Positions 1 to 63,073 of a stretch of 63,073 nucleotides of DNA are shown here, piece by piece; the first letter of the stretch is position 1; the number at the start of each line of letters is the position of its first letter. The stretch spans positions 1 through 63,073 of the forward strand of contig JAXGBA010000075.1 in NCBI GenBank assembly GCA_034186235.1. Reading direction: 5' to 3'. Made by a program: the position numbers and the translations under genes. The DNA is from Clostridia bacterium. GTDB taxonomy: Bacteria; Bacillota; Clostridia; HGM11514. Under the pieces are notes generated by a model, which saw only the letters and a program-made list of their open reading frames with translations, was not told the DNA's origin and did not search any database.

Positions 1-3000
1 CGTTCGGCATTTCGAACGGAGCGTCAAAAATTACAGTTAAACCTTGCTGGCTTTGGGCTTCGGGAAGTCTCCGCACTCCGGCGGATATTGATAATAAGTT
101 CATAGCAACCACAACCCCCGGAGAGTGGTACACGACCGTTATCGATGTTGATTCGGCAAGCGGAACATATAATATGAAGATAACCGATTCGGCCGGAAAG
201 GAATTGAGCATAGGCGAAGGCGGAAAGAACCGAAACCTCAAAGAGGGAACGGACACATCTGCTTACCGCTTAAACAGCATAAGCTTTACGGGCTGCTTTA
301 ACACCGTAAATTCGGAATTTTCGCTTGATTATGTGAAGATTTATAAGCAGGCAAACAAGCCCGTGGCAAAAAATGCCCGTATAACAGGCGTTGCGATGGA
401 GGGGCACACCCTTACTGCGGAGGCGGATTTTTGGGACGAGGACGGCGATGAACCTGACGAAGCCGGCTATGTGTGGAAAATCTCGCCCGACAAAAGTGCG
501 TGGACCGTAATTGAAGGTGAAACTTCAAGCACATATGAATGCAAAACCGCAGATATAGGCAAGTACATAGCGGTTGACATTACGCCGAAAAGCAAGGCAG
601 AGCCGAAGGTGGGCGACACCGTAACGGCAGCAACGGAGTTCCCGGTATCTGCAAACAGGACTCCTCCAAAAGCAGAAAACGCAGTGCTTTCCGGCAGCGG
701 CAAAACAGCTGCTCCGCTCACTGTTTCCTACACATATGTAAAGAGCGAGAACGGCGGAAACGAAGGCAAAACGGTATTTTCATGGCAGCAGTCGGAGGAC
801 GGCAGCGCATGGAACGAAATTCCGGGTGAAAACAGAAATGTATTCATTCCTTCGGCTGAATTTGCCGGAAAAAAGATCCGCACAGGTGTAACCCCGGTTG
901 ACGAAAACGGTCTTTCGGGCGAAACCGTATATACAAGCGCAATCGAAATAACTGAAAATACAGACGCCGCAGAGATTTTTATAGCTCCGGACGGAAACGA
1001 TGAAAACTCCGGTACAATCGATGCGCCTTTCAAAACCCTTGACCGTGCAAGGCTCGCCGCAAGGGACCTCAAAAAAATGACAAGCGGCGGCGTTATTGTC
1101 AATATCCGCGGCGGCGAATATGATTTCGGTGAGACCGTTTCTTTCACAAAAGACGACAGCGGTCAGAAGCTCGCACCGATAATCTACCGTGCATACAACG
1201 GCGAAAAGGCAAGCTTTGTCGGTGGCGAAAAAATCGACAATTCCAAGATTTCGACAGTGACCTCCGGCGAGATTTACGATAAGGTAAAAGACCCTCTTGC
1301 AAAACGCAAGCTGATGAAAATCGATCTGGCGGATTATCAGCTTTCCGAGCTTTCGGATTACGGCTATGTTTTTAATTACAATTACAATCCGGTGGAAGTT
1401 ACGGTAAATGATTCTACGCTTACTGTTGCAAGATACCCGAACAATGTGAAAGACAATGCCTATTTAAGCATTACAGATGTCAATACGAAAGGCTTTCAGT
1501 CGCGCAAAACGCCGGTTTCGATGACGGTCTCCGACCCTGATGACAGGATGTCGGGCTGGTCGGAGTCATCAATAAAAGAAATGATGGTTGCAGGATTTTT
1601 CGTATATGACTGGTACTACGCCGCATATAAGGTTGCGTCATTTGATAAACAAACAAAAACCGTAACGACCGAAAACGGAACATATTATGCTCCGAAAAAA
1701 GGCGGAAGAATCTGTTTTCTCAATATTCCGGAGGAAATTGACCGCCCCGGAGAAAGCTACATCGACCGCGAAAACAAAGTGATGTATTTTTATCCCTTCT
1801 GCGATATGGAAAATGCGGATGTTAAGATTTCGCAGCTTAAAGCCTCTATGGTAAAGCTGGAGAGCGCAAATTATATTTCGTTTGAAGGAATCTCATTTGA
1901 AACAACAAGGTCAACCCCGATTTCGGCGGTTTCCTGCAAGGGGCTGACATTTGACGGAGTTCATGTACGCCACACCTCGAACAAGGCGATGAGCTTTTTC
2001 AACTGCACCGATACCGCAGTAAGAAACTGCAATATCTACGATACCGCAGCAGGCGGAGTTATATTCAATTGTGACGATACTCTCCGAAAAACTCTTACGC
2101 CCGACGGAAACATAATCGAAAACAATGTAATTCATGATGTTACAAGGCTTTATTATGTTTATGCTCCGGCGGTTCAGGTCAAGGGTGTGGGCACCGAAAT
2201 CCTTAACAACAAGCTTTACAATTCGCCTCATTCGCTTGCAATATTGGGCGGAAACGATATCCTGTTTCAGCATAACGAGGTGTACAACGCCGTAACCGAC
2301 GGCGGCGACGCAGCAGCGGTTTACTGGGGCAGAAATCCGTCAAATCTCGGGTTTAAAATCCTTGATAATTACTTCCATGATATCGGCAATGCTTACGGTT
2401 CGTACGGAACAGCAGCTGTTTTCTGGGACGACGGTTCGTCCGGACCTTTCGTGTCCGGCAATGTATTTTACCGTGCTACAAATACTTCCGAAAACGGCGG
2501 AACCGCTCCGCTTAACCATGCCCTTAAAACCTACGGCGGACAGTATGCAAAAATCACAAACAACATATTTGTCGATATGCCGGCAGCGTTTAACGGCCAG
2601 GGCTGGAACGGCGGTACCGGCAGCTACTGGGGCGCGGATTCCGAAAGCGAATGGTATCTCTGGGTTTACAACAAGCGTCCGCAGGGCAATGCGGGAATCT
2701 GGGAACTTATCACAAAGGATGTTAATTTTGAGTCGGAAATCTGGAAAAAGCACTATGAAAACACCCAATGGTCATGGCTTTGGGATAAGGTAAGCAGCAA
2801 AAGATACGCGGAGATTGCCGACAAAGACCCGAAAGCCGATAAGGCGGAGCTTAAAAAATGGGCGCAGAAATATATGTCCGACAACCCGACAAATGACTTT
2901 TATAAAAATATTGCCGTGAAAATAACAAATCAAACTGCAGCAATCGCAAGGGCAAACGAAGCCGATACCTATAGGGCGGGAAGCGATATTCTCAGCAGCG

Positions 3001-4352
3001 GGAACAGTATGTTTAAATCGTACGGAAGCGACTTTACGCTTACCGAAGAAGGGCTTGCCGAGGTCAAAAAGGTTATTCCGGACTTCAAAAATGTCGATAT
3101 GACCCTTATGGGCTGCAAGGGGAATGCGGAAGGCGGCAAGCCGACTGTTTCAAACATTTCTTACAATAAGGATTTTGCCGGCGGCTGCTATATGCTTGCT
3201 TATGACTATGCGGATCCCGACGGCGACAGCGAGGGAAAAACAATATATAACTGGTATTCGGCGCAGAGTGAAAACGGAAATTACAGACTCTTAACCTCCT
3301 CTGCCGACAAAGAGCTTCCGATAACGGAAGATATTATCGGAAAGTACGTAAAGTGCAGGGTTCAGCCGCTCGATGTCAGTGGAACATACGGCGATGAGGT
3401 TTATTCCGAGCCTGTAAAAATCGAGAACCCGAAAAATTCCGCACTCAAAGGACTTCTTGTAAATGGAAAGGCGCTTAGCGGATTCAAAAAAGATAAGCTG
3501 AGCTATTCTCTTACGGTGTCCGATGTTCCGGAGATTGCGGCAGAAGCCGAAGAGACTTCGGCAAATGTTGAAATAACAAAGAGTTCCGATGAACTGCCGG
3601 TTACATATACAATCACCGTAACCGCACCGAACGGAAGCGACAGGACGGTTTATACCTTTACAGCAAACAAAAGGCAGGACTCCGGCGATGAACCGCAGAA
3701 GCCTTCGCCGATAACACCCGTAACTCCCGGAGGGGGAGGTGCCGGAGGAGGCGGAGGAGGAGGTTCCAAAACAACCTATACCGCTAATCCTGATGCAAAG
3801 CCCGAAATGCCCGATGCTGAGGAAAAATTCTGCTTTAACGATATAATAAATCATTGGGCAAAGGATTCGGTGATGAAAATGTATGAGCTCGGGCTGGTGA
3901 GCGGAACCTCCGAGACAACTTTTGAGCCTGACAGAAGCATTACAAGGGCTGAATTTGCAGCTTTGATTGCCCGTGCATTGAAGCTTTCGGGAGGCGGTTC
4001 GGAGTTTTCGGATGTCGCGCCCGATAAATGGTATGCGGATGCGGTCAATGCCTGTGCCGAAAAAGGCATAATATCAGGCAATGACGGAATGTTCCGCCCC
4101 TCCGATACGATTACGCGGTTTGAAATGGCGGTTGTAATTGCAAACGCATATTCCTTCCTTAAAAAGGAGGCGCAGACGGGTGCCGCAGAGAAATTTGCAG
4201 ACAAATCCGAATTTCCGGATTGGGCGGCAGATTCTGTGGATGCTTGCGTAAGCGCAGGGCTTTTAAGCGGAATGACCGAAACTGCGTTTGAAGGTCTTTC
4301 CGATACAACGCGTGCACAGGCGGCAACGGTTATACTGAAGCTGATTTTTTAA
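1..4352 (+). CDS. Cell-surface right-handed beta-helix protein with a cadherin-like domain, Gly-rich linker and three C-terminal SLH repeats. The 5' end lies outside the window.
   Basis: Track ORF is 174..4352, but the same frame (codons from nt 3) has no stop back to the window edge (...GEWYTTVIDVDSASGTYNMKITD...), so the M at 174 is internal. Beta-helix-type repeats (NCTDTAVRNCNIYD, NNVIHD, HNEVYN, ILDNYFHD). Entry motif IFIAPDGNDENSGTIDAPFKTLDRA. Cadherin-like sandwich (ALKGLLVNGKAL...YTITVTAPNGSDRTVYTFT). PGGGGAGGGGGGGS linker. SLH-like repeats (FNDIINHWAKDSV, FSDVAPDKWYADAV, FADKSEFPDWAADSV). Confidence 0.85.
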   Translation, partial: FGISNGASKITVKPCWLWASGSLRTPADIDNKFIATTTPGEWYTTVIDVDSASGTYNMKITDSAGKELSIGEGGKNRNLKEGTDTSAYRLNSISFTGCFNTVNSEFSLDYVKIYKQANKPVAKNARITGVAMEGHTLTAEADFWDEDGDEPDEAGYVWKISPDKSAWTVIEGETSSTYECKTADIGKYIAVDITPKSKAEPKVGDTVTAATEFPVSANRTPPKAENAVLSGSGKTAAPLTVSYTYVKSENGGNEGKTVFSWQQSEDGSAWNEIPGENRNVFIPSAEFAGKKIRTGVTPVDENGLSGETVYTSAIEITENTDAAEIFIAPDGNDENSGTIDAPFKTLDRARLAARDLKKMTSGGVIVNIRGGEYDFGETVSFTKDDSGQKLAPIIYRAYNGEKASFVGGEKIDNSKISTVTSGEIYDKVKDPLAKRKLMKIDLADYQLSELSDYGYVFNYNYNPVEVTVNDSTLTVARYPNNVKDNAYLSITDVNTKGFQSRKTPVSMTVSDPDDRMSGWSESSIKEMMVAGFFVYDWYYAAYKVASFDKQTKTVTTENGTYYAPKKGGRICFLNIPEEIDRPGESYIDRENKVMYFYPFCDMENADVKISQLKASMVKLESANYISFEGISFETTRSTPISAVSCKGLTFDGVHVRHTSNKAMSFFNCTDTAVRNCNIYDTAAGGVIFNCDDTLRKTLTPDGNIIENNVIHDVTRLYYVYAPAVQVKGVGTEILNNKLYNSPHSLAILGGNDILFQHNEVYNAVTDGGDAAAVYWGRNPSNLGFKILDNYFHDIGNAYGSYGTAAVFWDDGSSGPFVSGNVFYRATNTSENGGTAPLNHALKTYGGQYAKITNNIFVDMPAAFNGQGWNGGTGSYWGADSESEWYLWVYNKRPQGNAGIWELITKDVNFESEIWKKHYENTQWSWLWDKVSSKRYAEIADKDPKADKAELKKWAQKYMSDNPTNDFYKNIAVKITNQTAAIARANEADTYRAGSDILSSGNSMFKSYGSDFTLTEEGLAEVKKVIPDFKNVDMTLMGCKGNAEGGKPTVSNISYNKDFAGGCYMLAYDYADPDGDSEGKTIYNWYSAQSENGNYRLLTSSADKELPITEDIIGKYVKCRVQPLDVSGTYGDEVYSEPVKIENPKNSALKGLLVNGKALSGFKKDKLSYSLTVSDVPEIAAEAEETSANVEITKSSDELPVTYTITVTAPNGSDRTVYTFTANKRQDSGDEPQKPSPITPVTPGGGGAGGGGGGGSKTTYTANPDAKPEMPDAEEKFCFNDIINHWAKDSVMKMYELGLVSGTSETTFEPDRSITRAEFAALIARALKLSGGGSEFSDVAPDKWYADAVNACAEKGIISGNDGMFRPSDTITRFEMAVVIANAYSFLKKEAQTGAAEKFADKSEFPDWAADSVDACVSAGLLSGMTETAFEGLSDTTRAQAATVILKLIF

Positions 4353-4380
4353 AAATTTATCCTTTATAATTCTTTAAAAT

Positions 4381-4414
4381 TCACCCCTTTATGCAGGTTG
4401 GCATAAAGGGGTGA
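4381..4414. terminator. Bidirectional intrinsic terminator between convergent genes
   Basis: Perfect 14-bp stem tcacccctttatgc / gcataaaggggtga with a 6-nt loop. A/T runs on both sides. Sits between the stops at 4352 (+) and 4424 (-). Confidence 0.75.
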
Positions 4415-4423
4415 GTTTATTTA

Positions 4424-6850
4424 TTATTTAATTTCTTCAATTACCACTTGCTTGTTTGCTCCGTTCCAGGAAACATCGCAGTCGAGCGATTCGGCAATTG
4501 CGCGGACCGGAACAAGCGTTCTCGAATCTACAATTGCAGGCGCTGCGTCAAGCGTAAGCTTTTCATCATTAACCGTCATTTCGGCGTTATCAATCTGCAT
4601 TGTTATTTTCTTGTCCGCACGGGTAGCGGTTATTGTTTTCGTATTGCCGTCCCACGAAACATCTGCACCCAAAGCTTCGAATATAACTCTCATCGGAACC
4701 ATCGTGCGGTCGTTCATAATCACCGGCGGAACATCGGAGCTGAGGCGTGAACCGTTAAGCATAATTGTAATCTCATCGGTCTGCGCCGGCTCGGAAGAAT
4801 CGGGTATTTCGGTATTCCTTGTATATTCGTATCTTCCGATTTCGCCGAACGGAATCTGCTTGAAGTCGGGCAGAAGCTGCCTTATAACTCCGTCCTCTTT
4901 GATTGAAAAGTCTTTATTTCTGTAGTCTGTAAATGCGTTTTTGTCAGTGATTTCCACATTGTTTTCAACCGTTCCGTATTCCGAAACAAGCTTGTTTATG
5001 CGCATTTCGGGCGTTCCGTACAGAACATTGTTTCTTATAACATTGTATTTCGGTATGCCCGGGTTATCGGACTCGAGGTTCATAAGCTCCGGATATTTCT
5101 GCGCCCAGATGTCGGTATGCCAGTTGATTTTGTTGGCATTGCTCATTGCCGCATTCGGGTTTTTGTAGTTTTCGGCTCTTGCGTCCATAACAAACGGCTT
5201 TGCGTTATCTATCATAAGATTGTTCTCAAATGTATTTTTTCGTCCGCCGCCGTAGAGCGCAACCGAATCGCAGCGATAGAAAACATTTCCGTAAACATTC
5301 GTCTGCGAGCTCATGTCGTCAAGATAAACCGCCTGCATCTGCATACCGGTGTTCGTGTCAATCATTGTGAGGTCATGGAAATAGTTATATCTTATTTCAT
5401 TTCCCCATGTGTTGTAATATCTTCCGGAGTACACTGCGCCGGAGTCCGAAGTATCGGTGCAAACCCTGTAAAATTCACAGTATTCGATAATCGAATCGTT
5501 TGAATCATACCTTATCGCAAAGTGCGGTGCGTCGTTAATTTCGCAGTGCGAAACGGTTGTTGCAACATCCATGTACATATGTATTCCGGGGCAGTATGTT
5601 GCACGGTACTGCGAATATCTTTCGATATGGCAGTTGGTGATTTTCGTGTTGCCGGGGGTAAGGGTTTCCCTGTCGCCACACTTATACACATATATTCCCC
5701 AGGAGCCGACATCGTGAATGTGAGTGTTCTCAACGGTTGTGTTAAGGCACTCGTTAAGATAAATAACCGTATCGCCTATTGCGGTGAATTCGCAGTCATT
5801 TATTGTAAGACCATCCGCCTTGTCCGCACGGATTGCGCTTTTTTCGGTGCCTTCAAATTTTATTCCTTCTATGGTAACATTCTTTGCGCCGTTTATATCT
5901 ATAAAGTCCGCATCATGCGCCGAGAATACCAGGCTTTCGCCGTCCTTGAACCCTTCCGGAGGGATAAGATAAAGAATGCCTTCGGTGCGGTCAATATAGT
6001 ATTCGCCCGGAACATCAAGCTCTTCCAAAAGATTGAAGAACTTGACGCGCCTGTCGGGAACAACATCGGATGCCGCATAGGTTGTAACTACACCTGTTTT
6101 TTCATCGATTTCCGCAGGAGCAATCGCTTCCATCCAGTCGTGCTGATAATAACCGAACGCCCATATATCCTTTGCTGCCGTCCACTTTTTGGTGCGGGCA
6201 TCGTTCACATTGAACTTGATTAGGCCGTCATCGTCCTTTTTTTGAATAATTGTGGTTGTGTAGCAGTAGTCGCCGTTGGGATACTCGGAAATCGTAAGAT
6301 AACGGTCGTTATATGTAAGGGCGGGAGCAAATCCTCTGTCAACACCCTTTACGAAAGAGTTTGAAGGGTCATAGCCGCCGTCATCCGATGCACCCATAAA
6401 GCCCTGGACTTTAATTTCACCGAAATCAGTTATTCCAAGCTCCTTAAGGTCCGCACGGACAACCGAATTTTTGCCTTTGCCTTCAACAATTCTCGAAAGA
6501 ACTGCTTCATCGGTCACCTTTTCAAATGCGGAATACGGAATCTTCTCGCCTCCGGTAACCGTAACCTTGCCGTTTGCAACAATGTGTAGATCTGAAATCG
6601 AAGAATCAAGTTCAATCGTATCGCCGGCCTCGTAAGCGCCCTCGTTCATCACAATGTATGCACCGGGGGTTGATTTTGCCCTTTTTACAGCCTCGCCGAG
6701 CGTTGCCAGAGGGCTGTCCTTGCCGCCGTTTGCACTGTCGCTTCCGTTTACCGAAACATAGAAAACCGACGCAATATCGGCAAACGCCGTTATGCAGCCT
6801 GCAAGCATTGCAAGTGTAATCAGAATTGCAACAATTTTTTTCATAATCAT
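4424..6850 (-). CDS. Secreted right-handed beta-helix protein with C-terminal copper-amine-oxidase-N-like (stalk) repeats
   Basis: 808-aa ORF. Signal peptide MIMKKIVAILITLAMLAGCITAFA. FYVSVNGSDSANGGKDSPLATLGEAV entry motif paralogous to the flanking gene. Beta-helix repeats (NVTIEGIKFEG, LTINDCEFT, VENTHIHD, ITNCHIE, VSHCEIND, IIEYCEF). Two C-terminal repeats (MNDRTMVPMRVIFEALGADVSWDG / VDSRTLVPVRAIAESLDCDVSWNG) typical of the copper amine oxidase N-terminal-like domain. Confidence 0.85.
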   Translation of the reverse strand: MIMKKIVAILITLAMLAGCITAFADIASVFYVSVNGSDSANGGKDSPLATLGEAVKRAKSTPGAYIVMNEGAYEAGDTIELDSSISDLHIVANGKVTVTGGEKIPYSAFEKVTDEAVLSRIVEGKGKNSVVRADLKELGITDFGEIKVQGFMGASDDGGYDPSNSFVKGVDRGFAPALTYNDRYLTISEYPNGDYCYTTTIIQKKDDDGLIKFNVNDARTKKWTAAKDIWAFGYYQHDWMEAIAPAEIDEKTGVVTTYAASDVVPDRRVKFFNLLEELDVPGEYYIDRTEGILYLIPPEGFKDGESLVFSAHDADFIDINGAKNVTIEGIKFEGTEKSAIRADKADGLTINDCEFTAIGDTVIYLNECLNTTVENTHIHDVGSWGIYVYKCGDRETLTPGNTKITNCHIERYSQYRATYCPGIHMYMDVATTVSHCEINDAPHFAIRYDSNDSIIEYCEFYRVCTDTSDSGAVYSGRYYNTWGNEIRYNYFHDLTMIDTNTGMQMQAVYLDDMSSQTNVYGNVFYRCDSVALYGGGRKNTFENNLMIDNAKPFVMDARAENYKNPNAAMSNANKINWHTDIWAQKYPELMNLESDNPGIPKYNVIRNNVLYGTPEMRINKLVSEYGTVENNVEITDKNAFTDYRNKDFSIKEDGVIRQLLPDFKQIPFGEIGRYEYTRNTEIPDSSEPAQTDEITIMLNGSRLSSDVPPVIMNDRTMVPMRVIFEALGADVSWDGNTKTITATRADKKITMQIDNAEMTVNDEKLTLDAAPAIVDSRTLVPVRAIAESLDCDVSWNGANKQVVIEEIK

Positions 6851-7092
6851 TTCTCCTTTTATGCTTTTTTATCATTATACCTTTTTATGCACTTAAAAGT
6901 CAACTGTTTTAAAACTGTAATATTAAAAAACACATATTTAATAGCAAATAATGCATTTATTGATCAACTCTCACCGGGTTTTAGGCAAAGTGCACAAAAA
7001 CATGGTGTTTCTTTTGTGCAAATTGCGAATTGTATCAGTTTTTGATTTGATGTATAATTAATCTATAAATTTAAATAAGGAGAGAATTCAAC

Positions 7093-10000
7093 ATGAGGAA
7101 AATTGCAGCAATGATACTGTCCGTACTTATAGCTTTATCCTGCGTTTTTGCGGTTTCCGTAAATGCGGATACACAGTACGGGCTTGACAACTATCTTGAC
7201 ACAACCAAGGATTTGACCGTCGCCTTCTTAGGCGGCTCAATAACGGAAGGAGCAGGCGCAACCAAAGTGGGCGACCTACCCGCTACTTCATTTCGCTACT
7301 CAACGCTGATAACAAACGAATTTTTTCAGAAAACTCGTACAAACGGCGCTAAAGTTACCGAAATCAACGGCGGCGTCGGCGGAACGGGCGCAGCTTTCGG
7401 GCTCCAGCGAATCAATAAGGATATTACATATGCAAATCCCGACATTGTGTTCGTTGAATTTGCGGTAAACGATTCAAACACTGCAGAGGGACCGCTCAAA
7501 AACAGTATGGAAAACATAGTTCGCCAGCTGCAGAGGCATCCGAAGGTTCCGGAAATAATATTCCTTTACACAACCTGCATTGAGCACGAAAATGTTAAGC
7601 GTGCGGCATCTTATATGAGCCAGGTTGCAAAAGCATATAATATTCCCGAAATCGACCTTAATGCCTTCATCTGGGACGGCGTTGAAAAAGGCGAATATGT
7701 ATGGAATAAGGAAGATAAAGAAAACACGCTGACAGGCGATAATACCCACCCAAACAACAAAGGTTACAGGGTTTACGCTGACAGAATGATTGAAGTTATG
7801 AGCAGGGACGGATTTTTTAAGAGAAACACCGTTCTGGAAAACCCTCTTTTTTACACTTCCGTAACCGAGCACCCTATCTGCGTTGACACAAACGCCGGAA
7901 ACGGATATACCTCGGAAGACAGAATTGTAAGGGCAAATTATAAAACCGCAGCAGAGGAAGGGCTTTCCTCAGGATACACTCTTGCAGACGCTGCCGCAAA
8001 ACTGACCGCCGACAATATGCTCATAACAGACGGCGACTGGGCTGATACCAATACGGTAAGCGACGGCACATACAGTTCAAACGTCGGAAAGCACATGGAT
8101 ATACTGTCGGTTTCAAGCAAAGCCGGTTCAAAAATGTACTACAGGTTTACCGGAACGGCGTTCGGTATATTCGGTGCAAACGGCCCCAAGGGCGGCAATC
8201 TTGTTACAAACATTTACAAAGCGAATGATCTTACAAAGGTTTACAAAACCGCAACAATCGGAAGATACCAGAATATTACCTATTATAAGCCCTCGGGCAA
8301 TTATTCGTTCTCCGGTCTGCCTTTCGATACATATATTGTTGAAATGACAACTGCTGCAGGATCTACGGGAGGTGCAATGTACGGGATAGGGTATTTCCTT
8401 GTAGATGACGCAAAGCCTACCGTTAAGCCGCAGGCGCTTAATGCGGCTTTGACCGGTGATACATTCACAGGCGGTAAGCTTACGGTTTCGTTTACCTATA
8501 AAGGAAACTCGATTTCTGCCGGAACACACAAATATGAATGGCTGTCCTCGGATAAATTCAACGGCAGTTTTTCTGTTATCGGTACCGGCAAGGAATATAC
8601 CGTTGCCGAAAGCGACAGCGACAAATATATCAAATGCAGAATAACCCCTGTAAATGCTTATGATTTTAAGGGGACACCCGTTGATACCGAAATCGTCAAA
8701 ATTGCGGCAAAATCAATGGCTTTCATATCCAAACAGGGCGATTTTGAAGGCGAAACAACCGCTTTTGAAAATATCTCAAAATCGGCAGGCGGTATGAGCG
8801 GTACAACCGCAGCGTCGGCTGACGGTTCGTTAAAAACTGCGGCGTTCCCGGTTCGCAGCGGATATACATATTATTATTCCGTATTTGTAAAGCCGGAAAC
8901 CGACATGACCGCAGCCATAAAAGTAAACCGCAATTCTTCGTCCGTGTCCTCCGAAACGGCTTCCGCAAAAGCAGGAGTGTGGACAAGACTTACATTTACC
9001 GATAAGGTTTCCGCAGACGACCCTGCCGCCGCGGCAGAACTCACACTCGGCGGAAAAGCGATGGTTGACGATTTTATGTGCGTTGAGGTTAAGGACAGCG
9101 ATGCGAAGTCCGATGTTCTCCCCATGATTTGCAACCTCTCTGCAAGCTATGACACGGAAACACTCGGCGTCGGCACAACAATAACCGTAAACGCAGAACG
9201 TTATGATGTCAACCCTTCGGCGGATACGCCATCGCTTTCTTATAAGTGGCAGATTTCCGAGGATGATGGGTTTAGCTGGACGGATATTTCAGACGGCGTT
9301 TCGTACAAAATCACCGCAGATGTTATTGGAAAATATCTGAGAGCCGCTGCAATTGCCAAAAATACAACCTCCGAAGGTTTTGAAAAAACCGATGAGGAGT
9401 ACTATAAATTAAGAATCAGCAAATATGGCGATATTATGTATTATAATGACGCTAATACAAAAGCGTCTGTGGAAAGCTTCACCACAAGATTTCCGAACAT
9501 TGCAAAGGTTTCATATGATGAAGCCGCAGGCATAGCCGGAAGCGGCGCAGCGGTTGTAACAAGGACCAAAGCAACAACCGGAATTTCGGCTAACGACCGC
9601 TCCGACAGGTTCAACCAGCGCAGTTATAATTTCAAGCCAGGCTACACATATTTTATGTCGATATGGGCTAAAAAGACGAGGGAAGATTTGCAGACATCAA
9701 TCGGATTCTATCTTATTCCCGCAAACTCAAAACCCTACGTATTCTCCGGTAAGAAAGGTACCGGAACAAATCTTACGACAGATCTCGGCGGGGCCGGAAA
9801 ATGGATAAATACCTCCATGGGGGACTTTACGACAGCTTGGACAAGATACTCTCTTGGCTATAAAATTGAAGGAATCACACTTGACGGCGAACCGCAGAGC
9901 AACTCGGGAGGAATAACCTCATTTACCGTTACAATGAGCGGCAGCGGCGGTACGGCAGGCGATTACCCCGAAAACGCACCAATTTCCGAAAGCAATCCGG

Positions 10001-10782
10001 CAAAATTCATGTTTGACGATTTCTTCATTCTTGAACTCCCGAGCGATAATCTTCTCTACGATGTTCTCCCGAGAGTATCAAAAGCAGACCTCGGCGGCGA
10101 AAATAAGGGTATTGGCTCAACCTTCACCGCAAATGGTGAAATGTATGATGTTAACCCTTATGCAACCCCTGTACTTTCGTACAAGTGGCAAAATTCCGCA
10201 GACGGCGTTTCCTGGACGGATATTGCAAACGGAAAAACATACACCGCTAAAGCTTCCGATGCCGATAAATATTTAAGAGCGGTTGTTACCGCAACAAGCG
10301 TTGACAGCTTCGGAATTGCAAAATCACATTCTGTTGAAACAAAATCCGAGTTTATAAAGGCTCCGGAAAAGGACGGCAGCGTTGTTATTTCGGATGTCCG
10401 GCTTAAGATAAACGGCGACTCAGCAGTCGAATTTAAACCCGGCAATGCGTCGGTTTCGTTTAAAGCTTCAAATAAATATATTGAAAACGCAAGCGCAACC
10501 GTGGTTCTGGCGGTTTATAAATCCGAAAACGGAGTTAAAAAACTTGATGGCTTCAAAACAGCAAAGCTACACATTGAAGCCGGAAAGTCCGCACCAGCGG
10601 AATTGAATATCACAATTCCCGAGAATGCAGAAACAAAGCTTTTCGCATACTTTGCCGATGATTTGAAACCGATTTCGGTTCCCGGATTTGAAGCGGCAAA
10701 AGAAAATGTGGTCTTTGTCGGCACTGATGACGAAAACGATGTAACAATCTACGAAATCAATAAGTTCAATCCGGTTAAATAA
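7093..10782 (+). CDS. Secreted multidomain SGNH/GDSL hydrolase with CBM-like and beta-sandwich modules
   Basis: 1229-aa ORF with GGAG RBS and signal peptide. SGNH blocks (VAFLGGSITEGAG, GVGGTGA, EFAVNDS, GDNTHPNNKGY). Two CBM4/9-like segments ending DDFMCVEV and DDFFILEL. Three copies of the Y-x-W...KY[IL] module (see findings). Confidence 0.85.
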   Translation: MRKIAAMILSVLIALSCVFAVSVNADTQYGLDNYLDTTKDLTVAFLGGSITEGAGATKVGDLPATSFRYSTLITNEFFQKTRTNGAKVTEINGGVGGTGAAFGLQRINKDITYANPDIVFVEFAVNDSNTAEGPLKNSMENIVRQLQRHPKVPEIIFLYTTCIEHENVKRAASYMSQVAKAYNIPEIDLNAFIWDGVEKGEYVWNKEDKENTLTGDNTHPNNKGYRVYADRMIEVMSRDGFFKRNTVLENPLFYTSVTEHPICVDTNAGNGYTSEDRIVRANYKTAAEEGLSSGYTLADAAAKLTADNMLITDGDWADTNTVSDGTYSSNVGKHMDILSVSSKAGSKMYYRFTGTAFGIFGANGPKGGNLVTNIYKANDLTKVYKTATIGRYQNITYYKPSGNYSFSGLPFDTYIVEMTTAAGSTGGAMYGIGYFLVDDAKPTVKPQALNAALTGDTFTGGKLTVSFTYKGNSISAGTHKYEWLSSDKFNGSFSVIGTGKEYTVAESDSDKYIKCRITPVNAYDFKGTPVDTEIVKIAAKSMAFISKQGDFEGETTAFENISKSAGGMSGTTAASADGSLKTAAFPVRSGYTYYYSVFVKPETDMTAAIKVNRNSSSVSSETASAKAGVWTRLTFTDKVSADDPAAAAELTLGGKAMVDDFMCVEVKDSDAKSDVLPMICNLSASYDTETLGVGTTITVNAERYDVNPSADTPSLSYKWQISEDDGFSWTDISDGVSYKITADVIGKYLRAAAIAKNTTSEGFEKTDEEYYKLRISKYGDIMYYNDANTKASVESFTTRFPNIAKVSYDEAAGIAGSGAAVVTRTKATTGISANDRSDRFNQRSYNFKPGYTYFMSIWAKKTREDLQTSIGFYLIPANSKPYVFSGKKGTGTNLTTDLGGAGKWINTSMGDFTTAWTRYSLGYKIEGITLDGEPQSNSGGITSFTVTMSGSGGTAGDYPENAPISESNPAKFMFDDFFILELPSDNLLYDVLPRVSKADLGGENKGIGSTFTANGEMYDVNPYATPVLSYKWQNSADGVSWTDIANGKTYTAKASDADKYLRAVVTATSVDSFGIAKSHSVETKSEFIKAPEKDGSVVISDVRLKINGDSAVEFKPGNASVSFKASNKYIENASATVVLAVYKSENGVKKLDGFKTAKLHIEAGKSAPAELNITIPENAETKLFAYFADDLKPISVPGFEAAKENVVFVGTDDENDVTIYEINKFNPVK

Positions 10783-10796
10783 TGTAATACAAAAAA

Positions 10797-10828
10797 CTCC
10801 CGTGCATGAAATCTGCACGGGAGTTTTT
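10797..10828. terminator. Bidirectional intrinsic terminator
   Basis: ctcccgtgca-tgaaatc-tgcacgggag followed by ttttt and preceded by aaaaaa. Lies between the stop at 10782 (+) and the stop at 10840 (-). Confidence 0.8.
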
Positions 10829-10839
10829 ATACATCTTTT

Positions 10840-11013
10840 TCAGTTCTTTTTATCCTTCGGCAAGTGTTCAATCGCAAATTCGCAGCACTGAACAACCACC
10901 TGATTGAATGAAATATCCTGTTCCGCCGCAATCTTTGCAATTTTTTCAATAAGCGTATCCGGCATCCTTATCGTCCTGTTTGAGCTGGTGGGTTTTTTTA
11001 TTATAAAGTCCAT
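10840..11013 (-). CDS. Small ribbon-helix-helix (Arc/CopG-like) DNA-binding protein, 57 aa, below the ORF-track cutoff
   Basis: Hand translation gives MDFIIKKPTSSNRTIRMPDTLIEKIAKIAAEQDISFNQVVVQCCEFAIEHLPKDKKN. RHH pattern: beta-strand (RTIRMPDTL), then helix (IEKIAKIAAEQ), then helix (SFNQVVVQCCEFAIEH). AAGGAAG-like RBS about 9 nt upstream. Terminator immediately downstream. Confidence 0.55.
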   Translation of the reverse strand: MDFIIKKPTSSNRTIRMPDTLIEKIAKIAAEQDISFNQVVVQCCEFAIEHLPKDKKN

Positions 11014-11075
11014 AAAAGCACTTCCTTTCCATAATAATATTTTAACCTATTTTACTATTTAATCAATAATCAAAA

Positions 11076-11098
11076 TTATAATTAAATTTATAATTAAA
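11076..11098. repeat. Tandem direct repeat TTATAATTAAA x2 (12-bp register) in the divergent intergenic region; possible RHH operator
   Basis: ttataattaaa at 11076-11086 and 11088-11098, between the RHH gene start and the LRR-gene promoter. Confidence 0.3.
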
Positions 11099-11126
11099 AA
11101 ATAATTGCTTTTTTTATTAAAAAGGC

Positions 11127-11155
11127 TTGCATTTTATAGGATAGTATGGTATAAT
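11127..11155 (+). promoter_or_regulatory. Sigma-A-type promoter for the LRR gene
   Basis: TTGCAT, 17 nt, TATAAT, with an extended -10 TGg. Confidence 0.5.
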
Positions 11156-11189
11156 TATACTCGTAATAACTTAAAGGGGGATGTTTCTT

Positions 11190-14100
11190 ATGTTAAAAAG
11201 AATTATAATCACGGTTTTGGCTGCCGTATTAACCATCACCTCATGCACCTATGCATTTGCAGATGACGGTCAACCGCTTGATACGGAAAATCAGCTTCAG
11301 ATTGAGCCTGCCGAAAGTTTGAATCTGGGAGTGAAAAGCGGTACTCTGTCCGGAAGCAACATAAACTGGACCCTTGATGATGACTGCACCCTGACAATCA
11401 GCGGCACAGGCAATATTCCGGATAATTCTCGTCCATGGGAATGGATCAGAGCGAAGAATATAATAATTGAATCTGGTATTACAGGCATAGGCAGTTTGGC
11501 CTTTTCTAATTGCTTTGAATTGATAAGCATATCCATACCCGCAACAGTAAGAAGAATCAGCAATACTTATATAAGCTATGGCGGTGAGCTTGAAAATATC
11601 ACGGTGGATCCCGATAACCAATATTATTCCTCGAAAGACAATAATTTGTATGACAAGAACTTTACCACCCTGTTAAGGTATGCTCCGGGTAATAAAAACA
11701 GCGAATATGTTATGCCCGACAGCGTTAAAAGTATAGGCGTATTCGCCTTTTGCCGCAGCGGCAGTTTAACCTCAATATCCGTCAGCGGAAACAATCCTGC
11801 GTTTTGCTCGGCAGACGGCATTTTGTACTCAAAAGATAAAAAATCATTGATTGCTTGTCCCGGCGGAAAAAAGCGGGTTTCAGTACTTGACGGGACAGAG
11901 AAAATATGTCAGAATGCTTTTGAATTCTGCGAGGAACTGACCGAAATCACCATTCCCAACACTGTTACAAATATTGGAGTCTACGCATTTGAGGGCTGCA
12001 AAGCGCTTGCAAACATTACCCTTCCCGAATTCCTTGAAAGTATCGAACACGGTGTATTCGGCGGCTGTTTGGCACTGACCGAAATTACCATCCCGAACTC
12101 CGTTATGAGCATTGGCTACGAAGCATTTTACAGCTGCCAAAAGCTGAAAGTCATCACTATTCCGAATTCTGTTTTGAGCATAAGCGACAGTTTGTTCGGA
12201 ACAAGAAGTTTACCCAATAATTTTGAGAAGATTATTTATCAGGGTACGCAGTATGAATGGGATTGCATATCTATCGGAGCAAACAACACATTTTTAAACA
12301 ATGCGCAGAAACAATTTGTACCGCTTGAATCCGATGATATAAAGGTGAAGGGCAAGCTGCCGGGCAACAATATTTCATGGGAGCTTACATACGGCGGAAG
12401 GCTTACGGTAAGCGGCACGGGCGATATGCCGGCTATAGGCGAGAAAGATTATTGGCGCAATTACCGTAATTCAATCAAAAGCGTGGTTATAGAGCCGGGT
12501 ATCACAAGCATCGGCACTTCTGCGTTTGAATCATGTTATTCGTCAACAGATATAACTATACCGGACGGCGTTACCGAAATCGGAGATTATGCATTCAGTT
12601 ACTACGGCAGTTGCAGAATATCCATACCGGCAAGCGTAAAGACCATTGGCAGTTATGTGTTTTGTTCCGGTTCACCCATATATGTTGACGAGGCAAATCC
12701 GTACTTCAGTTCCCTCGACGGCAATTTGTATAATAAGGACAAAACATCGCTTATCCGCTATGCCGGCGATTATACAAATACTTCTTTTGTTTTGCCGGAC
12801 AGCGTTAAAATCATTGAGGACGGTGCATTCTACGGCGTTTACCTCGAAAATATTAAATTGCCGTCAGGCCTGAAAAAAATCGGCAATTTGGCATTCTCCG
12901 ATACCAAGCTTGTCAGAATAAACATCCCCGACAGCGTTACCGAATTGGGCGACGGGGTATTTAAATGGTCCTATAAGTTAAAAAGCGTTCATCTGCCGGA
13001 GGGGTTGAAAAGGCTCAAGGGCGGCATGTTCATGTATTGCGATGCTCTTGAAAATATAAATATCCCGAAAAGTGTGGAGGTCATCGAAAACGGTACATTC
13101 CGGGACGCAGCGTTTTTGAGGGATGAAACAAAATATGAAAACGGCGTTCTTTATATAGACGACTGCCTTATCGCCGTAAACCCCGATATAGAAGAATGTG
13201 AAATAAAAAGCTCTGCGAGACTTATTGCCGAGGGTGCATTTCTGTATTCCAATATCAAAAAAGTTCATATTCCGTCAAATGTTAAAGCTATAAACGGGTA
13301 TGCATTTTACGGTTGTCAGATGCTCAGCGAAGTCACGGCGGATGACATAGATTCATGGTGCGGGATTAATTTCGGCAGCAAAACTTCAAATCCGGTTTCG
13401 CAATCCGGAAAACTTAAAATCGGCGATAAGGAAGTAACCGAAGTATCCTTCCCGCAAAATAGAACGAAAATAAACGGATATACATTCTACGGTTTTGAAA
13501 ACCTTTCAAGCGTAAGCATACCGAAAACCGTCAGCGAAATCGGCGGCTATGCATTTTACGGCTGTGAAAATCTTTCAAGCGTAAGCATTGAGGATGCCGA
13601 CGCATGGTGCGAAATTAATTTTACAAACGGAACATCAAATCCGCTCAGCTATTCCAAAAAACTCAGGCTCAACGGCAAAGAAACTGATCACATCGACCTG
13701 AGCAGCAAGGTATCCGAAATAAACGGCTATGCGTTTTACGGTTTTGAAGCCCTCTCAAGCATCAGCATACCGAAAACCGTCAATAAAATCGGAGATTATG
13801 CATTTTACAGCTGCGAAAAATTAAGCGATATATATTATCATGGCAGCAGCGAGGAGTGGAACCGTATCGATATAAGCAATGTCGGCAATGATATAATTAA
13901 TTATTTTACCAGTATACACTTCAACTCTGTTCCCCGTTTAGAGTGCTCCGCCCGTAAAAGTGGCAATTCCGTTGAAGTGAACTATGATTTCACTATTTCG
14001 CCCGAATCGGCAAAAATATTGATTGTAGGCTTTAAAAACGGTATGATTGCCGACAGGAAGATATCGGATTACAGAACAGGCACACAGATTCTGAGCGGCG

Positions 14101-14195
14101 ATATTGATACAATTAAAGTTATGGCATGGAGAGATTTTATAACTCTCATTCCTTTTGCGGATTCGGTTACATTATCCAAAAATAAAGATTGGTAG
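11190..14195 (+). CDS. BspA-type leucine-rich-repeat surface protein
   Basis: Track ORF is 11181..14195. The ATG at 11190 has better GGGGG spacing (9 nt). Signal peptide present. Dozens of about 23-aa repeats of the form I.IP.SV..IG..AF..C..L..I, typical of BspA/LRR_5 proteins. C-terminal beta-sandwich. Confidence 0.85.
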   Translation: MLKRIIITVLAAVLTITSCTYAFADDGQPLDTENQLQIEPAESLNLGVKSGTLSGSNINWTLDDDCTLTISGTGNIPDNSRPWEWIRAKNIIIESGITGIGSLAFSNCFELISISIPATVRRISNTYISYGGELENITVDPDNQYYSSKDNNLYDKNFTTLLRYAPGNKNSEYVMPDSVKSIGVFAFCRSGSLTSISVSGNNPAFCSADGILYSKDKKSLIACPGGKKRVSVLDGTEKICQNAFEFCEELTEITIPNTVTNIGVYAFEGCKALANITLPEFLESIEHGVFGGCLALTEITIPNSVMSIGYEAFYSCQKLKVITIPNSVLSISDSLFGTRSLPNNFEKIIYQGTQYEWDCISIGANNTFLNNAQKQFVPLESDDIKVKGKLPGNNISWELTYGGRLTVSGTGDMPAIGEKDYWRNYRNSIKSVVIEPGITSIGTSAFESCYSSTDITIPDGVTEIGDYAFSYYGSCRISIPASVKTIGSYVFCSGSPIYVDEANPYFSSLDGNLYNKDKTSLIRYAGDYTNTSFVLPDSVKIIEDGAFYGVYLENIKLPSGLKKIGNLAFSDTKLVRINIPDSVTELGDGVFKWSYKLKSVHLPEGLKRLKGGMFMYCDALENINIPKSVEVIENGTFRDAAFLRDETKYENGVLYIDDCLIAVNPDIEECEIKSSARLIAEGAFLYSNIKKVHIPSNVKAINGYAFYGCQMLSEVTADDIDSWCGINFGSKTSNPVSQSGKLKIGDKEVTEVSFPQNRTKINGYTFYGFENLSSVSIPKTVSEIGGYAFYGCENLSSVSIEDADAWCEINFTNGTSNPLSYSKKLRLNGKETDHIDLSSKVSEINGYAFYGFEALSSISIPKTVNKIGDYAFYSCEKLSDIYYHGSSEEWNRIDISNVGNDIINYFTSIHFNSVPRLECSARKSGNSVEVNYDFTISPESAKILIVGFKNGMIADRKISDYRTGTQILSGDIDTIKVMAWRDFITLIPFADSVTLSKNKDW

Positions 14196-14199
14196 CATT

Positions 14200-14230
14200 G
14201 ACTCGCCGCCCCTCATCGGGGCGGCGAGTC
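14200..14230. terminator. Bidirectional intrinsic terminator shared by the LRR gene and sigK
   Basis: GC-rich 13-bp stem gactcgccgcccc / ggggcggcgagtc with a 5-nt loop. Overlaps the sigK stop codon. Confidence 0.8.
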
Positions 14231-14918
14231 AGGCTTCATCAAATGCTTCGCGCAGTTTTTCGACTGCGCGTTTTTCTATTCTTGAAACATAGGAACGGGA
14301 AATATCAAGAACCTCCGCAACCTCACGCTGCGGCCATTCTCTGCCGTCGGTGAGCCCGTAGCGAAGCTCAATAATCGTTTTTTCCCTGCCGCTGAGCACT
14401 TTATTGATAAGCGAGCGCAGCTTTTTTGTGTCAAACCTCAGCTCAACATCGCCGTAGACCTCCTCGCTGTCGGTTTCGAGGATTTCCATATAGGTCATCT
14501 CGCCGCCGCCCCTGCCGCTCTTTATAGGTTCATAAAGCGACACCTCGCTTTGCAGCTTCTTCTCCGCTCTCAGCACCATAAGCACCTCGTTTTCAATGCA
14601 CCTTGCAGCATATGTCGCAAGGCGCGTGCCCTTGCTGTTTTTGTACGATTCAACCGCTTTTATAAGCCCGATTGTGCCGATGGAAATCAAATCGTCCATA
14701 TCCTTGCCGCTCGTTATGTATTTTTTTACAACATGAACCACAAGCCTTAAATTGTGCTCTATAAGCAAATCGCGCTTTGAACGGTCGCCGGCTAAATATT
14801 CATCTATGTATTTCCGCTCGGTTTCCTCGTCAAGCGCCTTCGGAAACGAATTCGGATTAACTATATATCCCGCTAAGAAAAAGAGGTTGCCGAGAACCGT
14901 AAGAATAAATGTAATCAT
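14229..14918 (-). CDS. sigK: RNA polymerase sporulation sigma factor K (pro-sigma-K), uninterrupted
   Basis: The N-terminal pro-sequence plus FLAGYIVNPNSFPKAL...LIEHNLRLVVHVVKKY...DLISIGTIGLIKAVESY...LATYAARCIENEVLM matches the B. subtilis SigK pattern (YVKNNAFPQPL...MLIEHNLRLVAHIVKKF) rather than SigE or SigG. Full regions 2-4 are in one ORF. Confidence 0.9.
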   Translation of the reverse strand: MITFILTVLGNLFFLAGYIVNPNSFPKALDEETERKYIDEYLAGDRSKRDLLIEHNLRLVVHVVKKYITSGKDMDDLISIGTIGLIKAVESYKNSKGTRLATYAARCIENEVLMVLRAEKKLQSEVSLYEPIKSGRGGGEMTYMEILETDSEEVYGDVELRFDTKKLRSLINKVLSGREKTIIELRYGLTDGREWPQREVAEVLDISRSYVSRIEKRAVEKLREAFDEA

Positions 14919-14923
14919 AAAAA

Positions 14924-14958
14924 TCCCCCCTCGTAAAGATTATTTACGAAGGGGGGAT
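14924..14958 (-). terminator. Intrinsic terminator of the upstream LtaS-like gene; its 3' arm contains the sigK Shine-Dalgarno
   Basis: Minus-strand RNA reads aucccccuucguaaa-uaauc-uuuacgaggggggau, then UUUUU, then AUG(sigK). 14 bp with one bulge. It fills almost the whole 53-nt gap. Confidence 0.6.
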
Positions 14959-14971
14959 AATATGAATACAA

Positions 14972-16909
14972 TTATTTTTCCGAATATTTTTTGCCGTATA
15001 TCAGGTCATACTGAACAAGCTTATACGCAAAGGTTGTGGCCCAATCCTCGTCCGAGATATTGTCAACCGTTTCAAATGCCGAATTTTTGACAACAAACTG
15101 CGAATAAACCGGATATTTTTCGTAAAACTCATCGAACAAAAAGTAAAACCACGGAACCGACTTGAAATTCGCAAGCCTCATGGTAAGCATCGAAAGCGTT
15201 TGGGGACTCATTATTTCCGTTATGTTGTACTCGGAGCTTAAGTCGTAATTCGACCAGATTATATACGGTGTTTTGAAGAGATCCTCATGCTTTTTGTAGT
15301 CAAATGCGCCATCGCCCTTAATCATGCCGCCGCTGACATAAGTGCTGCCCTCGTTCCCTAAAAGCGGCAGATGATCGCCGTACATCATGATAACAACAGG
15401 CTTTTCGGAATTTTCAAAATATTCCGTAAGCTGCCGGAACATATTATCCGCATCCTTTACGCCCTGCGTGAAATCACGGATTCCCGAAAGCTCTTCCGCC
15501 GACAGTGTTTCGCTCGTGACCTCTATATCGTGCCAACCATACCTCGGTTTTTCGTAATCGCCGTGGTTCTGCATGGTTATGCCGTATATAAATATGTTGT
15601 CTTTTGTGCGGTTTTCGTATTTTCTTATAATTTCGTTCGCCATTTCCCTGTCGGAAACATAGAAGCCCATCATCTCCGGATTTTCCATATCCGAAACATC
15701 GGTGAAATTATCAAAGCCCATAAAATTATATGCTTTGTTTCTGCCGTAAAAACTTTTCTTAAATGTATGAATAGCCTCGGTCTGATAGCCGTTTTCTCCA
15801 AAAATGCGGGCGATTGACGGCGTATCCGATGTTATCGCCTGAATATACGGGTAGCAGTTTGCCGGAAGGAATATCGTGTTAAAGCCCGTGAGATACTCAA
15901 ACTCCGGCATGCATGTTCCGCCGGCAAATACCGGGGTTATCATTTCACCGGTATAAGTGCGTTCGGCGCCGCTTCTGTAAAATTCCAGAGGGTCGGCGGA
16001 AAAATGAACATCGGTAAGCTTTGTCGGGTCCCACCACGCCTCGTTCTGAATCACTATAACATCGGGTTTCACATCATCATAATGATAAAACTCGTTTCTG
16101 TTCCTGAATCCTTTTTTTATATCGTCAATCGCAGTCTTACTGTAGCCCTCGATTTTTGGTGCAGTCAGGTCGCCCATTTTTGGAATAAACGATAAAAGCG
16201 CACCGTTTCGGACATAGTCCGCCTTGTGATCGGTTGCCGTGACCCAAACATTGAACTTCGGCAGAATATCATACACAAATTTATGGTTGAAGCCGAAAAA
16301 GTACAAAAGAACCGAAAATGCGGCAACTGAGAGCACCACCGCAGGAATCCTGAGTTTCGGCTTGCCCGACGGAAGCCGTCTTCCGAAAAATATGAATCCT
16401 GCCGCAACGGACAAAACAACAATCACCGCCGCTGCAATGTCCGTTTTCTGCACGGGAAGCTCCACAAACGAAACTATGTTGTCAAGGCTGCCGGTAAGCA
16501 CAAAATCCGACGGGAGAAGCGGGTCGCCCGTAATAATGCATACAACATTCACGGTATACGAAAAAACCGAAAGCAATACCGTAACAACCGCATTCGCAAT
16601 GCCGAGGCTTCTTGTAATCGCCGTAAATGCGCAAAGAAGGAAAACTATAAACACCGAATTAAAAGCAATTTTGAAAAAACAGCCGTCGGACGCAAAAAAC
16701 TCGTCTTTTGCAAATTCGTTGGATGTATGGATAAGCCCCATAACCGTCATCAAAAGGACAGTAAAAAGCAAAATGCCGGCGGCGGTTTTTATCAGATTGA
16801 AATATCTGCGCCAAAAATCATTTTTATTTTTAATCTGCAATTCAAATTTTTCGATTCTTGCAAACATTACATCAACTCTCTTAACACAATATAAAAAGTA
16901 TTTTACCAC
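14972..16909 (-). CDS. LTA-synthase-family membrane sulfatase-fold protein (phosphoglycerol/phosphoethanolamine transferase-like)
   Basis: 645-aa ORF. N-terminal multi-TM region followed by an extracellular sulfatase-like domain (DVIVIQNEAWWDP, HTFKKSFYGRNKAYNFMGFD, MYGDHLP). The start may be the internal MFARIEKF. Confidence 0.75.
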   Translation of the reverse strand: MVKYFLYCVKRVDVMFARIEKFELQIKNKNDFWRRYFNLIKTAAGILLFTVLLMTVMGLIHTSNEFAKDEFFASDGCFFKIAFNSVFIVFLLCAFTAITRSLGIANAVVTVLLSVFSYTVNVVCIITGDPLLPSDFVLTGSLDNIVSFVELPVQKTDIAAAVIVVLSVAAGFIFFGRRLPSGKPKLRIPAVVLSVAAFSVLLYFFGFNHKFVYDILPKFNVWVTATDHKADYVRNGALLSFIPKMGDLTAPKIEGYSKTAIDDIKKGFRNRNEFYHYDDVKPDVIVIQNEAWWDPTKLTDVHFSADPLEFYRSGAERTYTGEMITPVFAGGTCMPEFEYLTGFNTIFLPANCYPYIQAITSDTPSIARIFGENGYQTEAIHTFKKSFYGRNKAYNFMGFDNFTDVSDMENPEMMGFYVSDREMANEIIRKYENRTKDNIFIYGITMQNHGDYEKPRYGWHDIEVTSETLSAEELSGIRDFTQGVKDADNMFRQLTEYFENSEKPVVIMMYGDHLPLLGNEGSTYVSGGMIKGDGAFDYKKHEDLFKTPYIIWSNYDLSSEYNITEIMSPQTLSMLTMRLANFKSVPWFYFLFDEFYEKYPVYSQFVVKNSAFETVDNISDEDWATTFAYKLVQYDLIYGKKYSEK

Positions 16910-17032
16910 AAAACCGTCAAAAATGCAACAGCATTAAACAAATTCTATGAATTTCCTCCAAATAAATTGCAATAAATCGTTCAACTTTTTGTGCTCATTT
17001 TGCATTTTTGTCAAAATATTTGCAAAATTGTA

Positions 17033-17061
17033 TTGACAAAACATGAATTTTTGTATATAAT
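17033..17061 (+). promoter_or_regulatory. Sigma-A-type promoter upstream of sigH
   Basis: TTGACA, 17 nt, TATAAT, about 33 nt upstream of the sigH ATG. Confidence 0.55.
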
Positions 17062-17093
17062 ATAGATGACAACTTATAAGAGAGGAATTAATA

Positions 17094-17717
17094 ATGGCAG
17101 ATTCCGAACACGGCGAATTCGTCTCTATGACCGATGACGAGATTGTCAAGCTTGCAAAAGCCGATAATCTTCACGCATTGGAATATATTCTTGAAAAATA
17201 TAAAAACTTTGTTAAATCCCGTTCCCGTCCATATTTTCTTATCGGCGCCGACCGTGAGGACATTATTCAGGAAGGCATGATTGGGCTTTACAAGGCGATA
17301 AGAGACTACGACACCGAAAAATACACCAATTTCAGGGCGTTTGCGGAAATGTGCATTACACGGCAGATTATAACGGCGATAAAAACCGCTACAAGGCGCA
17401 AGCATATGCCGCTTAATTCCTATTTGTCGCTGAGCCACCCGGTATTTGATGAGGAGTCGGACAAGACGCTCCTCGATACTATAACCGAGCACAGCTGCCT
17501 TGACCCGGAGGAAATTATTATAAATAAGGAAGATTATACCTCCATAGGCAAAAAAATTAACGAACTTTTAAGCCCGAAGGAAATGGAAATTCTGTCGATT
17601 TATCTTCAGGGTAAATCATATCAGGAAATTTCAGACGAACTCGGCATTTCGCATAAATCGATTGACAATGCGCTTCAGAGGGTTAAGCGCAAGCTTGACA
17701 AAAACATTCGTAATTAA
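17094..17717 (+). CDS. sigH: RNA polymerase sporulation sigma factor H
   Basis: YFLIGADREDIIQEGMIGLYKAIRDYD...FRAFAEMCITRQIITAIKTATRRKHMPLNSY is near-identical in pattern to B. subtilis SigH (YFLIGADREDIVQEGMIGLYKSIRDF...FKAFAELCITRQIITAIKTATRQKHIPLNSY). Confidence 0.9.
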   Translation: MADSEHGEFVSMTDDEIVKLAKADNLHALEYILEKYKNFVKSRSRPYFLIGADREDIIQEGMIGLYKAIRDYDTEKYTNFRAFAEMCITRQIITAIKTATRRKHMPLNSYLSLSHPVFDEESDKTLLDTITEHSCLDPEEIIINKEDYTSIGKKINELLSPKEMEILSIYLQGKSYQEISDELGISHKSIDNALQRVKRKLDKNIRN

Positions 17718-17833
17718 GCGGCAAATTTGCCGCTGATATATGTCCCGAGATACATAAAATGTGTATCGGAGCTGTTTTTCGGTTCGGTTCAAATCCGATA
17801 GGGACAAACTATTTAAAAGCGAGGGATTTTCAA

Positions 17834-18106
17834 ATGTACGAAGACAAGACATTAACCTGTAAGGACTGTGGCGCAGAATTCGTCTTTACAGCAGGTGAAC
17901 AGGAGTTTTATGCTGAAAAAGGTTTGCAGAACGAACCTCAGCGCTGCAAGGAGTGCCGTATGGTCAAAAAGCGCGCATTCAACCAGAACCGCGAAATGTT
18001 CACGGCAATCTGCGCAGATTGCGGCAAAGAGGCAGTTGTTCCTTTCCAGCCTAAAACAGATAAGCCTGTTTACTGCAGCGAATGTTTTGAAAAGCATAAA
18101 GCATAA
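17834..18106 (+). CDS. Zinc-ribbon protein with two CxxC...CxxC pairs
   Basis: The track ORF starts at 17759, but GAGGGA sits 8 nt before the ATG at 17834. MYEDKTLTCKDCGAEFVFTAGEQEFYAEKG...RCKECR...ICADCGKEAVVPFQP...VYCSECF. Confidence 0.7.
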   Translation: MYEDKTLTCKDCGAEFVFTAGEQEFYAEKGLQNEPQRCKECRMVKKRAFNQNREMFTAICADCGKEAVVPFQPKTDKPVYCSECFEKHKA

Positions 18107-18148
18107 TCCCTCTTTGGGTATTATATATTAAGGTTTTCAGAACAATTA

Positions 18149-18178
18149 CAGCCGTACCCTCTCGGGTGCGGCTGTTTT
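18149..18178 (+). terminator. Intrinsic terminator
   Basis: cagccgtaccc-tctc-gggtgcggctg (one G-U pair) followed by tttt. Confidence 0.7.
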
Positions 18179-18288
18179 CATGTTTAAAATATCAGAATTT
18201 ACATAAATCGTATCAATTATTCAATTTACATGATTGAAGTTTTATGCTAATATTAAGTTACTAAATTATATTATAAGGAGAACTGAAT

Positions 18289-20232
18289 ATGAATTTCAGA
18301 CAGGTTCATCTCGACTTCCACACCTCCGAAAAAATCGACGGTATCGGAAGCGAATTTTCAAAAGAAAACTTTCAGGCAATGCTGAAGCTCGGGCATGTAA
18401 ACTCCATTACCGTGTTCTCAAAGTGTCATCACGGATGGACATATCACCCGACAAAGGCGAGTGTTCAGCATCCGGGTCTTAAATTTGACCTTCTTAAGGC
18501 TCAGATTGAAGCGGCACATGAAATCGGCGTAAAAACTCCGGTTTATATCTCCGCAGGGCTTGACGAAAAGTATGTGCTCGATCACTCCGACTGGCTTGTA
18601 AGAAATCAGGACCAGTCAACACAGTGGGTTAATGATTTCAGAACACCCGGTTATCATAAGTGCTGCTTTAATTCGGATTACCTTGATGTGCTTCTTGCGC
18701 AGATTAAAGAGGTTGTTGAGAATTACGATGCGGACGGTATTTTTCTTGACATTGTGGGCGTTTCGGAATGTTACTGCTGCAACTGCCTCAAGATTATGAA
18801 AAAGGAAGGGCTTGACCCCGAAAATCCGGCAGATGTGCGCCTTCTGGCGGAGAGAACATATAAAAAATATACCGATGCGGTTGAAAAAACAATACATTCA
18901 ATAAAGCCGGATATGCCGATTTTCCATAACGGCGGACATATCACAAGAGGAAGGCGCGACCTTGCGCATGTCAACACGCATCTGGAGCTTGAATCCCTCC
19001 CGACAGGCGGTTGGGGATATGACCATTTTCCGCTTTCCGCGCGTTATGTTCAGGGACTTGGCATGGAATTTTTGGGTATGACGGGCAAGTTCCATCAGTC
19101 ATGGGGCGAATTCGGCGGATATAAACACCCGAATGCGCTTAAATATGAGGTTGCACTGGCGGCGGCAAACGGCGCAAAATGCTCAATAGGCGATCAGCTT
19201 CACCCCACCGGAAAAATGGACGAAGCAACATACGCGCTTATCGGCGAGGCATACAGCTACCTTGAGCAGATTGAGGATTGGTGTGACAATGTAAAGTCGG
19301 TTGCGGAGGTAGGCGTGCTGTCGGTTCAGTCCGTAAACGGTATAGAGAAGAGCGGAAGAGAGTGCATTTCCGACAACGGCGTCGCAAGGATGCTGCTTGA
19401 AGGCAAGTATACCTTTGATATTATCGACCTCGACACGGATTCGTCCAAATACAATGTAATCATTTTGCCCGACAGCATGGTGCTTGACGATAAAGCCAAG
19501 GCTTTTGTTGACGGTTTTATCAAAAACGGCGGGAAAATTATCGCTGCCGGCTCCGCCCCGATAATGAACGACGAGTTTGCATTTGATTTGGGTGCGCAGT
19601 TTGAAGGCGAAAATGAGTTTAAACCCACCTACATAAGACCGAGCTTTGAGCTTAAATCATTGAGAAATGCGGCGTTTGTTACATATTCGGGCAGCTATAA
19701 TGTCAAGGCGGATGTTGTTGAAGGGTATATTCAGAATCCGTATTTCAACAGAACCGTTGAGCATTTCTGCTCGCACAGGCACACTCCCTGCGCAAACAAA
19801 AATTCATCTCCGGCAATTACAATCGGAAAAGACGGGGCATATCTTGCATGGAATATTTTTGAGGACTACGCCGAAAAGGGCAGCCTCTTCCTTAAAGAAG
19901 TTTTCTTCCATGTTCTTGACAATATGCTCGGGGAAAGAATGATTAAAACGAATCTGCCCGCACAGGGAATTATGACCGTTCAGGAACAGCAGAACCGCTT
20001 TGTTGCTCATATGCTGTATGCGGCTCCTGTAACCCGAGGCAAAGATACGCAGATTATCGAGGACCTTGTGCCGATTTATGATACGGAGCTTGAAATAACC
20101 CTCCCGTCGGCGCCGAAAAAGGTGTATCTTGCACCGCAGATGACCGAAATTCCTTATGAACTTGACGGAAACACAGTAAAGCTTAAGGTTGATAAATTTA
20201 CCGGTCATCAGATGATTGTTTTTGATAAATAA
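18289..20232 (+). CDS. Putative TIM-barrel glycoside hydrolase (GHL6-like N-terminus with a beta-galactosidase-trimerisation-like middle domain)
   Basis: 647-aa ORF with GGAG RBS. The N-terminus MNFRQVHLDFHTSEKI...ITVFSKCHHGWTYHPT is the pattern I associate with the 'hypothetical glycosyl hydrolase 6' family. The function call is from memory of that family, not a search. Confidence 0.6.
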   Translation: MNFRQVHLDFHTSEKIDGIGSEFSKENFQAMLKLGHVNSITVFSKCHHGWTYHPTKASVQHPGLKFDLLKAQIEAAHEIGVKTPVYISAGLDEKYVLDHSDWLVRNQDQSTQWVNDFRTPGYHKCCFNSDYLDVLLAQIKEVVENYDADGIFLDIVGVSECYCCNCLKIMKKEGLDPENPADVRLLAERTYKKYTDAVEKTIHSIKPDMPIFHNGGHITRGRRDLAHVNTHLELESLPTGGWGYDHFPLSARYVQGLGMEFLGMTGKFHQSWGEFGGYKHPNALKYEVALAAANGAKCSIGDQLHPTGKMDEATYALIGEAYSYLEQIEDWCDNVKSVAEVGVLSVQSVNGIEKSGRECISDNGVARMLLEGKYTFDIIDLDTDSSKYNVIILPDSMVLDDKAKAFVDGFIKNGGKIIAAGSAPIMNDEFAFDLGAQFEGENEFKPTYIRPSFELKSLRNAAFVTYSGSYNVKADVVEGYIQNPYFNRTVEHFCSHRHTPCANKNSSPAITIGKDGAYLAWNIFEDYAEKGSLFLKEVFFHVLDNMLGERMIKTNLPAQGIMTVQEQQNRFVAHMLYAAPVTRGKDTQIIEDLVPIYDTELEITLPSAPKKVYLAPQMTEIPYELDGNTVKLKVDKFTGHQMIVFDK

Positions 20233-20247
20233 GGCGTAAAATTCAAA

Positions 20248-20288
20248 AATGCGAAAAGGCTTTGCTAAGTCTTTTCGCATTATTTTTA
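20248..20288 (+). terminator. Intrinsic terminator
   Basis: aatgcgaaaag ... cttttcgcatt followed by atttttat. Confidence 0.7.
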
Positions 20289-20436
20289 TGTTGAAGTATA
20301 AACCATTAGAGAACCAAAACAGACGGTACTGATTTGGCTTTGCAGGGGTACCGTACCGGCAGCATGAACGAAGTAATCGCAGAAGCACGGGCAGAGCAAT
20401 AAATAAAATTTATAACAAAGCATAAGTTATATGTAT

Positions 20437-20465
20437 TGGACAAAAACGAAAATATGTGGTATACT
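20437..20465 (+). promoter_or_regulatory. Sigma-A-type promoter for metY
   Basis: TGGACA, 17 nt, TATACT, with TGg extended -10. It leaves only about a 40-nt 5' UTR. Confidence 0.5.
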
Positions 20466-20508
20466 CAAAACATAGCAAAAAGATAGACTTTAACGGAGGT
20501 ATATAGAA

Positions 20509-21801
20509 ATGGCTGACAAAAAATACAAATTTGAAACACTGCAGGTACAGGCCGGGCAGGAAAATCCCGATCCGGCAACGGATGCAAGAGCGGTTCCGAT
20601 TTATGCTTCGACATCATTTGTTTTTCATAATTCGCAGCACGCAGCGGACAGATTTGCGCTTCGTGATGCCGGGAATATTTACGGCAGGCTGACAAACCCC
20701 ACACAGGAGGTTTTTGAAGCAAGAATGGCAGCTCTTGAAGGCGGCTCGGCAGCGCTGGGAGTTGCCTCGGGAGCAGCGGCTATCAACTATACCATAGGTG
20801 CTTTGGCAAAAAGCGGTGAGCACATTGTTGCCTCTAAAACCATTTACGGCGGAACATACAACCTTCTGGCGCATACGCTTCCTCTGACATCGGGGATAAG
20901 CGCAACCTTTGTCGACCCCGACGAAGAAGGCGCATTTGAAGCGGCAATCCGTCCGAATACAAAGGCGATTTATGTTGAAACTCTCGGAAATCCCAATTCC
21001 AACATTATAGATATAGAAGAACTCGCAAAGCTTGCGCACAAACACGGTATTCCGCTTGTGGTGGATTCGACCTTTGCAACGCCGTATCTTGTAAGGCCGA
21101 TTGAATACGGTGCGGATATTGTGGTTCACAGCGCAACGAAGTTCATAGGCGGTCACGGTGCGGCAATCGGCGGAGTTATAGTTGACGGAGGAACATTTGA
21201 CTGGAAGGCTTCGGGCAAATATCCGTGGATTTCGGAGCCGAACCCCTCGTATCACGGTGTAAGCTTTGCGGACGCTGCCCCGAATGCTGCGTTTGCAACA
21301 TATATAAGGGCAATTTTACTGCGTGACACAGGCTCGACAATTTCGCCGTTTCATGCATTCATGTTTTTGCAGGGGCTTGAAACTCTTTCCCTCAGGGTGG
21401 AGCGCCATGTTTCAAACGCACTCAAAATAGTGGATTACTTAAATAATCACCCCGGTGTTGAGGCGGTTCATCACCCGTCGCTCGAAAGCGAACCGAGCCA
21501 TAAGCTTTATAAAAAATATTTCCCGAATGGCGGCGGCTCAATATTCACATTTGAAATAAAGGGCGATGACAAAACCGCACAGAAATTTATTGATAATCTG
21601 CGTATCTTCTCGCTTCTTGCGAATGTTGCGGATGTGAAGTCGCTTGTTATCCATCCCGCATCCACAACTCATTCCCAGCTTTCCGGAGATGAGCTTGTCG
21701 AACAGGGAATAAAGCCAAACACAATAAGGCTTTCAATCGGAATTGAGAACATAAACGACCTTATTGAAGCGCTCGATGATGCATTCAAGGCAGTAAAATA
21801 A
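20509..21801 (+). CDS. metY: O-acetylhomoserine aminocarboxypropyltransferase / sulfhydrylase (PLP-dependent)
   Basis: 430 aa. Cys/Met-metabolism PLP family with YGRLTNPT, HIVASKTIYGGTY, VVDSTFATPYL and the PLP-lysine motif HSATKFIGGHG. Confidence 0.9.
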   Translation: MADKKYKFETLQVQAGQENPDPATDARAVPIYASTSFVFHNSQHAADRFALRDAGNIYGRLTNPTQEVFEARMAALEGGSAALGVASGAAAINYTIGALAKSGEHIVASKTIYGGTYNLLAHTLPLTSGISATFVDPDEEGAFEAAIRPNTKAIYVETLGNPNSNIIDIEELAKLAHKHGIPLVVDSTFATPYLVRPIEYGADIVVHSATKFIGGHGAAIGGVIVDGGTFDWKASGKYPWISEPNPSYHGVSFADAAPNAAFATYIRAILLRDTGSTISPFHAFMFLQGLETLSLRVERHVSNALKIVDYLNNHPGVEAVHHPSLESEPSHKLYKKYFPNGGGSIFTFEIKGDDKTAQKFIDNLRIFSLLANVADVKSLVIHPASTTHSQLSGDELVEQGIKPNTIRLSIGIENINDLIEALDDAFKAVK

Positions 21802-21818
21802 GTTAATTTTCCAAAAAA

Positions 21819-21870
21819 ATACCGTGATACAGACGATGAAATCAGCGTTCGTATCACGGTATTTTTGTTT
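21819..21870. terminator. Bidirectional terminator between metY and the lipoprotein gene
   Basis: 12-bp stem ataccgtgatac / gtatcacggtat flanked by aaaaaaa and tttttgtttt. Confidence 0.75.
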
Positions 21871-21879
21871 TGCTTACTT

Positions 21880-22152
21880 TTACTTCACTATATCTTCTGC
21901 TGTATCTTTGACACCCCTGCCGGCGTCCTCTATGGTGTCCTTGACATCTTTGCCGGCGTCTTCTACTGTATTCTTTACATCTTCGCCGGCATCCTTCATT
22001 CCCTGCTTCGTATCATCTTTGATGTCGTTTGCTTTGTCGCTGACGCTGTTATTTGTGCTGCTGTTGGTATTTTTGTCAGCGTCATTGCTGCCGCAGGCTG
22101 TAATACTGAAAAGCATTACGGTTATAATAAATGCAGATAAAAGTTTTTTCAT
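21880..22152 (-). CDS. Small lipoprotein built from acidic 11-residue repeats
   Basis: GGAGG lies 8 nt before the ATG at 22152 (the track start at 22167 is upstream of the RBS). MKKLLSAFIITVMLFSITAC lipobox. Then DAGEDVKNTVE / DAGKDVKDTIE / DAGRGVKDTAE repeats. Confidence 0.7.
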   Translation of the reverse strand: MKKLLSAFIITVMLFSITACGSNDADKNTNSSTNNSVSDKANDIKDDTKQGMKDAGEDVKNTVEDAGKDVKDTIEDAGRGVKDTAEDIVK

Positions 22153-22203
22153 TGAAATAACCTCCAATTTTGATATGTCTATTATAACCGCAATGCGAGG
22201 GAT

Positions 22204-22986
22204 TTATGCATTTTTGATTTTAAGCCTGATTCTGTCCGAAATCATCGCTATAAATTCGCTGTTTGTGGGTTTCCCTTTTTCGCTGTGAATTGTATATCCG
22301 AAATACGATGAAAGCACTTCCGGATCGCCTCGGTCGAATGCAACTTCGATTCCGTGGCGGATTGCTCTTTCAACTCTGGAATTTGTTGTGTGGTATTTTT
22401 TCGCAACAGCCGGGTAAAGCTGTTTTGTGACAGCATTTATAAGTTCTGCGTTTTCAATTACCATCATAATGGCGCACCGAACATAAGTGTATCCCTTAAT
22501 GTGCGCAGGAACACCGATTTCATGCATAACATTTGTTACTTCGGTTTCCATATCCGGTTTTGAACCGGCAATCTGCGCCACCGTTTGAGATACCATGGCA
22601 GATTCGTTCAATTTCCCGCTGAACTGCACAATCCTTTCGGTAAGCGCCGTGAGTTCCACAGGCTTTAACATGCAATATGAAGCGCCGTAGTGAATGGCGG
22701 TCTGTGTAAGCTTGCTTTGCCCGATTGCGGTGGTAACAATAACTGCAGGCTGCTTTTTCGGGCTCATCTGACGAAGCCTTTTTAAAACCTCAAGTCCGTC
22801 AAGATACGGCATACAAATATCAAGTATAAGTATGTCCGGTTCGAGTTCGCGCAGCTTGGAGCATGCTTCGTCGCCGTCCTCGGCAGTGCCGATAACTTCA
22901 AAATTGTGCTTGCTTTCAAGATAATCGCATAGCTTTTCTCTCCAATCGGCGTCATCATCCGCAATAAAAATTCGTATTTTTGCCAT
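22204..22986 (-). CDS. spo0A: Stage 0 sporulation master regulator Spo0A (canonical receiver)
   Basis: Receiver with [21 protein letters not shown] and MLKP. Effector domain with [30 protein letters not shown] and [13 protein letters not shown], matching B. subtilis Spo0A signatures. GGAGG RBS. Confidence 0.92.
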
Positions 22987-23004
22987 TTTATAAGCCTCCG
23001 TAAA

Positions 23005-23784
23005 TTAATTAATATTTTTCATTTTAAGCCTGAGTTTATCGGAAATCATTGCTATAAATTCACTGTTTGTCGGTTTTCTTTTTCCGAAGCGGCAGATGTT
23101 GCCGAAATATCCCGTTAAAACATCGGGATCTCCTCGTTCAAACGCAACTTCTATACCGTGCCTTATCGCCCTTTCAACACGGGAATTTGTGGTTGAGTAT
23201 CTTTTTGCAATTTTCGGGTAAAGCTCTTTTGTAACTGCTCCGAGCAGACCCGAATCGTCAAGTACCATCATAATTGCCGATCTTACATAGCTGTAGCCTT
23301 TGATATGTGCAGGAATCCCTATTTCATGCATTATATCCGTTATTTCATTTTCCGCATTGCTGCTTGTTCCCCCGACAGGCGGCGCTGCGGCTTCTGTGTA
23401 CTGCGGCTCGGACGATACAAACTGTATTATCCGCTCGGTCAGCACGGAAAAGTCAATAGGCTTAGCCATGCAATATGTAGCCCCAAGCTTTACGGCGGCT
23501 CTTGTCAATACGCATTGCCCTTTTTCGCAAGTGACAATAATTGACGGCTGCTTTTTGAATTTGACTTTACTCAGTGATTTTAAAACCTCTGTCCCCTCAG
23601 GTTCATTAATGCCAATGTTCAGTATCAAAAGGTCCGGTTCCAGTATCGGCACCATTGTGCATACGTCCCTTCCCTTCTGAGCGGTACCTGTAATTTCAAA
23701 GTTTGGCTTGTCTTTAAGATGGTCGCAAAGCCGTCTGAGCCATTCCCCGTTGGCATCAGCGGCAAATACACGGATCTTATTCAT
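23005..23784 (-). CDS. Spo0A paralogue with a degenerate (phospho-acceptor-less) receiver domain
   Basis: Track ORF is 23005..23802 (TTG start). The ATG at 23784 follows GGGGGG by 9 nt. Effector domain is intact ([43 protein letters not shown]). The receiver reads [20 protein letters not shown] and MAKP. Confidence 0.85.
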
Positions 23785-23827
23785 TAAAATGTTACCCCCC
23801 AATATGTAAAGTTCTTTGTTCTATTAC

Positions 23828-23856
23828 ATAATACCATAATTTGGCACAAAATGCAA
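23828..23856 (-). promoter_or_regulatory. Sigma-A-type promoter for the spo0A pair
   Basis: On the minus strand: TTGCAT, 17 nt, TATTAT, with TGg extended -10. About 40 nt upstream of the ATG at 23784. Confidence 0.5.
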
Positions 23857-23925
23857 CTAAAACCGTTCGCCTCTTTTCTACAACGACACCTATTTTATTA
23901 CAAAAAATCCAACAAGTAAATACCG

Positions 23926-23932
23926 TTCGACA
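23926..23932 (-). promoter_or_regulatory. Consensus 0A box (TGTCGAA)
   Basis: Plus-strand ttcgaca equals minus-strand TGTCGAA. A related aGGCGAA sits 60 nt closer to the promoter. Both are embedded in a repeated CGAACGGT. Confidence 0.35.
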
Positions 23933-24000
23933 TGTTGCGATATTATATTCTCGTAACATTATGGTAACGATATAAATATTGTTAGGAGTGATATATTTAA

Positions 24001-25254
24001 ATGTCAAAATTTATAGTTAAAAACAGCGGAAAATTAAGCGGTTCAATCAGGATTGATGGTGCAAAAAACGCGGCGCTTCCTATAATTTCAGCGTCATTGC
24101 TTTCGGGTGGCGAATGTGGGCTTACAAATGTGCCGAGCGTAAGTGACATCGCCCTAATTAGAGAAATATTGTGCAAATTAGGTTGTAAATTGTCAAATTT
24201 AAGTGATTCTGAGCTGAAAATTGACACATCCAAGCTTAAATCCGTTAAGCCTCCGTACGATTTGGTGAGCGGATTGAGGGCTTCGTTTCTGGTTATGGGG
24301 CCGCTTCTTGCGAGAGAGGGAAAGGCTGTAGTTTCACTTCCCGGAGGATGCAGGATAGGCACAAGACCGGTTGACCTTCATTTAAAAGGTTTTCGAGAAA
24401 TGGGAGCGGAAATATCGCAGAGCCACGGCGTGATAACGGCGAAGGCAAGAAGACTATACGGTGCGGAAATATATCTTGATTACCCGAGCGTGGGCGCAAC
24501 AGAAAACATAATGATGGCTGCGACCCTTGCGGAGGGTACAACCGTGATAAACAATGCCGCAACCGAACCCGAAATTGTGGATTTGGCGTCATTTCTCAGA
24601 AAGATGGGCGCAAAAATCAAGGGCGACGGTACGGAAAAAATAACCGTTATCGGCGTAAACTCAATGCACGGTGCGGATTATTCGGTCATGCCGGACAGAA
24701 TAGAAGCCGGAACTTATCTCGTTGCGGCGGCTGCCCGCGGCGGAGATGTGACGGTTAAGGACTGCAAGCCTGCGCACCTTAAACCCATTACGGCAAAGCT
24801 TACCGAGATGGGGGCGGAAATTACGGAAGGCAGCGGCTCCGTAAAAATTAAAACTGACGGAAGGCTGAAAGCGGCTGACATAAGCACGCTGCCATATCCA
24901 GGATTTCCGACGGATATGCAGGCGCAGTTTTCGGCGCTTTTAAGCACTTCAGATGGCACAAGCATAGTAAAGGAAACCGTTTTTGAAAACCGATTTCTTT
25001 ATGCCGGCGGACTTAAAAGAATGGGCGCAAATATAAAAACGGAAGGACGGAGTGCGATAATCGAGGGGGAAAAGCAGCTTACCGGTGCGCCCGTTGAGGC
25101 AACCGACCTCCGCGCGGGAGCAGCGCTGGTAATCGCAGCGCTTTCGGCGAAGGGAAGCAGCGAAATTTCAGAAATCGAACATATCGACAGGGGATATTTC
25201 CATATGGATGAAAAACTAAATTCTCTTGGGGCGAATATCATAAGAGAGCCATAA
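24001..25254 (+). CDS. murA: UDP-N-acetylglucosamine 1-carboxyvinyltransferase (MurA paralogue 1)
   Basis: 417 aa. GAKNAALPIISASLL, active-site loop LPGGCRIGTRPVDLHL (Cys), FPTDMQAQF, HIDRGY. Confidence 0.9.
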   Translation: MSKFIVKNSGKLSGSIRIDGAKNAALPIISASLLSGGECGLTNVPSVSDIALIREILCKLGCKLSNLSDSELKIDTSKLKSVKPPYDLVSGLRASFLVMGPLLAREGKAVVSLPGGCRIGTRPVDLHLKGFREMGAEISQSHGVITAKARRLYGAEIYLDYPSVGATENIMMAATLAEGTTVINNAATEPEIVDLASFLRKMGAKIKGDGTEKITVIGVNSMHGADYSVMPDRIEAGTYLVAAAARGGDVTVKDCKPAHLKPITAKLTEMGAEITEGSGSVKIKTDGRLKAADISTLPYPGFPTDMQAQFSALLSTSDGTSIVKETVFENRFLYAGGLKRMGANIKTEGRSAIIEGEKQLTGAPVEATDLRAGAALVIAALSAKGSSEISEIEHIDRGYFHMDEKLNSLGANIIREP

Positions 25255-25313
25255 TGTTCACGGGATATAACTTTTCCTTCGGGATAACATAATAGCGAGG
25301 GGAGAGTGACGAA

Positions 25314-26321
25314 GTGAAAAGAAAGGTAATTGCGGCGTTTGCGGCGATGCTTGCGGCAGCGGCGATGATGATGTGGACTTACTCGGGAGAGCCTTCCGTA
25401 ACTGCCGATGCGGACAGGCAAACCCTGAGTCTGGTTCCGTGCGGTAACACAATAGGTATAAAAATAGAATCGGACGGCGTATGCGTTGTCGGCACATCAG
25501 AGCTTTCAGGTCCGGGTGATGATTCTTCCAAGCTTATTAAGGGAGATATTATTACCAAAGTCGGGGAGTGTGAAGTCAAATCGACCGAGGAACTTAAATC
25601 GGCGCTTGAAAGCGAATGCGGAGAAAAGGTGATATTTGAGGTCATACGGGACGGAAAATGCGTTTCGGTTGAGGTCACACCTACCGTTAATCCGATTGAT
25701 GGTTCCCGTCTTATCGGGGCATGGGTCCGCGACAGTGCCGCAGGTATCGGCACAATGACATGGTATAATCCGGAAACCGGGCGTTACGGCGCCCTCGGGC
25801 ACGGCATAACCGACATTGACACCGGCAGCCGCTACGGAATCGGACAGGGTGAGATTGTTCAGGTTTCGGTAACGGGTGCTTCGAAAGGTGAGGTCGGTAC
25901 ACCGGGGCTTATAACGGGCGACTTTCTCGATTACGAAGGGACGATTGACAAGAATACCGAGGTGGGCATAGGAGGCTATGTAGAAAATTCTTGGATGCTC
26001 CCGGGGTTTGAACCGATTGAGACCGCCGCACCCGATGAGGTCAGGGAGGGCAATGCCGAAATCCTTTGCTGTATCGACGGAACGGGCGTGGAAAGATTTT
26101 CCGCTGAAATCGAAAAAACTATGAGCGGCCGCATAAGCGGTACAAAAAATCTTGTTCTGCACATAACCGATGACAGGATTATCGAAAAAACTGGAGGAAT
26201 TGTGCAAGGCATGAGTGGCAGCCCTATTATTCAAAACGGCAGGCTTGTCGGCGCAGTTACACATGTTTTCATCAACGACCCCACAAGAGGTTACGGAACT
26301 TTTATCAAAAACATGCTTTGA
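25314..26321 (+). CDS. spoIVB: SpoIVB signalling serine peptidase (S55)
   Basis: GTG start after GAGGGGAG. TM anchor. PDZ segment (GDIITKVGECEVKSTEEL). GTMTWYNPETGRYGALGHGITD. Catalytic GMSGSPIIQNGRLVGAVTHVFINDPTRGYG. Confidence 0.9.
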   Translation: MKRKVIAAFAAMLAAAAMMMWTYSGEPSVTADADRQTLSLVPCGNTIGIKIESDGVCVVGTSELSGPGDDSSKLIKGDIITKVGECEVKSTEELKSALESECGEKVIFEVIRDGKCVSVEVTPTVNPIDGSRLIGAWVRDSAAGIGTMTWYNPETGRYGALGHGITDIDTGSRYGIGQGEIVQVSVTGASKGEVGTPGLITGDFLDYEGTIDKNTEVGIGGYVENSWMLPGFEPIETAAPDEVREGNAEILCCIDGTGVERFSAEIEKTMSGRISGTKNLVLHITDDRIIEKTGGIVQGMSGSPIIQNGRLVGAVTHVFINDPTRGYGTFIKNML

Positions 26322-26360
26322 AATTTCTGTAAACAAAGCGGAAAAAGCTTGCCCATTTTT

Positions 26361-26396
26361 GTGCGCTTATCTTCGGATCGGCGCACTTTTTATTTT
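26361..26396 (+). terminator. spoIVB intrinsic terminator with UUCG loop (copy 1 of a duplicated element)
   Basis: gtgcgc-tt-atc-TTCG-gat-cg-gcgcac followed by tttttatttt. Confidence 0.7.
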
Positions 26397-26418
26397 GCGC
26401 AGAGTTTTTAATAAACTA

Positions 26419-26447
26419 TTTACAAATTCTTTCGGTTGTGGTATAAT
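26419..26447 (+). promoter_or_regulatory. Strong sigma-A-type promoter with no ORF behind it
   Basis: TTTACA, 17 nt, TATAAT, with TGg extended -10. Confidence 0.55.
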
Positions 26448-26453
26448 ATAATA

Positions 26454-26622
26454 GCCAAACGAAAGCTTAATATTTTCCGAATCGGTATAAGTTAAGAATG
26501 ATAAAAACGCTTATACTCACTTTGCATTATACTGATTTGGATGCACTGGCTTTTGTTTGGCGACAATTTGGAGTATTGCGTTTTTTGTGCGTTAATCTTC
26601 GGGTTGGCGCACTTTTTATTTT
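26454..26622 (+). ncRNA. Candidate structured small RNA or attenuating leader of about 170 nt (family not recognised)
   Basis: Bounded by the promoter above and a terminator at 26587-26622. Two long-range 13-bp helices (26454-66 with 26549-61; 26477-89 with 26528-40). An alternative 7-bp pairing is available (26485-91 with 26510-16). No ORF with an RBS. Confidence 0.4.
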
Positions 26623-26646
26623 ATGCGGAAGAAAGAAGAAAATTTA

Positions 26647-26838
26647 ATGTATCGTAGTATTTACAGTTTGAATATGGATACGGAATTAAGGAACGATATG
26701 GAAGAAGTCTGCAAGGAGATGGGAATGTCTTTGAACATCGCACTCATCTTATTTATGAAAAAAGTTGTTCGAGACAGAAAGATGCCATTTGAAATTACGG
26801 TCGATCCTTTGGCGGCTGAAAAAAACCGTGGAATTTAA
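26647..26838 (+). CDS. RelB/DinJ-family antitoxin-like protein with no adjacent toxin gene
   Basis: Track ORF starts at 26623, directly on the terminator T-tract; ATG 26647 or 26674 is more likely. (I)YSLNMDTELRNDMEEVCKEMGMSLNIALILFMKKVVRDRKMPFEI follows the DinJ pattern (beta-strand, then L.ELGLS...AI..FL.QVV....LPFE). Confidence 0.65.
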   Translation: MYRSIYSLNMDTELRNDMEEVCKEMGMSLNIALILFMKKVVRDRKMPFEITVDPLAAEKNRGI

Positions 26839-26880
26839 AAGCAGACGATGACGAATAATTTTGTGCATAAAAAAGAAAAA

Positions 26881-26917
26881 TCGAGAGTTCCCAATCCGGG
26901 AACTCTCGAAGTTTTTT
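26881..26917. terminator. Bidirectional intrinsic terminator
   Basis: tcgagagttccc-aatcc-gggaactctcga followed by agtttttt and preceded by aaaaa. Confidence 0.8.
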
Positions 26918-26920
26918 AAT

Positions 26921-27529
26921 TTATTTGTTTTCCATAAGCCGTATAACATCGCAGATTGCTTCGGCAGTTCTTTCAATTCCGAGCTTCGATGAATTAATCG
27001 TCATGTCGTAAAGCGACGGGTCGCCCCATTTTCCGTCTGCATAGAAGTTATAATAGCTTGCTCTTTTTTTATCTGCCTTTTTTATAAGAGTTTTTGCTTC
27101 AGCTTCGTTTACATTTTTGATTTCCATAATCCTTTTTATTCTTGTTTCATCATCGGCGTGTATGAAAATCTTAACCACGTTTGGCAAATCACGCAGAATA
27201 TAATCGGCGCAGCGTCCTACAAAAAGCCCCGGCTTTTCCTTTGCGGTTTTGAGAATAGCATTGCTCTGGAAGGCAAAAAGCTTATCGTTTGTCAGAAAAT
27301 CTCCCGCATTTGCATAAATCTGCCCCGACATTGCGATTGAATACAAAAAGCTGTTTGCCGGCTTTTCATCTGCCGCTTCAAAATGGGCAACATCAATTCC
27401 GCTTTCCTTTGCGGCAACTGCAAGAATTTCCTTATCGTAAAAATCAATTCCCAGCCAGTCCGCAACGAGCTTTCCTATGTCATGGCCGCCGCTTCCGTAT
27501 CGTCTTGCGATTGTAACATTCATCTTCAT
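26921..27529 (-). CDS. Cytidylate-kinase-like family protein (P-loop NTPase)
   Basis: 202 aa. IARRYGSGGHDIGKLVADWLGIDFYDKEIL is typical of the Cytidylate_kin2 family. Confidence 0.7.
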   Translation of the reverse strand: MKMNVTIARRYGSGGHDIGKLVADWLGIDFYDKEILAVAAKESGIDVAHFEAADEKPANSFLYSIAMSGQIYANAGDFLTNDKLFAFQSNAILKTAKEKPGLFVGRCADYILRDLPNVVKIFIHADDETRIKRIMEIKNVNEAEAKTLIKKADKKRASYYNFYADGKWGDPSLYDMTINSSKLGIERTAEAICDVIRLMENK

Positions 27530-27542
27530 AGATAATTCCTCC

Positions 27543-29888
27543 TCAATTTATGTGTATTTTTTTAATATCAACACCGTAGTTACGGTGGTCAAGTCTCACA
27601 TCAAACAGCTTTTTCATGCCGCGCACAAAATAATCAACCGCTTTGACATTCGATTCCGTTGTCAGAAAATTCATACCGTTATAACAGTATTTATATGTTG
27701 ACGACTTTATTTCCAGAGTTTCAATCGGTTCGGACATTTCAAATATATAGCTGTTATCCTCAAATTTTATAAATTTAAGCGGTTTGCCGTTTCCGAAAAC
27801 TTCAACATCAAGTTCGCCGTGTTCGCCGTATGTTTCTATCGAAAGATAGGTGCCGTTTAGGTAAATCCCCGGGATTTTTGCGCCGCCCGGTGTGACATAG
27901 TACCTGTAAAAGCCTTCCGCCCCCTTGATTTGAAGAGGGTCAAACTCTGTAAATCCTGCGGAGATTTTTTTGTTCGATTCTGAAAGTTCAAGCTTACCGT
28001 CCGATACAACCGCTTTGAGCGAAAGCTCTCCGCCGCGGTATCTGAACTCCCTTACGGTTTCGATGATAACATCGTATTCGCCGTCATCGTACGGGAAATC
28101 AAATATAACCCCTGCCGAATCGTACACATTATCCGTAAAGTCACGACGGACATCAGCCAAGAGTTTACCGTCTTTATAAACTCTCATTCCGCCGCGGACC
28201 GCCCCCGTGACCGCATCTGCTGCGTCAAGGCAGAGCCAGGGTGCGCCGAGGTTTTTATATGTTACAGCAATATATCCGTTATCATGTGCCGTAAGCTCGA
28301 CCGACGCATTCGGTTCGCCGGTTTCATCAACTGCCGTTCCGTTTTTTTCGTAAAGATAAACAGATGAGTTTTTCTCCTTGCCTACAAGCGTCATGCCGGG
28401 AAGCCGCTTTTGGCTCAGAGTGTATTTTGAGCCGTCCTTTATAGAAAGCCGGGGATTATAAACCGTATAATTGTAGTATTCCCACGGATAAACCATGGAA
28501 TCCCCTTCAATTATATCGGCAGAAACTGTCTTTTCTCCGTCAAGAATTTTCGCAAGCTGAGGATACTGCTGTCTTGGCTCAGCGCCTTTATAAAAATAAT
28601 CGTATTCTGTATAAAGCGTTCCGGCGGCGAACAGTATGCATAATGCAACGACCGTGATTTTCGGCTTTTTTATAATGAAAATAACTGCCGATATTGCCGC
28701 AAAAAGAACAAATACCGAAATATACGAAAAGTTATAAAAAAATGCTTTATAGAGATATATCCCCCATGTGTGGCAGAGATTTGAACCAAAGTCTTTAAGC
28801 GGCTCGGAGCAGAAAACAGCCGTTATTATTCCGGAAAAAACCGCATATGCGGCAAAGTAAAGCTTTGCGCCGCCTTTAAGAAAACCCGATATTCCGAAGA
28901 GCATAACGCCGACAATTGCATATTCGTTATATCTTCCGTAAATCACATGATCGGGGCGCTCGTGATGATACATAAACACTGCCGAAACCATTGCTGAAAA
29001 CAAAAGTGCTGCAAGCGAAAACAGTGCTGCGGGGCGGGTCTTTTCGCTGCGCACAGCCTTTATTGTATAATAAATTCCGATTATTATAAACCCGAAGGTT
29101 GACATTATAAGGTAAGAAAACTGCGCCGCAAGCGTTGTGAAAAAACTGAAAATTCCGCGGAGCGTAAACAGATTTTCTATTTGGTGCAGCATATGCGCCG
29201 CATTGACTGTTTCGGAATGGGACAGGAGATAGAAAAACAATCCTGCTGCTCCCGCAGCCCCGGCGGAAAAACAAGCGGTCAAAAGTGTTTTTGCCGTCTT
29301 TGAGCCTTTGTTGAAAACCGAGGGTGCAATTGCGGCAAAAACTGCCGGAATAAGTATAATTGCCCTCGAATGTACCGTGCAGGCATAGGCGGTAAAAAGC
29401 AAAACCGCCGTTCGTGCGGATTTTGAAGATATGTTTTCCGAAAGTGCGGTTATCGAATACAAAATCACCGCAAAGAGAAGCGTCAAAAGCACTTCGGAAA
29501 GCGCAAGGTTTGCATAAAGCACAAACGACGGATAAAGCGAAACCGCCGCTGCACAAAGAATCGGATTTTGAAGTTCCAGCTTTTTTGCAAGCTTAACGCA
29601 TACCGCCGAGAACACACCGTAAAGTGCGGAATTTATAAGCGTTACGAGCATGAATGCCGTTCTGACGCCGCCGGTAAGCAAAAATGCCGGTGTTATCAAA
29701 ATGCTGTAACCCGGGAGATACCGAAGCCCGTTTCCGCTGCCGTAAATGAACTTATATACCCAGCCGATATACCCCGCTTCATCAGGATAAATAAGCGGAG
29801 AAACGGAGCACTGTGTTAGTACTGCGGCAAATATAAAAAACACGGCAAAAAATTTAAGCTCGGTAGAATTCTTCTTCACAAAGTTCAT
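27543..29888 (-). CDS. Polytopic membrane protein with a large extracytoplasmic C-terminal domain; possibly a GT-C-fold glycosyltransferase
   Basis: 781 aa. About 12 predicted TM helices in the first 430 aa or so. An early loop YPDEAGYIGWVY resembles the acidic first-loop motif of ArnT/PMT-like enzymes. The C-terminal half is soluble and beta-rich. The functional call is weak. Confidence 0.5.
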   Translation of the reverse strand: MNFVKKNSTELKFFAVFFIFAAVLTQCSVSPLIYPDEAGYIGWVYKFIYGSGNGLRYLPGYSILITPAFLLTGGVRTAFMLVTLINSALYGVFSAVCVKLAKKLELQNPILCAAAVSLYPSFVLYANLALSEVLLTLLFAVILYSITALSENISSKSARTAVLLFTAYACTVHSRAIILIPAVFAAIAPSVFNKGSKTAKTLLTACFSAGAAGAAGLFFYLLSHSETVNAAHMLHQIENLFTLRGIFSFFTTLAAQFSYLIMSTFGFIIIGIYYTIKAVRSEKTRPAALFSLAALLFSAMVSAVFMYHHERPDHVIYGRYNEYAIVGVMLFGISGFLKGGAKLYFAAYAVFSGIITAVFCSEPLKDFGSNLCHTWGIYLYKAFFYNFSYISVFVLFAAISAVIFIIKKPKITVVALCILFAAGTLYTEYDYFYKGAEPRQQYPQLAKILDGEKTVSADIIEGDSMVYPWEYYNYTVYNPRLSIKDGSKYTLSQKRLPGMTLVGKEKNSSVYLYEKNGTAVDETGEPNASVELTAHDNGYIAVTYKNLGAPWLCLDAADAVTGAVRGGMRVYKDGKLLADVRRDFTDNVYDSAGVIFDFPYDDGEYDVIIETVREFRYRGGELSLKAVVSDGKLELSESNKKISAGFTEFDPLQIKGAEGFYRYYVTPGGAKIPGIYLNGTYLSIETYGEHGELDVEVFGNGKPLKFIKFEDNSYIFEMSEPIETLEIKSSTYKYCYNGMNFLTTESNVKAVDYFVRGMKKLFDVRLDHRNYGVDIKKIHIN

Positions 29889-29906
29889 GTATTCACTCCA
29901 AAAAAC

Positions 29907-29935
29907 AAGGTTTCGCCGATATTCGGCGGAACCTT
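29907..29935 (-). terminator. Intrinsic terminator immediately after divIC
   Basis: Minus strand: aaggttccgccga-ata-tcggcgaaacctt followed by gtttttt. Confidence 0.75.
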
Positions 29936-30268
29936 TTATTTCTTAGCTTTTGACGAATCAACAAACACCTGTTCGTTTGATTTCGTATATCCGAGATTCT
30001 GCCGTGCTGCGCTTTCGATATACTCGTCCGTTCCGACGGAGGACAGGGTTGAGTTAAGCTCTTTATTTTCCTTTTCCGCCGCCGTTATTTTGTTTGAAAT
30101 TTCAGCAATCTGGCGTTTTTGGTCGGAAAGATTTATCTGCTGCGAAACAAACACATAACATGCCCAGACAACAACCACCGCCCACAGCAGTGACGAATAT
30201 CTGAACTTGCCGTTTTTGTCTCTGAATATATTTTTAAGTTTTAAGCATCTTTTTCTTCGTTTAGGCAT
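29936..30268 (-). CDS. divIC: Septum formation initiator family protein (DivIC/FtsB)
   Basis: Track ORF extends to 30364 and overlaps yabQ. The ATG at 30268 follows GAGG by 7 nt. One TM helix, then a coiled coil (QKRQIAEISNKITAAEKENKELN), then YIESAARQNLGY. Conserved position after yabP-yabQ. Confidence 0.7.
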   Translation of the reverse strand: MPKRRKRCLKLKNIFRDKNGKFRYSSLLWAVVVVWACYVFVSQQINLSDQKRQIAEISNKITAAEKENKELNSTLSSVGTDEYIESAARQNLGYTKSNEQVFVDSSKAKK

Positions 30269-30326
30269 AAGCATACCTCGTCTCATACATCTTATGCATC
30301 TATTATACAATTTTTTTGACGATTTT

Positions 30327-30812
30327 TCAAGTGCTTTTTCTGATTTTTTTAATAAGCAGCGCATTTTTTCTCAACTTGCGGTGGTAAAACATGACTATAA
30401 GACCGAATTTTCCGCATCTCTTTTCGGTTTGGAGGACAAGTTTTCTGATTAATTTCAGCAAAAACAAAATCGGTGCGGCGATAATTTTTAAAATCATAAA
30501 CAGTAGCTTTGCCGCAGCAAGAAACAGTTTTTCGAACAGTCTTGAAAGCACTGCGAAATAAATGGCAGCGCCGAGAAACATTCCGATAAGCTGAAATCCG
30601 CGGATTTCACCGTCTGCAAATCTGAGCATTGTTCCAAAACCTATGCATGCGGACAAAAGCCAGAACAGTATATCCGTGAAAACCACTGCCGCTCCGCCTA
30701 GGTGCAGATATTTTCTCAAAAGCTTAAGAAGGTCATATATTGTTCCGCAGGCGAATCCGGAGAGAACCGCCGCCAGAAAAATCAGTCCCTGACGGCTTAC
30801 ATAAACCGCCAT
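30327..30812 (-). CDS. yabQ: Spore cortex biosynthesis protein YabQ
   Basis: 161-aa membrane protein (GTIYDLLKLLRK, FTDILFWLL). Its start overlaps the yabP stop. Canonical yabP-yabQ-divIC order. Confidence 0.75.
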   Translation of the reverse strand: MAVYVSRQGLIFLAAVLSGFACGTIYDLLKLLRKYLHLGGAAVVFTDILFWLLSACIGFGTMLRFADGEIRGFQLIGMFLGAAIYFAVLSRLFEKLFLAAAKLLFMILKIIAAPILFLLKLIRKLVLQTEKRCGKFGLIVMFYHRKLRKNALLIKKIRKST

Positions 30813-31084
30813 TATTTAAGCAGCCTGACGAAAAAGCTTTCGTCCGGTTTTGATTTTGAATACACAAGGCTGTCGGCTGTGCCGTCAATAACTGCGTCGC
30901 CGGTTTCAACGCTCAGGCAGTTTATATGCAGCCTCTCACCCTTTATTGTGAGATTTCCGAGAGTGGTTTTAAGAACAATCTGCTTTTCATCAAAGCTTTC
31001 AACCTCCATAACCCCAGAAACACTCAGTTTTTTGCGGTTTTCAAGTATTATATTCTGCGCTTCGTTCCTTTTTTCGTCAGACAT
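30812..31084 (-). CDS. yabP: Sporulation protein YabP
   Basis: The ATG at 31084 follows GGGGGTG by 8 nt. NIILENRKKLSVSGVMEVESFDEKQIVLKTTLGNLTIKGERLHI matches the YabP family pattern. Confidence 0.85.
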   Translation of the reverse strand: MSDEKRNEAQNIILENRKKLSVSGVMEVESFDEKQIVLKTTLGNLTIKGERLHINCLSVETGDAVIDGTADSLVYSKSKPDESFFVRLLK

Positions 31085-31121
31085 AAAAAGCACCCCCGAT
31101 AGATTATACGGAAGTGCGTAA

Positions 31122-31601
31122 TTATTTATGATAATTTTCGCCTTTTTTGATTTTGAAGCCTCTGTAAATCTGCTCAAGCAGCATAATTCTTGCAAGCTGG
31201 TGCGGAAAGGTCATTTTTGAAAACGAAATGCGGCTGCCGGACAGCCTCTTTATGCTTTCGTGAAGCCCATGAGAGCTTCCGATAACAAAAGCTATGCTTC
31301 CGCCGTTCATTTCGGCATCCGCAAGCATAGAAGAAAGTTCCTCCGATGAAATGCTTTTCCCTTCGATACAAAGCGAAACAACATTCCTTATCGAGCCGAT
31401 TTGCTTTGTTATTTCTTCCGATTCCTTCAAAAGAACAGTTTCTATCTCACTTTCGCTCGGATTTTCCGGGACGGGCAGGTCCTTTATTTCGCAAACCTCG
31501 ATTTTGCAGTATCCCGAAAGCCTTTTTATGTATTCTTTTGCGGCGTCCGCCCAATATTTTTCCTTCAGTTTTCCGAGAACGACAAGCTTAACCTTCAACA
31601 T
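31122..31601 (-). CDS. rlmH: 23S rRNA (pseudouridine1915-N3)-methyltransferase RlmH
   Basis: 159 aa. SPOUT fold with C-terminal GSSHGL...MTFPHQLARIMLLEQIYRGFKI. Confidence 0.9.
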   Translation of the reverse strand: MLKVKLVVLGKLKEKYWADAAKEYIKRLSGYCKIEVCEIKDLPVPENPSESEIETVLLKESEEITKQIGSIRNVVSLCIEGKSISSEELSSMLADAEMNGGSIAFVIGSSHGLHESIKRLSGSRISFSKMTFPHQLARIMLLEQIYRGFKIKKGENYHK

Positions 31602-32377
31602 ACATGAATCTCCCCCGGAAACTCCCTTGACGCAACCGAAAGGCGGCAGTCCGAAACCTTTATTCCGCCCTCTTCAAGCACGGATTTTACCGTAACATAT
31701 GCAAGGTCGGGGTGGTTATTATGCATACTTAAATGACCGAGAATTATATCTTTTGAGCCGTGTTTGATAAGTTCTCTGCATAAAACGCCGGCTTTTTCGT
31801 TTGAAAGATGCCCTTTATCCGACAGTATTCTTTTTTTCAGAGGGTACGGATAAGGCCCTGATTTAAGCATCTCAACATCATGGTTCGCTTCAAGCAAAAT
31901 CACATCGCTGCCCATAACATTTTTTGAAAGCTCATCCGTTACATACCCGATATCCGTGCAGACCGAAAGCTTTTTGATACCGTCCGAAAATGTATAGCCT
32001 ACGGGATCTGCTGCGTCATGAGGAATGGAAAACGGGGTTATTTCAATGTCGCCTATATTGAATTTTCCGTCAAAAATCTTGACTGAAGCTTCGTTGTAAC
32101 GCCCGATTGAGCTTTCAAATGCGCGAAATGTGCCTTCGTTTGCATAAATATCCGCTCCGCTTTTTCTGTGAATAATTCCGACCGACTGAACATGATCGGA
32201 ATGTTCATGCGTTACCAGAACTGCATTTATGGATTTAAGGTCTATACCGTGCGAAGACAGCGCCTGTTCAATTTTTTTGCCGCTTACGCCGCAGTCAACC
32301 AACAGTCTTGTCTGTCCGTTTTCAACAAATATACAATTACCGCTGCTGCCGCTGTACAGCGAGCAAAGCCTCAGCAA
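31595..32377 (-). CDS. MBL-fold metallo-hydrolase (YycJ/WalJ-like)
   Basis: 260 aa. SGSSGNCIFVE, HEHSDHV motif. Sits directly upstream of rlmH, a placement I recall for Bacillus. Confidence 0.85.
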   Translation of the reverse strand: MLRLCSLYSGSSGNCIFVENGQTRLLVDCGVSGKKIEQALSSHGIDLKSINAVLVTHEHSDHVQSVGIIHRKSGADIYANEGTFRAFESSIGRYNEASVKIFDGKFNIGDIEITPFSIPHDAADPVGYTFSDGIKKLSVCTDIGYVTDELSKNVMGSDVILLEANHDVEMLKSGPYPYPLKKRILSDKGHLSNEKAGVLCRELIKHGSKDIILGHLSMHNNHPDLAYVTVKSVLEEGGIKVSDCRLSVASREFPGEIHVC

Positions 32378-33651
32378 AGCAAGTCCTCCACATCGTTAAC
32401 TCTTGTTATATCTGCTCCGAGTACCCGGAGCTTGCTTTCAAAGTTTTCATATCCGCGGTCGATATGAGTAAGATTATAAAGCTCGGTTGTGCCCTTTGCT
32501 ATAAGGCCTGCAATAAGCATCGCAGCACCTGCTCTCAGGTCGGTTGAGCGGACAGGGCATCCCGAAAGCTGCTTTACGCCCTCTATTACGGCGGTTTTGC
32601 CGTTGACCTTTATATTTGCGCCCATATGCTGTAGCTGGTCAACATACTGAAAACGGCTTTCCCATACATCTTCGCGCACAATGCTTGTGCCCTCCGCAAT
32701 TGTCAGCAGCATAACCGCAAGCGGCTGCATATCCGTCGGAAACCCCGGATATGGCAATGTTTTGATATTTACCTTATGTATTGGGGTGCCATCTCTGTAA
32801 ACACGGACGGAATCGTCATATTCCCGTATGCCGACCTTCATTTCTACAAGCTTTGCGGTGATAGCGTCAAGGTGTTTCGGAATAACATTTTTTACAAGCA
32901 CATTTCCGCCGCAGGCTGCTGCCGCAACCATGAATGTGCCGGCCTCAATCTGGTCAGGAATAATCGAGTATGTGCAGCCGTGAAGCGATTTCACGCCCGT
33001 AACCCTTATCGTATCCGTTCCGGCGCCTTTGATTTTTGCGCCCATGGAATTAAGAAAGTTGGCAAGGTCGACAACATGCGGTTCTTTTGCGGCGTTATCT
33101 ATGACCGTCATACCTTCCGCCATAACCGCGCAAAGCATTATGTTTATGGTTGCCCCGACGGACACCACATCAAGATATACCGAATCCCCCCAAAGCCCGT
33201 CTTCGGCACGGCTTGAAACTATGCCGTGTTCAACCGTCGTCTTTGCTCCGAGAATTTCAAAGCCTTTTATGTGCTGGTCGATAGGTCTGCCGCCGAAGTC
33301 GCAGCCCCCCGGGAGCGCAACATCTGCCGAATGAAAACGCGCCAGCAGAACGCCCAAAAGGTAATAGGACGCCCTCATTTTTCTTACGATAGGTTCAACT
33401 GCGCAGCTTTTATCGAGCCTTGAGCAGTCAATATCAATCACGCCGCCTCGGTTATATTTCACATTTGCACCTAAAAGCCGCAGTATTTCAAGCAGAACAT
33501 CAACATCCTTGATATTAGGGACATTTTCTATAACGCATCTGCCCTCAACCAAGGCGGTGGCGGCGATTATCGGCAATGCGGCGTTTTTTGCGCCGCTTAT
33601 ATTTACTTCGCCGAAAAGCTTATTTCCGCCGTTGATAACTAATTTATCCAC
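32371..33651 (-). CDS. murA: UDP-N-acetylglucosamine 1-carboxyvinyltransferase (MurA paralogue 2)
   Basis: 426 aa. GAKNAALPIIAATAL, LPGGCDFGGRPIDQHIKGF (active-site Cys), FPTDMQPL, HIDRGY. Confidence 0.9.
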   Translation of the reverse strand: MDKLVINGGNKLFGEVNISGAKNAALPIIAATALVEGRCVIENVPNIKDVDVLLEILRLLGANVKYNRGGVIDIDCSRLDKSCAVEPIVRKMRASYYLLGVLLARFHSADVALPGGCDFGGRPIDQHIKGFEILGAKTTVEHGIVSSRAEDGLWGDSVYLDVVSVGATINIMLCAVMAEGMTVIDNAAKEPHVVDLANFLNSMGAKIKGAGTDTIRVTGVKSLHGCTYSIIPDQIEAGTFMVAAAACGGNVLVKNVIPKHLDAITAKLVEMKVGIREYDDSVRVYRDGTPIHKVNIKTLPYPGFPTDMQPLAVMLLTIAEGTSIVREDVWESRFQYVDQLQHMGANIKVNGKTAVIEGVKQLSGCPVRSTDLRAGAAMLIAGLIAKGTTELYNLTHIDRGYENFESKLRVLGADITRVNDVEDLLC

Positions 33652-33678
33652 AAAACTTCATCCTATTCTTTACAATTT

Positions 33679-34179
33679 TTAAAACAGTGAGCGAATAATC
33701 CCGACTCCGCCGTACACAACTATCGTTGTTATTGCGCCGGCCGTAATAACCCCTAAGAAAATAGGCCAAAAGCAGTCCTTAATCTTAATATCGAGAAACG
33801 ACGCAACCAACGAGCCTGTCCATGCGCCGGTCCCGGGAAGGGGGATTGCCACAAAAAAGTACAGACCGACTTTTATGCCGTTTTTTATACTGTCCGCATT
33901 TTTCTGTGCTTTGCTTTCGATTTTATCTATAATCTTTTCAAAAAAGCTTATTTTCCTCAAAAGCCTGAATATCTTACGGAGAAAAAACACTGCGAAAGGA
34001 ATTATAACCGCATTGCCCAGAACCGCCGCAAGATATACCTGCCACCAGCTGTATTTTCCGAGGGCAACGCCTACCGGGATTGCTCCCCTGAGTTCCAGAA
34101 TCGGCGACATCGAGAGGATAAACACCCCGAAAAGATTGCCGAAAACGCTCATTATAAAATCAACAAACTGCTGTACCAT
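33679..34179 (-). CDS. Small membrane protein of the COG2426 / 'small multidrug export' family
   Basis: 166 aa, 4-5 TM helices. ILELRGAIPVGVALG motif. Confidence 0.65.
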   Translation of the reverse strand: MVQQFVDFIMSVFGNLFGVFILSMSPILELRGAIPVGVALGKYSWWQVYLAAVLGNAVIIPFAVFFLRKIFRLLRKISFFEKIIDKIESKAQKNADSIKNGIKVGLYFFVAIPLPGTGAWTGSLVASFLDIKIKDCFWPIFLGVITAGAITTIVVYGGVGIIRSLF

Positions 34180-34183
34180 TTAT

Positions 34184-36007
34184 TTAAGCCTCCATAAACT
34201 GTTCATGCCAGAGAAGGAATGAAAATACCGTCCAAATCTTTCTGCTGTTATCGTACTTTCCTGCTCTGTGGTCATCAAGAAGCTTTATAAGAGCGGCTGT
34301 GTTGAAATATTTTTTTGATGTTTCGTTCTCAAAATAGCCTTTAACCTTATTGTAATACTTGTCCTCTTTAAGCCAAACCCTTATCGGAACCGGGAACCCG
34401 AGTTTCTTTTTGTTGGCGGTTTCCTTCGGCATTGCGCGCATTGCAGCCTTCCTGAGGGCAAGCTTGGTATTTTCTTTGCTTACGCGGAAATCAACGGGGA
34501 TTTTTTCGGCAAGCGTCATGATTTTTTTATCGAGGAACGGAACCCTCAGTTCCAGAGAGTGAGCCATGCTCATCTTGTCAGCCTTAAGCAGAATATCGCC
34601 CGCAAGCCATGTATGCAGCTCAACAAACTGCATTTTTGTAACCATGTCTTTATCTTTTACCCTATCATAATATTCTTTGGTGACGGTCTGGGGCGAAGGG
34701 GCGTCCGTCTTTATTTTAAGAAGTTTTTTTCTTTCTTTTTCCGAGAAGATGTTTGCGTTGCCTATGAACCATTCTTCAACATCCTTTCCGCGCCTTACAA
34801 GAAAGTTGAAGCCTCTTGCATGAGGAAAGAGAGATGCGGCTTTGCCGATTGCACGGCGGATACATCTCGGGATTTTATAATACCACGAAACATCGTAAGG
34901 TTCTTTATATAAGTTATAGCCGCCGAAAATTTCATCCGCACCTTCGCCCGAAAGCACAACTTTAAGATGCTCGGACGCAATTTTGCAGACAAAGTAGAGC
35001 GCAACCGCAGCGGGGTCCGCAAGCGGCTCGTCCATATGATACTGAACCGTCGGCAGCGAATCCCAGTATTCCTCCGGTGTTATAACTTTATTTATATTTT
35101 CAACATTTATATATTTTGCCAAGTCTTTGGCATAGCTTATTTCGTTGTACTTTTCATTTGAAAATCCGACAGTGAATGTTTTGTCAACATTTGCACGGCA
35201 GGCTACATAGCTTGAGTCAACGCCGCTTGAAAGAAATGAGCCTACCTCAACATCGCTTATTTTATGGGCTTCGACGGATTCGTCAAAAGTTTTGCTGATT
35301 TCGTCAACCCAGTAGTCCATATCGTGACCGTTTTCTTCGTCAAACTTAACCTGCCAGTAACGCTTAATATCCATTTCACCGTCTTTATACTTAAACATAT
35401 GAGCCGGACGAAGTCTGAAAACATCCTTGAAGAATGTTTCGTCAAGTCCCGAATACTGGAACGAAAGATAACTCTCAAGCGCTGATTCGTTAAGTTCACG
35501 CTTAAAATGCGGGTGCGGAATAAACGATTTTATCTCCGATCCGAACAGAAAATGCTTTCCCTGTTTTGCATAGTAGAGCGGCTTTATGCCGAAATAATCC
35601 CGTGCCCCGAAAAGCTCTTTTTTGTTCTTGTCCCAGATTACAAACGCAAACATTCCGCGCAGCTTATTGGGAAGTTCCTCCCCATATTCCTCGTAACCGT
35701 GAATTATGGTTTCGCTGTCGGTCGCAGTTTTGAATGTGTGCCCTTTTTCGATAAGCTCCTCTCGAAGCGACTGATAATTATAAATCTCGCCGTTGAATAC
35801 CATAACAAGGGACGAATCCTCATTGAAAATCGGCTGGCTTCCGTTTGCGAGGTCAATAATGCTGAGACGCCTGAACCCGAGCGCAATATCGTCATCGGTA
35901 TATAGCCCTTCCGAGTCGGGCCCCCTGTGTTTAATTTTATCCATCATAAGCTGCAGCACATTTTTCGTGTTGTCACAGTCATTCACAAATCCTACAAATC
36001 CGCACAT
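34184..36007 (-). CDS. asnB: Asparagine synthase (glutamine-hydrolysing)
   Basis: 607 aa. N-terminal MCGFVGF nucleophile Cys. RGPD, GEIYNY. Synthetase-domain SGGVDSS-like FLSSGVDSS. Confidence 0.9.
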   Translation of the reverse strand: MCGFVGFVNDCDNTKNVLQLMMDKIKHRGPDSEGLYTDDDIALGFRRLSIIDLANGSQPIFNEDSSLVMVFNGEIYNYQSLREELIEKGHTFKTATDSETIIHGYEEYGEELPNKLRGMFAFVIWDKNKKELFGARDYFGIKPLYYAKQGKHFLFGSEIKSFIPHPHFKRELNESALESYLSFQYSGLDETFFKDVFRLRPAHMFKYKDGEMDIKRYWQVKFDEENGHDMDYWVDEISKTFDESVEAHKISDVEVGSFLSSGVDSSYVACRANVDKTFTVGFSNEKYNEISYAKDLAKYINVENINKVITPEEYWDSLPTVQYHMDEPLADPAAVALYFVCKIASEHLKVVLSGEGADEIFGGYNLYKEPYDVSWYYKIPRCIRRAIGKAASLFPHARGFNFLVRRGKDVEEWFIGNANIFSEKERKKLLKIKTDAPSPQTVTKEYYDRVKDKDMVTKMQFVELHTWLAGDILLKADKMSMAHSLELRVPFLDKKIMTLAEKIPVDFRVSKENTKLALRKAAMRAMPKETANKKKLGFPVPIRVWLKEDKYYNKVKGYFENETSKKYFNTAALIKLLDDHRAGKYDNSRKIWTVFSFLLWHEQFMEA

Positions 36008-36068
36008 ACTTAATTTTTATCCTTTCAATGGAAGATACGCACAATACGCCATTTTTAAACCTTAGTAT

Positions 36069-36097
36069 ATTATAGCATAAAAATATCGGCAAATCAA
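36069..36097 (-). promoter_or_regulatory. Sigma-A-type promoter for asnB
   Basis: Minus strand: TTGATT, 17 nt, TATAAT, with TGc extended -10. Short 5' UTR of about 55 nt. Confidence 0.5.
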
Positions 36098-36249
36098 TAT
36101 TTTTGAAAAAATTTTCGGTACGGTGATTATATTAATTCAGCTGTTGTTAATAAAATATATTCTGTTTCGGTTTGCACCTTTGCAAATCATAAGGCATAGG
36201 CTGAACACTGCTGCCCGTTCTGATGAAACAGCCGGATTCACACATACCT

Positions 36250-36381
36250 TTAGAACGCAAATAGTATGGTTTTTCGTTTCCGCTTGAGATAATTATTTTT
36301 ATTACGCTTTTTCCATGCATTTTCACGCTCTAATTTGTCATTCAGTTTTCGTTTGAATTCTATCCGATTTGATTCGGGCAT
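36250..36381 (-). pseudogene. Possible 5' remnant of an AlbA_2/Schlafen-type 'putative DNA-binding domain' gene (43 codons)
   Basis: MPESNRIEFKRKLNDKLERE resembles the characteristic N-terminus (E..R.E[FY]K....D...RE) of that family. After about 20 residues the ORF turns into low-complexity basic sequence and then stops. Confidence 0.2.
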
Positions 36382-36399
36382 ATAAGCACCGCCGTATTT

Positions 36400-37026
36400 T
36401 TATCTTTTAAGATATTTCATAACCGGCACGGTGATTGCGGCGGTGAGGATTGCCGCAACAATCGCTTCCGGAACGCCCTGCATGCCGATAACGCCCATGA
36501 TTACGCCCAGCAGTGCGGAAAAGCCCATATCCTTTGCCGCTGCGTAGCTTTCGCCATAGAGAAAATAAATCCCGCCCATAACAAACACGGTATTTACCAT
36601 TGAGCCGACAAAGCCTGTAACCGCAAGCGAAATTCCGCCTTTAAGCTTGGTTTTTGAAAGAGCGCGGAAAAGGAGTGCTGAAAGTACGCCGATTAAAATC
36701 CTCGGTACAAAGCAAATCAGAAGGCTTTTGAAAGAGCCTGAAAATCTCGGGTCAAGCGAATAAAATGGCGTAAACACAAATGATGTTATGTTCGGCCTGA
36801 TCGTGTTGTTTATAAGGCTTGTAAGCCCGAAAACAAAGCCTAAAATTCCGCCGTTAACAGGTCCCAAAAGCACTGCGCCGATGATTACCGGGATATGGAT
36901 AATCGTTGCGTTCATGAACCCGAGCGGAATATAGCCCACCGTGAACGCCATAACCGCAATGAGCGCGGAGAACAGCGCAAGTATGACCAGTCTTTTTGTA
37001 CGGCTTTCGATTAATTGATTTGTCAT
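36400..37026 (-). CDS. ECF transporter S component (PanT-like; substrate uncertain)
   Basis: 208 aa, 6 TM helices. NATIIHIPVIIGAVLLGP is the motif typical of ECF S components. Confidence 0.6.
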   Translation of the reverse strand: MTNQLIESRTKRLVILALFSALIAVMAFTVGYIPLGFMNATIIHIPVIIGAVLLGPVNGGILGFVFGLTSLINNTIRPNITSFVFTPFYSLDPRFSGSFKSLLICFVPRILIGVLSALLFRALSKTKLKGGISLAVTGFVGSMVNTVFVMGGIYFLYGESYAAAKDMGFSALLGVIMGVIGMQGVPEAIVAAILTAAITVPVMKYLKR

Positions 37027-37038
37027 TTGAAAAGCACC

Positions 37039-38205
37039 TCACATTTCGTCAATATTAATGACGGTATTGTATTTTTTGTCTTTGGCTTTTATCATTTCTG
37101 AAAGCTTATGCTTTGCATTTTCAATCTGAGATTCCGAATATCCGATGGGAACCACTATATCGAAAATCATATTGATATTTTCCTGTCCGTCGGTTATCCT
37201 GAAATCATGCATAGTGATTTCGGGGTCGATTTCGGGAAGCATTTTCTCAACCATTTCTTTAAGCTTGGTTGTTTTTGGGCAGTTTACCGCAATCGGATCC
37301 ATATGTATAACCATGATTATGCCCAGTTTATCACATATTTTCCGTTCGAGAGCGTCGATTATTTCGTGAACCTCGGTAATATTTTCGTTATCAGGGACCT
37401 CCGCATGGGCGGAAGCGATTGTGCGCCCGGGGCCGTAGTCGTGCACTATAAGATCATGCACCCCGACGATATGCTCGCCCGACATTATTATATCCCTTAT
37501 TTTTTTTACCGTTTCGGGTTTCGGCGGCTGACCGAGCAGTTTCGTAATAGTATCCCTTGCAATATCAAGCCCTGTTTTTAATATCAGCGCAGACACAATC
37601 ACGCCGAGGATTCCGTCCATAGGGAACTTTTTAAGAAATGCCCCGATAACCGTTGCCAGAACAACCGCCGTTGTGGAAAAAACATCGTTCAGGCTGTCGC
37701 CTGCGGTGGCCATCAGCAAAGCGGAATCGATTTTTTTGCCCATATATTTATTGTAGGAATACATCCAAAGCTTAATCAGGCACGAAAGAAGCAGCAATGC
37801 CGTAAGGTACGGGTTGAATATAACGCGCTGCGGCTCTATGATTTTCCTTATTGAACCGACAAGCGTTTCGATTCCCATATATATAATGATGAATGAAACT
37901 ATCAGTGCGGAGATGTATTCAAACCTACCGTGGCCGAACGGATGGTCGCTGTCGGGCCGCTTTGCGCTGAGTTTTGAGCCGATTACCGTAACAAGCGACG
38001 CACCGGTATCGGAAAGGTTATTGAAACCGTCCGACATAACGGCGATACTGTTCATCGCAAAGCCGACTGCAAGCTTCACTACTACAAGAGTTATGTTGCA
38101 TATTATTCCGACAATGCCGGCAAGTATACCGTAGCGTTCCCTGACGGCTTCGTTTTCGGTATCGTTATAATTCTTTATGAACCTTCTGATAAGCAGTTTT
38201 ATCAT
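37039..38205 (-). CDS. Cation diffusion facilitator family transporter
   Basis: 388 aa. TM domain with SDGFNNLSD and SLNDVFS metal-site motifs. C-terminal cytoplasmic domain HDLIVHDYGPGR. Confidence 0.85.
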   Translation of the reverse strand: MIKLLIRRFIKNYNDTENEAVRERYGILAGIVGIICNITLVVVKLAVGFAMNSIAVMSDGFNNLSDTGASLVTVIGSKLSAKRPDSDHPFGHGRFEYISALIVSFIIIYMGIETLVGSIRKIIEPQRVIFNPYLTALLLLSCLIKLWMYSYNKYMGKKIDSALLMATAGDSLNDVFSTTAVVLATVIGAFLKKFPMDGILGVIVSALILKTGLDIARDTITKLLGQPPKPETVKKIRDIIMSGEHIVGVHDLIVHDYGPGRTIASAHAEVPDNENITEVHEIIDALERKICDKLGIIMVIHMDPIAVNCPKTTKLKEMVEKMLPEIDPEITMHDFRITDGQENINMIFDIVVPIGYSESQIENAKHKLSEMIKAKDKKYNTVINIDEM

Positions 38206-38339
38206 ACAAATCCTCTCTGATTTTATTATAATACACTTAATTATACAACATTTTTAAAAAAATGTAAACTCTTTTTTCAAAATAAAGGTTGATTATTTTG
38301 AGTTTTTATTATAAAATATAGTAGTGAGGTGGAATTGTT

Positions 38340-38858
38340 ATGAATAAAGGTCTTATTCATGTGTACACCGGTAACGGAAAAGGCAAAACCACGGCGGCAA
38401 TCGGGCAGGCGGTAAGGGCGAAGGGCGCTGGGCTTTCGGTCTGCGTGCTTCAGTTTCTGAAAAACGAGGACACGGGAGAGCTTAAATGCCTTGAAAAACT
38501 CGGAATTTCCGTTATAAGGAAAGAAACGGTTTCCGGATTTTTCAACGGGCTGTCAAGCGAGCAGCGCCGGCAGCTTAAAAGTGAGGTTGAATATGAATTT
38601 GCGCTTTTAAAAAAACTTATGCCTCAGTATGACATGGTTATTCTCGATGAAATTTTCGGGGTGGTTGAAAACGGGCTTTTGTCGCTTGGTTCGCTTATGC
38701 GGCTTATAAGGAAAAAACCGGAGGGTACGGAGCTTATTCTCACAGGGCGCCATGCGCCTCTCGGGATTATCGAGATTGCCGATTATGCAAGTGAAATAAG
38801 GGTTATCAAGCACCCGTTTGACGAAGGAGTTCCGGCAAGACCGGGAATTGAGTTTTAA
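38340..38858 (+). CDS. cobO: Cob(I)yrinic acid a,c-diamide adenosyltransferase (CobA/CobO/BtuR family)
   Basis: 172 aa. GLIHVYTGNGKGKTTAAIGQAVRAKGAG P-loop, ILDE, TGR. Confidence 0.85.
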   Translation: MNKGLIHVYTGNGKGKTTAAIGQAVRAKGAGLSVCVLQFLKNEDTGELKCLEKLGISVIRKETVSGFFNGLSSEQRRQLKSEVEYEFALLKKLMPQYDMVILDEIFGVVENGLLSLGSLMRLIRKKPEGTELILTGRHAPLGIIEIADYASEIRVIKHPFDEGVPARPGIEF

Positions 38859-38876
38859 CGAAAGGATAAATTACAT

Positions 38877-39587
38877 ATGGCAGGTTTTTTTGGATTCTTT
38901 AACTACGAAAAGCCGGGCAAAGGCATAGCCGAAGACGCCCCGCAGAGGAAGGGCTTGTTTTTGTGCCTGGAGCTTATTTTCAGAAAGCTCGGCAAACTGA
39001 TTATACTTAATGCGGCATTTGTTGTAAGCTGTATTCCGCTTATTACGGTCGGGCCGGCTTCCGCAGCGCTCACGCAGATTATCAACGATTATCTTGATGG
39101 TGAGCAGTCTTTGGACATTTCAAGCTATTTTTCGGCATTCAAAAAGCACTTTAAGCAAGGAGTTGCGGTCGGAATCATCAATCTTTTGTTTGCGTTCGGC
39201 TTTTTATACAACCTGCTTTATTTCGGTTTTACCGATGGGCTTTTGTCATCGTACCTTACTTGGCTTTTCGGTGCTTTGACAGTGCTCTTGTACATGGTTC
39301 AGGTTTTCGTTTATAATCTTATGGCAAGAATGCGCAGTTCGGTTCTGGAACTTTATACGAATGCGTTCATAATAACACTTGCAAAGCTTCCCATGAACCT
39401 GCTTGCGCTGGGCGGTGCGCTTATTTATCCGCTCATAATCGTGCTGATATATTTCAGTTCTGTTATACCGCAGGCGGTTTCGATGCCGATTGCAAGCACG
39501 CTGACGCTGTTTTCGGTGTTCTCTGTTACATTTTTTGCCGCAAGCTTTTACGCAAGATATGTTATAAAAAACTTCGGGAGGAGATAA
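38877..39587 (+). CDS. YesL-family (DUF624) membrane protein
   Basis: 236 aa. The N-terminus FFNYEKPGKGI...KGLFLCLELIFRKLGKLIILNAAFVVSCIPLITVGPASAAL matches the DUF624 pattern. Confidence 0.7.
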   Translation: MAGFFGFFNYEKPGKGIAEDAPQRKGLFLCLELIFRKLGKLIILNAAFVVSCIPLITVGPASAALTQIINDYLDGEQSLDISSYFSAFKKHFKQGVAVGIINLLFAFGFLYNLLYFGFTDGLLSSYLTWLFGALTVLLYMVQVFVYNLMARMRSSVLELYTNAFIITLAKLPMNLLALGGALIYPLIIVLIYFSSVIPQAVSMPIASTLTLFSVFSVTFFAASFYARYVIKNFGRR

Positions 39588-39590
39588 TAT

Positions 39591-40091
39591 ATGAAAAAAA
39601 TAATTGCTATAATTTTGCTTTTTTTAATGCTTCCGTGCACGGCCTTTGCGGACGGCAGCGTAGATGTGTCGCTGAAGTCGGGCGAAAGCTTTAATGTTAC
39701 CGTAAACTGTGCCGAGGGAACCTCCGCAATGGCGTTTGTTTATACATACAAAAAATCGGTTTCCGGTATAAATACGCTTTGCAGTGTGAAAAAATACGAT
39801 GTTTCGTTCGGCGGCAGCGGTTCGTTCGAGGTCAATCCTCCCGAGGAGGGATACACCGAAAAGCTTGCCGTGTTTGACCGCATAACTCTTTCGCCGCTTT
39901 GCCCGGCTTATGAATATCCTTATATAATCAATGTTTCGACCGAGCCTTTGGGATTCAGGCTCACGGATTACGGAACAGCCGAAAAAGACGGCAAAACCTA
40001 TGTTATGAATGAATATGACCTGACGGGCTTTCAGTATGCGGAGGACGAGTTTTCCGCCGTATCGCTGCTTGCAAAGGCCGCATCATTTTAA
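39591..40091 (+). CDS. Secreted protein of unknown function
   Basis: 166 aa. Signal peptide MKKIIAIILLFLMLPCTAFA. Beta-rich. Start is 4 nt after the yesL-like stop. Confidence 0.6.
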   Translation: MKKIIAIILLFLMLPCTAFADGSVDVSLKSGESFNVTVNCAEGTSAMAFVYTYKKSVSGINTLCSVKKYDVSFGGSGSFEVNPPEEGYTEKLAVFDRITLSPLCPAYEYPYIINVSTEPLGFRLTDYGTAEKDGKTYVMNEYDLTGFQYAEDEFSAVSLLAKAASF

Positions 40092-40958
40092 TATCATGTG
40101 TTCCAGCATCGCGGCGGCCGCACTCAGCGGCTGCCCGGTTCTTTTTATAAGACAAATATTGCGTTCGGGGATTTTCTCTTTCAAATCGATTATCCGCACA
40201 TTGTCCTGCGGCCGGATAAATTCCCGGGGGACAAAGCCTATGCCGAGGCCGGCCTCGGCAACGGGGAGAATCTGGTCAGCCGTAAAAACTTCAATATCGG
40301 GGTCATATTCCTCGCCGAAGCTTTTGAAAAATCCGCAGTAAAATTCATATGATTTTGTATCGCTTCCGAGTGAAATTAAAGGATATTTCTTTATTTCGGC
40401 AAGCGGTATTTTTCTGTTTTCGGGCAGGGGAATGTCCGGAGAACATATTGCCGCCTCCACGACCTTTTTTACAGTTATTTCGGTAAGAAGCGTCGATTTT
40501 ACTTTCGGTTCGGTTACAACCGCAAAATCTGCAATTCCGTCTTTGAGCGCCGATATTGCCTGGGGTGTGGAATAGTTGCTTATCTGAATATGAATTTTCG
40601 GATAAAGTTCTCTGTATTCTTTCAGTATCGGCAGCAGAAGGCAGCGAAGTGCCACCTCGCTCGCCGCTATAAAAACATTGCCGCTTTCAAGATTGAGGCT
40701 TTCGGTAATTTCGTTTTCGGCCGCTTCAATCTGCTCAAACGCTATTTTTATATGGGAGTACAGTCTTCTCCCGACTTCCGTCAGCTTCATGCCGCAGTTT
40801 GTACGCAAAAACAGCGGACACCCAAGCTGACTTTCCAGATTTTTAATCGTTCTTGTCAGATTCGGCTGATTGCTGTAAAGAAGCTTCGCCGCTTTTGAAA
40901 CACTTCCGTGCTTTGCAACATAATAAAACGCCTTGTAATATTCACTGCTTATATTCAT
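40083..40958 (-). CDS. LysR-family transcriptional regulator
   Basis: Track ORF runs to 40967 (GTG); ATG at 40958 gives MNISSEYYKAFYYVAKHGSVSKAAKLLYSNQPNLTRTIKNLE (wHTH). LysR substrate-binding domain follows. Divergent from 41079..42011. Confidence 0.85.
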   Translation of the reverse strand: MNISSEYYKAFYYVAKHGSVSKAAKLLYSNQPNLTRTIKNLESQLGCPLFLRTNCGMKLTEVGRRLYSHIKIAFEQIEAAENEITESLNLESGNVFIAASEVALRCLLLPILKEYRELYPKIHIQISNYSTPQAISALKDGIADFAVVTEPKVKSTLLTEITVKKVVEAAICSPDIPLPENRKIPLAEIKKYPLISLGSDTKSYEFYCGFFKSFGEEYDPDIEVFTADQILPVAEAGLGIGFVPREFIRPQDNVRIIDLKEKIPERNICLIKRTGQPLSAAAAMLEHMILK

Positions 40959-41078
40959 TAAAAACACTCCGATATGTTAATTTGATATATCGCTCATATC
41001 CAATATACATTTTACATATATCATGAAAAATATTATAATATATTTTAGAATGAATGTCAAGGAACGGAAGGCGATTTT

Positions 41079-41330
41079 ATGGTAACGCTTGAAATTATTA
41101 CGGAAATGCTGCTTGATGCCGGAATGTTAGCTCTTGTTTTCAGCATTGCTAAAAGCATAGCTGAGCCGCACAGCTCCGAAAGAGCGGCTTCCGCCGCAAT
41201 GGGTGCGGGCTTTTTGATATGCTGCATTTCGCAGGTTATGACGCACGGCAGTTACGCAGTATTCATACTTGCTGCGCTTGGATTTATGCTTTCGTACACT
41301 TCTTTTTTACTGACATTTTCACGGGAATGA
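41079..41330 (+). CDS. Small hydrophobic protein of unknown function
   Basis: 83 aa, 3 predicted TM segments. First gene of the LysR-divergent pair. Confidence 0.45.
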   Translation: MVTLEIITEMLLDAGMLALVFSIAKSIAEPHSSERAASAAMGAGFLICCISQVMTHGSYAVFILAALGFMLSYTSFLLTFSRE

Positions 41331-41336
41331 TTTTTT

Positions 41337-42011
41337 ATGCTGCATAAAGGTGCGCGCGGCCAAATGTCCGACACATTCCGTACCGCGCTGTTTATTATAT
41401 TGTCGGGCGGATTTCAGGACGCTTACACATATTTTTGCCGCGGCAGAGTTTTTGCCAATGCGCAAACGGGCAATATTGTGCTTATGAGCTCGGCGGTTTT
41501 TGCCGGCGAATGGAATACTGCTCTTAAATATTTTATTCCGGTAGTGTCGTTTCTCATAGGAACAGCGGCGGCGGAGCTGATTCACATACGCTTCAAAACC
41601 TTTGAGAAAATACACTGGAGGCAGATAATTCTCGCTATTGAGATTATTCTGCTTTTTGCTGTCGGATTTATGCCCCACAGGCTTAACCCGGCAGCGAATG
41701 CCCTTGTTTCGTTTGTGTGCGCAATGCAGGTTCAGACCTTCCATAAAGTGAGGGGTCATGCTTATGCAAGCACGATGTGCATAGGAAATATGCGCAGCGG
41801 AACAGAAGCACTTTGCGCATATTTTCGTGTGCGCGACGGGGAAATCCTTGTGAAGGCGCTGACTTACTTCGGCGTTATAGCCGTGTTTGCCGTCGGCGCC
41901 GGGGCGGGAACGCTCATAACGCGCATTATAGGTGATAAATCAATATGGTTTTGCTGCGTTTCACTTTTGGTAAGCTTTGTTATGATGTTTGTGGCAGAAA
42001 CAGAAAAATAA
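41337..42011 (+). CDS. YoaK-family (DUF1275) membrane protein
   Basis: 224 aa. GGFQDAYTYFCRGRVFANAQTGNIVLM motif. Confidence 0.75.
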   Translation: MLHKGARGQMSDTFRTALFIILSGGFQDAYTYFCRGRVFANAQTGNIVLMSSAVFAGEWNTALKYFIPVVSFLIGTAAAELIHIRFKTFEKIHWRQIILAIEIILLFAVGFMPHRLNPAANALVSFVCAMQVQTFHKVRGHAYASTMCIGNMRSGTEALCAYFRVRDGEILVKALTYFGVIAVFAVGAGAGTLITRIIGDKSIWFCCVSLLVSFVMMFVAETEK

Positions 42012-42045
42012 GAAACCGTCTGCGATGAAAAAGCAGACGGTTTCT
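42011..42045. terminator. Bidirectional terminator
   Basis: 13-bp stem agaaaccgtctgc / gcagacggtttct with a 9-nt loop. Confidence 0.8.
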
Positions 42046-43151
42046 TATTCCCAGCATGATTTCCAACCGGGATTTTTTATTCTCATAAGGGCTTCCATGT
42101 AGAAATAATCGCCCCAGATGTTACATTCGTCAACTCCAAGATTTGCCGGCATACTATAGACGGCGTGAGCCAAAATGCCGTTGGATTTTTCATCGGTATG
42201 GCAGCTTTGAAGTACTTCTGTCATCAAGAGTGCGGTTTTCTCAAGAGGCTTTGATTTTAAAAATCTGTTCATAAGAAGGATTCCGCATATCGCAGCTGCA
42301 GAGGCTGAGGTGTCTTTTGTTGTTTTTGTATCCGTGAAAACCATGTCCCACGCAGGAATAAAGTCTTTTGGAAGGCGTTTTTCAAAAGCGTCTTCAACAA
42401 GCCTGAATTTTTCGATGAGGCTGTCATCCATGGTATGCGTATACCCCAGTGCCGTTACGTAAATTCCCCAGGCCTGTCCCCTTGCCCAGACGGAATTATC
42501 CGAATAGCCTTGAGCGGTGACCCCTTTTAATGGGTTGCCGGTTTTTCTATCGAAAAAGTATGTATGATATGTTGTTCCGTCGTCACGGATCACATATTTT
42601 ACCGATGTTTTAAGATGTGATTTTGCGATACGGCGATAATTTTCGTTTCCTGTAACATCCGCCGCCCAAAAAAGCAGCGGGAGGTTCATCATGCAGTCGA
42701 TAATGAGCCGAAAATTGTCTTCGGCGCCTATTTTCCCCCAAGCCTGAATAAACTTTGGGCGTTCGTTAAATCGGGAACACAAATTGTCTGCTGCGAGTAT
42801 TGCAGCTTATTTGGCTTTGCTGTCGCCGAACAGCCTGTATGCCGTAACGCATGACGGGCAATACAGAAAACCCATATCATGGTGATTTACGCCGAGCCGT
42901 TTTTTTATTCTGATGCTGAAATCGCCAATATGTTTCAGCGCAAGCTCGCTGTATTTTTTGTTGCCGGTAAATTCATATAAAAGCCACAGCATACCTGTCC
43001 AAAAGCCTTGCGCCCAGCTTCCGTTATCGTTTGTCATCGGCCGGTACACATTGTTTATCGATGAACCCGACGGGTACAATCCGTTCATGTCTTTAATACA
43101 CTTATCAACTTTTTTTATGCAGAAGTTTATTGCAGAATCCAAATTTTTCAT
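42045..43151 (-). pseudogene. GH88-like unsaturated glucuronyl hydrolase interrupted by one in-frame TAA
   Basis: Track ORFs 42807..43235 and 42045..42782 are in the same frame and are separated only by a TAA at 42807-42809 (...LFGDSKAK*AAILAADNLCSRFNERPKFIQAWG...). GH88-type motifs: WAQGFWTGMLWLLY, DMGFLY, IIDCMMNLPLLFWA, QGYSDNSVWARGQAWGIY. The likely start is ATG 43151 (MKNLDSAINF). Confidence 0.75.
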
Positions 43152-43669
43152 TTTACTCTTTTCTTTATGTCCAGCCTTGCCATTGCCACCACAACGGAGG
43201 CCGCAAGGAAGCCATGAGTAAAAATCGAGGTCCATGCGTGAAGGTCAATATCGTAAACAACCCATATAAGGCTGTTCATAAGCATATAAATTCTGTATTT
43301 TTTAGCGTTAGGCTGCGTAACCGAAAGCGCATAGAAAAGCGCCGCAATGCAGGAAAGCACGCTTGGAAATCCGCTGAACGAAAACACCGAAACCGCTATA
43401 TATCCGATCATAAATCCGATATTAATCGGTAACGGAAAACGTTTGCCATTTCGGCTATAAAAATAAATCCAAATCGTCTGAACCGTTGCCAGAATACATA
43501 CTCCCGCGCCGGAGGTACCGTCAAGAAGAACGAAATTCAGTGCAACCAGCAAATTAAGGATAATCTCGCCGACCAATATTGTTCGTATGTTTTTGAACTG
43601 CACCGTCACTACAGCACCGACTGTTGTAAGTATGCCGATTGTTTGTGCAATATAAAAATTCCAATCCAT
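43148..43669 (-). CDS. YgjV-like small membrane protein (PnuC/SWEET-related superfamily)
   Basis: 173 aa, about 6 TM helices. Internal duplication-like layout resembling E. coli YgjV. Its stop overlaps the GH88 start (ATGA). Confidence 0.55.
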   Translation of the reverse strand: MDWNFYIAQTIGILTTVGAVVTVQFKNIRTILVGEIILNLLVALNFVLLDGTSGAGVCILATVQTIWIYFYSRNGKRFPLPINIGFMIGYIAVSVFSFSGFPSVLSCIAALFYALSVTQPNAKKYRIYMLMNSLIWVVYDIDLHAWTSIFTHGFLAASVVVAMARLDIKKRVK

Positions 43670-43785
43670 TTATATTCCCCTTTCTGATGAAACATAAGTG
43701 TATCACAAAAAGAGAAATTTATCAATCATTATTTTAAAACATGCACTTGCAGACACAATTTTTCGGAAAAAACGCAAATACGGTC

Positions 43786-44070
43786 TTAAAAAATACATTC
43801 TTTTTTCGTGTATTTCATAACCGAGCCGTCATCGGCGTCGAGTTTGAATATATAGTCGGTCTTGCCGGAACGGAACGAAACAAGATATACGGGTTTTCCT
43901 TCGTCATAGCCGAGATTGGTTTTGAGGTAAAGTGCGTCCGAAAGCGAAAGCCCTGCGGAGCGCACCGCAATTCTTTCCGCTTTATCCGAACTTATGTTTG
44001 CGGCTTTTCCGCATCCGAAAAGCAAAAACAAACACGAAATTATGAAAAATACCGTCAGAAATCGTTTCAT
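43786..44070 (-). CDS. PepSY-domain lipoprotein
   Basis: The ATG at 44070 follows GGGGGTG. MKRFLTVFFIISCLFLLFGC lipobox. AERIAVRSAGLS...GKPVYLVSF...DYIFKLDADDGSVM is the PepSY pattern. Confidence 0.75.
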   Translation of the reverse strand: MKRFLTVFFIISCLFLLFGCGKAANISSDKAERIAVRSAGLSLSDALYLKTNLGYDEGKPVYLVSFRSGKTDYIFKLDADDGSVMKYTKKECIF

Positions 44071-44160
44071 GTTAAACACCCCCTGTTACTATTTATTCAC
44101 TTTATTTGATATTTATGTTTACTTTTTATAAAAAATGTAGTAAAATATATGAAGAGGTGA

Positions 44161-44712
44161 TTGATGATGTCATATAAAGAAGAAGCAAAAAAGGCGGTTT
44201 CGGAGGTGATCGAAGCGTCAAAAGTAAAGCCCGGAGAACTGTTTGTTGTGGGTTGTTCTTCAAGCGAAATAATAGGGAAAAAGATAGGAACCGACTCAAA
44301 TGTTGAAGTTGCAAAAGAGGTTTTTGCGGCGATATACGAGGTCCTTTCCGAAAAGGGAATATATATGGCGGCGCAGTGCTGCGAGCACCTTAACCGTGCG
44401 CTTATTATCGAGGCAGAGGCCGCAGAGAAATTCGGTTATGCTCCCGTAAACGCAGTGCCGCAGCCGAAAGCCGGAGGGTCGTTTGCTACGGCGGCATACA
44501 ACACTTTTAAACATCCCGTTGCGGTTGAAACAATCAGCGCAAAAGCGGGTATGGATATCGGCGAAACGCTTATCGGAATGCATATTGCGCCTGTTTGTGT
44601 TCCGCTCAGGATTTCGGTTAAAAAAATCGGGGAAGCAAACCTTATCTGTGCACGTTCCCGTCTTAAATTCATCGGCGGCGTAAGGGCTGTCTACAATGAG
44701 GAGCTGATGTGA
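44161..44712 (+). CDS. TIGR01440-family (UPF0340) protein
   Basis: 183 aa. GELFVVGCSSSEI, AAQCCEHLNRALIIE. Confidence 0.8.
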   Translation: MMMSYKEEAKKAVSEVIEASKVKPGELFVVGCSSSEIIGKKIGTDSNVEVAKEVFAAIYEVLSEKGIYMAAQCCEHLNRALIIEAEAAEKFGYAPVNAVPQPKAGGSFATAAYNTFKHPVAVETISAKAGMDIGETLIGMHIAPVCVPLRISVKKIGEANLICARSRLKFIGGVRAVYNEELM

Positions 44713-45293
44713 TGTACCAGAACGCAATTGAGCTTTCGCATGAATATATCGAAAGAACCGTCCGCCCGGGTGATACGGTCATTGACGCAACCGCCGGCAA
44801 CGGCAACGATACGCTTTTCCTTGCAAAGCTTGTTGGGGAAAATGGCAGAGTGTTTGCGTTTGACATACAGGAAGCTGCGATAAAAAACACAAAAAAACGG
44901 CTTTCGGACGCAGGTGTTTCGGAGCGCTGTACGGTGATTGAAGACGGGCATCAGAACATGAAAAAGTATGTTGGGTGCCCCGTAAAAGCAGTGATGTTCA
45001 ATTTCGGGTATCTTCCGGGAGGCGATCACGGGATTTTCACCGTTGCCGAAACCTCTATAGAGGCTATAAAGGCGGCAATGGAACTGATTTCGGATGACGG
45101 AATAATCACGCTCGCCATTTATTACGGCGGCGACAGCGGTTTTGAAGAACATGACGCACTGCTGGAATTCCTTAAAGACATCAGTAATAACGAGTACAGC
45201 GTTCTGTATCATGATTTTATAAACTATCCGAACTGCCCGCCGCTTGTGGTGAGCATAACAAGGAGTAAAAAAGCATGCAAAAAGCGATATTAG
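44709..45293 (+). CDS. mnmM: YtqB/MnmM-type SAM-dependent tRNA methyltransferase
   Basis: GDTVIDATAGNGNDTLFLAKLVGENGRVFAFDIQEAAIKNTKKRL and FNFGYLPGGDH closely parallel B. subtilis YtqB. The start is GTG 44709 or ATG 44712, overlapping the upstream stop. Confidence 0.75.
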   Translation: MMYQNAIELSHEYIERTVRPGDTVIDATAGNGNDTLFLAKLVGENGRVFAFDIQEAAIKNTKKRLSDAGVSERCTVIEDGHQNMKKYVGCPVKAVMFNFGYLPGGDHGIFTVAETSIEAIKAAMELISDDGIITLAIYYGGDSGFEEHDALLEFLKDISNNEYSVLYHDFINYPNCPPLVVSITRSKKACKKRY

Positions 45294-46510
45294 TAGGAAT
45301 TAATACCGGAACGAGGGGGATAACGGAAGAATCGAGCGAGGAAACCTTAAACGAACTTTCCGCACTCGCCGAAACCGCCGGAGCGGAAACCGTTGCGACG
45401 GTTATTCAAAACCGTCAGCTTATCGAGCCTGCAACCTTAATCGGCAAGGGTAAGCTTGAAGAAGTCTGCGAGCTTTGCCGCATTCATAATCCGGATTATG
45501 TAATTTTTGACGATGAGCTTTCGGGTTCCCAGGTCAGAAACCTTGAGGAGGCAACAGGTGTAACCGTACTTGACCGCAGCCGCCTTATTCTCGATATTTT
45601 TGCGGAGAGGGCAACATCGGGCGAGGGCAAGTGCCAGGTGGAACTTGCACAGCTTAAATATATGTTTCCGAGGCTTTCGGGGATAGGTGCGTCGCTGTCA
45701 CGCCAGGGCGGCGGAATAGGTTCGAGAGGCCCGGGCGAAACCAAGCTTGAAACCGACAAAAGACATATTCAGGCAAGAATCAACAAATTAAGAGCCGACC
45801 TTAAAGAAATCGAAAAACACCGCGGAATCATGCGAAGCCAACGGCTTAAAACCGGGGTGAAATCCGTTGCGATTGTCGGGTATACAAACGCAGGGAAGTC
45901 AACGCTTATCAACACCCTGACCGACGCCGAAACGGTTTCGGAGGACAAGCTTTTTTGCACTCTCGACCCTCTTACCAAAAAAATGAGGATAGAAGATGAG
46001 CTTGATGTGGTTTTTACCGATACGGTCGGATTTATCAGAAAGCTTCCCCATCATCTTGTCGAGGCGTTCAAATCGACGCTTGAGGAGAGCGTATATGCGG
46101 ACCTTATTCTTCATGTGGTTGACGCCTCTTCGCCGGAATTTGAAACGCATATGATGGTTGTAAACAATCTTCTTTCTGAGCTTGGCGCAGGCGGAAAGCC
46201 GGTTATAGTGGCGCTCAATAAGGCGGATAAGGCGGAAAATATTCCGAATGTTGCAAATTCCGTTGTAATTTCGGCAAAAACGGGAGAGGGTGTCGGCGAG
46301 CTTCTGCATATGATTAAAACCGCTCTCGAACCGTCCAAAAAACGGGTTCGTCTGCTTATTCCGTATACTGACGGCGCAGTGACATCGTTTGTGTACGAAA
46401 GATGTAAAATCGAGTCGGAAAACCATACGGAAAACGGCTGCGAACTTGTGGTTACTGCGGAAAACGAATATTTTTCGAAAATTGAAAGGTATGTAATCGA
46501 TGAATTATAA
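45275..46510 (+). CDS. hflX: GTPase HflX
   Basis: 411 aa. HflX N-domain (LAQLKYMFPRL, GPGETKLETDKR). G-domain GYTNAGKST, DTVGF, NKAD. Confidence 0.9.
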   Translation: MQKAILVGINTGTRGITEESSEETLNELSALAETAGAETVATVIQNRQLIEPATLIGKGKLEEVCELCRIHNPDYVIFDDELSGSQVRNLEEATGVTVLDRSRLILDIFAERATSGEGKCQVELAQLKYMFPRLSGIGASLSRQGGGIGSRGPGETKLETDKRHIQARINKLRADLKEIEKHRGIMRSQRLKTGVKSVAIVGYTNAGKSTLINTLTDAETVSEDKLFCTLDPLTKKMRIEDELDVVFTDTVGFIRKLPHHLVEAFKSTLEESVYADLILHVVDASSPEFETHMMVVNNLLSELGAGGKPVIVALNKADKAENIPNVANSVVISAKTGEGVGELLHMIKTALEPSKKRVRLLIPYTDGAVTSFVYERCKIESENHTENGCELVVTAENEYFSKIERYVIDEL

Positions 46511-47117
46511 AACGATTAATGCGGAAGGCTGCGGAGAATATACCGAAAAGCGTTCGAGATTTATCGCAAAGGCTTATCATGTGGATTCCGAGGAGGAGGC
46601 AATCTCGATAATTGAGGAAACCCGAAAAAAATACTGGGACGCACGCCACTGCGTTTACGCATATGTGATAAGAAACAATAATCTTGCAAGATTTTCCGAT
46701 GACGGCGAGCCTTCCAAAAGCGCAGGAGCGCCGGTTATGGATATTTTAAGCCGAGAGGGGCTTTGCGATTGCCTGGTTACAGTTGTAAGGTATTTCGGCG
46801 GAGTGCTTTTAGGGGTTGGCGGTCTTGTGCGTGCGTATTCCAAAAGCGCAAAGGAGGCAATAGAAGACGCCGGAATTGTAACTATGGCAAAATGCAGCGT
46901 TTTTTCGGTAACTTTGCCGTATTCCGACTGGGGAAAGTTTCAGAATGCCGTGAAATCCGCAGGTGCGGAAATAACGAAATCCGAATTTCTTGAAAATATT
47001 TGTGCGGAAATCACGATTGAATCGCAGTTTTCCGAAAAACTGAAGGCGGATATTACCGAAAGCTTTAACGGCACGCTGGAGTTGTGCTTTGTTTCGGAAG
47101 GGTTTTTAGCCATGTAA
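46500..47117 (+). CDS. YigZ / IMPACT-family protein
   Basis: 205 aa. KRSRFIAKAYHV, ARHCVYAY, DDGEPSKSAGAP, VVRYFGGVLLGVGGLVRAY. Confidence 0.85.
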   Translation: MNYKTINAEGCGEYTEKRSRFIAKAYHVDSEEEAISIIEETRKKYWDARHCVYAYVIRNNNLARFSDDGEPSKSAGAPVMDILSREGLCDCLVTVVRYFGGVLLGVGGLVRAYSKSAKEAIEDAGIVTMAKCSVFSVTLPYSDWGKFQNAVKSAGAEITKSEFLENICAEITIESQFSEKLKADITESFNGTLELCFVSEGFLAM

Positions 47118-47139
47118 ACAAAATTTAACAAAAACAGTC

Positions 47140-47168
47140 TTGACAATACGGGGTTTATATATTATAAT
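47140..47168 (+). promoter_or_regulatory. Perfect-consensus sigma-A promoter about 330 nt upstream of rny
   Basis: TTGACA, 17 nt, TATAAT. Confidence 0.6.
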
Positions 47169-47290
47169 TAAATAGTAATGATATGCAAAAAACCTCTGTT
47201 GAGCAAACAATTAAGGTTTTAAATATAAATTTTTTCTTTTTTTATTTCATTATTTATATATATAAAAGTTAAATATTTATTTTAAAGCTT

Positions 47291-47366
47291 ATCCCTGCTG
47301 TAACTGTATTCCGACAGAGGGTCCTTCGGGGCATATTCGGATGTTTTTCAGCGTGGGATTTTTTGT
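47291..47366 (+). terminator. Terminator-like multi-hairpin element inside the rny leader (possible attenuator)
   Basis: Outer stem atccc(t)gctg / cagcg(t)gggat followed by tttttt. It encloses ctgt-attccg-acag and gtcc-TTCG-gggc hairpins. Confidence 0.45.
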
Positions 47367-47495
47367 TTATTTGGAGGAATATGCGTTGCCGGGCGTTTCT
47401 TGCCAAAGCGTGCGGCAGTGCGGATTTGTCCGCAGTTTCCATCGTCGGCGGACTATGCGTTATAATAATTTTTGGTTAAGGAGGTGTAATCGCAT

Positions 47496-49046
47496 TTGGA
47501 GATAATTATATATTGCGTGCTTGCGGCAGTTGCAGTAATTCTTGGTATAGGCGGTTTCTTTGCCGGCGTTAATTACCGCAAAAAGGTTGCGGAAGGCGAA
47601 CTCGGCAGCGCCGAGGAACAGGCTAAAAAGATTCTTAACGACGCTTATAAGCAGGCTGAGTCGAAAAAGAGAGAGCTGACACTCGAAGCGAAGGAAGAAA
47701 TTCAGAAGCTGCGCAGCGATTATGATAAAGAAGTAAAAGAAAAACGCAATGAACTTAACCGTCAGGACAGGCGCCTTCAGCAGAAGGAGGACTCTCTTGA
47801 CAAAAAAATCGAAAATGCGGAAAAGAAAGAGGCTGCTTTAGTCGAAAAGGCGGAAGCGGTAGAAAAATCAAGAAAAGAAATCGAAAGCCTTAAAGAAAAG
47901 GAAATGGCGCTTCTTGAAAGGATTGCGGATATGTCCACATCCGAAGCGAAGGATCTTCTTCTTAAAAAGGTTGAAGGCGAAATCAGGCATGAAACAGCCA
48001 AGATGATAAGCGACATCGAAAGCAAAGCTAAGGACGAAGCTGACGAAAAGGCCAAAAACATCATCGGTCTGGCTATTCAAAGATGCGCTGCCGACCATGT
48101 GACCGAAACAACCGTTTCGGTAGTGTCGCTTCCCAATGACGAAATGAAGGGAAGAATTATCGGCAGAGAGGGCAGAAACATCCGTGCAATTGAAACCCTC
48201 ACGGGTATAGATTTGATTATTGACGATACTCCCGAGGCAGTTATACTGTCAGGGTTTGATCCGGTAAGACGAGAGGTTGCAAGAATTGCTCTCGAAAAGC
48301 TTATTTCGGACGGAAGAATTCACCCGGCAAGAATTGAGGAAACCGTTGAACGCGCCCAAAAGGCAGTTGCGGCTAAAATCAAGGCCGAGGGTGAACGCGC
48401 AACATTTGAAACCGGGGTTCACGGGCTTCATCCCGAGCTTGTTAAGCTTCTCGGGAAAATGTGCTTCAGAACCAGCTACGGTCAGAATGTGCTTCAGCAT
48501 TCGATTGAGGTTGCACATATCGCAGGGCTTATGGCGGGCGAACTCGGTGCGGATGTTACAATTGCAAAACGTGCAGGTCTTTTGCATGATATTGGTAAGT
48601 CCGTTGACCATGAGGTTGAAGGTTCCCATGTTACAATCGGTGCCGAGCTTGCCAAAAAGTACGGTGAAACCGAGGAGATTATTCATCCTATCATGGCGCA
48701 CCACGGCGATGTTGAATGTAAAACGCTGATTGCATGTCTTGTTCAGGCAGCAGACGCAATTTCCGCCGCAAGACCGGGCGCAAGACGGGAAAACATCGAA
48801 AACTACATAAAGCGTCTTGAAAAACTCGAAGAAATTGCAAACAGCTTTGAGGGCGTTGAAACATCCTATGCAATCCAGGCCGGCCGTGAAATCAGAATCA
48901 TGGTTAAGCCCGATTCCGTTTCCGATGACGGTATGGTCGTAATCGCACGCGATATTGCCAAGGAGATTGAAAGCTCCATGGAATATCCGGGTCAGATTAA
49001 GGTCAATGTTATCAGGGAAACGCGCTCAATCGATTACGCAAAATAA
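47496..49046 (+). CDS. rny: Ribonuclease Y
   Basis: TTG start 8 nt after AAGGAGGTG. N-terminal TM helix, long coiled coil, KH domain ([19 protein letters not shown]), HD domain (LLHDIGK...HH). Confidence 0.92.
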
Positions 49047-49052
49047 AACCCT

Positions 49053-49087
49053 TCGGCGGAAAGATTTCAAATCTTTCCGCCGATTTT
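49053..49087 (+). terminator. rny intrinsic terminator
   Basis: tcggcggaaagat-ttcaa-atctttccgccga followed by tttt. Confidence 0.8.
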
Positions 49088-49107
49088 ATATTTAAAAAGA
49101 TGAAACA

Positions 49108-49146
49108 GGGCATGCAAGTGAGGATTAAATTCTCACTTGCATGCCC
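49108..49146. terminator. Second perfect 15-bp hairpin 20 nt after the rny terminator
   Basis: gggcatgcaagtgag-gattaaatt-ctcacttgcatgccc. Weak T-runs on both sides. No gene on the minus strand reads into it. Confidence 0.4.
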
Positions 49147-49276
49147 CGTTTGTCAGTTTTTGACGCAGCAAAATACTATTTTGTCAATACTTCGCATTGC
49201 CTTGGCAAAGGTTATTTGATATAATAATTGCATAAAATCCTTGCAAAAAAATTTTATAATTAAGAGAGGAAGAAAA

Positions 49277-49806
49277 ATGACAATACTGAGAAGAAGTGTG
49301 GCATGGACATTGACTCTTCTGTTTCTGGCGGCAAATTTGCTTGTGGCATTTCCGGCAATTGCGGCTTATGCAGCGAGAGTTGCAGTGTACAATGAAACAT
49401 TTGAGAGCGGAACGGGCGGTTTTGTTACTCAGGGCGACGAAATCAAACTGGCACGCGGCACAGACGCTTCGGGCAACCATTATATTATGGTTGCTGTAAA
49501 CCCGGATAAAGCGGAAGCGGTGGCAACCGTAAGCCGAGCTGCTACGGATGCCGGCCGTTGGGGAACGGAATTTTTTTCTGGGCATTTCAGCTGAGCGTCA
49601 ATAACCGGTACTTTTATAACGGCAAAAAATATGAAATTACCTTTGACGGTACCTGCTTTGACGGAACAAATCAGCTAAAACCCAGTTTCGGTACAACCGT
49701 TTTACGGATGACCGGAAATACCGTTTGGGTTATAAAGAACGGTGAGTGGATTAACCGAAACGAGCTCTGGCCTGTGCCGGGAACATATATAGATAAGAGA
49801 GAATAG
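49277..49806 (+). pseudogene. Small secreted protein (CBM-like N-terminus) split by a frameshift at a T7 run
   Basis: Track ORFs 49241..49594 and 49558..49806 overlap in different frames. Adding one T to the run at 49571-49577 fuses them (...AGRWGTEFFFWAFQLSVNNRYFYNGKKYEITF...). RBS GAGAGG before ATG 49277. Signal peptide MTILRRSVAWTLTLLFLAANLLVAFPAIAAYA. Confidence 0.55.
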
Positions 49807-49908
49807 AGAAAAATGAATAATGAATTGCCTTCGGCAGGTAGGTTGTTCCAATATTTTATGAATTTTTAGAAAAAATCAAAAAATATTTGAAAATTTTTTA
49901 AAAAACAC

Positions 49909-49937
49909 TTGACTATTTGCAAAAATTAGTATATACT
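49909..49937 (+). promoter_or_regulatory. Sigma-A-type promoter for rpmG-secE-nusG
   Basis: TTGACT, 17 nt, TATACT. A leader hairpin follows (gcagggt(c)ttttt...aaaaaaccctgc). Confidence 0.5.
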
Positions 49938-50010
49938 TATAATACTTGAAGCAGGGTCTTTTTTTTTGTGTATGAAAAACCCTGCCAACGCTTTAGGAGG
50001 TGCACTTAGC

Positions 50011-50160
50011 ATGAGAGTTAAAATTACATTGGCTTGCTCAGAATGTAAGCAGAGAAACTACAATACAATGAAGAACAAAAAGAATACTCCTGACAGATTA
50101 GAGCTTAAAAAGTATTGCAGATTTTGCAAAAAGCACACTACTCATAAGGAAACAAAATAA
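50011..50160 (+). CDS. rpmG: 50S ribosomal protein L33
   Basis: [59 protein letters not shown]. Confidence 0.9.
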
Positions 50161-50190
50161 TTTGTTATTTTCTTGACGGGAGGTATAATT

Positions 50191-50406
50191 ATGGCTGCAA
50201 CTGTTGAAAAGGTGAGCCTTTTTAAAAGAATTGCCAACTATTTCAGAGAGGTAAAATCTGAACTTAAAAAGGTTATATGGCCTACTTTCGGGAAGGTTGC
50301 CAAAAATACCGGCATCGTTCTCGTTGCTATCATTATTTCCGCCGCTTTGATTGCTGTTTTTGATTATGCATTTATGCTGATTTTCCAGAAATTGCTCGGA
50401 ATATGA
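50191..50406 (+). CDS. secE: Preprotein translocase subunit SecE
   Basis: GGGAGG RBS. FFREVKSELKKVIWPT motif followed by a single TM helix. Confidence 0.85.
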   Translation: MAATVEKVSLFKRIANYFREVKSELKKVIWPTFGKVAKNTGIVLVAIIISAALIAVFDYAFMLIFQKLLGI

Positions 50407-50424
50407 CCGGAGGGTGGTTTCTAA

Positions 50425-50946
50425 ATGAGTGATAATGCTAAATGGTATGTTGTTCATACCTATTCCGGGTATGAAAACAAGGTCAAGGCGGACATAGAGA
50501 AGTCCATTGAAAACCGCAATATGAGCGATCTCTTTGTTGATATTCAGGTTCCCATGGAGGAGGTTGTTGAAAACAAAGACGGCCGCAGCAAGGTTACACA
50601 GCGCAAAAAGTTCCCTTCGTATGTCATGATTAAAATGGTCATGAATGACGAAACCTGGTACATCGTCCGCAATACGCGCGGCGTTACCGGCTTTGTCGGT
50701 CCGGGCAGCAAGCCCGTTCCACTCACCGAGGAGGAAGCGCTTAACATGGGCATCGAAACGCGTACCGTTACGGTTGATTACCAGGTAGGCGACAGCGTTA
50801 AGGTTTTGGAGGGCCCCCTCGAAAACTTTATCGGCGTGGTTGAAGAAATCAGCATGGAAAGACAAATCGTTAAGGTTATGGTTTCCATGTTCGGCCGCGA
50901 AACCCCGGTTGAGCTTGAACTTAACCAGGTTGAAACTTTAGAGTAG
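50425..50946 (+). CDS. nusG: Transcription termination/antitermination factor NusG
   Basis: KWYVVHTYSGYENKVK, FPSYVMIKM, KOW motif GDSVKVLEGPLENFIGVVEEI. Confidence 0.92.
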   Translation: MSDNAKWYVVHTYSGYENKVKADIEKSIENRNMSDLFVDIQVPMEEVVENKDGRSKVTQRKKFPSYVMIKMVMNDETWYIVRNTRGVTGFVGPGSKPVPLTEEEALNMGIETRTVTVDYQVGDSVKVLEGPLENFIGVVEEISMERQIVKVMVSMFGRETPVELELNQVETLE

Positions 50947-51065
50947 AACTGCTCTGAATGCTGATAATTAGCGAACTTTTGTTCGCCGGTTATATAAGTG
51001 GGAGAAATCAAAAATTTCTTGGTTTCGCCAATTACCACATTTGTATCGTAAGGAGGTGCATACTA

Positions 51066-51491
51066 ATGGCTCAGAAAATTTCAGGTTTCATTAAATTGCA
51101 GATTCCCGCAGGTAAAGCTACTCCTGCACCGCCGGTTGGTCCCGCTTTGGGTCAGCATGGTGTTAACATCATGGGCTTCTGTAAAGAATTCAATGAAAAA
51201 ACCGCTAAGGACGCAGGTCTTATCATTCCTGTTGTTATCACGGTTTATGCGGACAGGTCTTTCTCCTTCATAACAAAGACTCCTCCGGCAGCTGTTCTTA
51301 TTAAAAAGGCTTGCAAAATCGACAAGGCTTCGGGTGTTCCGAATAAGACTAAGGTTGCTACAATCTCTAAAGAGGATGTTCGCAAAATCGCAGAAACAAA
51401 AATGCCCGATTTGAACGCTGCTTCTCTCGAGGCTGCTATGAGCATGATCGCAGGTACATGCAGAAGTATGGGTGTTGTGGTTGGAGACTGA
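51066..51491 (+). CDS. rplK: 50S ribosomal protein L11
   Basis: [55 protein letters not shown]. Confidence 0.92.
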
Positions 51492-51556
51492 TTCCGGCCT
51501 TCAAGTATTGTGGGAGGAGCTTTTGCTCCGTATAACCACGAAAGGAGTTATTGAAT

Positions 51557-52249
51557 TTGAAAAAGGGTAAAAAGTATGTCGAAAGCGCTAAGCTTATCGA
51601 TAAAGCAAAATTATATGCCCCTGCTGAAGCTTGTGAAATCGTAGTTAAGACAGGTAAGGCTAAGTTTGACGAAACTGTCGAAGCTCACATCAAGCTCGGC
51701 GTTGACTCCCGTCACGCTGACCAGCAGGTTAGAGGTGCGGTTGTTCTCCCTCACGGAACAGGTAAAACCGTTAGAGTTCTTGTTTTCGCTAAGGGTGAAA
51801 ATGCCGACATCGCTAAAGAAGCCGGCGCAGATTTCGTCGGTGCTGAAGATATGGTAACAAAGATTCAGTCCGAAAACTGGTTCGACTTTGATATCGTTGT
51901 TGCTACTCCCGACATGATGGGTCTTGTTGGCCGCCTCGGTAAGGTTCTCGGTCCTAAAGGACTTATGCCTAACCCGAAGGCAGGCACTGTTACTCCCGAT
52001 GTTGCCAAGGCTATCGCCGACATCAAAGCAGGTAAGATTGAGTATCGTCTGGATAAGACGAATATCATCCACTGCCCGATCGGTAAGGTTTCCTTTGGTG
52101 CTCAGAAGATACAGGAAAATTTCAACACTCTCATGGCTGCAATCGTTAAGGCTAAGCCTGCGGCTGCAAAGGGTCAGTATCTCAGAAGCGTTGCAATCAC
52201 CACTACAATGGGCCCCGGCATCAGAATTAACGGCGCTCAGATCGGCTGA
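51557..52249 (+). CDS. rplA: 50S ribosomal protein L1
   Basis: TTG start at 51557 (9 nt after AAAGGAG) or at 51551 as in the track. [14 protein letters not shown]...[30 protein letters not shown]. Confidence 0.9.
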
Positions 52250-52271
52250 TTGAAATTTAACTTAATAATAC

Positions 52272-52311
52272 AAAACAAGCATATCGTTTTATAATGCGAT
52301 ATGCTTGTTTT
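52272..52311 (+). terminator. Strong terminator directly after rplA
   Basis: 15-bp perfect stem aaaacaagcatatcg / cgatatgcttgtttt with a 10-nt loop. Confidence 0.8.
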
Positions 52312-52320
52312 ATATTGTAC

Positions 52321-52494
52321 TTACTCGATTTTAAAATCGCCTGCCAATGCTTTGGCCATTGCCTTTATTGCATGATTTGCTCCGACTACTCCATACATTG
52401 CACCAAGGCAAACTATTAGGATATTCAGCGTTTCCGAATCAAAATGATTATTGTTTTCCTTTATGTCTATTTCAGGAAATCCGTAAAGATACAT
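52321..52494 (-). other. Unannotated 57-codon ORF, or the 3' remnant of a disrupted gene
   Basis: MYLYGFPEIDIKENNNHFDSETLNILIVCLGAMYGVVGANHAIKAMAKALAGDFKIE. The frame stays open about 24 more codons upstream (...STNSHGYGYILRAAQKL) with no start codon or RBS, which suggests a truncated gene. Confidence 0.2.
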
Positions 52495-52594
52495 AAGCTT
52501 TTGTGCCGCTCTGAGAATATAGCCGTATCCATGCGAATTTGTCGATAGAATTATGTGGCATATCTATTTTAACATAACAAATTAAAAAAACTAC

Positions 52595-52623
52595 TTGCAT
52601 TAAACGAGTTTTTACAGTATAAT
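52595..52623 (+). promoter_or_regulatory. Sigma-A-type promoter for the secreted-protein cluster
   Basis: TTGCAT, 17 nt, TATAAT. About a 105-nt 5' UTR containing a nested inverted repeat (ttcaat-atcatg-attgaa). Confidence 0.5.
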
Positions 52624-52735
52624 AAAAGTAAGACAAACATGAATTTTGATTTTTCAATATCATGATTGAAAACGATGTTGTCTGTTTGCGGAAATATATT
52701 GTTTCAGAATGAAAAATATTGTAAGGAGGCGTAAA

Positions 52736-53440
52736 ATGAAAAGAATTATCTGCATTATGCTCGTTTTGCTTTCGGTTTTTTGCCGCGGCTTTGTTTACGC
52801 CGAGGGTATAACGAGAGAATATACATACGAAGAAAGCCGGCAGTGCACCATGCCGAACGGATACGAATATCTCGGGTATGCGGGTACTTTGACTTTTTCT
52901 GCCGATATCAGCGGTGAAATCGATTATGCAGGGTGCGAATTCAAGTGTGTAAACGAAGAAATAGGTGAATACTATAAGCCGATCGATATTAAACTGACCG
53001 GCAAAAAAGGCATGAAGGATTTTATGCTGAAACTCACAGGAAGGCCGCTTCGTGCCGGCGACAGTCCTTATCGGCTGACGCCGTATGTTGTGTCGGGCGG
53101 TAAGAAGATATACGGTGAGCCGGTCGAGTTTTCGGTTAGAGAAACCTGTGAGCTTATGACAAACCTAAGGATTGTCTATGACCAAATTCAGAAGATTGAG
53201 TTTACCGACCGGGAAAAGGAAATTCTCGACATAATTCTGCCGGTGGTGAGAGAAACCATAGCGGCGGGAGAAGCGGGCGTTGAGGTGACCAAGGATTACA
53301 TCAAAACAAACTATCCCGACGAAATCGCAAGGGTTAAAAGTATGGATTCCGAGGAACAGCGCGATTCTTTCGACAAAAAATTAAGGGGAAATATCGATGA
53401 ACAGGCACGAAAATATTTTGTTGCCATGGTCATGAATTAA
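52736..53440 (+). CDS. Secreted protein of unknown function (family member A)
   Basis: AAGGAGG sits 7 nt before ATG 52736 (track start 52709 is upstream of the RBS). Signal peptide MKRIICIMLVLLSVFCRGFVYA. Beta-rich N-domain and a helical C-terminal module shared with the next gene. Confidence 0.7.
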   Translation: MKRIICIMLVLLSVFCRGFVYAEGITREYTYEESRQCTMPNGYEYLGYAGTLTFSADISGEIDYAGCEFKCVNEEIGEYYKPIDIKLTGKKGMKDFMLKLTGRPLRAGDSPYRLTPYVVSGGKKIYGEPVEFSVRETCELMTNLRIVYDQIQKIEFTDREKEILDIILPVVRETIAAGEAGVEVTKDYIKTNYPDEIARVKSMDSEEQRDSFDKKLRGNIDEQARKYFVAMVMN

Positions 53441-53448
53441 AGTAAACT

Positions 53449-54372
53449 ATGAAAAAACGGATTTTGACGGCGCTGATTTTAATATTGCTCGTTTCATGCC
53501 GAGTGCTTGCCGAAGGTGGGCTTTCCTTCGGTGCGCTTTCGTGGGAAACAGAAAACGGGCTTTCGTTTTTTTCGGACGGCGGAGAAGGTGTTTCGGACAT
53601 TGTGGGTTTTGAACTGTCAAAAGGAACGGCGTCCGTAAAAATTCCGCAGATCGGAGCAGACATAAAGGATAACATATGCATAAAAATCAGCGGTCTTGCG
53701 AATGGGGAATATCAATTGAGGCGGTTCGCAAAAACAGACAACGGATATGCGTATTCCGAAGCGGTATATATTACTGCTGCGGACGGGGCATATTCGGTTA
53801 TAACACGGGAGGAAAAAGAGCTTGCGGACGCAAAAGCTGCGGCAAAATCGGAGCTGTCGGGGTACATTGCTGACAAAACGGTTTACAGAGAAAAAGAACT
53901 GGCCGTGATTGACGGTATTCTGGAAAAATACAATAATCTGATTGATGAGAGTGTTTCATATGAAGGTATTTCGGGTATTGTAAGCAGCGCAAAAACCGAA
54001 CTTGACGGTGTGCATAAAAAAGAATGGTTCGACCAAAATGCGGAGGCAAACAAAGAGGTGCTTCTTTATCTTGATGACGCATATCTTTGGCTTTGCAGAA
54101 AACCTCCGTATAACGATAGAAAGTTTTTCGGAAAAGAAAAGCAATTCGTCAATATTGTCAAGCCTGTAATTGCCGAGGTTATTGCAGATGCAAGCGCCGG
54201 CGAATATGTTGTTACAAACGAATATATCCGTGCAAAATACGCCGCCGACATTGCAGAAGCAAAAAAGATTTATAATGAAGATATGAGCGAAACCGAAAGG
54301 GCTCGTTTTAACGAAACAATTGCCGCTCTTAACACCGAAACCCAGAACTTTTTAAAAGAATTTTTTGGATAA
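53449..54372 (+). CDS. Secreted protein of unknown function (family member B)
   Basis: Signal peptide MKKRILTALILILLVSCRVLA. C-terminal module aligns with gene A (EK....I..PV....IA...AG...VT..YI...Y...IA..K). Confidence 0.7.
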   Translation: MKKRILTALILILLVSCRVLAEGGLSFGALSWETENGLSFFSDGGEGVSDIVGFELSKGTASVKIPQIGADIKDNICIKISGLANGEYQLRRFAKTDNGYAYSEAVYITAADGAYSVITREEKELADAKAAAKSELSGYIADKTVYREKELAVIDGILEKYNNLIDESVSYEGISGIVSSAKTELDGVHKKEWFDQNAEANKEVLLYLDDAYLWLCRKPPYNDRKFFGKEKQFVNIVKPVIAEVIADASAGEYVVTNEYIRAKYAADIAEAKKIYNEDMSETERARFNETIAALNTETQNFLKEFFG

Positions 54373-54432
54373 CCCTTGACAAACAGGTAATTTAGGTATA
54401 ATATATTAGTATAACTTAGAGGAGGTCGAATT

Positions 54433-54987
54433 ATGAAAAAATTATTATGCTTGGCTTTGGCAATACTGACAGCGCTTACTGCAGTAACTGTTTTTGCCGA
54501 TGCATCCGATGTAAGCGTTGCGGAGGGCGTTCGTCTTTCGTACGATGGCATTTACTATGATGATTATCAGAGCGGCGAAGGCACAATCAATGTTACACTT
54601 CAGAACAACAGCGCTGCTAACGACAGTGTTACATTTGTTGTTGCTGAATATTCTGAAAAAGCCGGCTACAGAAAGCTTGTTCAGAGCAAAATTCAGACGC
54701 TTGAAATTAAAGCAAAAGATAAAAATAAATTTGAAGTGAAGTTTACACCGGCTGACGCTAAAAGCAATTCGTTCAATATCTTTGCTTTTTCCAATGCAAA
54801 TGCAGGCAGCATTTACCTCGGTGATGAATTTGTTCTTGATAAGTTCCAGTACATAGGAACGGAAGAAGACGGTGCTTCGATTTATAAAATAAACAGCTTT
54901 ACCGACAGAGTATATGACAAGTTCAGATATGTAAGCACTGAAGAAGACGGAACAACTGTTTATAAAGTTGACAGATTTCGTAATTAA
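54433..54987 (+). CDS. Secreted protein of unknown function with a C-terminal 22-aa tandem repeat
   Basis: GGAGG RBS. Signal peptide MKKLLCLALAILTALTAVTVFA. DKFQYIGTEEDGASIYKINSF / DKFRYVSTEEDGTTVYKVDRF. Confidence 0.7.
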   Translation: MKKLLCLALAILTALTAVTVFADASDVSVAEGVRLSYDGIYYDDYQSGEGTINVTLQNNSAANDSVTFVVAEYSEKAGYRKLVQSKIQTLEIKAKDKNKFEVKFTPADAKSNSFNIFAFSNANAGSIYLGDEFVLDKFQYIGTEEDGASIYKINSFTDRVYDKFRYVSTEEDGTTVYKVDRFRN

Positions 54988-54991
54988 TTAA

Positions 54992-55025
54992 AATAAGCCG
55001 TTCGGGGACGGACGGCTTATTTTTG
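54992..55025 (+). terminator. Intrinsic terminator
   Basis: aataagccgt ... acggcttatt followed by tttg. Confidence 0.75.
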
Positions 55026-55046
55026 TGTAAAAAAGGGGAGAATACT

Positions 55047-56042
55047 ATGATAAAAGGAAATGTAATGTATCACAATGCGGAATATATCGAAAAAGAGGCG
55101 AGGGGTGACAGGCTTTTTCGTTACCCCAAAGAGGTCTTAAAAGAGTGCAATTCTCATTGCCGCAACATGGCGCGATATGCCTGCAACTGCGAACTCAGAT
55201 TCGTGACGGATTCCGACACGGTGTTTGTCAATATAACTTCATTTTCGGGTAACGGGGATATAATAGTGTATTTCGGAGATTTTTATCAGGCGAAATACAG
55301 GATTGCTGCCGGTGAAACCAAGAACATCTGTATTTCAAAACCGGCAATCCTGAAAGACGGCACCGGCGAAAAGTTCTTTGAAGGGTGCATCTACAGCCCG
55401 AATGTCATCAGAATACATTTTCATGCGTTCATGGCGATTGTGGGAGAAATTGACGCTCTTGAAGGAGAGGTAAGACCGCCCGAAAAGTCGGAACTTCCCG
55501 TAAAAACCATGCTGGCGTACGGTTCTTCAATCACGCACGGCGCAGGCGCATTTGCAAGCAATTTGTGCTATATCCAAACCGCCGCAAGATACCTTGGGGT
55601 TGATGTTATCAATAAGGGGGTCGGCGGTTCGTGCTTTGCTGAAAAAGCAATTGCCGACTGGCTTTCATCAAAGACCGACTGGGATTTCGCATATGCGGAA
55701 ATCGGCATAAACATGGTCGGTGCATTTGACTGCGGCGAATTTGAAAAATGCTATACATATTTTATCGATAAACTTTCCGAAACCGGGAAACCCGTATTTG
55801 CGCCGTCGATGTATCTTTATTCCGGCGCATACAATGAAGGAACTTCGGAAAAATACATGAAATTCAATGAGATAATAAAGAATTATCACGCTTCACATAA
55901 GCTTGACAATCTTCATTTTATTGACGGGAACAAAATTCTCCCGGAAGGGCGCTGGCTGACAGCTGACGGTATTCACCCCTCAACCGAAGGGCACGCTCTT
56001 ATGGGATTTAATGCCGCTGAAATTATCAAAGAATATATTTAA
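55047..56042 (+). CDS. SGNH/GDSL hydrolase family protein (cytoplasmic; no signal peptide)
   Basis: GGGGAG RBS before ATG 55047. Block I LAYGSSITHGAG, block II KGVGGS, block V DGIHPSTEGHALM. Confidence 0.8.
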   Translation: MIKGNVMYHNAEYIEKEARGDRLFRYPKEVLKECNSHCRNMARYACNCELRFVTDSDTVFVNITSFSGNGDIIVYFGDFYQAKYRIAAGETKNICISKPAILKDGTGEKFFEGCIYSPNVIRIHFHAFMAIVGEIDALEGEVRPPEKSELPVKTMLAYGSSITHGAGAFASNLCYIQTAARYLGVDVINKGVGGSCFAEKAIADWLSSKTDWDFAYAEIGINMVGAFDCGEFEKCYTYFIDKLSETGKPVFAPSMYLYSGAYNEGTSEKYMKFNEIIKNYHASHKLDNLHFIDGNKILPEGRWLTADGIHPSTEGHALMGFNAAEIIKEYI

Positions 56043-56082
56043 CCGGTCGACTTTTCCGACAGCCTGAAAGCCGGTCAAAGGT

Positions 56083-56946
56083 TCAAAATGCCTTTGACCG
56101 GCTTTTTGCATGAATCGGCGGATATCCGTAAATCTTTTTGAAAACTCTCGAAAAGTATGCCGCACTGCTGAATCCGCTTGCTTCCGCAGCGTCGGCAACG
56201 GACATATTTGTGGTGCATATAAGATATTCCGCATAAATGCATCGTATATTATTTATGTATGACAGGATTGTGTCGCCGGTCGCTTCCTTGAAAACCCTGC
56301 ACATATAGCATTTGGACAGATGACAGGATTTGGCTATTTTACTGAGCGAAAGTTTGCTCTGATAGTTGCTTTGAATATAGTCGATTATATTCCTTGCTGT
56401 AGCTTCGCCAGAGGTTTCGGGAATCGCTTTCCGTTCTCCCGATTGCAGCATAAAATGATCTCTCGTAAGAAGAACCGCAATACCGATAAGATCCGCTTTG
56501 ATTTTCAGTTCAAAAGAATCGGGTTTATGGAGCGCCTCAAGGTATATATCGTTTATAAGCCTTGTAATTTCATTATCACGGATTACCTCTTCAAAAAGCG
56601 TTGCGTCGCTTACGCCGCATTCTTCCATAAAATAATTTTCCACGATAAGGCAAAGATACGACAGGCCCCGGGCATCCTTTTTATCCATAGAATGCTTGAC
56701 TTTGCTGTTGATATACACAATGTCGCCTGCCTGAACATTATATGTTGTGCTGTCCAGCGTCACTTTGCCGATACCCTCCTGAATAAGCCAGAATTCGGAC
56801 TGCGGATGCCAGTGAGGGCTGACGCTTTCGTTTGTATGCTTCTGAAAAATAATGTACGGAGCACCGTTGAATGATTTTTGGTTTTCTATTTTCCCTGAGG
56901 TTATGTCAAAGTGCACTATCTGCGGCTTTGAATGCTCTGTTTCCAT
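56083..56946 (-). CDS. AraC-family transcriptional regulator with an N-terminal cupin domain
   Basis: GGGGAGGG sits 7 nt before ATG 56946 (the track start at 56997 lies in promoter DNA). Cupin (HWHPQSEFWLIQEG). C-terminal double HTH (LSKIAKSCHLSKCYMCRVFK...SGFSSAAYFSRVFKKIYGYPP). Confidence 0.85.
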   Translation of the reverse strand: METEHSKPQIVHFDITSGKIENQKSFNGAPYIIFQKHTNESVSPHWHPQSEFWLIQEGIGKVTLDSTTYNVQAGDIVYINSKVKHSMDKKDARGLSYLCLIVENYFMEECGVSDATLFEEVIRDNEITRLINDIYLEALHKPDSFELKIKADLIGIAVLLTRDHFMLQSGERKAIPETSGEATARNIIDYIQSNYQSKLSLSKIAKSCHLSKCYMCRVFKEATGDTILSYINNIRCIYAEYLICTTNMSVADAAEASGFSSAAYFSRVFKKIYGYPPIHAKSRSKAF

Positions 56947-56967
56947 AAAGGAACCCTCCCCGAAAAC

Positions 56968-57036
56968 ATTGTACAAATTGAGGTAAATATTGTACATTTA
57001 CAATCTTATGTGCAAGATTTATAATAATATTGTACC
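56968..57036. promoter_or_regulatory. Three copies of ATTGTAC[AC] in the AraC / giant-gene divergent region
   Basis: attgtaca at 56968-75 and 56989-96 (21-bp spacing). attgtacc at 57029-36. Confidence 0.35.
56997..57025 (+). promoter_or_regulatory. Sigma-A-type promoter for the giant surface-protein gene
   Basis: TTTACA, 17 nt, TATAAT. Overlaps the second ATTGTACA copy. Confidence 0.5.
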
Positions 57037-57079
57037 ACAAAAAACGGTTTTTGTAAATGTTTTTAAGGAGGAATTTTAT

Positions 57080-60000
57080 ATGAAAAAATTTGTGAGCCTG
57101 CTTACGGTGCTTGCAATTGCGGTTACCATGCTGTTTTCGGTTTCCGTCTCGGCGGACGGCAGTTCCGAAAGAATTGACCTTTCCGGAACGCAGACGCTGT
57201 ATTCTTCGGCAGACGGATCCTGGAGCAGCGGAAAAATCGTTGCAAGGGACGAAAACGGAAACGAAATAACCGAGGGGCTTTCGTATTTTTCCAGTTACGA
57301 TTTTGTGCTGACTGTATCGGCGGACGGAACGGTTACGCCCCATCACGAAGGCTGCGCAATCGTGACGGTAACGAAGGAAAACCCGGACAAAACAACGGTT
57401 TCCGCCAAAATTGCAATCAGCATTACGGGCAAGCCGAAGCTTAACAGCACTTTTGAATCCGGAAACGATTTGAAGCTTAATTTTTCAAGAAGCGGAAATC
57501 ATTGTGTGAACCCGTCTGTTAATTCGGCGAACAAATCAATCAATATTCAAACGCAGTCATGGACGAAAAATGACACATACAAGAGATTTTTCGTTGAAGC
57601 GTGGTTTTATGATGACGGTGTAATATCCGAAAATGCAGAAATCGGAGCAGCTGTAAACTTTAATGCCTGGGGTGCGTGGGACGCAAAGGGCTGGGGAAAT
57701 GTTACGGTCGGCGTCCTCGATAAATCAAGCGAATATTACGGATATAAAAACATTCAGGGGCAGAGAACAACTGCACAGTTTACTCCGTCAATGAGGGAAC
57801 ACACGGCGTTTCTTGACGGAACGGCTTATGCTTCTTTGTACGGCGGCGAGGTAAAATGGCCTTACGCGAAGCCGGAAGCATACATAGAAAGAAGCAAGGG
57901 CTGGCACCAGATAGCGATTTTGGCAAACACAAATACCGAAAATCAAAATGCTGTTAAATACTATCTTGACGGCGTGGAGCTTTTTACGGATAACTTTCCG
58001 TCGCATGTCCAGACGGCAATTCTTTATGCGGCAGAAGGAGCATATTATGACGATGTTGTGCTTTCAACCTATACCGATACGGATTTTGAAAATACCGGTA
58101 CGGCGCTTTCAAAACCGCAGATTTATGGCTCCGCAAGCGTTGAAGGAACATTGAGAGCGAGGGCGGCGGCAGAGGCGCCTTATGAATTTTTCAAAACAGC
58201 TGTTGTATCCGGCGATACCGTGAGCACATCGGGTGCATGGCTTAACTCATCAAAAGTATGGGGAACCGCCAATTATATTACGCCGAGTTTTGCATGGGAC
58301 GGCGATATAACTTATGAATGGGAAACTTCGTCCGACGGCAAAAGCTGGAGCAAGGCGGCGGGTGGTGCGGAATACACCGTAAGCGCCGACGATGAAGGAA
58401 AGCTTATAAGAGCGAAGGCTTCAATCGGCGAAAGTGTTTCTTATTCTGACATCAAGAGGGTGGACGGTGCGGCAATTTACAGCATCGGCAGCGATACGGT
58501 GAGATTTCTCGGCAGAGGAGAAAATACGGGAAGCGGCCGTTCGATGAATTTTCCTCTTGCGGGGCTTGAGTTTGAGTTCAGCGGCTGCGGTGCACAGATG
58601 AGAATTGCAGGATTTGAAGGCTCGGCGCCGGCATATGTAAATATTACGGTTGACGGAAGAACCGAAAGAAAAGCTGTTGAACAAAACGGCTGGATAACCC
58701 TTTGCGATGGGCTTGATAAAGGTAAGCACACCGTTTCGGCGGTGCGCTCCGATGAGCCGGGAGCATATATTTACGCAGACGCTTTGAAAACAGACGCTTC
58801 CGCACCGGCGCCGACAGCAGGCAAGGTCAGAAAGCTTGAGTTTATAGGTGATTCCTATACTGCGGGCTACGGCTTGGGAGGAAGCGTTTCCGACGCTTCA
58901 AAATCCTTTGCCGCAGTCACGGCAGGCACGCTTGATGCGGATATTAATGTCATTGCAAGCTCGGGAAAAGGACTTTATAAAAATCTCCCCGGATTTGCGT
59001 CGAAAAAAACAATGGCGGAAAATTATGATTATGCCGAACTTTGGAAAAACGGCGTGTCTAAATGGGATTTTAATTCTTATGTTCCGCAGGTTGTTACGGT
59101 GTTTCTCGGCACTAACGATTACTTTGCGGACGAAGGTGCCAGCGCAGACGGATTTTCGGCGGCATACTCGGCATTTATAAAGAAAATCAGAGCAAAGTAT
59201 CCTAATGCGTCAATTATATGCTGTGCAAAAAATGAAGGCTGCTACAGACAGCAGATTGAGGATGCGGTTTCAAAGAGTAATGACCCTAAGGTGTTTTATC
59301 TTAATTTCGGTGACTTGGGCGAAAGCGGGCTGAATTCTCACCCGAACGAAGATGAACAAAAAATACTTGCCGATAAGCTTGCAGAAAAAATCAATTCGAT
59401 TGAAAATGTATGGCTGACCGAAAAAGAAGTCAATATTACACTCGAAATCGGCGGCGGAGGAAAGCTTACGGATGGCGGAAAAGAAATAAGCGGCAGCTTT
59501 AAGGCGTATGTCGGCGGCAAAAAGGTGCTTACCCTCGTGCCGGACGACGGTCATATTGCCGGTTCCGCGGAGCTTGACGGCAAAAAGCTTGAAATTACGG
59601 ATAACAAAATAACCCTTCCCGAGGACATTAAAGAAGGAAGCGTTCTCAAAATTACATTCAAGAGAGATTTTTCCGAAAACGGTGTGGTGTTTTATGTTTC
59701 GGAAAGTGGCAGCGACAGCAATACCGGTACGCTTTCTCAGCCCTTCCGTACGATAGGAAAGGCGATGGAGGCAGTCCGCACAGTTGACAAAGCGGCGGCA
59801 AAAAGCATAACCGTATATATCCGCGGTGGAAAATACAAGGTGAATTCAACGCTTGCTTTTACCGCAGAGGACGGCGGAACCGAAAATTGTCCGATTACAT
59901 ACAGAAACTACGGTGACGAGAATGTTCAGATAACGGGCGGCGTTCATTTCGGGCTTGATAAATTTAGTGCGGTTGAAGGCGAAATGAAGGATATTCTCCG

Positions 60001-63000
60001 CTCGCCCGAGGCTAAAGAGAAGGTTTTGGTTGCAGACTTTGACGACCTCGGCATAGGCGAAATGACGGAATACAAAATAAAGGATAATCAGTCAGTTTTG
60101 GAAGCGCCGATTGTTACATGGAACGGCAAGGATATGACGCTTGCGAGGTTCCCTAATTCCGAGGTCAACACCGATTGGCTTTCGGCACGCTGGAACAAGG
60201 GTGCAAACGACGGTACTGACGGCGGAAACGGTAAGGTTACCGCAGAACAGAAGGCGTTTAAGCTTAAATACAACTCGGATATTCCCGACAGCTGGACCTT
60301 CGGGCTTGACCACATTATGGCACAGGGATTTTTCTACCATTACTGGTATGCCCCGATAAGATATGTAACTCTTAATGACGGGCTTATGATCGCAAGAGAA
60401 AACACCAACACCGCAGCGAGCGGAGTTGCGCCGAATACCGACAACCCGTTCAGGTTTATGAATGTGTACCAGGAAATCGACATGCCCGGCGAGTGGTATA
60501 TCGACATCGAAAACAGAAAAATGTATCTCTGGCCTCTTGACAATTCCGAAAACCCGGACATTGCGGTAACGGACTCGGCGTGCACGCTCGTAACGCTTAC
60601 AAACACGGGCAACATTACATTCAGAGGGATAACCTTCACCGAAACCTACGGAATGGGGCTGCACCTCTCGTCCGCAGACAATATCACATTTGACGGCTGT
60701 ACCGTAAGTGCAACGGGACGTTACGGCATGAGAATGGACGATGTGACGAACTGTACCTTCAAAAACGGAGATTTCAAATATTGCGGTATCGGCGGAATAT
60801 ATCTTGTTACCGGCGGAAATTACAAAACATTGGAGTCGGGTAACAATCTTATTACCAATTCGGTGTTTGATAACTGCTCGTTCACCAAGGAAACCTATGC
60901 TCCAGGTGTCGCGCTGAACGGCGTCGGAAACGTTGTTTCGCACTGCGAATTTAAGAATTTTTCGCATTCGGCAATGACCTTCGGAGGCTGCCTTAATGTA
61001 ATGGAATACAACAGCTTTACAAATTCCTGCATTAACGGAACCGACTCCGGCGTAATCTATACCGGCAGAAACTTAAGCGAGCACGGCAATATTATAAGGT
61101 ACAATCATTTTTACGGCATAGGAAACGACCAGGAGGGCAGAAATTATTTCCCGTGCTGCGTGTTTACCGATGATGGCAGCTCCGACCTTTCGATTTACGG
61201 AAATGTTTTCGGCCCGGACCTTCGCAATGTCGAGGTGTTCAAGAGCCACGGCGGTCAGTGTGATGATATGTATGACAATATTATAATCGACGCAACAAGA
61301 GTTTATTATATGTGCGACTGGTCGGACGAAAACTGGAGATTTGTGGTGACCGAAAACTACGGAAGCTCCGATTGGCAGAATAAAGAGGTGTATTTCGGAA
61401 CCTTCAGGCAGATTTACGACAATCCGCTTTACTGGGAACGCTGGCCGTGGATAAAGGATGCCTACGAGCATCCCGAGGCTGTGGAATATCAGAGCAATAC
61501 CATTTCGGGCAATATGATTATATATATTGACAAAGCGCCGCAGTATGCAAACGGCAGCTGCTGGAACATCAGGGGAATGGACGGGCATTATCCCAAAAAG
61601 CTCGATACGAATACCATTATAAGGCGCGGAAACACCGGAATGTTTAAAGATTATGCAAACGGTAACTTTAACCTTTCGGATGATATGTACGCAAAGTACA
61701 AGGACTTCCCGTATATAGATTTTGACGCAATCGGAAGATACGGCGTTGAAAACAGTGCTCCGACAGCCGATAATGTTAAGATAACAGGTACGGCTGCCGT
61801 CGGGAGTTCCATACAGGGCAGCTATACATATGAGGATTACGAGAGCGATAATGAGGGAAAAACCGTTACGGAATTTCTTGCGGCGGACCGCATAGACGGA
61901 ATTTATGAAAAAATTGCGGACGGAAAAACCCTAACAATTACGGAAGGGCTTAAGGGTAAGTATATTAAGTTTTCGGTAACTCCGGTTGATTTCAGCGGGG
62001 CGAGGGGCGAAGCGGCTCTTTCGGCGCCGGTATATGTCGAAGAAACAGAGGGCGATTTATCAAAACTCAAGGCGGAACTTAAATCAATTGCGGAGTCCGC
62101 CCCTGCAGGAACGCACCTCGGTGCATGGAACGACGCAGATATTGCGGAATTCAATAATTTCGTTGAAAGCTCCGATGACTCCTCCGTGCTTTTGGCAGCA
62201 TATGAGAATTTCATGAAAAAGAGAATAACCTCTGTTTCCGCAAGCGGCGTGCTTAAGGTCGAGCCGGGATTAAGCTTTGCCGAGATAAATGTCGGCGAGC
62301 TTTCAAAGACCGGCCTGAAGCTTTCCGGAACAGATATTCCGCAGCTGAAAATCAGCGGTACAATTGACGGTAATGTATTTTTAATGTATGTTCCGGCGCA
62401 GAAAATCAGCGGAGATTTGCTTGTGATTTCAAGGGCTGACAATGATGAAACGGTTTACGGCGATGTTATGTTTTCGCTTAATATCGGTGTGGAATCAGAA
62501 CTTGAAATTCCTTCGTTTATCGGAAAAACCTTTGTATTCGGAGAATACGAGAAAACAATCGGCAGCGGCAGAATGCGTGCGGAAAAGGCTGGACTTTATT
62601 CCGTTGCGTCGCTTTATAAAAAATCGAGCGATACAAGCCTTTCCGAGCTGTTTGTAAATGACAGAGCCATAAATATTATTAAAGGCAAAACCGAATATCA
62701 AGCGACCGTTAAAGCCGGCACGGGGGCTATTGTTTCCGCAAAGGCGGCAAACGCTTATGCAAAGGTTGAAATCACACAGGCAGGGTCCCTCCCCGGCAAA
62801 GCCATAGTAAAGGTTATTGCGCAGGACGGAACGGAGGCGGTTTATACCGTTGCAATTTCCGAAATTAAATCACCGTCCGATGATAATGGCGATGAGCCTT
62901 CCGTAACCCCCGGCGGCGCAGGTGGCGGCGGAACAACCACAAGACCTTCCGCAAATAAGGGAACAAACGGTTTCTATTCCGGTGAAACAACCAACCCGAG

Positions 63001-63073
63001 TATCTCCAATCCGTTTACTGATATGGTTAATCATTGGGCGGCAGCTGATGTTCTCGCTATGAACAAGGCAGGC
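57080..63073 (+). CDS. Giant multidomain surface protein: Big_2-like, LamG-like, CE2-like esterase (beta-sandwich plus SGNH), right-handed beta-helix, cadherin-like domain and the start of an SLH domain. The 3' end lies outside the window. ABSENT from the supplied ORF track.
   Basis: AAGGAGG sits 8 nt before ATG 57080. I translated the frame by hand across all 1998 codons to the window edge and saw no stop. Signal peptide MKKFVSLLTVLAIAVTMLFSVSVSA. KLEFIGDSYTAGYG, FLGTNDY and SHPNEDEQ (SGNH). FYVSESGSDSNTGTLSQPFRTIGKAM plus beta-helix repeats (ITFRGITFTE, ITFDGCTVS, VTNCTFKNG, VSHCEFKN, EYNSFTN). PGGAGGGGTT linker. Ends FTDMVNHWAAADVLAMNKAG (SLH start). The track lists no frame-2 plus-strand ORF anywhere in this 6 kb, consistent with one unterminated ORF having been dropped. 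Confidence 0.85.
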   Translation, partial: MKKFVSLLTVLAIAVTMLFSVSVSADGSSERIDLSGTQTLYSSADGSWSSGKIVARDENGNEITEGLSYFSSYDFVLTVSADGTVTPHHEGCAIVTVTKENPDKTTVSAKIAISITGKPKLNSTFESGNDLKLNFSRSGNHCVNPSVNSANKSINIQTQSWTKNDTYKRFFVEAWFYDDGVISENAEIGAAVNFNAWGAWDAKGWGNVTVGVLDKSSEYYGYKNIQGQRTTAQFTPSMREHTAFLDGTAYASLYGGEVKWPYAKPEAYIERSKGWHQIAILANTNTENQNAVKYYLDGVELFTDNFPSHVQTAILYAAEGAYYDDVVLSTYTDTDFENTGTALSKPQIYGSASVEGTLRARAAAEAPYEFFKTAVVSGDTVSTSGAWLNSSKVWGTANYITPSFAWDGDITYEWETSSDGKSWSKAAGGAEYTVSADDEGKLIRAKASIGESVSYSDIKRVDGAAIYSIGSDTVRFLGRGENTGSGRSMNFPLAGLEFEFSGCGAQMRIAGFEGSAPAYVNITVDGRTERKAVEQNGWITLCDGLDKGKHTVSAVRSDEPGAYIYADALKTDASAPAPTAGKVRKLEFIGDSYTAGYGLGGSVSDASKSFAAVTAGTLDADINVIASSGKGLYKNLPGFASKKTMAENYDYAELWKNGVSKWDFNSYVPQVVTVFLGTNDYFADEGASADGFSAAYSAFIKKIRAKYPNASIICCAKNEGCYRQQIEDAVSKSNDPKVFYLNFGDLGESGLNSHPNEDEQKILADKLAEKINSIENVWLTEKEVNITLEIGGGGKLTDGGKEISGSFKAYVGGKKVLTLVPDDGHIAGSAELDGKKLEITDNKITLPEDIKEGSVLKITFKRDFSENGVVFYVSESGSDSNTGTLSQPFRTIGKAMEAVRTVDKAAAKSITVYIRGGKYKVNSTLAFTAEDGGTENCPITYRNYGDENVQITGGVHFGLDKFSAVEGEMKDILRSPEAKEKVLVADFDDLGIGEMTEYKIKDNQSVLEAPIVTWNGKDMTLARFPNSEVNTDWLSARWNKGANDGTDGGNGKVTAEQKAFKLKYNSDIPDSWTFGLDHIMAQGFFYHYWYAPIRYVTLNDGLMIARENTNTAASGVAPNTDNPFRFMNVYQEIDMPGEWYIDIENRKMYLWPLDNSENPDIAVTDSACTLVTLTNTGNITFRGITFTETYGMGLHLSSADNITFDGCTVSATGRYGMRMDDVTNCTFKNGDFKYCGIGGIYLVTGGNYKTLESGNNLITNSVFDNCSFTKETYAPGVALNGVGNVVSHCEFKNFSHSAMTFGGCLNVMEYNSFTNSCINGTDSGVIYTGRNLSEHGNIIRYNHFYGIGNDQEGRNYFPCCVFTDDGSSDLSIYGNVFGPDLRNVEVFKSHGGQCDDMYDNIIIDATRVYYMCDWSDENWRFVVTENYGSSDWQNKEVYFGTFRQIYDNPLYWERWPWIKDAYEHPEAVEYQSNTISGNMIIYIDKAPQYANGSCWNIRGMDGHYPKKLDTNTIIRRGNTGMFKDYANGNFNLSDDMYAKYKDFPYIDFDAIGRYGVENSAPTADNVKITGTAAVGSSIQGSYTYEDYESDNEGKTVTEFLAADRIDGIYEKIADGKTLTITEGLKGKYIKFSVTPVDFSGARGEAALSAPVYVEETEGDLSKLKAELKSIAESAPAGTHLGAWNDADIAEFNNFVESSDDSSVLLAAYENFMKKRITSVSASGVLKVEPGLSFAEINVGELSKTGLKLSGTDIPQLKISGTIDGNVFLMYVPAQKISGDLLVISRADNDETVYGDVMFSLNIGVESELEIPSFIGKTFVFGEYEKTIGSGRMRAEKAGLYSVASLYKKSSDTSLSELFVNDRAINIIKGKTEYQATVKAGTGAIVSAKAANAYAKVEITQAGSLPGKAIVKVIAQDGTEAVYTVAISEIKSPSDDNGDEPSVTPGGAGGGGTTTRPSANKGTNGFYSGETTNPSISNPFTDMVNHWAAADVLAMNKAG

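Follow-up and report, generated by a model that had tools for sequence, protein, structure and literature searches.

A predicted aspartate-less Spo0A paralogue encoded directly ahead of canonical spo0A in uncultured gut Clostridia

Spo0A paralogues and pseudo-receiver regulators

Spo0A is the textbook phosphorylation-gated developmental switch. Two or three Spo0A paralogues were found in 11 of the 118 Spo0A-positive genomes surveyed (bioRxiv 10.1101/2022.02.25.481979), and C. thermocellum has two Spo0A homologues with 56% mutual identity (PMC4890492). These reports contradict the view, taken in the initial annotation of the DNA studied here, that spo0A is a single-copy gene. The C. thermocellum genes (Clo1313_0637/Cthe_3087 and Clo1313_1409) have diverged to a similar degree as the pair described below (56% versus 55% identity), and their locus-tag numbering suggests that they lie far apart. 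No tandem, co-transcribed arrangement and no missing acceptor aspartate is mentioned in the reports on previously noted spo0A paralogues. Our literature search for an Asp-less, tandem or "second" Spo0A returned notes on copy number only, and a search for D56N returned only papers on DegU.

Pseudo-receivers commonly function through dimers or together with a cognate partner regulator (PMC12632262). The word "Spo0A" is absent from that 2025 perspective, and in a paper on ALRs it appears only as a mutagenesis example (PMC4395418). Among paired regulators, BldM-WhiI heterodimers control development in Streptomyces (PMC4125116), and C. difficile CmrR and CmrT are a typical regulator and a pseudo-receiver encoded in one operon (PMC12548384).

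The locus studied here resembles the CmrR-CmrT and BldM-WhiI pairs in combining co-regulated paralogous response regulators, one of which is atypical, although in our case the co-regulation is predicted from sequence. Both described pairs control a developmental or lifestyle switch, and their output domains belong to the OmpR and NarL families, whereas that of the tandem is Spo0A_C. Heterodimer formation was shown for BldM-WhiI and suggested for CmrR-CmrT; here the conservation of the alpha4-beta5-alpha5 face hints at it indirectly. Like the ALR/PsR regulators RitR, ChxR and HP1043, the paralogue keeps a REC fold in which the acceptor Asp and nearby catalytic residues are replaced, and its acceptor position is occupied by Asn, as in RitR (PMC4395418). 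Phosphorylation-independent activity is presumed for those regulators (PMC12632262) and may apply to the paralogue too. The paralogue differs from them in its Spo0A_C output domain and in sharing one putative operon with its own phosphorylatable parent. Compared with canonical Spo0A (TIGR02875; the B. subtilis and C. difficile proteins; structures 1qmp, 1fc3 and 1lq1), it has the same REC and Spo0A_C architecture, but differs at the acceptor, the second acidic residue, the switch Thr, the beta3-alpha3 loop and the loop equivalent to the sigma-A region, and it is a second copy, not the orthologue.

The tandem genes and the receiver of the first copy

The window (the whole stretch of 63,073 nucleotides that was analysed) carries two spo0A-family genes in tandem, both on the minus strand, running from 23784 to 23005 and then from 22986 to 22204:

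23005..23784, minus strand: Spo0A paralogue with a predicted pseudo-receiver, 259 amino acids (ORF call, profile, PDB and family alignments, AlphaFold2, Foldseek)
22987..23004, minus strand: intergenic spacer of 18 nucleotides with an invariant GGAGG inside
22204..22986, minus strand: canonical spo0A, 260 amino acids (ORF call, TIGR02875, family alignment)

The ORF calls reproduced the co-directional layout, the 18-nucleotide gap and the GGAGG of the second gene as initially annotated, coordinates included. The longest paralogue ORF opens upstream at a TTG at 23802, with a GGGGGG run at 23800-23795; the ATG at 23784 (MNKIRV) was chosen as the start because all homologues begin M-[NDE]-K-I-R. 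The GGAGG at 22999-22995 lies 8 nucleotides ahead of the canonical spo0A ATG and is invariant across the tandem loci. In one relative (L001) the paralogue ORF runs through the spacer and stops 1 nucleotide ahead of the spo0A start. The sporulation regulators sigH, sigK, spoIVB and yabQ are encoded elsewhere in the window; a tblastn search found no third spo0A-like gene within it, and an Rfam scan of the whole window gave no match to an RNA element.

Family membership was assessed with the NCBIfam equivalog TIGR02875 (spore_0_A, curated cut-off 200 bits), above which both the paralogue (256.6 bits, model positions 1-260 of 262) and the canonical copy (332.6 bits) score. Both copies have the domain architecture Response_reg plus Spo0A_C. 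The REC fold of the paralogue is recognisable (45.4 bits against PF00072, cut-off 30.2) and its effector domain scores 136.8 bits against PF08769; the corresponding values for the canonical copy are 88 and 149 bits. The two proteins are 55% identical overall, and their C-terminal domains are identical at 77 of 113 aligned positions, in line with an earlier hand count of about 77 of the last 110 residues.

The active-site columns were assigned from profile and PDB alignments to the Spo0A receivers 9phz, 1qmp/1dz3 and 5wq0, together with family alignments. The canonical copy has the complete set (D10, D11, D56, T86 and K108), as already read from the sequence, whereas the paralogue has D10, A11, N56 (codon AAC), C86 and K108, and additionally E87. 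Its beta3-alpha3 loop reads NIGINEPEG versus DICMPYLDG in the canonical copy, and the family-invariant M59, P60 and D63 are substituted. The initial calls for the upstream copy, namely Asn at the acceptor position, Ala for the second acidic Asp, Cys for Thr and a rewritten loop, were upheld by these alignments, the Asn falling in the Asp56 column in both profile and PDB alignments; only the statement that Lys was the sole active-site residue kept has to be corrected, D10 being present too. The paralogue lacks the complete residue set of a phosphorylatable receiver (D10/D11, D56, T86, K108) and is therefore regarded as a member of the Spo0A sequence family, not as a functional equivalent. Residues that are invariant in at least 90% of the family are changed only at receiver positions 11, 56, 59, 60, 62, 63 and 87 and at positions 229, 230 and 236 of the C-terminal loop. 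Profiles and alignments agree with the original description of a Spo0A paralogue with an Asp-less receiver and an intact DNA-binding domain, and we classify the upstream gene, from its sequence, as a predicted aspartate-less (pseudo-receiver) response regulator derived from Spo0A. The acceptor Asp is also absent in about 14% of the divergent Spo0A-family cluster representatives inspected; Asp-less Spo0A-like proteins are frequent in metagenomic databases.

The AlphaFold2 model of the paralogue has a mean pLDDT of 85 (above 90 over most of residues 1-85) and contains a (beta-alpha)5 receiver. Foldseek matched the model to Spo0A receiver and effector structures with TM scores of 0.90-0.94, and its receiver to the Spo0A receivers 5wq0 and 1qmp with 0.91-0.94. 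The effector domain shares 60% identity with the solved effector structures 1fc3/1lq1, and its model superposes on known structure at 1.1-1.8 A. The paralogue is predicted to keep the Spo0A fold in both domains. Its recognition helix is the same as that of the canonical copy, with no differences, and it should therefore recognise the same 0A boxes.

Distribution, descent and selection

The tandem was found in the same murA-spoIVB setting in about six gut lineages (L001/L002, L003/L004, L005, L006/L017, L012 and L013), and at the corresponding locus of a more distant relative (L014) there is only one spo0A, of the canonical type. The sampling was widened by scanning GTDB and JGI metagenomes with a receiver-only profile, from which two GTDB lineages and an L006 duplicate came; the tandem paralogue clade is rare in these scans. 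The host lineage belongs to uncultured gut Clostridia. An assembly artefact was rejected, as the identity between the two genes is no more than 55% and independent assemblies, made in different studies, contain the tandem.

In bootstrap trees built by a distance method, the paralogue clade is monophyletic for both the receiver (100%) and the C-terminal domain (99%). Its sister group is the lineage's own canonical clade, and the branching within the two matches. The best explanation is that a tandem duplication within a small group of uncultured gut Clostridia gave rise to the paralogue. Gene conversion was rejected, because paralogues from different species have clade-specific C-terminal residues in common and the two copies fall apart in the C-terminal tree with the support given above. 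A horizontal origin was likewise rejected, given the lineage-specific residues in common with the local canonical copies (TTN-S, H-G-I, A-F), the sister position and the matching GC and GC3.

Not every member of the paralogue clade has lost the acceptor Asp. The acceptor is Asn in the window, P0001, L005, L012 and L013, and Asp in the deeper paralogues L001, L003 and L006, which carry D10/E11/D56/S86/K108. The active site therefore eroded stepwise, with D56N and S86C first, followed by E11A/S. The four Asn-clade DNA sequences (window, L005, L012 and L013) all retain Asn56 (codon AAC) and Cys86, over divergences of up to about 1.4 in dS. The deeper, Asp-bearing paralogues may still be phosphorylated, so that the term "phosphorylation-blind" may fit the younger subclade only; the ancestral role may have been something else, e.g. 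that of a phosphate sink.

The initial annotation had held that absence from close relatives, or neutral evolution in them, would speak against the upstream copy. Instead, the gene is conserved in the relatives that carry the tandem: its reading frame is intact in 7 of 7 sequenced orthologues, and its omega is 0.06-0.12 over the whole gene at unsaturated dS (0.46-0.58). The degenerate receiver alone gives an omega of 0.056 (window versus L005) and the DNA-binding domain 0.02-0.05 within the Asn clade; the dN/dS of canonical spo0A versus its closest relative is 0.017. The selection and conservation statistics cover about six lineages. The notion of a functionless, decaying duplicate, a pseudogene in the making, could draw on the poor receiver score (45 versus 88 bits), on the stepwise erosion of the active site and on a receiver with a 3- to 10-fold higher rate of change than the canonical one (dN 0.034 versus 0.003, window versus L005). 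However, the intact frames, the low omega, persistence of the gene beyond synonymous saturation, the confidently predicted fold and the recurrence of the tandem in independent assemblies leave decay highly improbable; it is effectively refuted by dN/dS and conservation.

Constraint within the paralogue receivers is uneven. In alpha4-beta5-alpha5, 21 of 29 positions are invariant, versus 10 of 33 from alpha1 to alpha3 (p = 0.002), a contrast that is absent from the canonical receivers. Helix alpha1 is the least constrained part (4/12 invariant positions versus 9/12 in the canonical copies), and its variable positions are unlike from one paralogue to another. This distribution bears on a quite unlikely alternative, in which the receiver docks on sporulation kinases or Spo0E-like phosphatases as a decoy or phosphate sink and damps Spo0A activation without DNA binding; the Asp-bearing relatives would drain phosphate from these partners and the Asn clade would titrate them. 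The chemically competent active site of the deeper paralogues and the purifying selection on the receiver would suit such a role, and binding competition by pseudo-receivers has been discussed (PMC12632262). On the other hand, the weak and inconsistent constraint on alpha1 argues against it, as does the even stronger conservation of the DNA-binding domain in the Asn clade, which would be superfluous in a pure decoy. Helix alpha1 is the usual kinase-docking face of receivers.

Control region and proposed role

The region upstream of the paralogue and the 3' end of its coding sequence contain the following elements:

23785..24000, minus strand: shared control region flanked by the divergent murA and the paralogue, 85% conserved, five tandem loci aligned
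23926..23932, minus strand: perfect 0A box TGTCGAA, conserved in alignments
23828..23856, minus strand: promoter-like element, read from sequence and alignments
23005..23106, minus strand: raised synonymous-site conservation over the last ~34 paralogue codons (Fisher p = 0.002 to 0.003)

The control region is partly alignable with the spo0A upstream region of a single-copy outgroup. At the 0A box, all five tandem loci read TGTCGAAC, and the matching site of the outgroup reads TGTCAAT; weaker 0A-like repeats (TGTAGAA and GGCGAAC) follow downstream. Across the window, 0A-box heptamers are not enriched (8 found versus 9.6 expected), so the evidence for the box is its conservation, not its occurrence. 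The promoter-like element consists of TTGCAT (3/6 matches to the -35 consensus), a 17-nucleotide spacer and an extended -10 TGG-TATTAT. All tandem loci share the -10 block TGGTATTATGTAA unchanged, and its outgroup homologue is TGTTAAAAT; the consensus promoter scan missed the element because its -35 is weak.

The conserved 0A box and extended -10 occur only upstream of the paralogue and are homologous to the spo0A promoter of the outgroup, which agrees with the initial placement of the upstream copy as promoter-proximal to canonical spo0A. A consensus scan found neither a terminator between or after the two genes nor, on the coding strand, a promoter in the spacer or inside the paralogue gene. 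By eye, there was no convincing match to a sigma-H-type promoter upstream or to an internal promoter in the last 100 nucleotides of the paralogue gene. From the spacing and the lack of such signals, the two genes are most likely co-transcribed. An internal promoter could lie hidden in the paralogue's 3'-terminal stretch of raised synonymous conservation, which may serve expression of the downstream spo0A at the nucleotide level.

We propose, with moderate confidence, that the Asp-less paralogue modulates the Spo0A regulon without phosphorylation, through 0A boxes and/or by pairing with Spo0A~P. The paralogue would sit directly behind the ancestral, 0A-box-bearing spo0A promoter, each gene with its own ribosome-binding site, and would be made whenever the spo0A operon is on. 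The receiver has presumably lost the usual phosphorylation site (Asp56 is Asn, and D11, M59, P60, D63, T86 and A87 are changed) yet is strongly conserved, chiefly on the alpha4-beta5-alpha5 face. The paralogue would act without phosphorylation, either occupying 0A boxes itself or using that face to pair with Spo0A~P. As the recognition helix is identical in both copies, site competition is as likely as joint binding. Two near-invariant residues are replaced in the C-terminal loop, which we take to be the counterpart of the B. subtilis sigma-A-activating region, with the equivalents of Y238 and T239 replaced; this change would make the paralogue a poorer or different activator. Overall, the paralogue would determine when, or at what threshold, sporulation is entered. 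Competition at 0A boxes, heterodimers and a basal regulator, the roles first suggested for the paralogue, are all plausible. In B. subtilis, the effector domain of Spo0A is inhibited by the receiver as long as the latter is unphosphorylated, and a Spo0A that cannot be phosphorylated has no activity; for this reason the Asn56 protein could be locked off for DNA binding, unless other changes release the inhibition.

Alternatively, the paralogue could have its own regulon and a separate function, in stress or metabolism, with a ligand, a partner protein or C86/C105 redox as input, and its adjacency to spo0A would be historical. The second C. thermocellum Spo0A homologue is not the sporulation controller and was repeatedly mutated in stress-adapted strains (PMC4890492, PMC3804516), other Asn-acceptor Spo0A-like genes adjoin agr quorum-sensing operons rather than spo0A, and RitR is an Asn-acceptor receiver turned redox sensor (PMC4395418, PMC5965902). 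Additionally, Cys86 arose on the same branch as D56N. We nevertheless consider a separate regulon unlikely, since the identical recognition helix makes a distinct DNA specificity improbable, and the tandem layout, kept with its invariant spacer and ribosome-binding site in every lineage found, points to functional linkage.

The cysteines allow a variant of regulation without phosphorylation that we regard as a long shot: in the Asn clade, oxidation of C86/C105, or binding of a metal or ligand, would replace phosphorylation, with homodimers or Spo0A pairing at 0A boxes. C86 occurs only in the Asn clade, all paralogues have C91, and C105 is found in the canonical copy too; unlike in RitR-type redox ALRs, and despite Asn56, all three lie off the RitR cysteine position. 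Residue 86 is presumably the CheY-T87-equivalent switch position, with C105 adjacent at what we take to be the Y106-equivalent position. If true, this would wire an oxygen- or redox-gated, kinase-independent route into or out of sporulation into the spo0A operon of an obligate gut anaerobe.

In gut Clostridia, the setting of the sporulation threshold governs host-to-host transmission and is poorly understood. If the proposed modulation of the Spo0A regulon holds, a conserved, promoter-proximal, phosphorylation-blind copy would add a dose-dependent modulator to the autoregulatory spo0A loop, possibly by competition, by heterodimer formation or by coincidence detection. Because the clade preserves Asp-bearing intermediates, it offers a natural series for the conversion of a receiver into a pseudo-receiver. 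Annotation pipelines label the Asp-less paralogues plainly as "Spo0A", and such labels can mislead spo0A-based inference of sporulation and spo0A copy counts in metagenomes.

The gene pair and its receiver active site

The two co-directional ORFs that the initial annotation had placed 18 nt apart were confirmed as Spo0A-family genes by ORF calls and by TIGR02875 and Pfam matches:

23784..23005, minus strand: paralogue, 259 aa from the ATG common to all homologues
22986..22204, minus strand: canonical spo0A, 260 aa

The longest possible paralogue ORF would begin at a TTG at 23802, and the ATG was chosen since it is used by every homologue. The 18-nt spacer between the two genes holds a GGAGG. 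With TIGR02875, the NCBIfam Spo0A equivalog (curated cut-off 200 bits), the paralogue scored 256.6 bits and the canonical protein 332.6 bits, and both contain the Pfam domains Response_reg and Spo0A_C. The two proteins are 55% identical over their full length; the effector domains are identical at 77 of 113 positions, close to the approximately 77 of 110 counted earlier by hand, and the recognition helices do not differ. The earlier statement that spo0A is a single-copy gene was wrong, as two or three paralogues were found in 11 of the 118 Spo0A+ genomes of one survey (bioRxiv 10.1101/2022.02.25.481979); C. thermocellum has two Spo0A homologues, 56% identical (PMC4890492).

Alignment to solved Spo0A receivers and family alignments placed an Asn at the acceptor column (position 56) of the paralogue, as had been read by eye. 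In the same alignments the paralogue has D10-A11 as the acidic pair, carries a Cys in place of the switch Thr (T86 in B. subtilis), and keeps Lys108. The proposed losses of the second acidic Asp (to Ala) and of the Thr were thus upheld, but the Lys is not the sole survivor, because D10 is also retained. The phosphorylation set of the canonical copy is complete, in agreement with the initial annotation.

The paralogue and its orthologues were also checked at every position where 70 other Spo0A sequences show at least 90% invariance. They deviate in two clusters only, one at the active site of the receiver (positions 11, 56, 59, 60, 62, 63 and 87) and one in a C-terminal loop (positions 229, 230 and 236). 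An AlphaFold2 model of the paralogue (mean pLDDT 85) retains both folds, with Foldseek TM values of 0.90-0.94 to the Spo0A effector (1fc3, 1lq1) and receivers (5wq0, 1qmp). Judged by its sequence, the paralogue belongs to the Spo0A family but lacks the phosphorylation-site feature that defines it; a pseudo-receiver regulator derived from Spo0A is the most fitting label.

Descent, selection and stepwise erosion

A database search with the paralogue protein retrieved orthologues at 99, 89, 83, 67 and 67% identity, followed by orthologues of the canonical copy at 53-57%. The shared arrangement, scored wherever enough flanking DNA exists, has spoIVB and murA on one strand and, pointing away from them on the other, the paralogue and then canonical spo0A. 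The tandem is present in the database loci L001/L002 and L003/L004 (Logan assemblies), L005 (a Clostridia MAG from Hadza gut), L006/L017 (the human-gut MAG MGYG-HGUT-04133 and an independent ENA contig), and L012 and L013 (short contigs ending just inside the second gene). The outgroup L014 (GCA_054296185.1), which is more distantly related, carries a lone canonical spo0A there. Neighbour-joining trees unite the paralogues in a single clade (bootstrap 100% for the receiver and 99% for the effector domain), placed as sister group of this lineage's own canonical copies and branching internally in the same order as they do; this monophyly, sister placement and mirrored branching point to one duplication event with vertical inheritance thereafter. 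Either that event is older than the L014 lineage, with a later loss there, or the fast-evolving paralogue is drawn to the base of the tree.

Omega values (Nei-Gojobori, at unsaturated dS)
Paralogue, window vs L005: whole gene 0.059; receiver 0.056; effector 0.024
Paralogue, against L012: whole gene 0.10-0.12
Paralogue, L003 vs L006: whole gene 0.11
Canonical copy, window vs L005: whole gene 0.017

From these values, the paralogue evolves several-fold faster than the canonical copy, yet it is clearly under purifying selection, the degenerate receiver included. Both points raised by the initial annotation, the occurrence of the tandem in relatives and purifying selection on the Asn-containing copy, were answered positively (shared loci; omega 0.059-0.12). 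The paralogue is a real, conserved feature, not debris, and its interpretation as a decaying duplicate is effectively refuted.

The deeper paralogues (L001, L003 and L006) carry D10-E11-D56-S86-K108. D56N (GAC to AAC) and S86C were gained on the branch leading to the window, L005, L012 and L013, and E11 was then lost (to Ala or Ser) in the youngest paralogues; a rewritten beta3-alpha3 loop, with GI..P.G replacing MPxLDG, is common to all. Since the deeper paralogues hold D56, and Asn56 is kept in the window's subclade across divergence up to dS ~1.4, the earlier description of the upstream copy as phosphorylation-blind is secure for this subclade, while the older Asp56 paralogues may still be phosphorylated.

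In response regulators, alpha1 is the main docking helix for kinases and phosphotransferases, and dimerisation commonly uses the alpha4-beta5-alpha5 face. In the paralogue receiver, 21 of 29 positions are invariant in alpha4-beta5-alpha5 versus 10 of 33 from alpha1 to alpha3 (Fisher p = 0.002), a contrast that is absent from the canonical copy over the same five genomes. Given the known roles of these elements, the uneven constraint fits a relaxed recognition of partner kinases with a retained protein-protein surface. The alternative that the paralogue acts as a kinase decoy or phosphate sink is weakened by the relaxation of alpha1 and by the very strong conservation of the effector domain.

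Probable promoter region and genomic neighbourhood

The 216-nt region 5' of the paralogue is 85% conserved among the tandem loci, between which the paralogue proteins share only 67% identity. Within it lie an invariant TGTCGAAC, which is a perfect 0A box (23926-23932), some weaker repeats resembling the 0A box, and a further invariant block, TGGTATTATGTAA, with TTGCAT 17 nt before it. The upstream region of the outgroup spo0A has TGTCAAT at the position of the 0A box and aligns across the same promoter block (TGTTAAAAT); because of this alignment, the paralogue appears to lie directly behind the ancestral, autoregulated spo0A promoter. Intergenic conservation is limited to the RBS context, a sequence scan found no terminator and no consensus promoter between the paralogue and spo0A, and the paralogue ORF of L001 stops 1 nt before the spo0A ATG, so that co-transcription of the two genes is the simplest reading. 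The last ~34 codons of the paralogue (23005-23106, minus strand) show excess synonymous conservation (p = 0.002-0.003), and no promoter, terminator or Rfam element in this segment accounts for it; it may reflect a translation-initiation context or an internal promoter.

14229-14918, minus strand: sigK
17094-17717, plus strand: sigH
21880-22167, minus strand: small acidic-repeat lipoprotein (signal peptide ...ITACG, KDAGEDVKDT repeats)
24001-25254, plus strand: murA paralogue, full-length
25314-26321, plus strand: spoIVB
30327-30812, minus strand: yabQ
32371-33651, minus strand: murA paralogue, full-length

The genes sigK, sigH, spoIVB and yabQ, each at most ~10 kb from the spo0A tandem, form a dense sporulation-regulator cluster, and since their products are encoded in the window, the host organism retains sporulation machinery. 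The layout differs from that of B. subtilis and C. difficile in that spoIVB is divergent from spo0A, with murA between them. The murA paralogues lie 7 kb apart; one is above the cut-off for the PRK12830 type and the other below. The lipoprotein gene begins 36 nt after spo0A, has its own GGAGG, and is conserved at this site in both relatives that were examined (L001, L003) as well as in L014, the single-copy outgroup; it may belong to the spo0A transcription unit.

Other Asp-less Spo0A-like proteins and a possible function

The acceptor position was surveyed in 123 full-length sequences out of the best 150 representatives of 50%-identity clusters of the family. About 16-18 of these divergent representatives (roughly 14%) lack the acceptor Asp, and many more lack D11.

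Acceptor residues of Asp-less database proteins
Asn: P0129, P0192, P0247
Glu: P0134, P0145, P0198, P0230, P0231, P0236, P0245, P0254, P0267
Ser: P0138
Gly: P0167, P0196
Tyr: P0175

Two Asp-less cluster members, both from MAGs, bear the plain NCBI name "sporulation transcription factor Spo0A" (MBR7142361.1, and HIV20721.1 from Ca. Scatomorpha stercorigallinarum). It looks as though Spo0A-like proteins lacking the Asp make up a broad class, for which no description was found in the searchable literature.

Two Asn-acceptor Spo0A-like genes lie directly 3' of agr-type quorum-sensing genes in the database loci L015:2043-5810 (LytTR regulator, HATPase_c_5 kinase and AgrB) and L016:4148-5795 (LytTR regulator), and do not adjoin canonical spo0A. 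The database proteins P0121 (454 aa), P0122 (439 aa), and P0123 and P0026 (428 aa) have three or four stretches matching the query Spo0A_C region and appear to consist of Spo0A_C repeated in tandem, with no receiver; PF08769 is the sole domain on record for P0026. P0017 (ENA contig, 1298 bp) has an Oscillospiraceae-type receiver with a Glu acceptor, and the part of its C-terminus visible in the alignment is identical to the L006-type paralogue, with which it is paired in the C-terminal tree (100% support); it looks chimeric, either through misassembly of the metagenome or through genuine recombination.

From the intact DNA-binding domain with its unchanged helix, the folded and constrained receiver without an acceptor, and the tight linkage to spo0A, we infer that the paralogue may modulate Spo0A targets independently of phosphorylation. 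It would be produced together with Spo0A and would act, without phosphorylation, on the 0A boxes of Spo0A, competing there as a homodimer and/or pairing with Spo0A~P; the altered C-terminal loop, at the equivalents of B. subtilis Y238/T239, would change its activating capacity, and the net outcome would be a tuning of the threshold or timing of sporulation. In the B. subtilis mutant literature these two positions belong to the sigma-A-activating region (residues 227-240). The main reservation is that the B. subtilis effector domain is kept inhibited by a receiver that is not phosphorylated; unless its other substitutions relieve such inhibition, the Asn56 protein could likewise be "off" for DNA binding. 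A rival reading is that the paralogue answers to an input of its own and serves a separate role, as has been hinted for the second Spo0A of C. thermocellum (PMC4890492; PMC3804516).

In mechanism, the closest of the described systems are the aspartate-less or pseudo-receivers as a whole, including RitR with its Asn acceptor (PMC4395418, a paper that cites Spo0A solely as an example of mutagenesis), the CmrR/CmrT pair encoded in one C. difficile operon (PMC12548384), and the BldM-WhiI heterodimer of Streptomyces (PMC4125116). No Asp-less Spo0A paralogue or spo0A tandem was found described in the searchable literature, and "Spo0A" does not occur in a 2025 perspective on pseudo-receivers (PMC12632262). 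The host is uncultured, and the paralogue is known here from sequence. Spo0A paralogues and pseudo-receivers are each already known; here a predicted pseudo-receiver is placed at the master sporulation switch, apparently inside its own operon, with evolutionary intermediates preserved.
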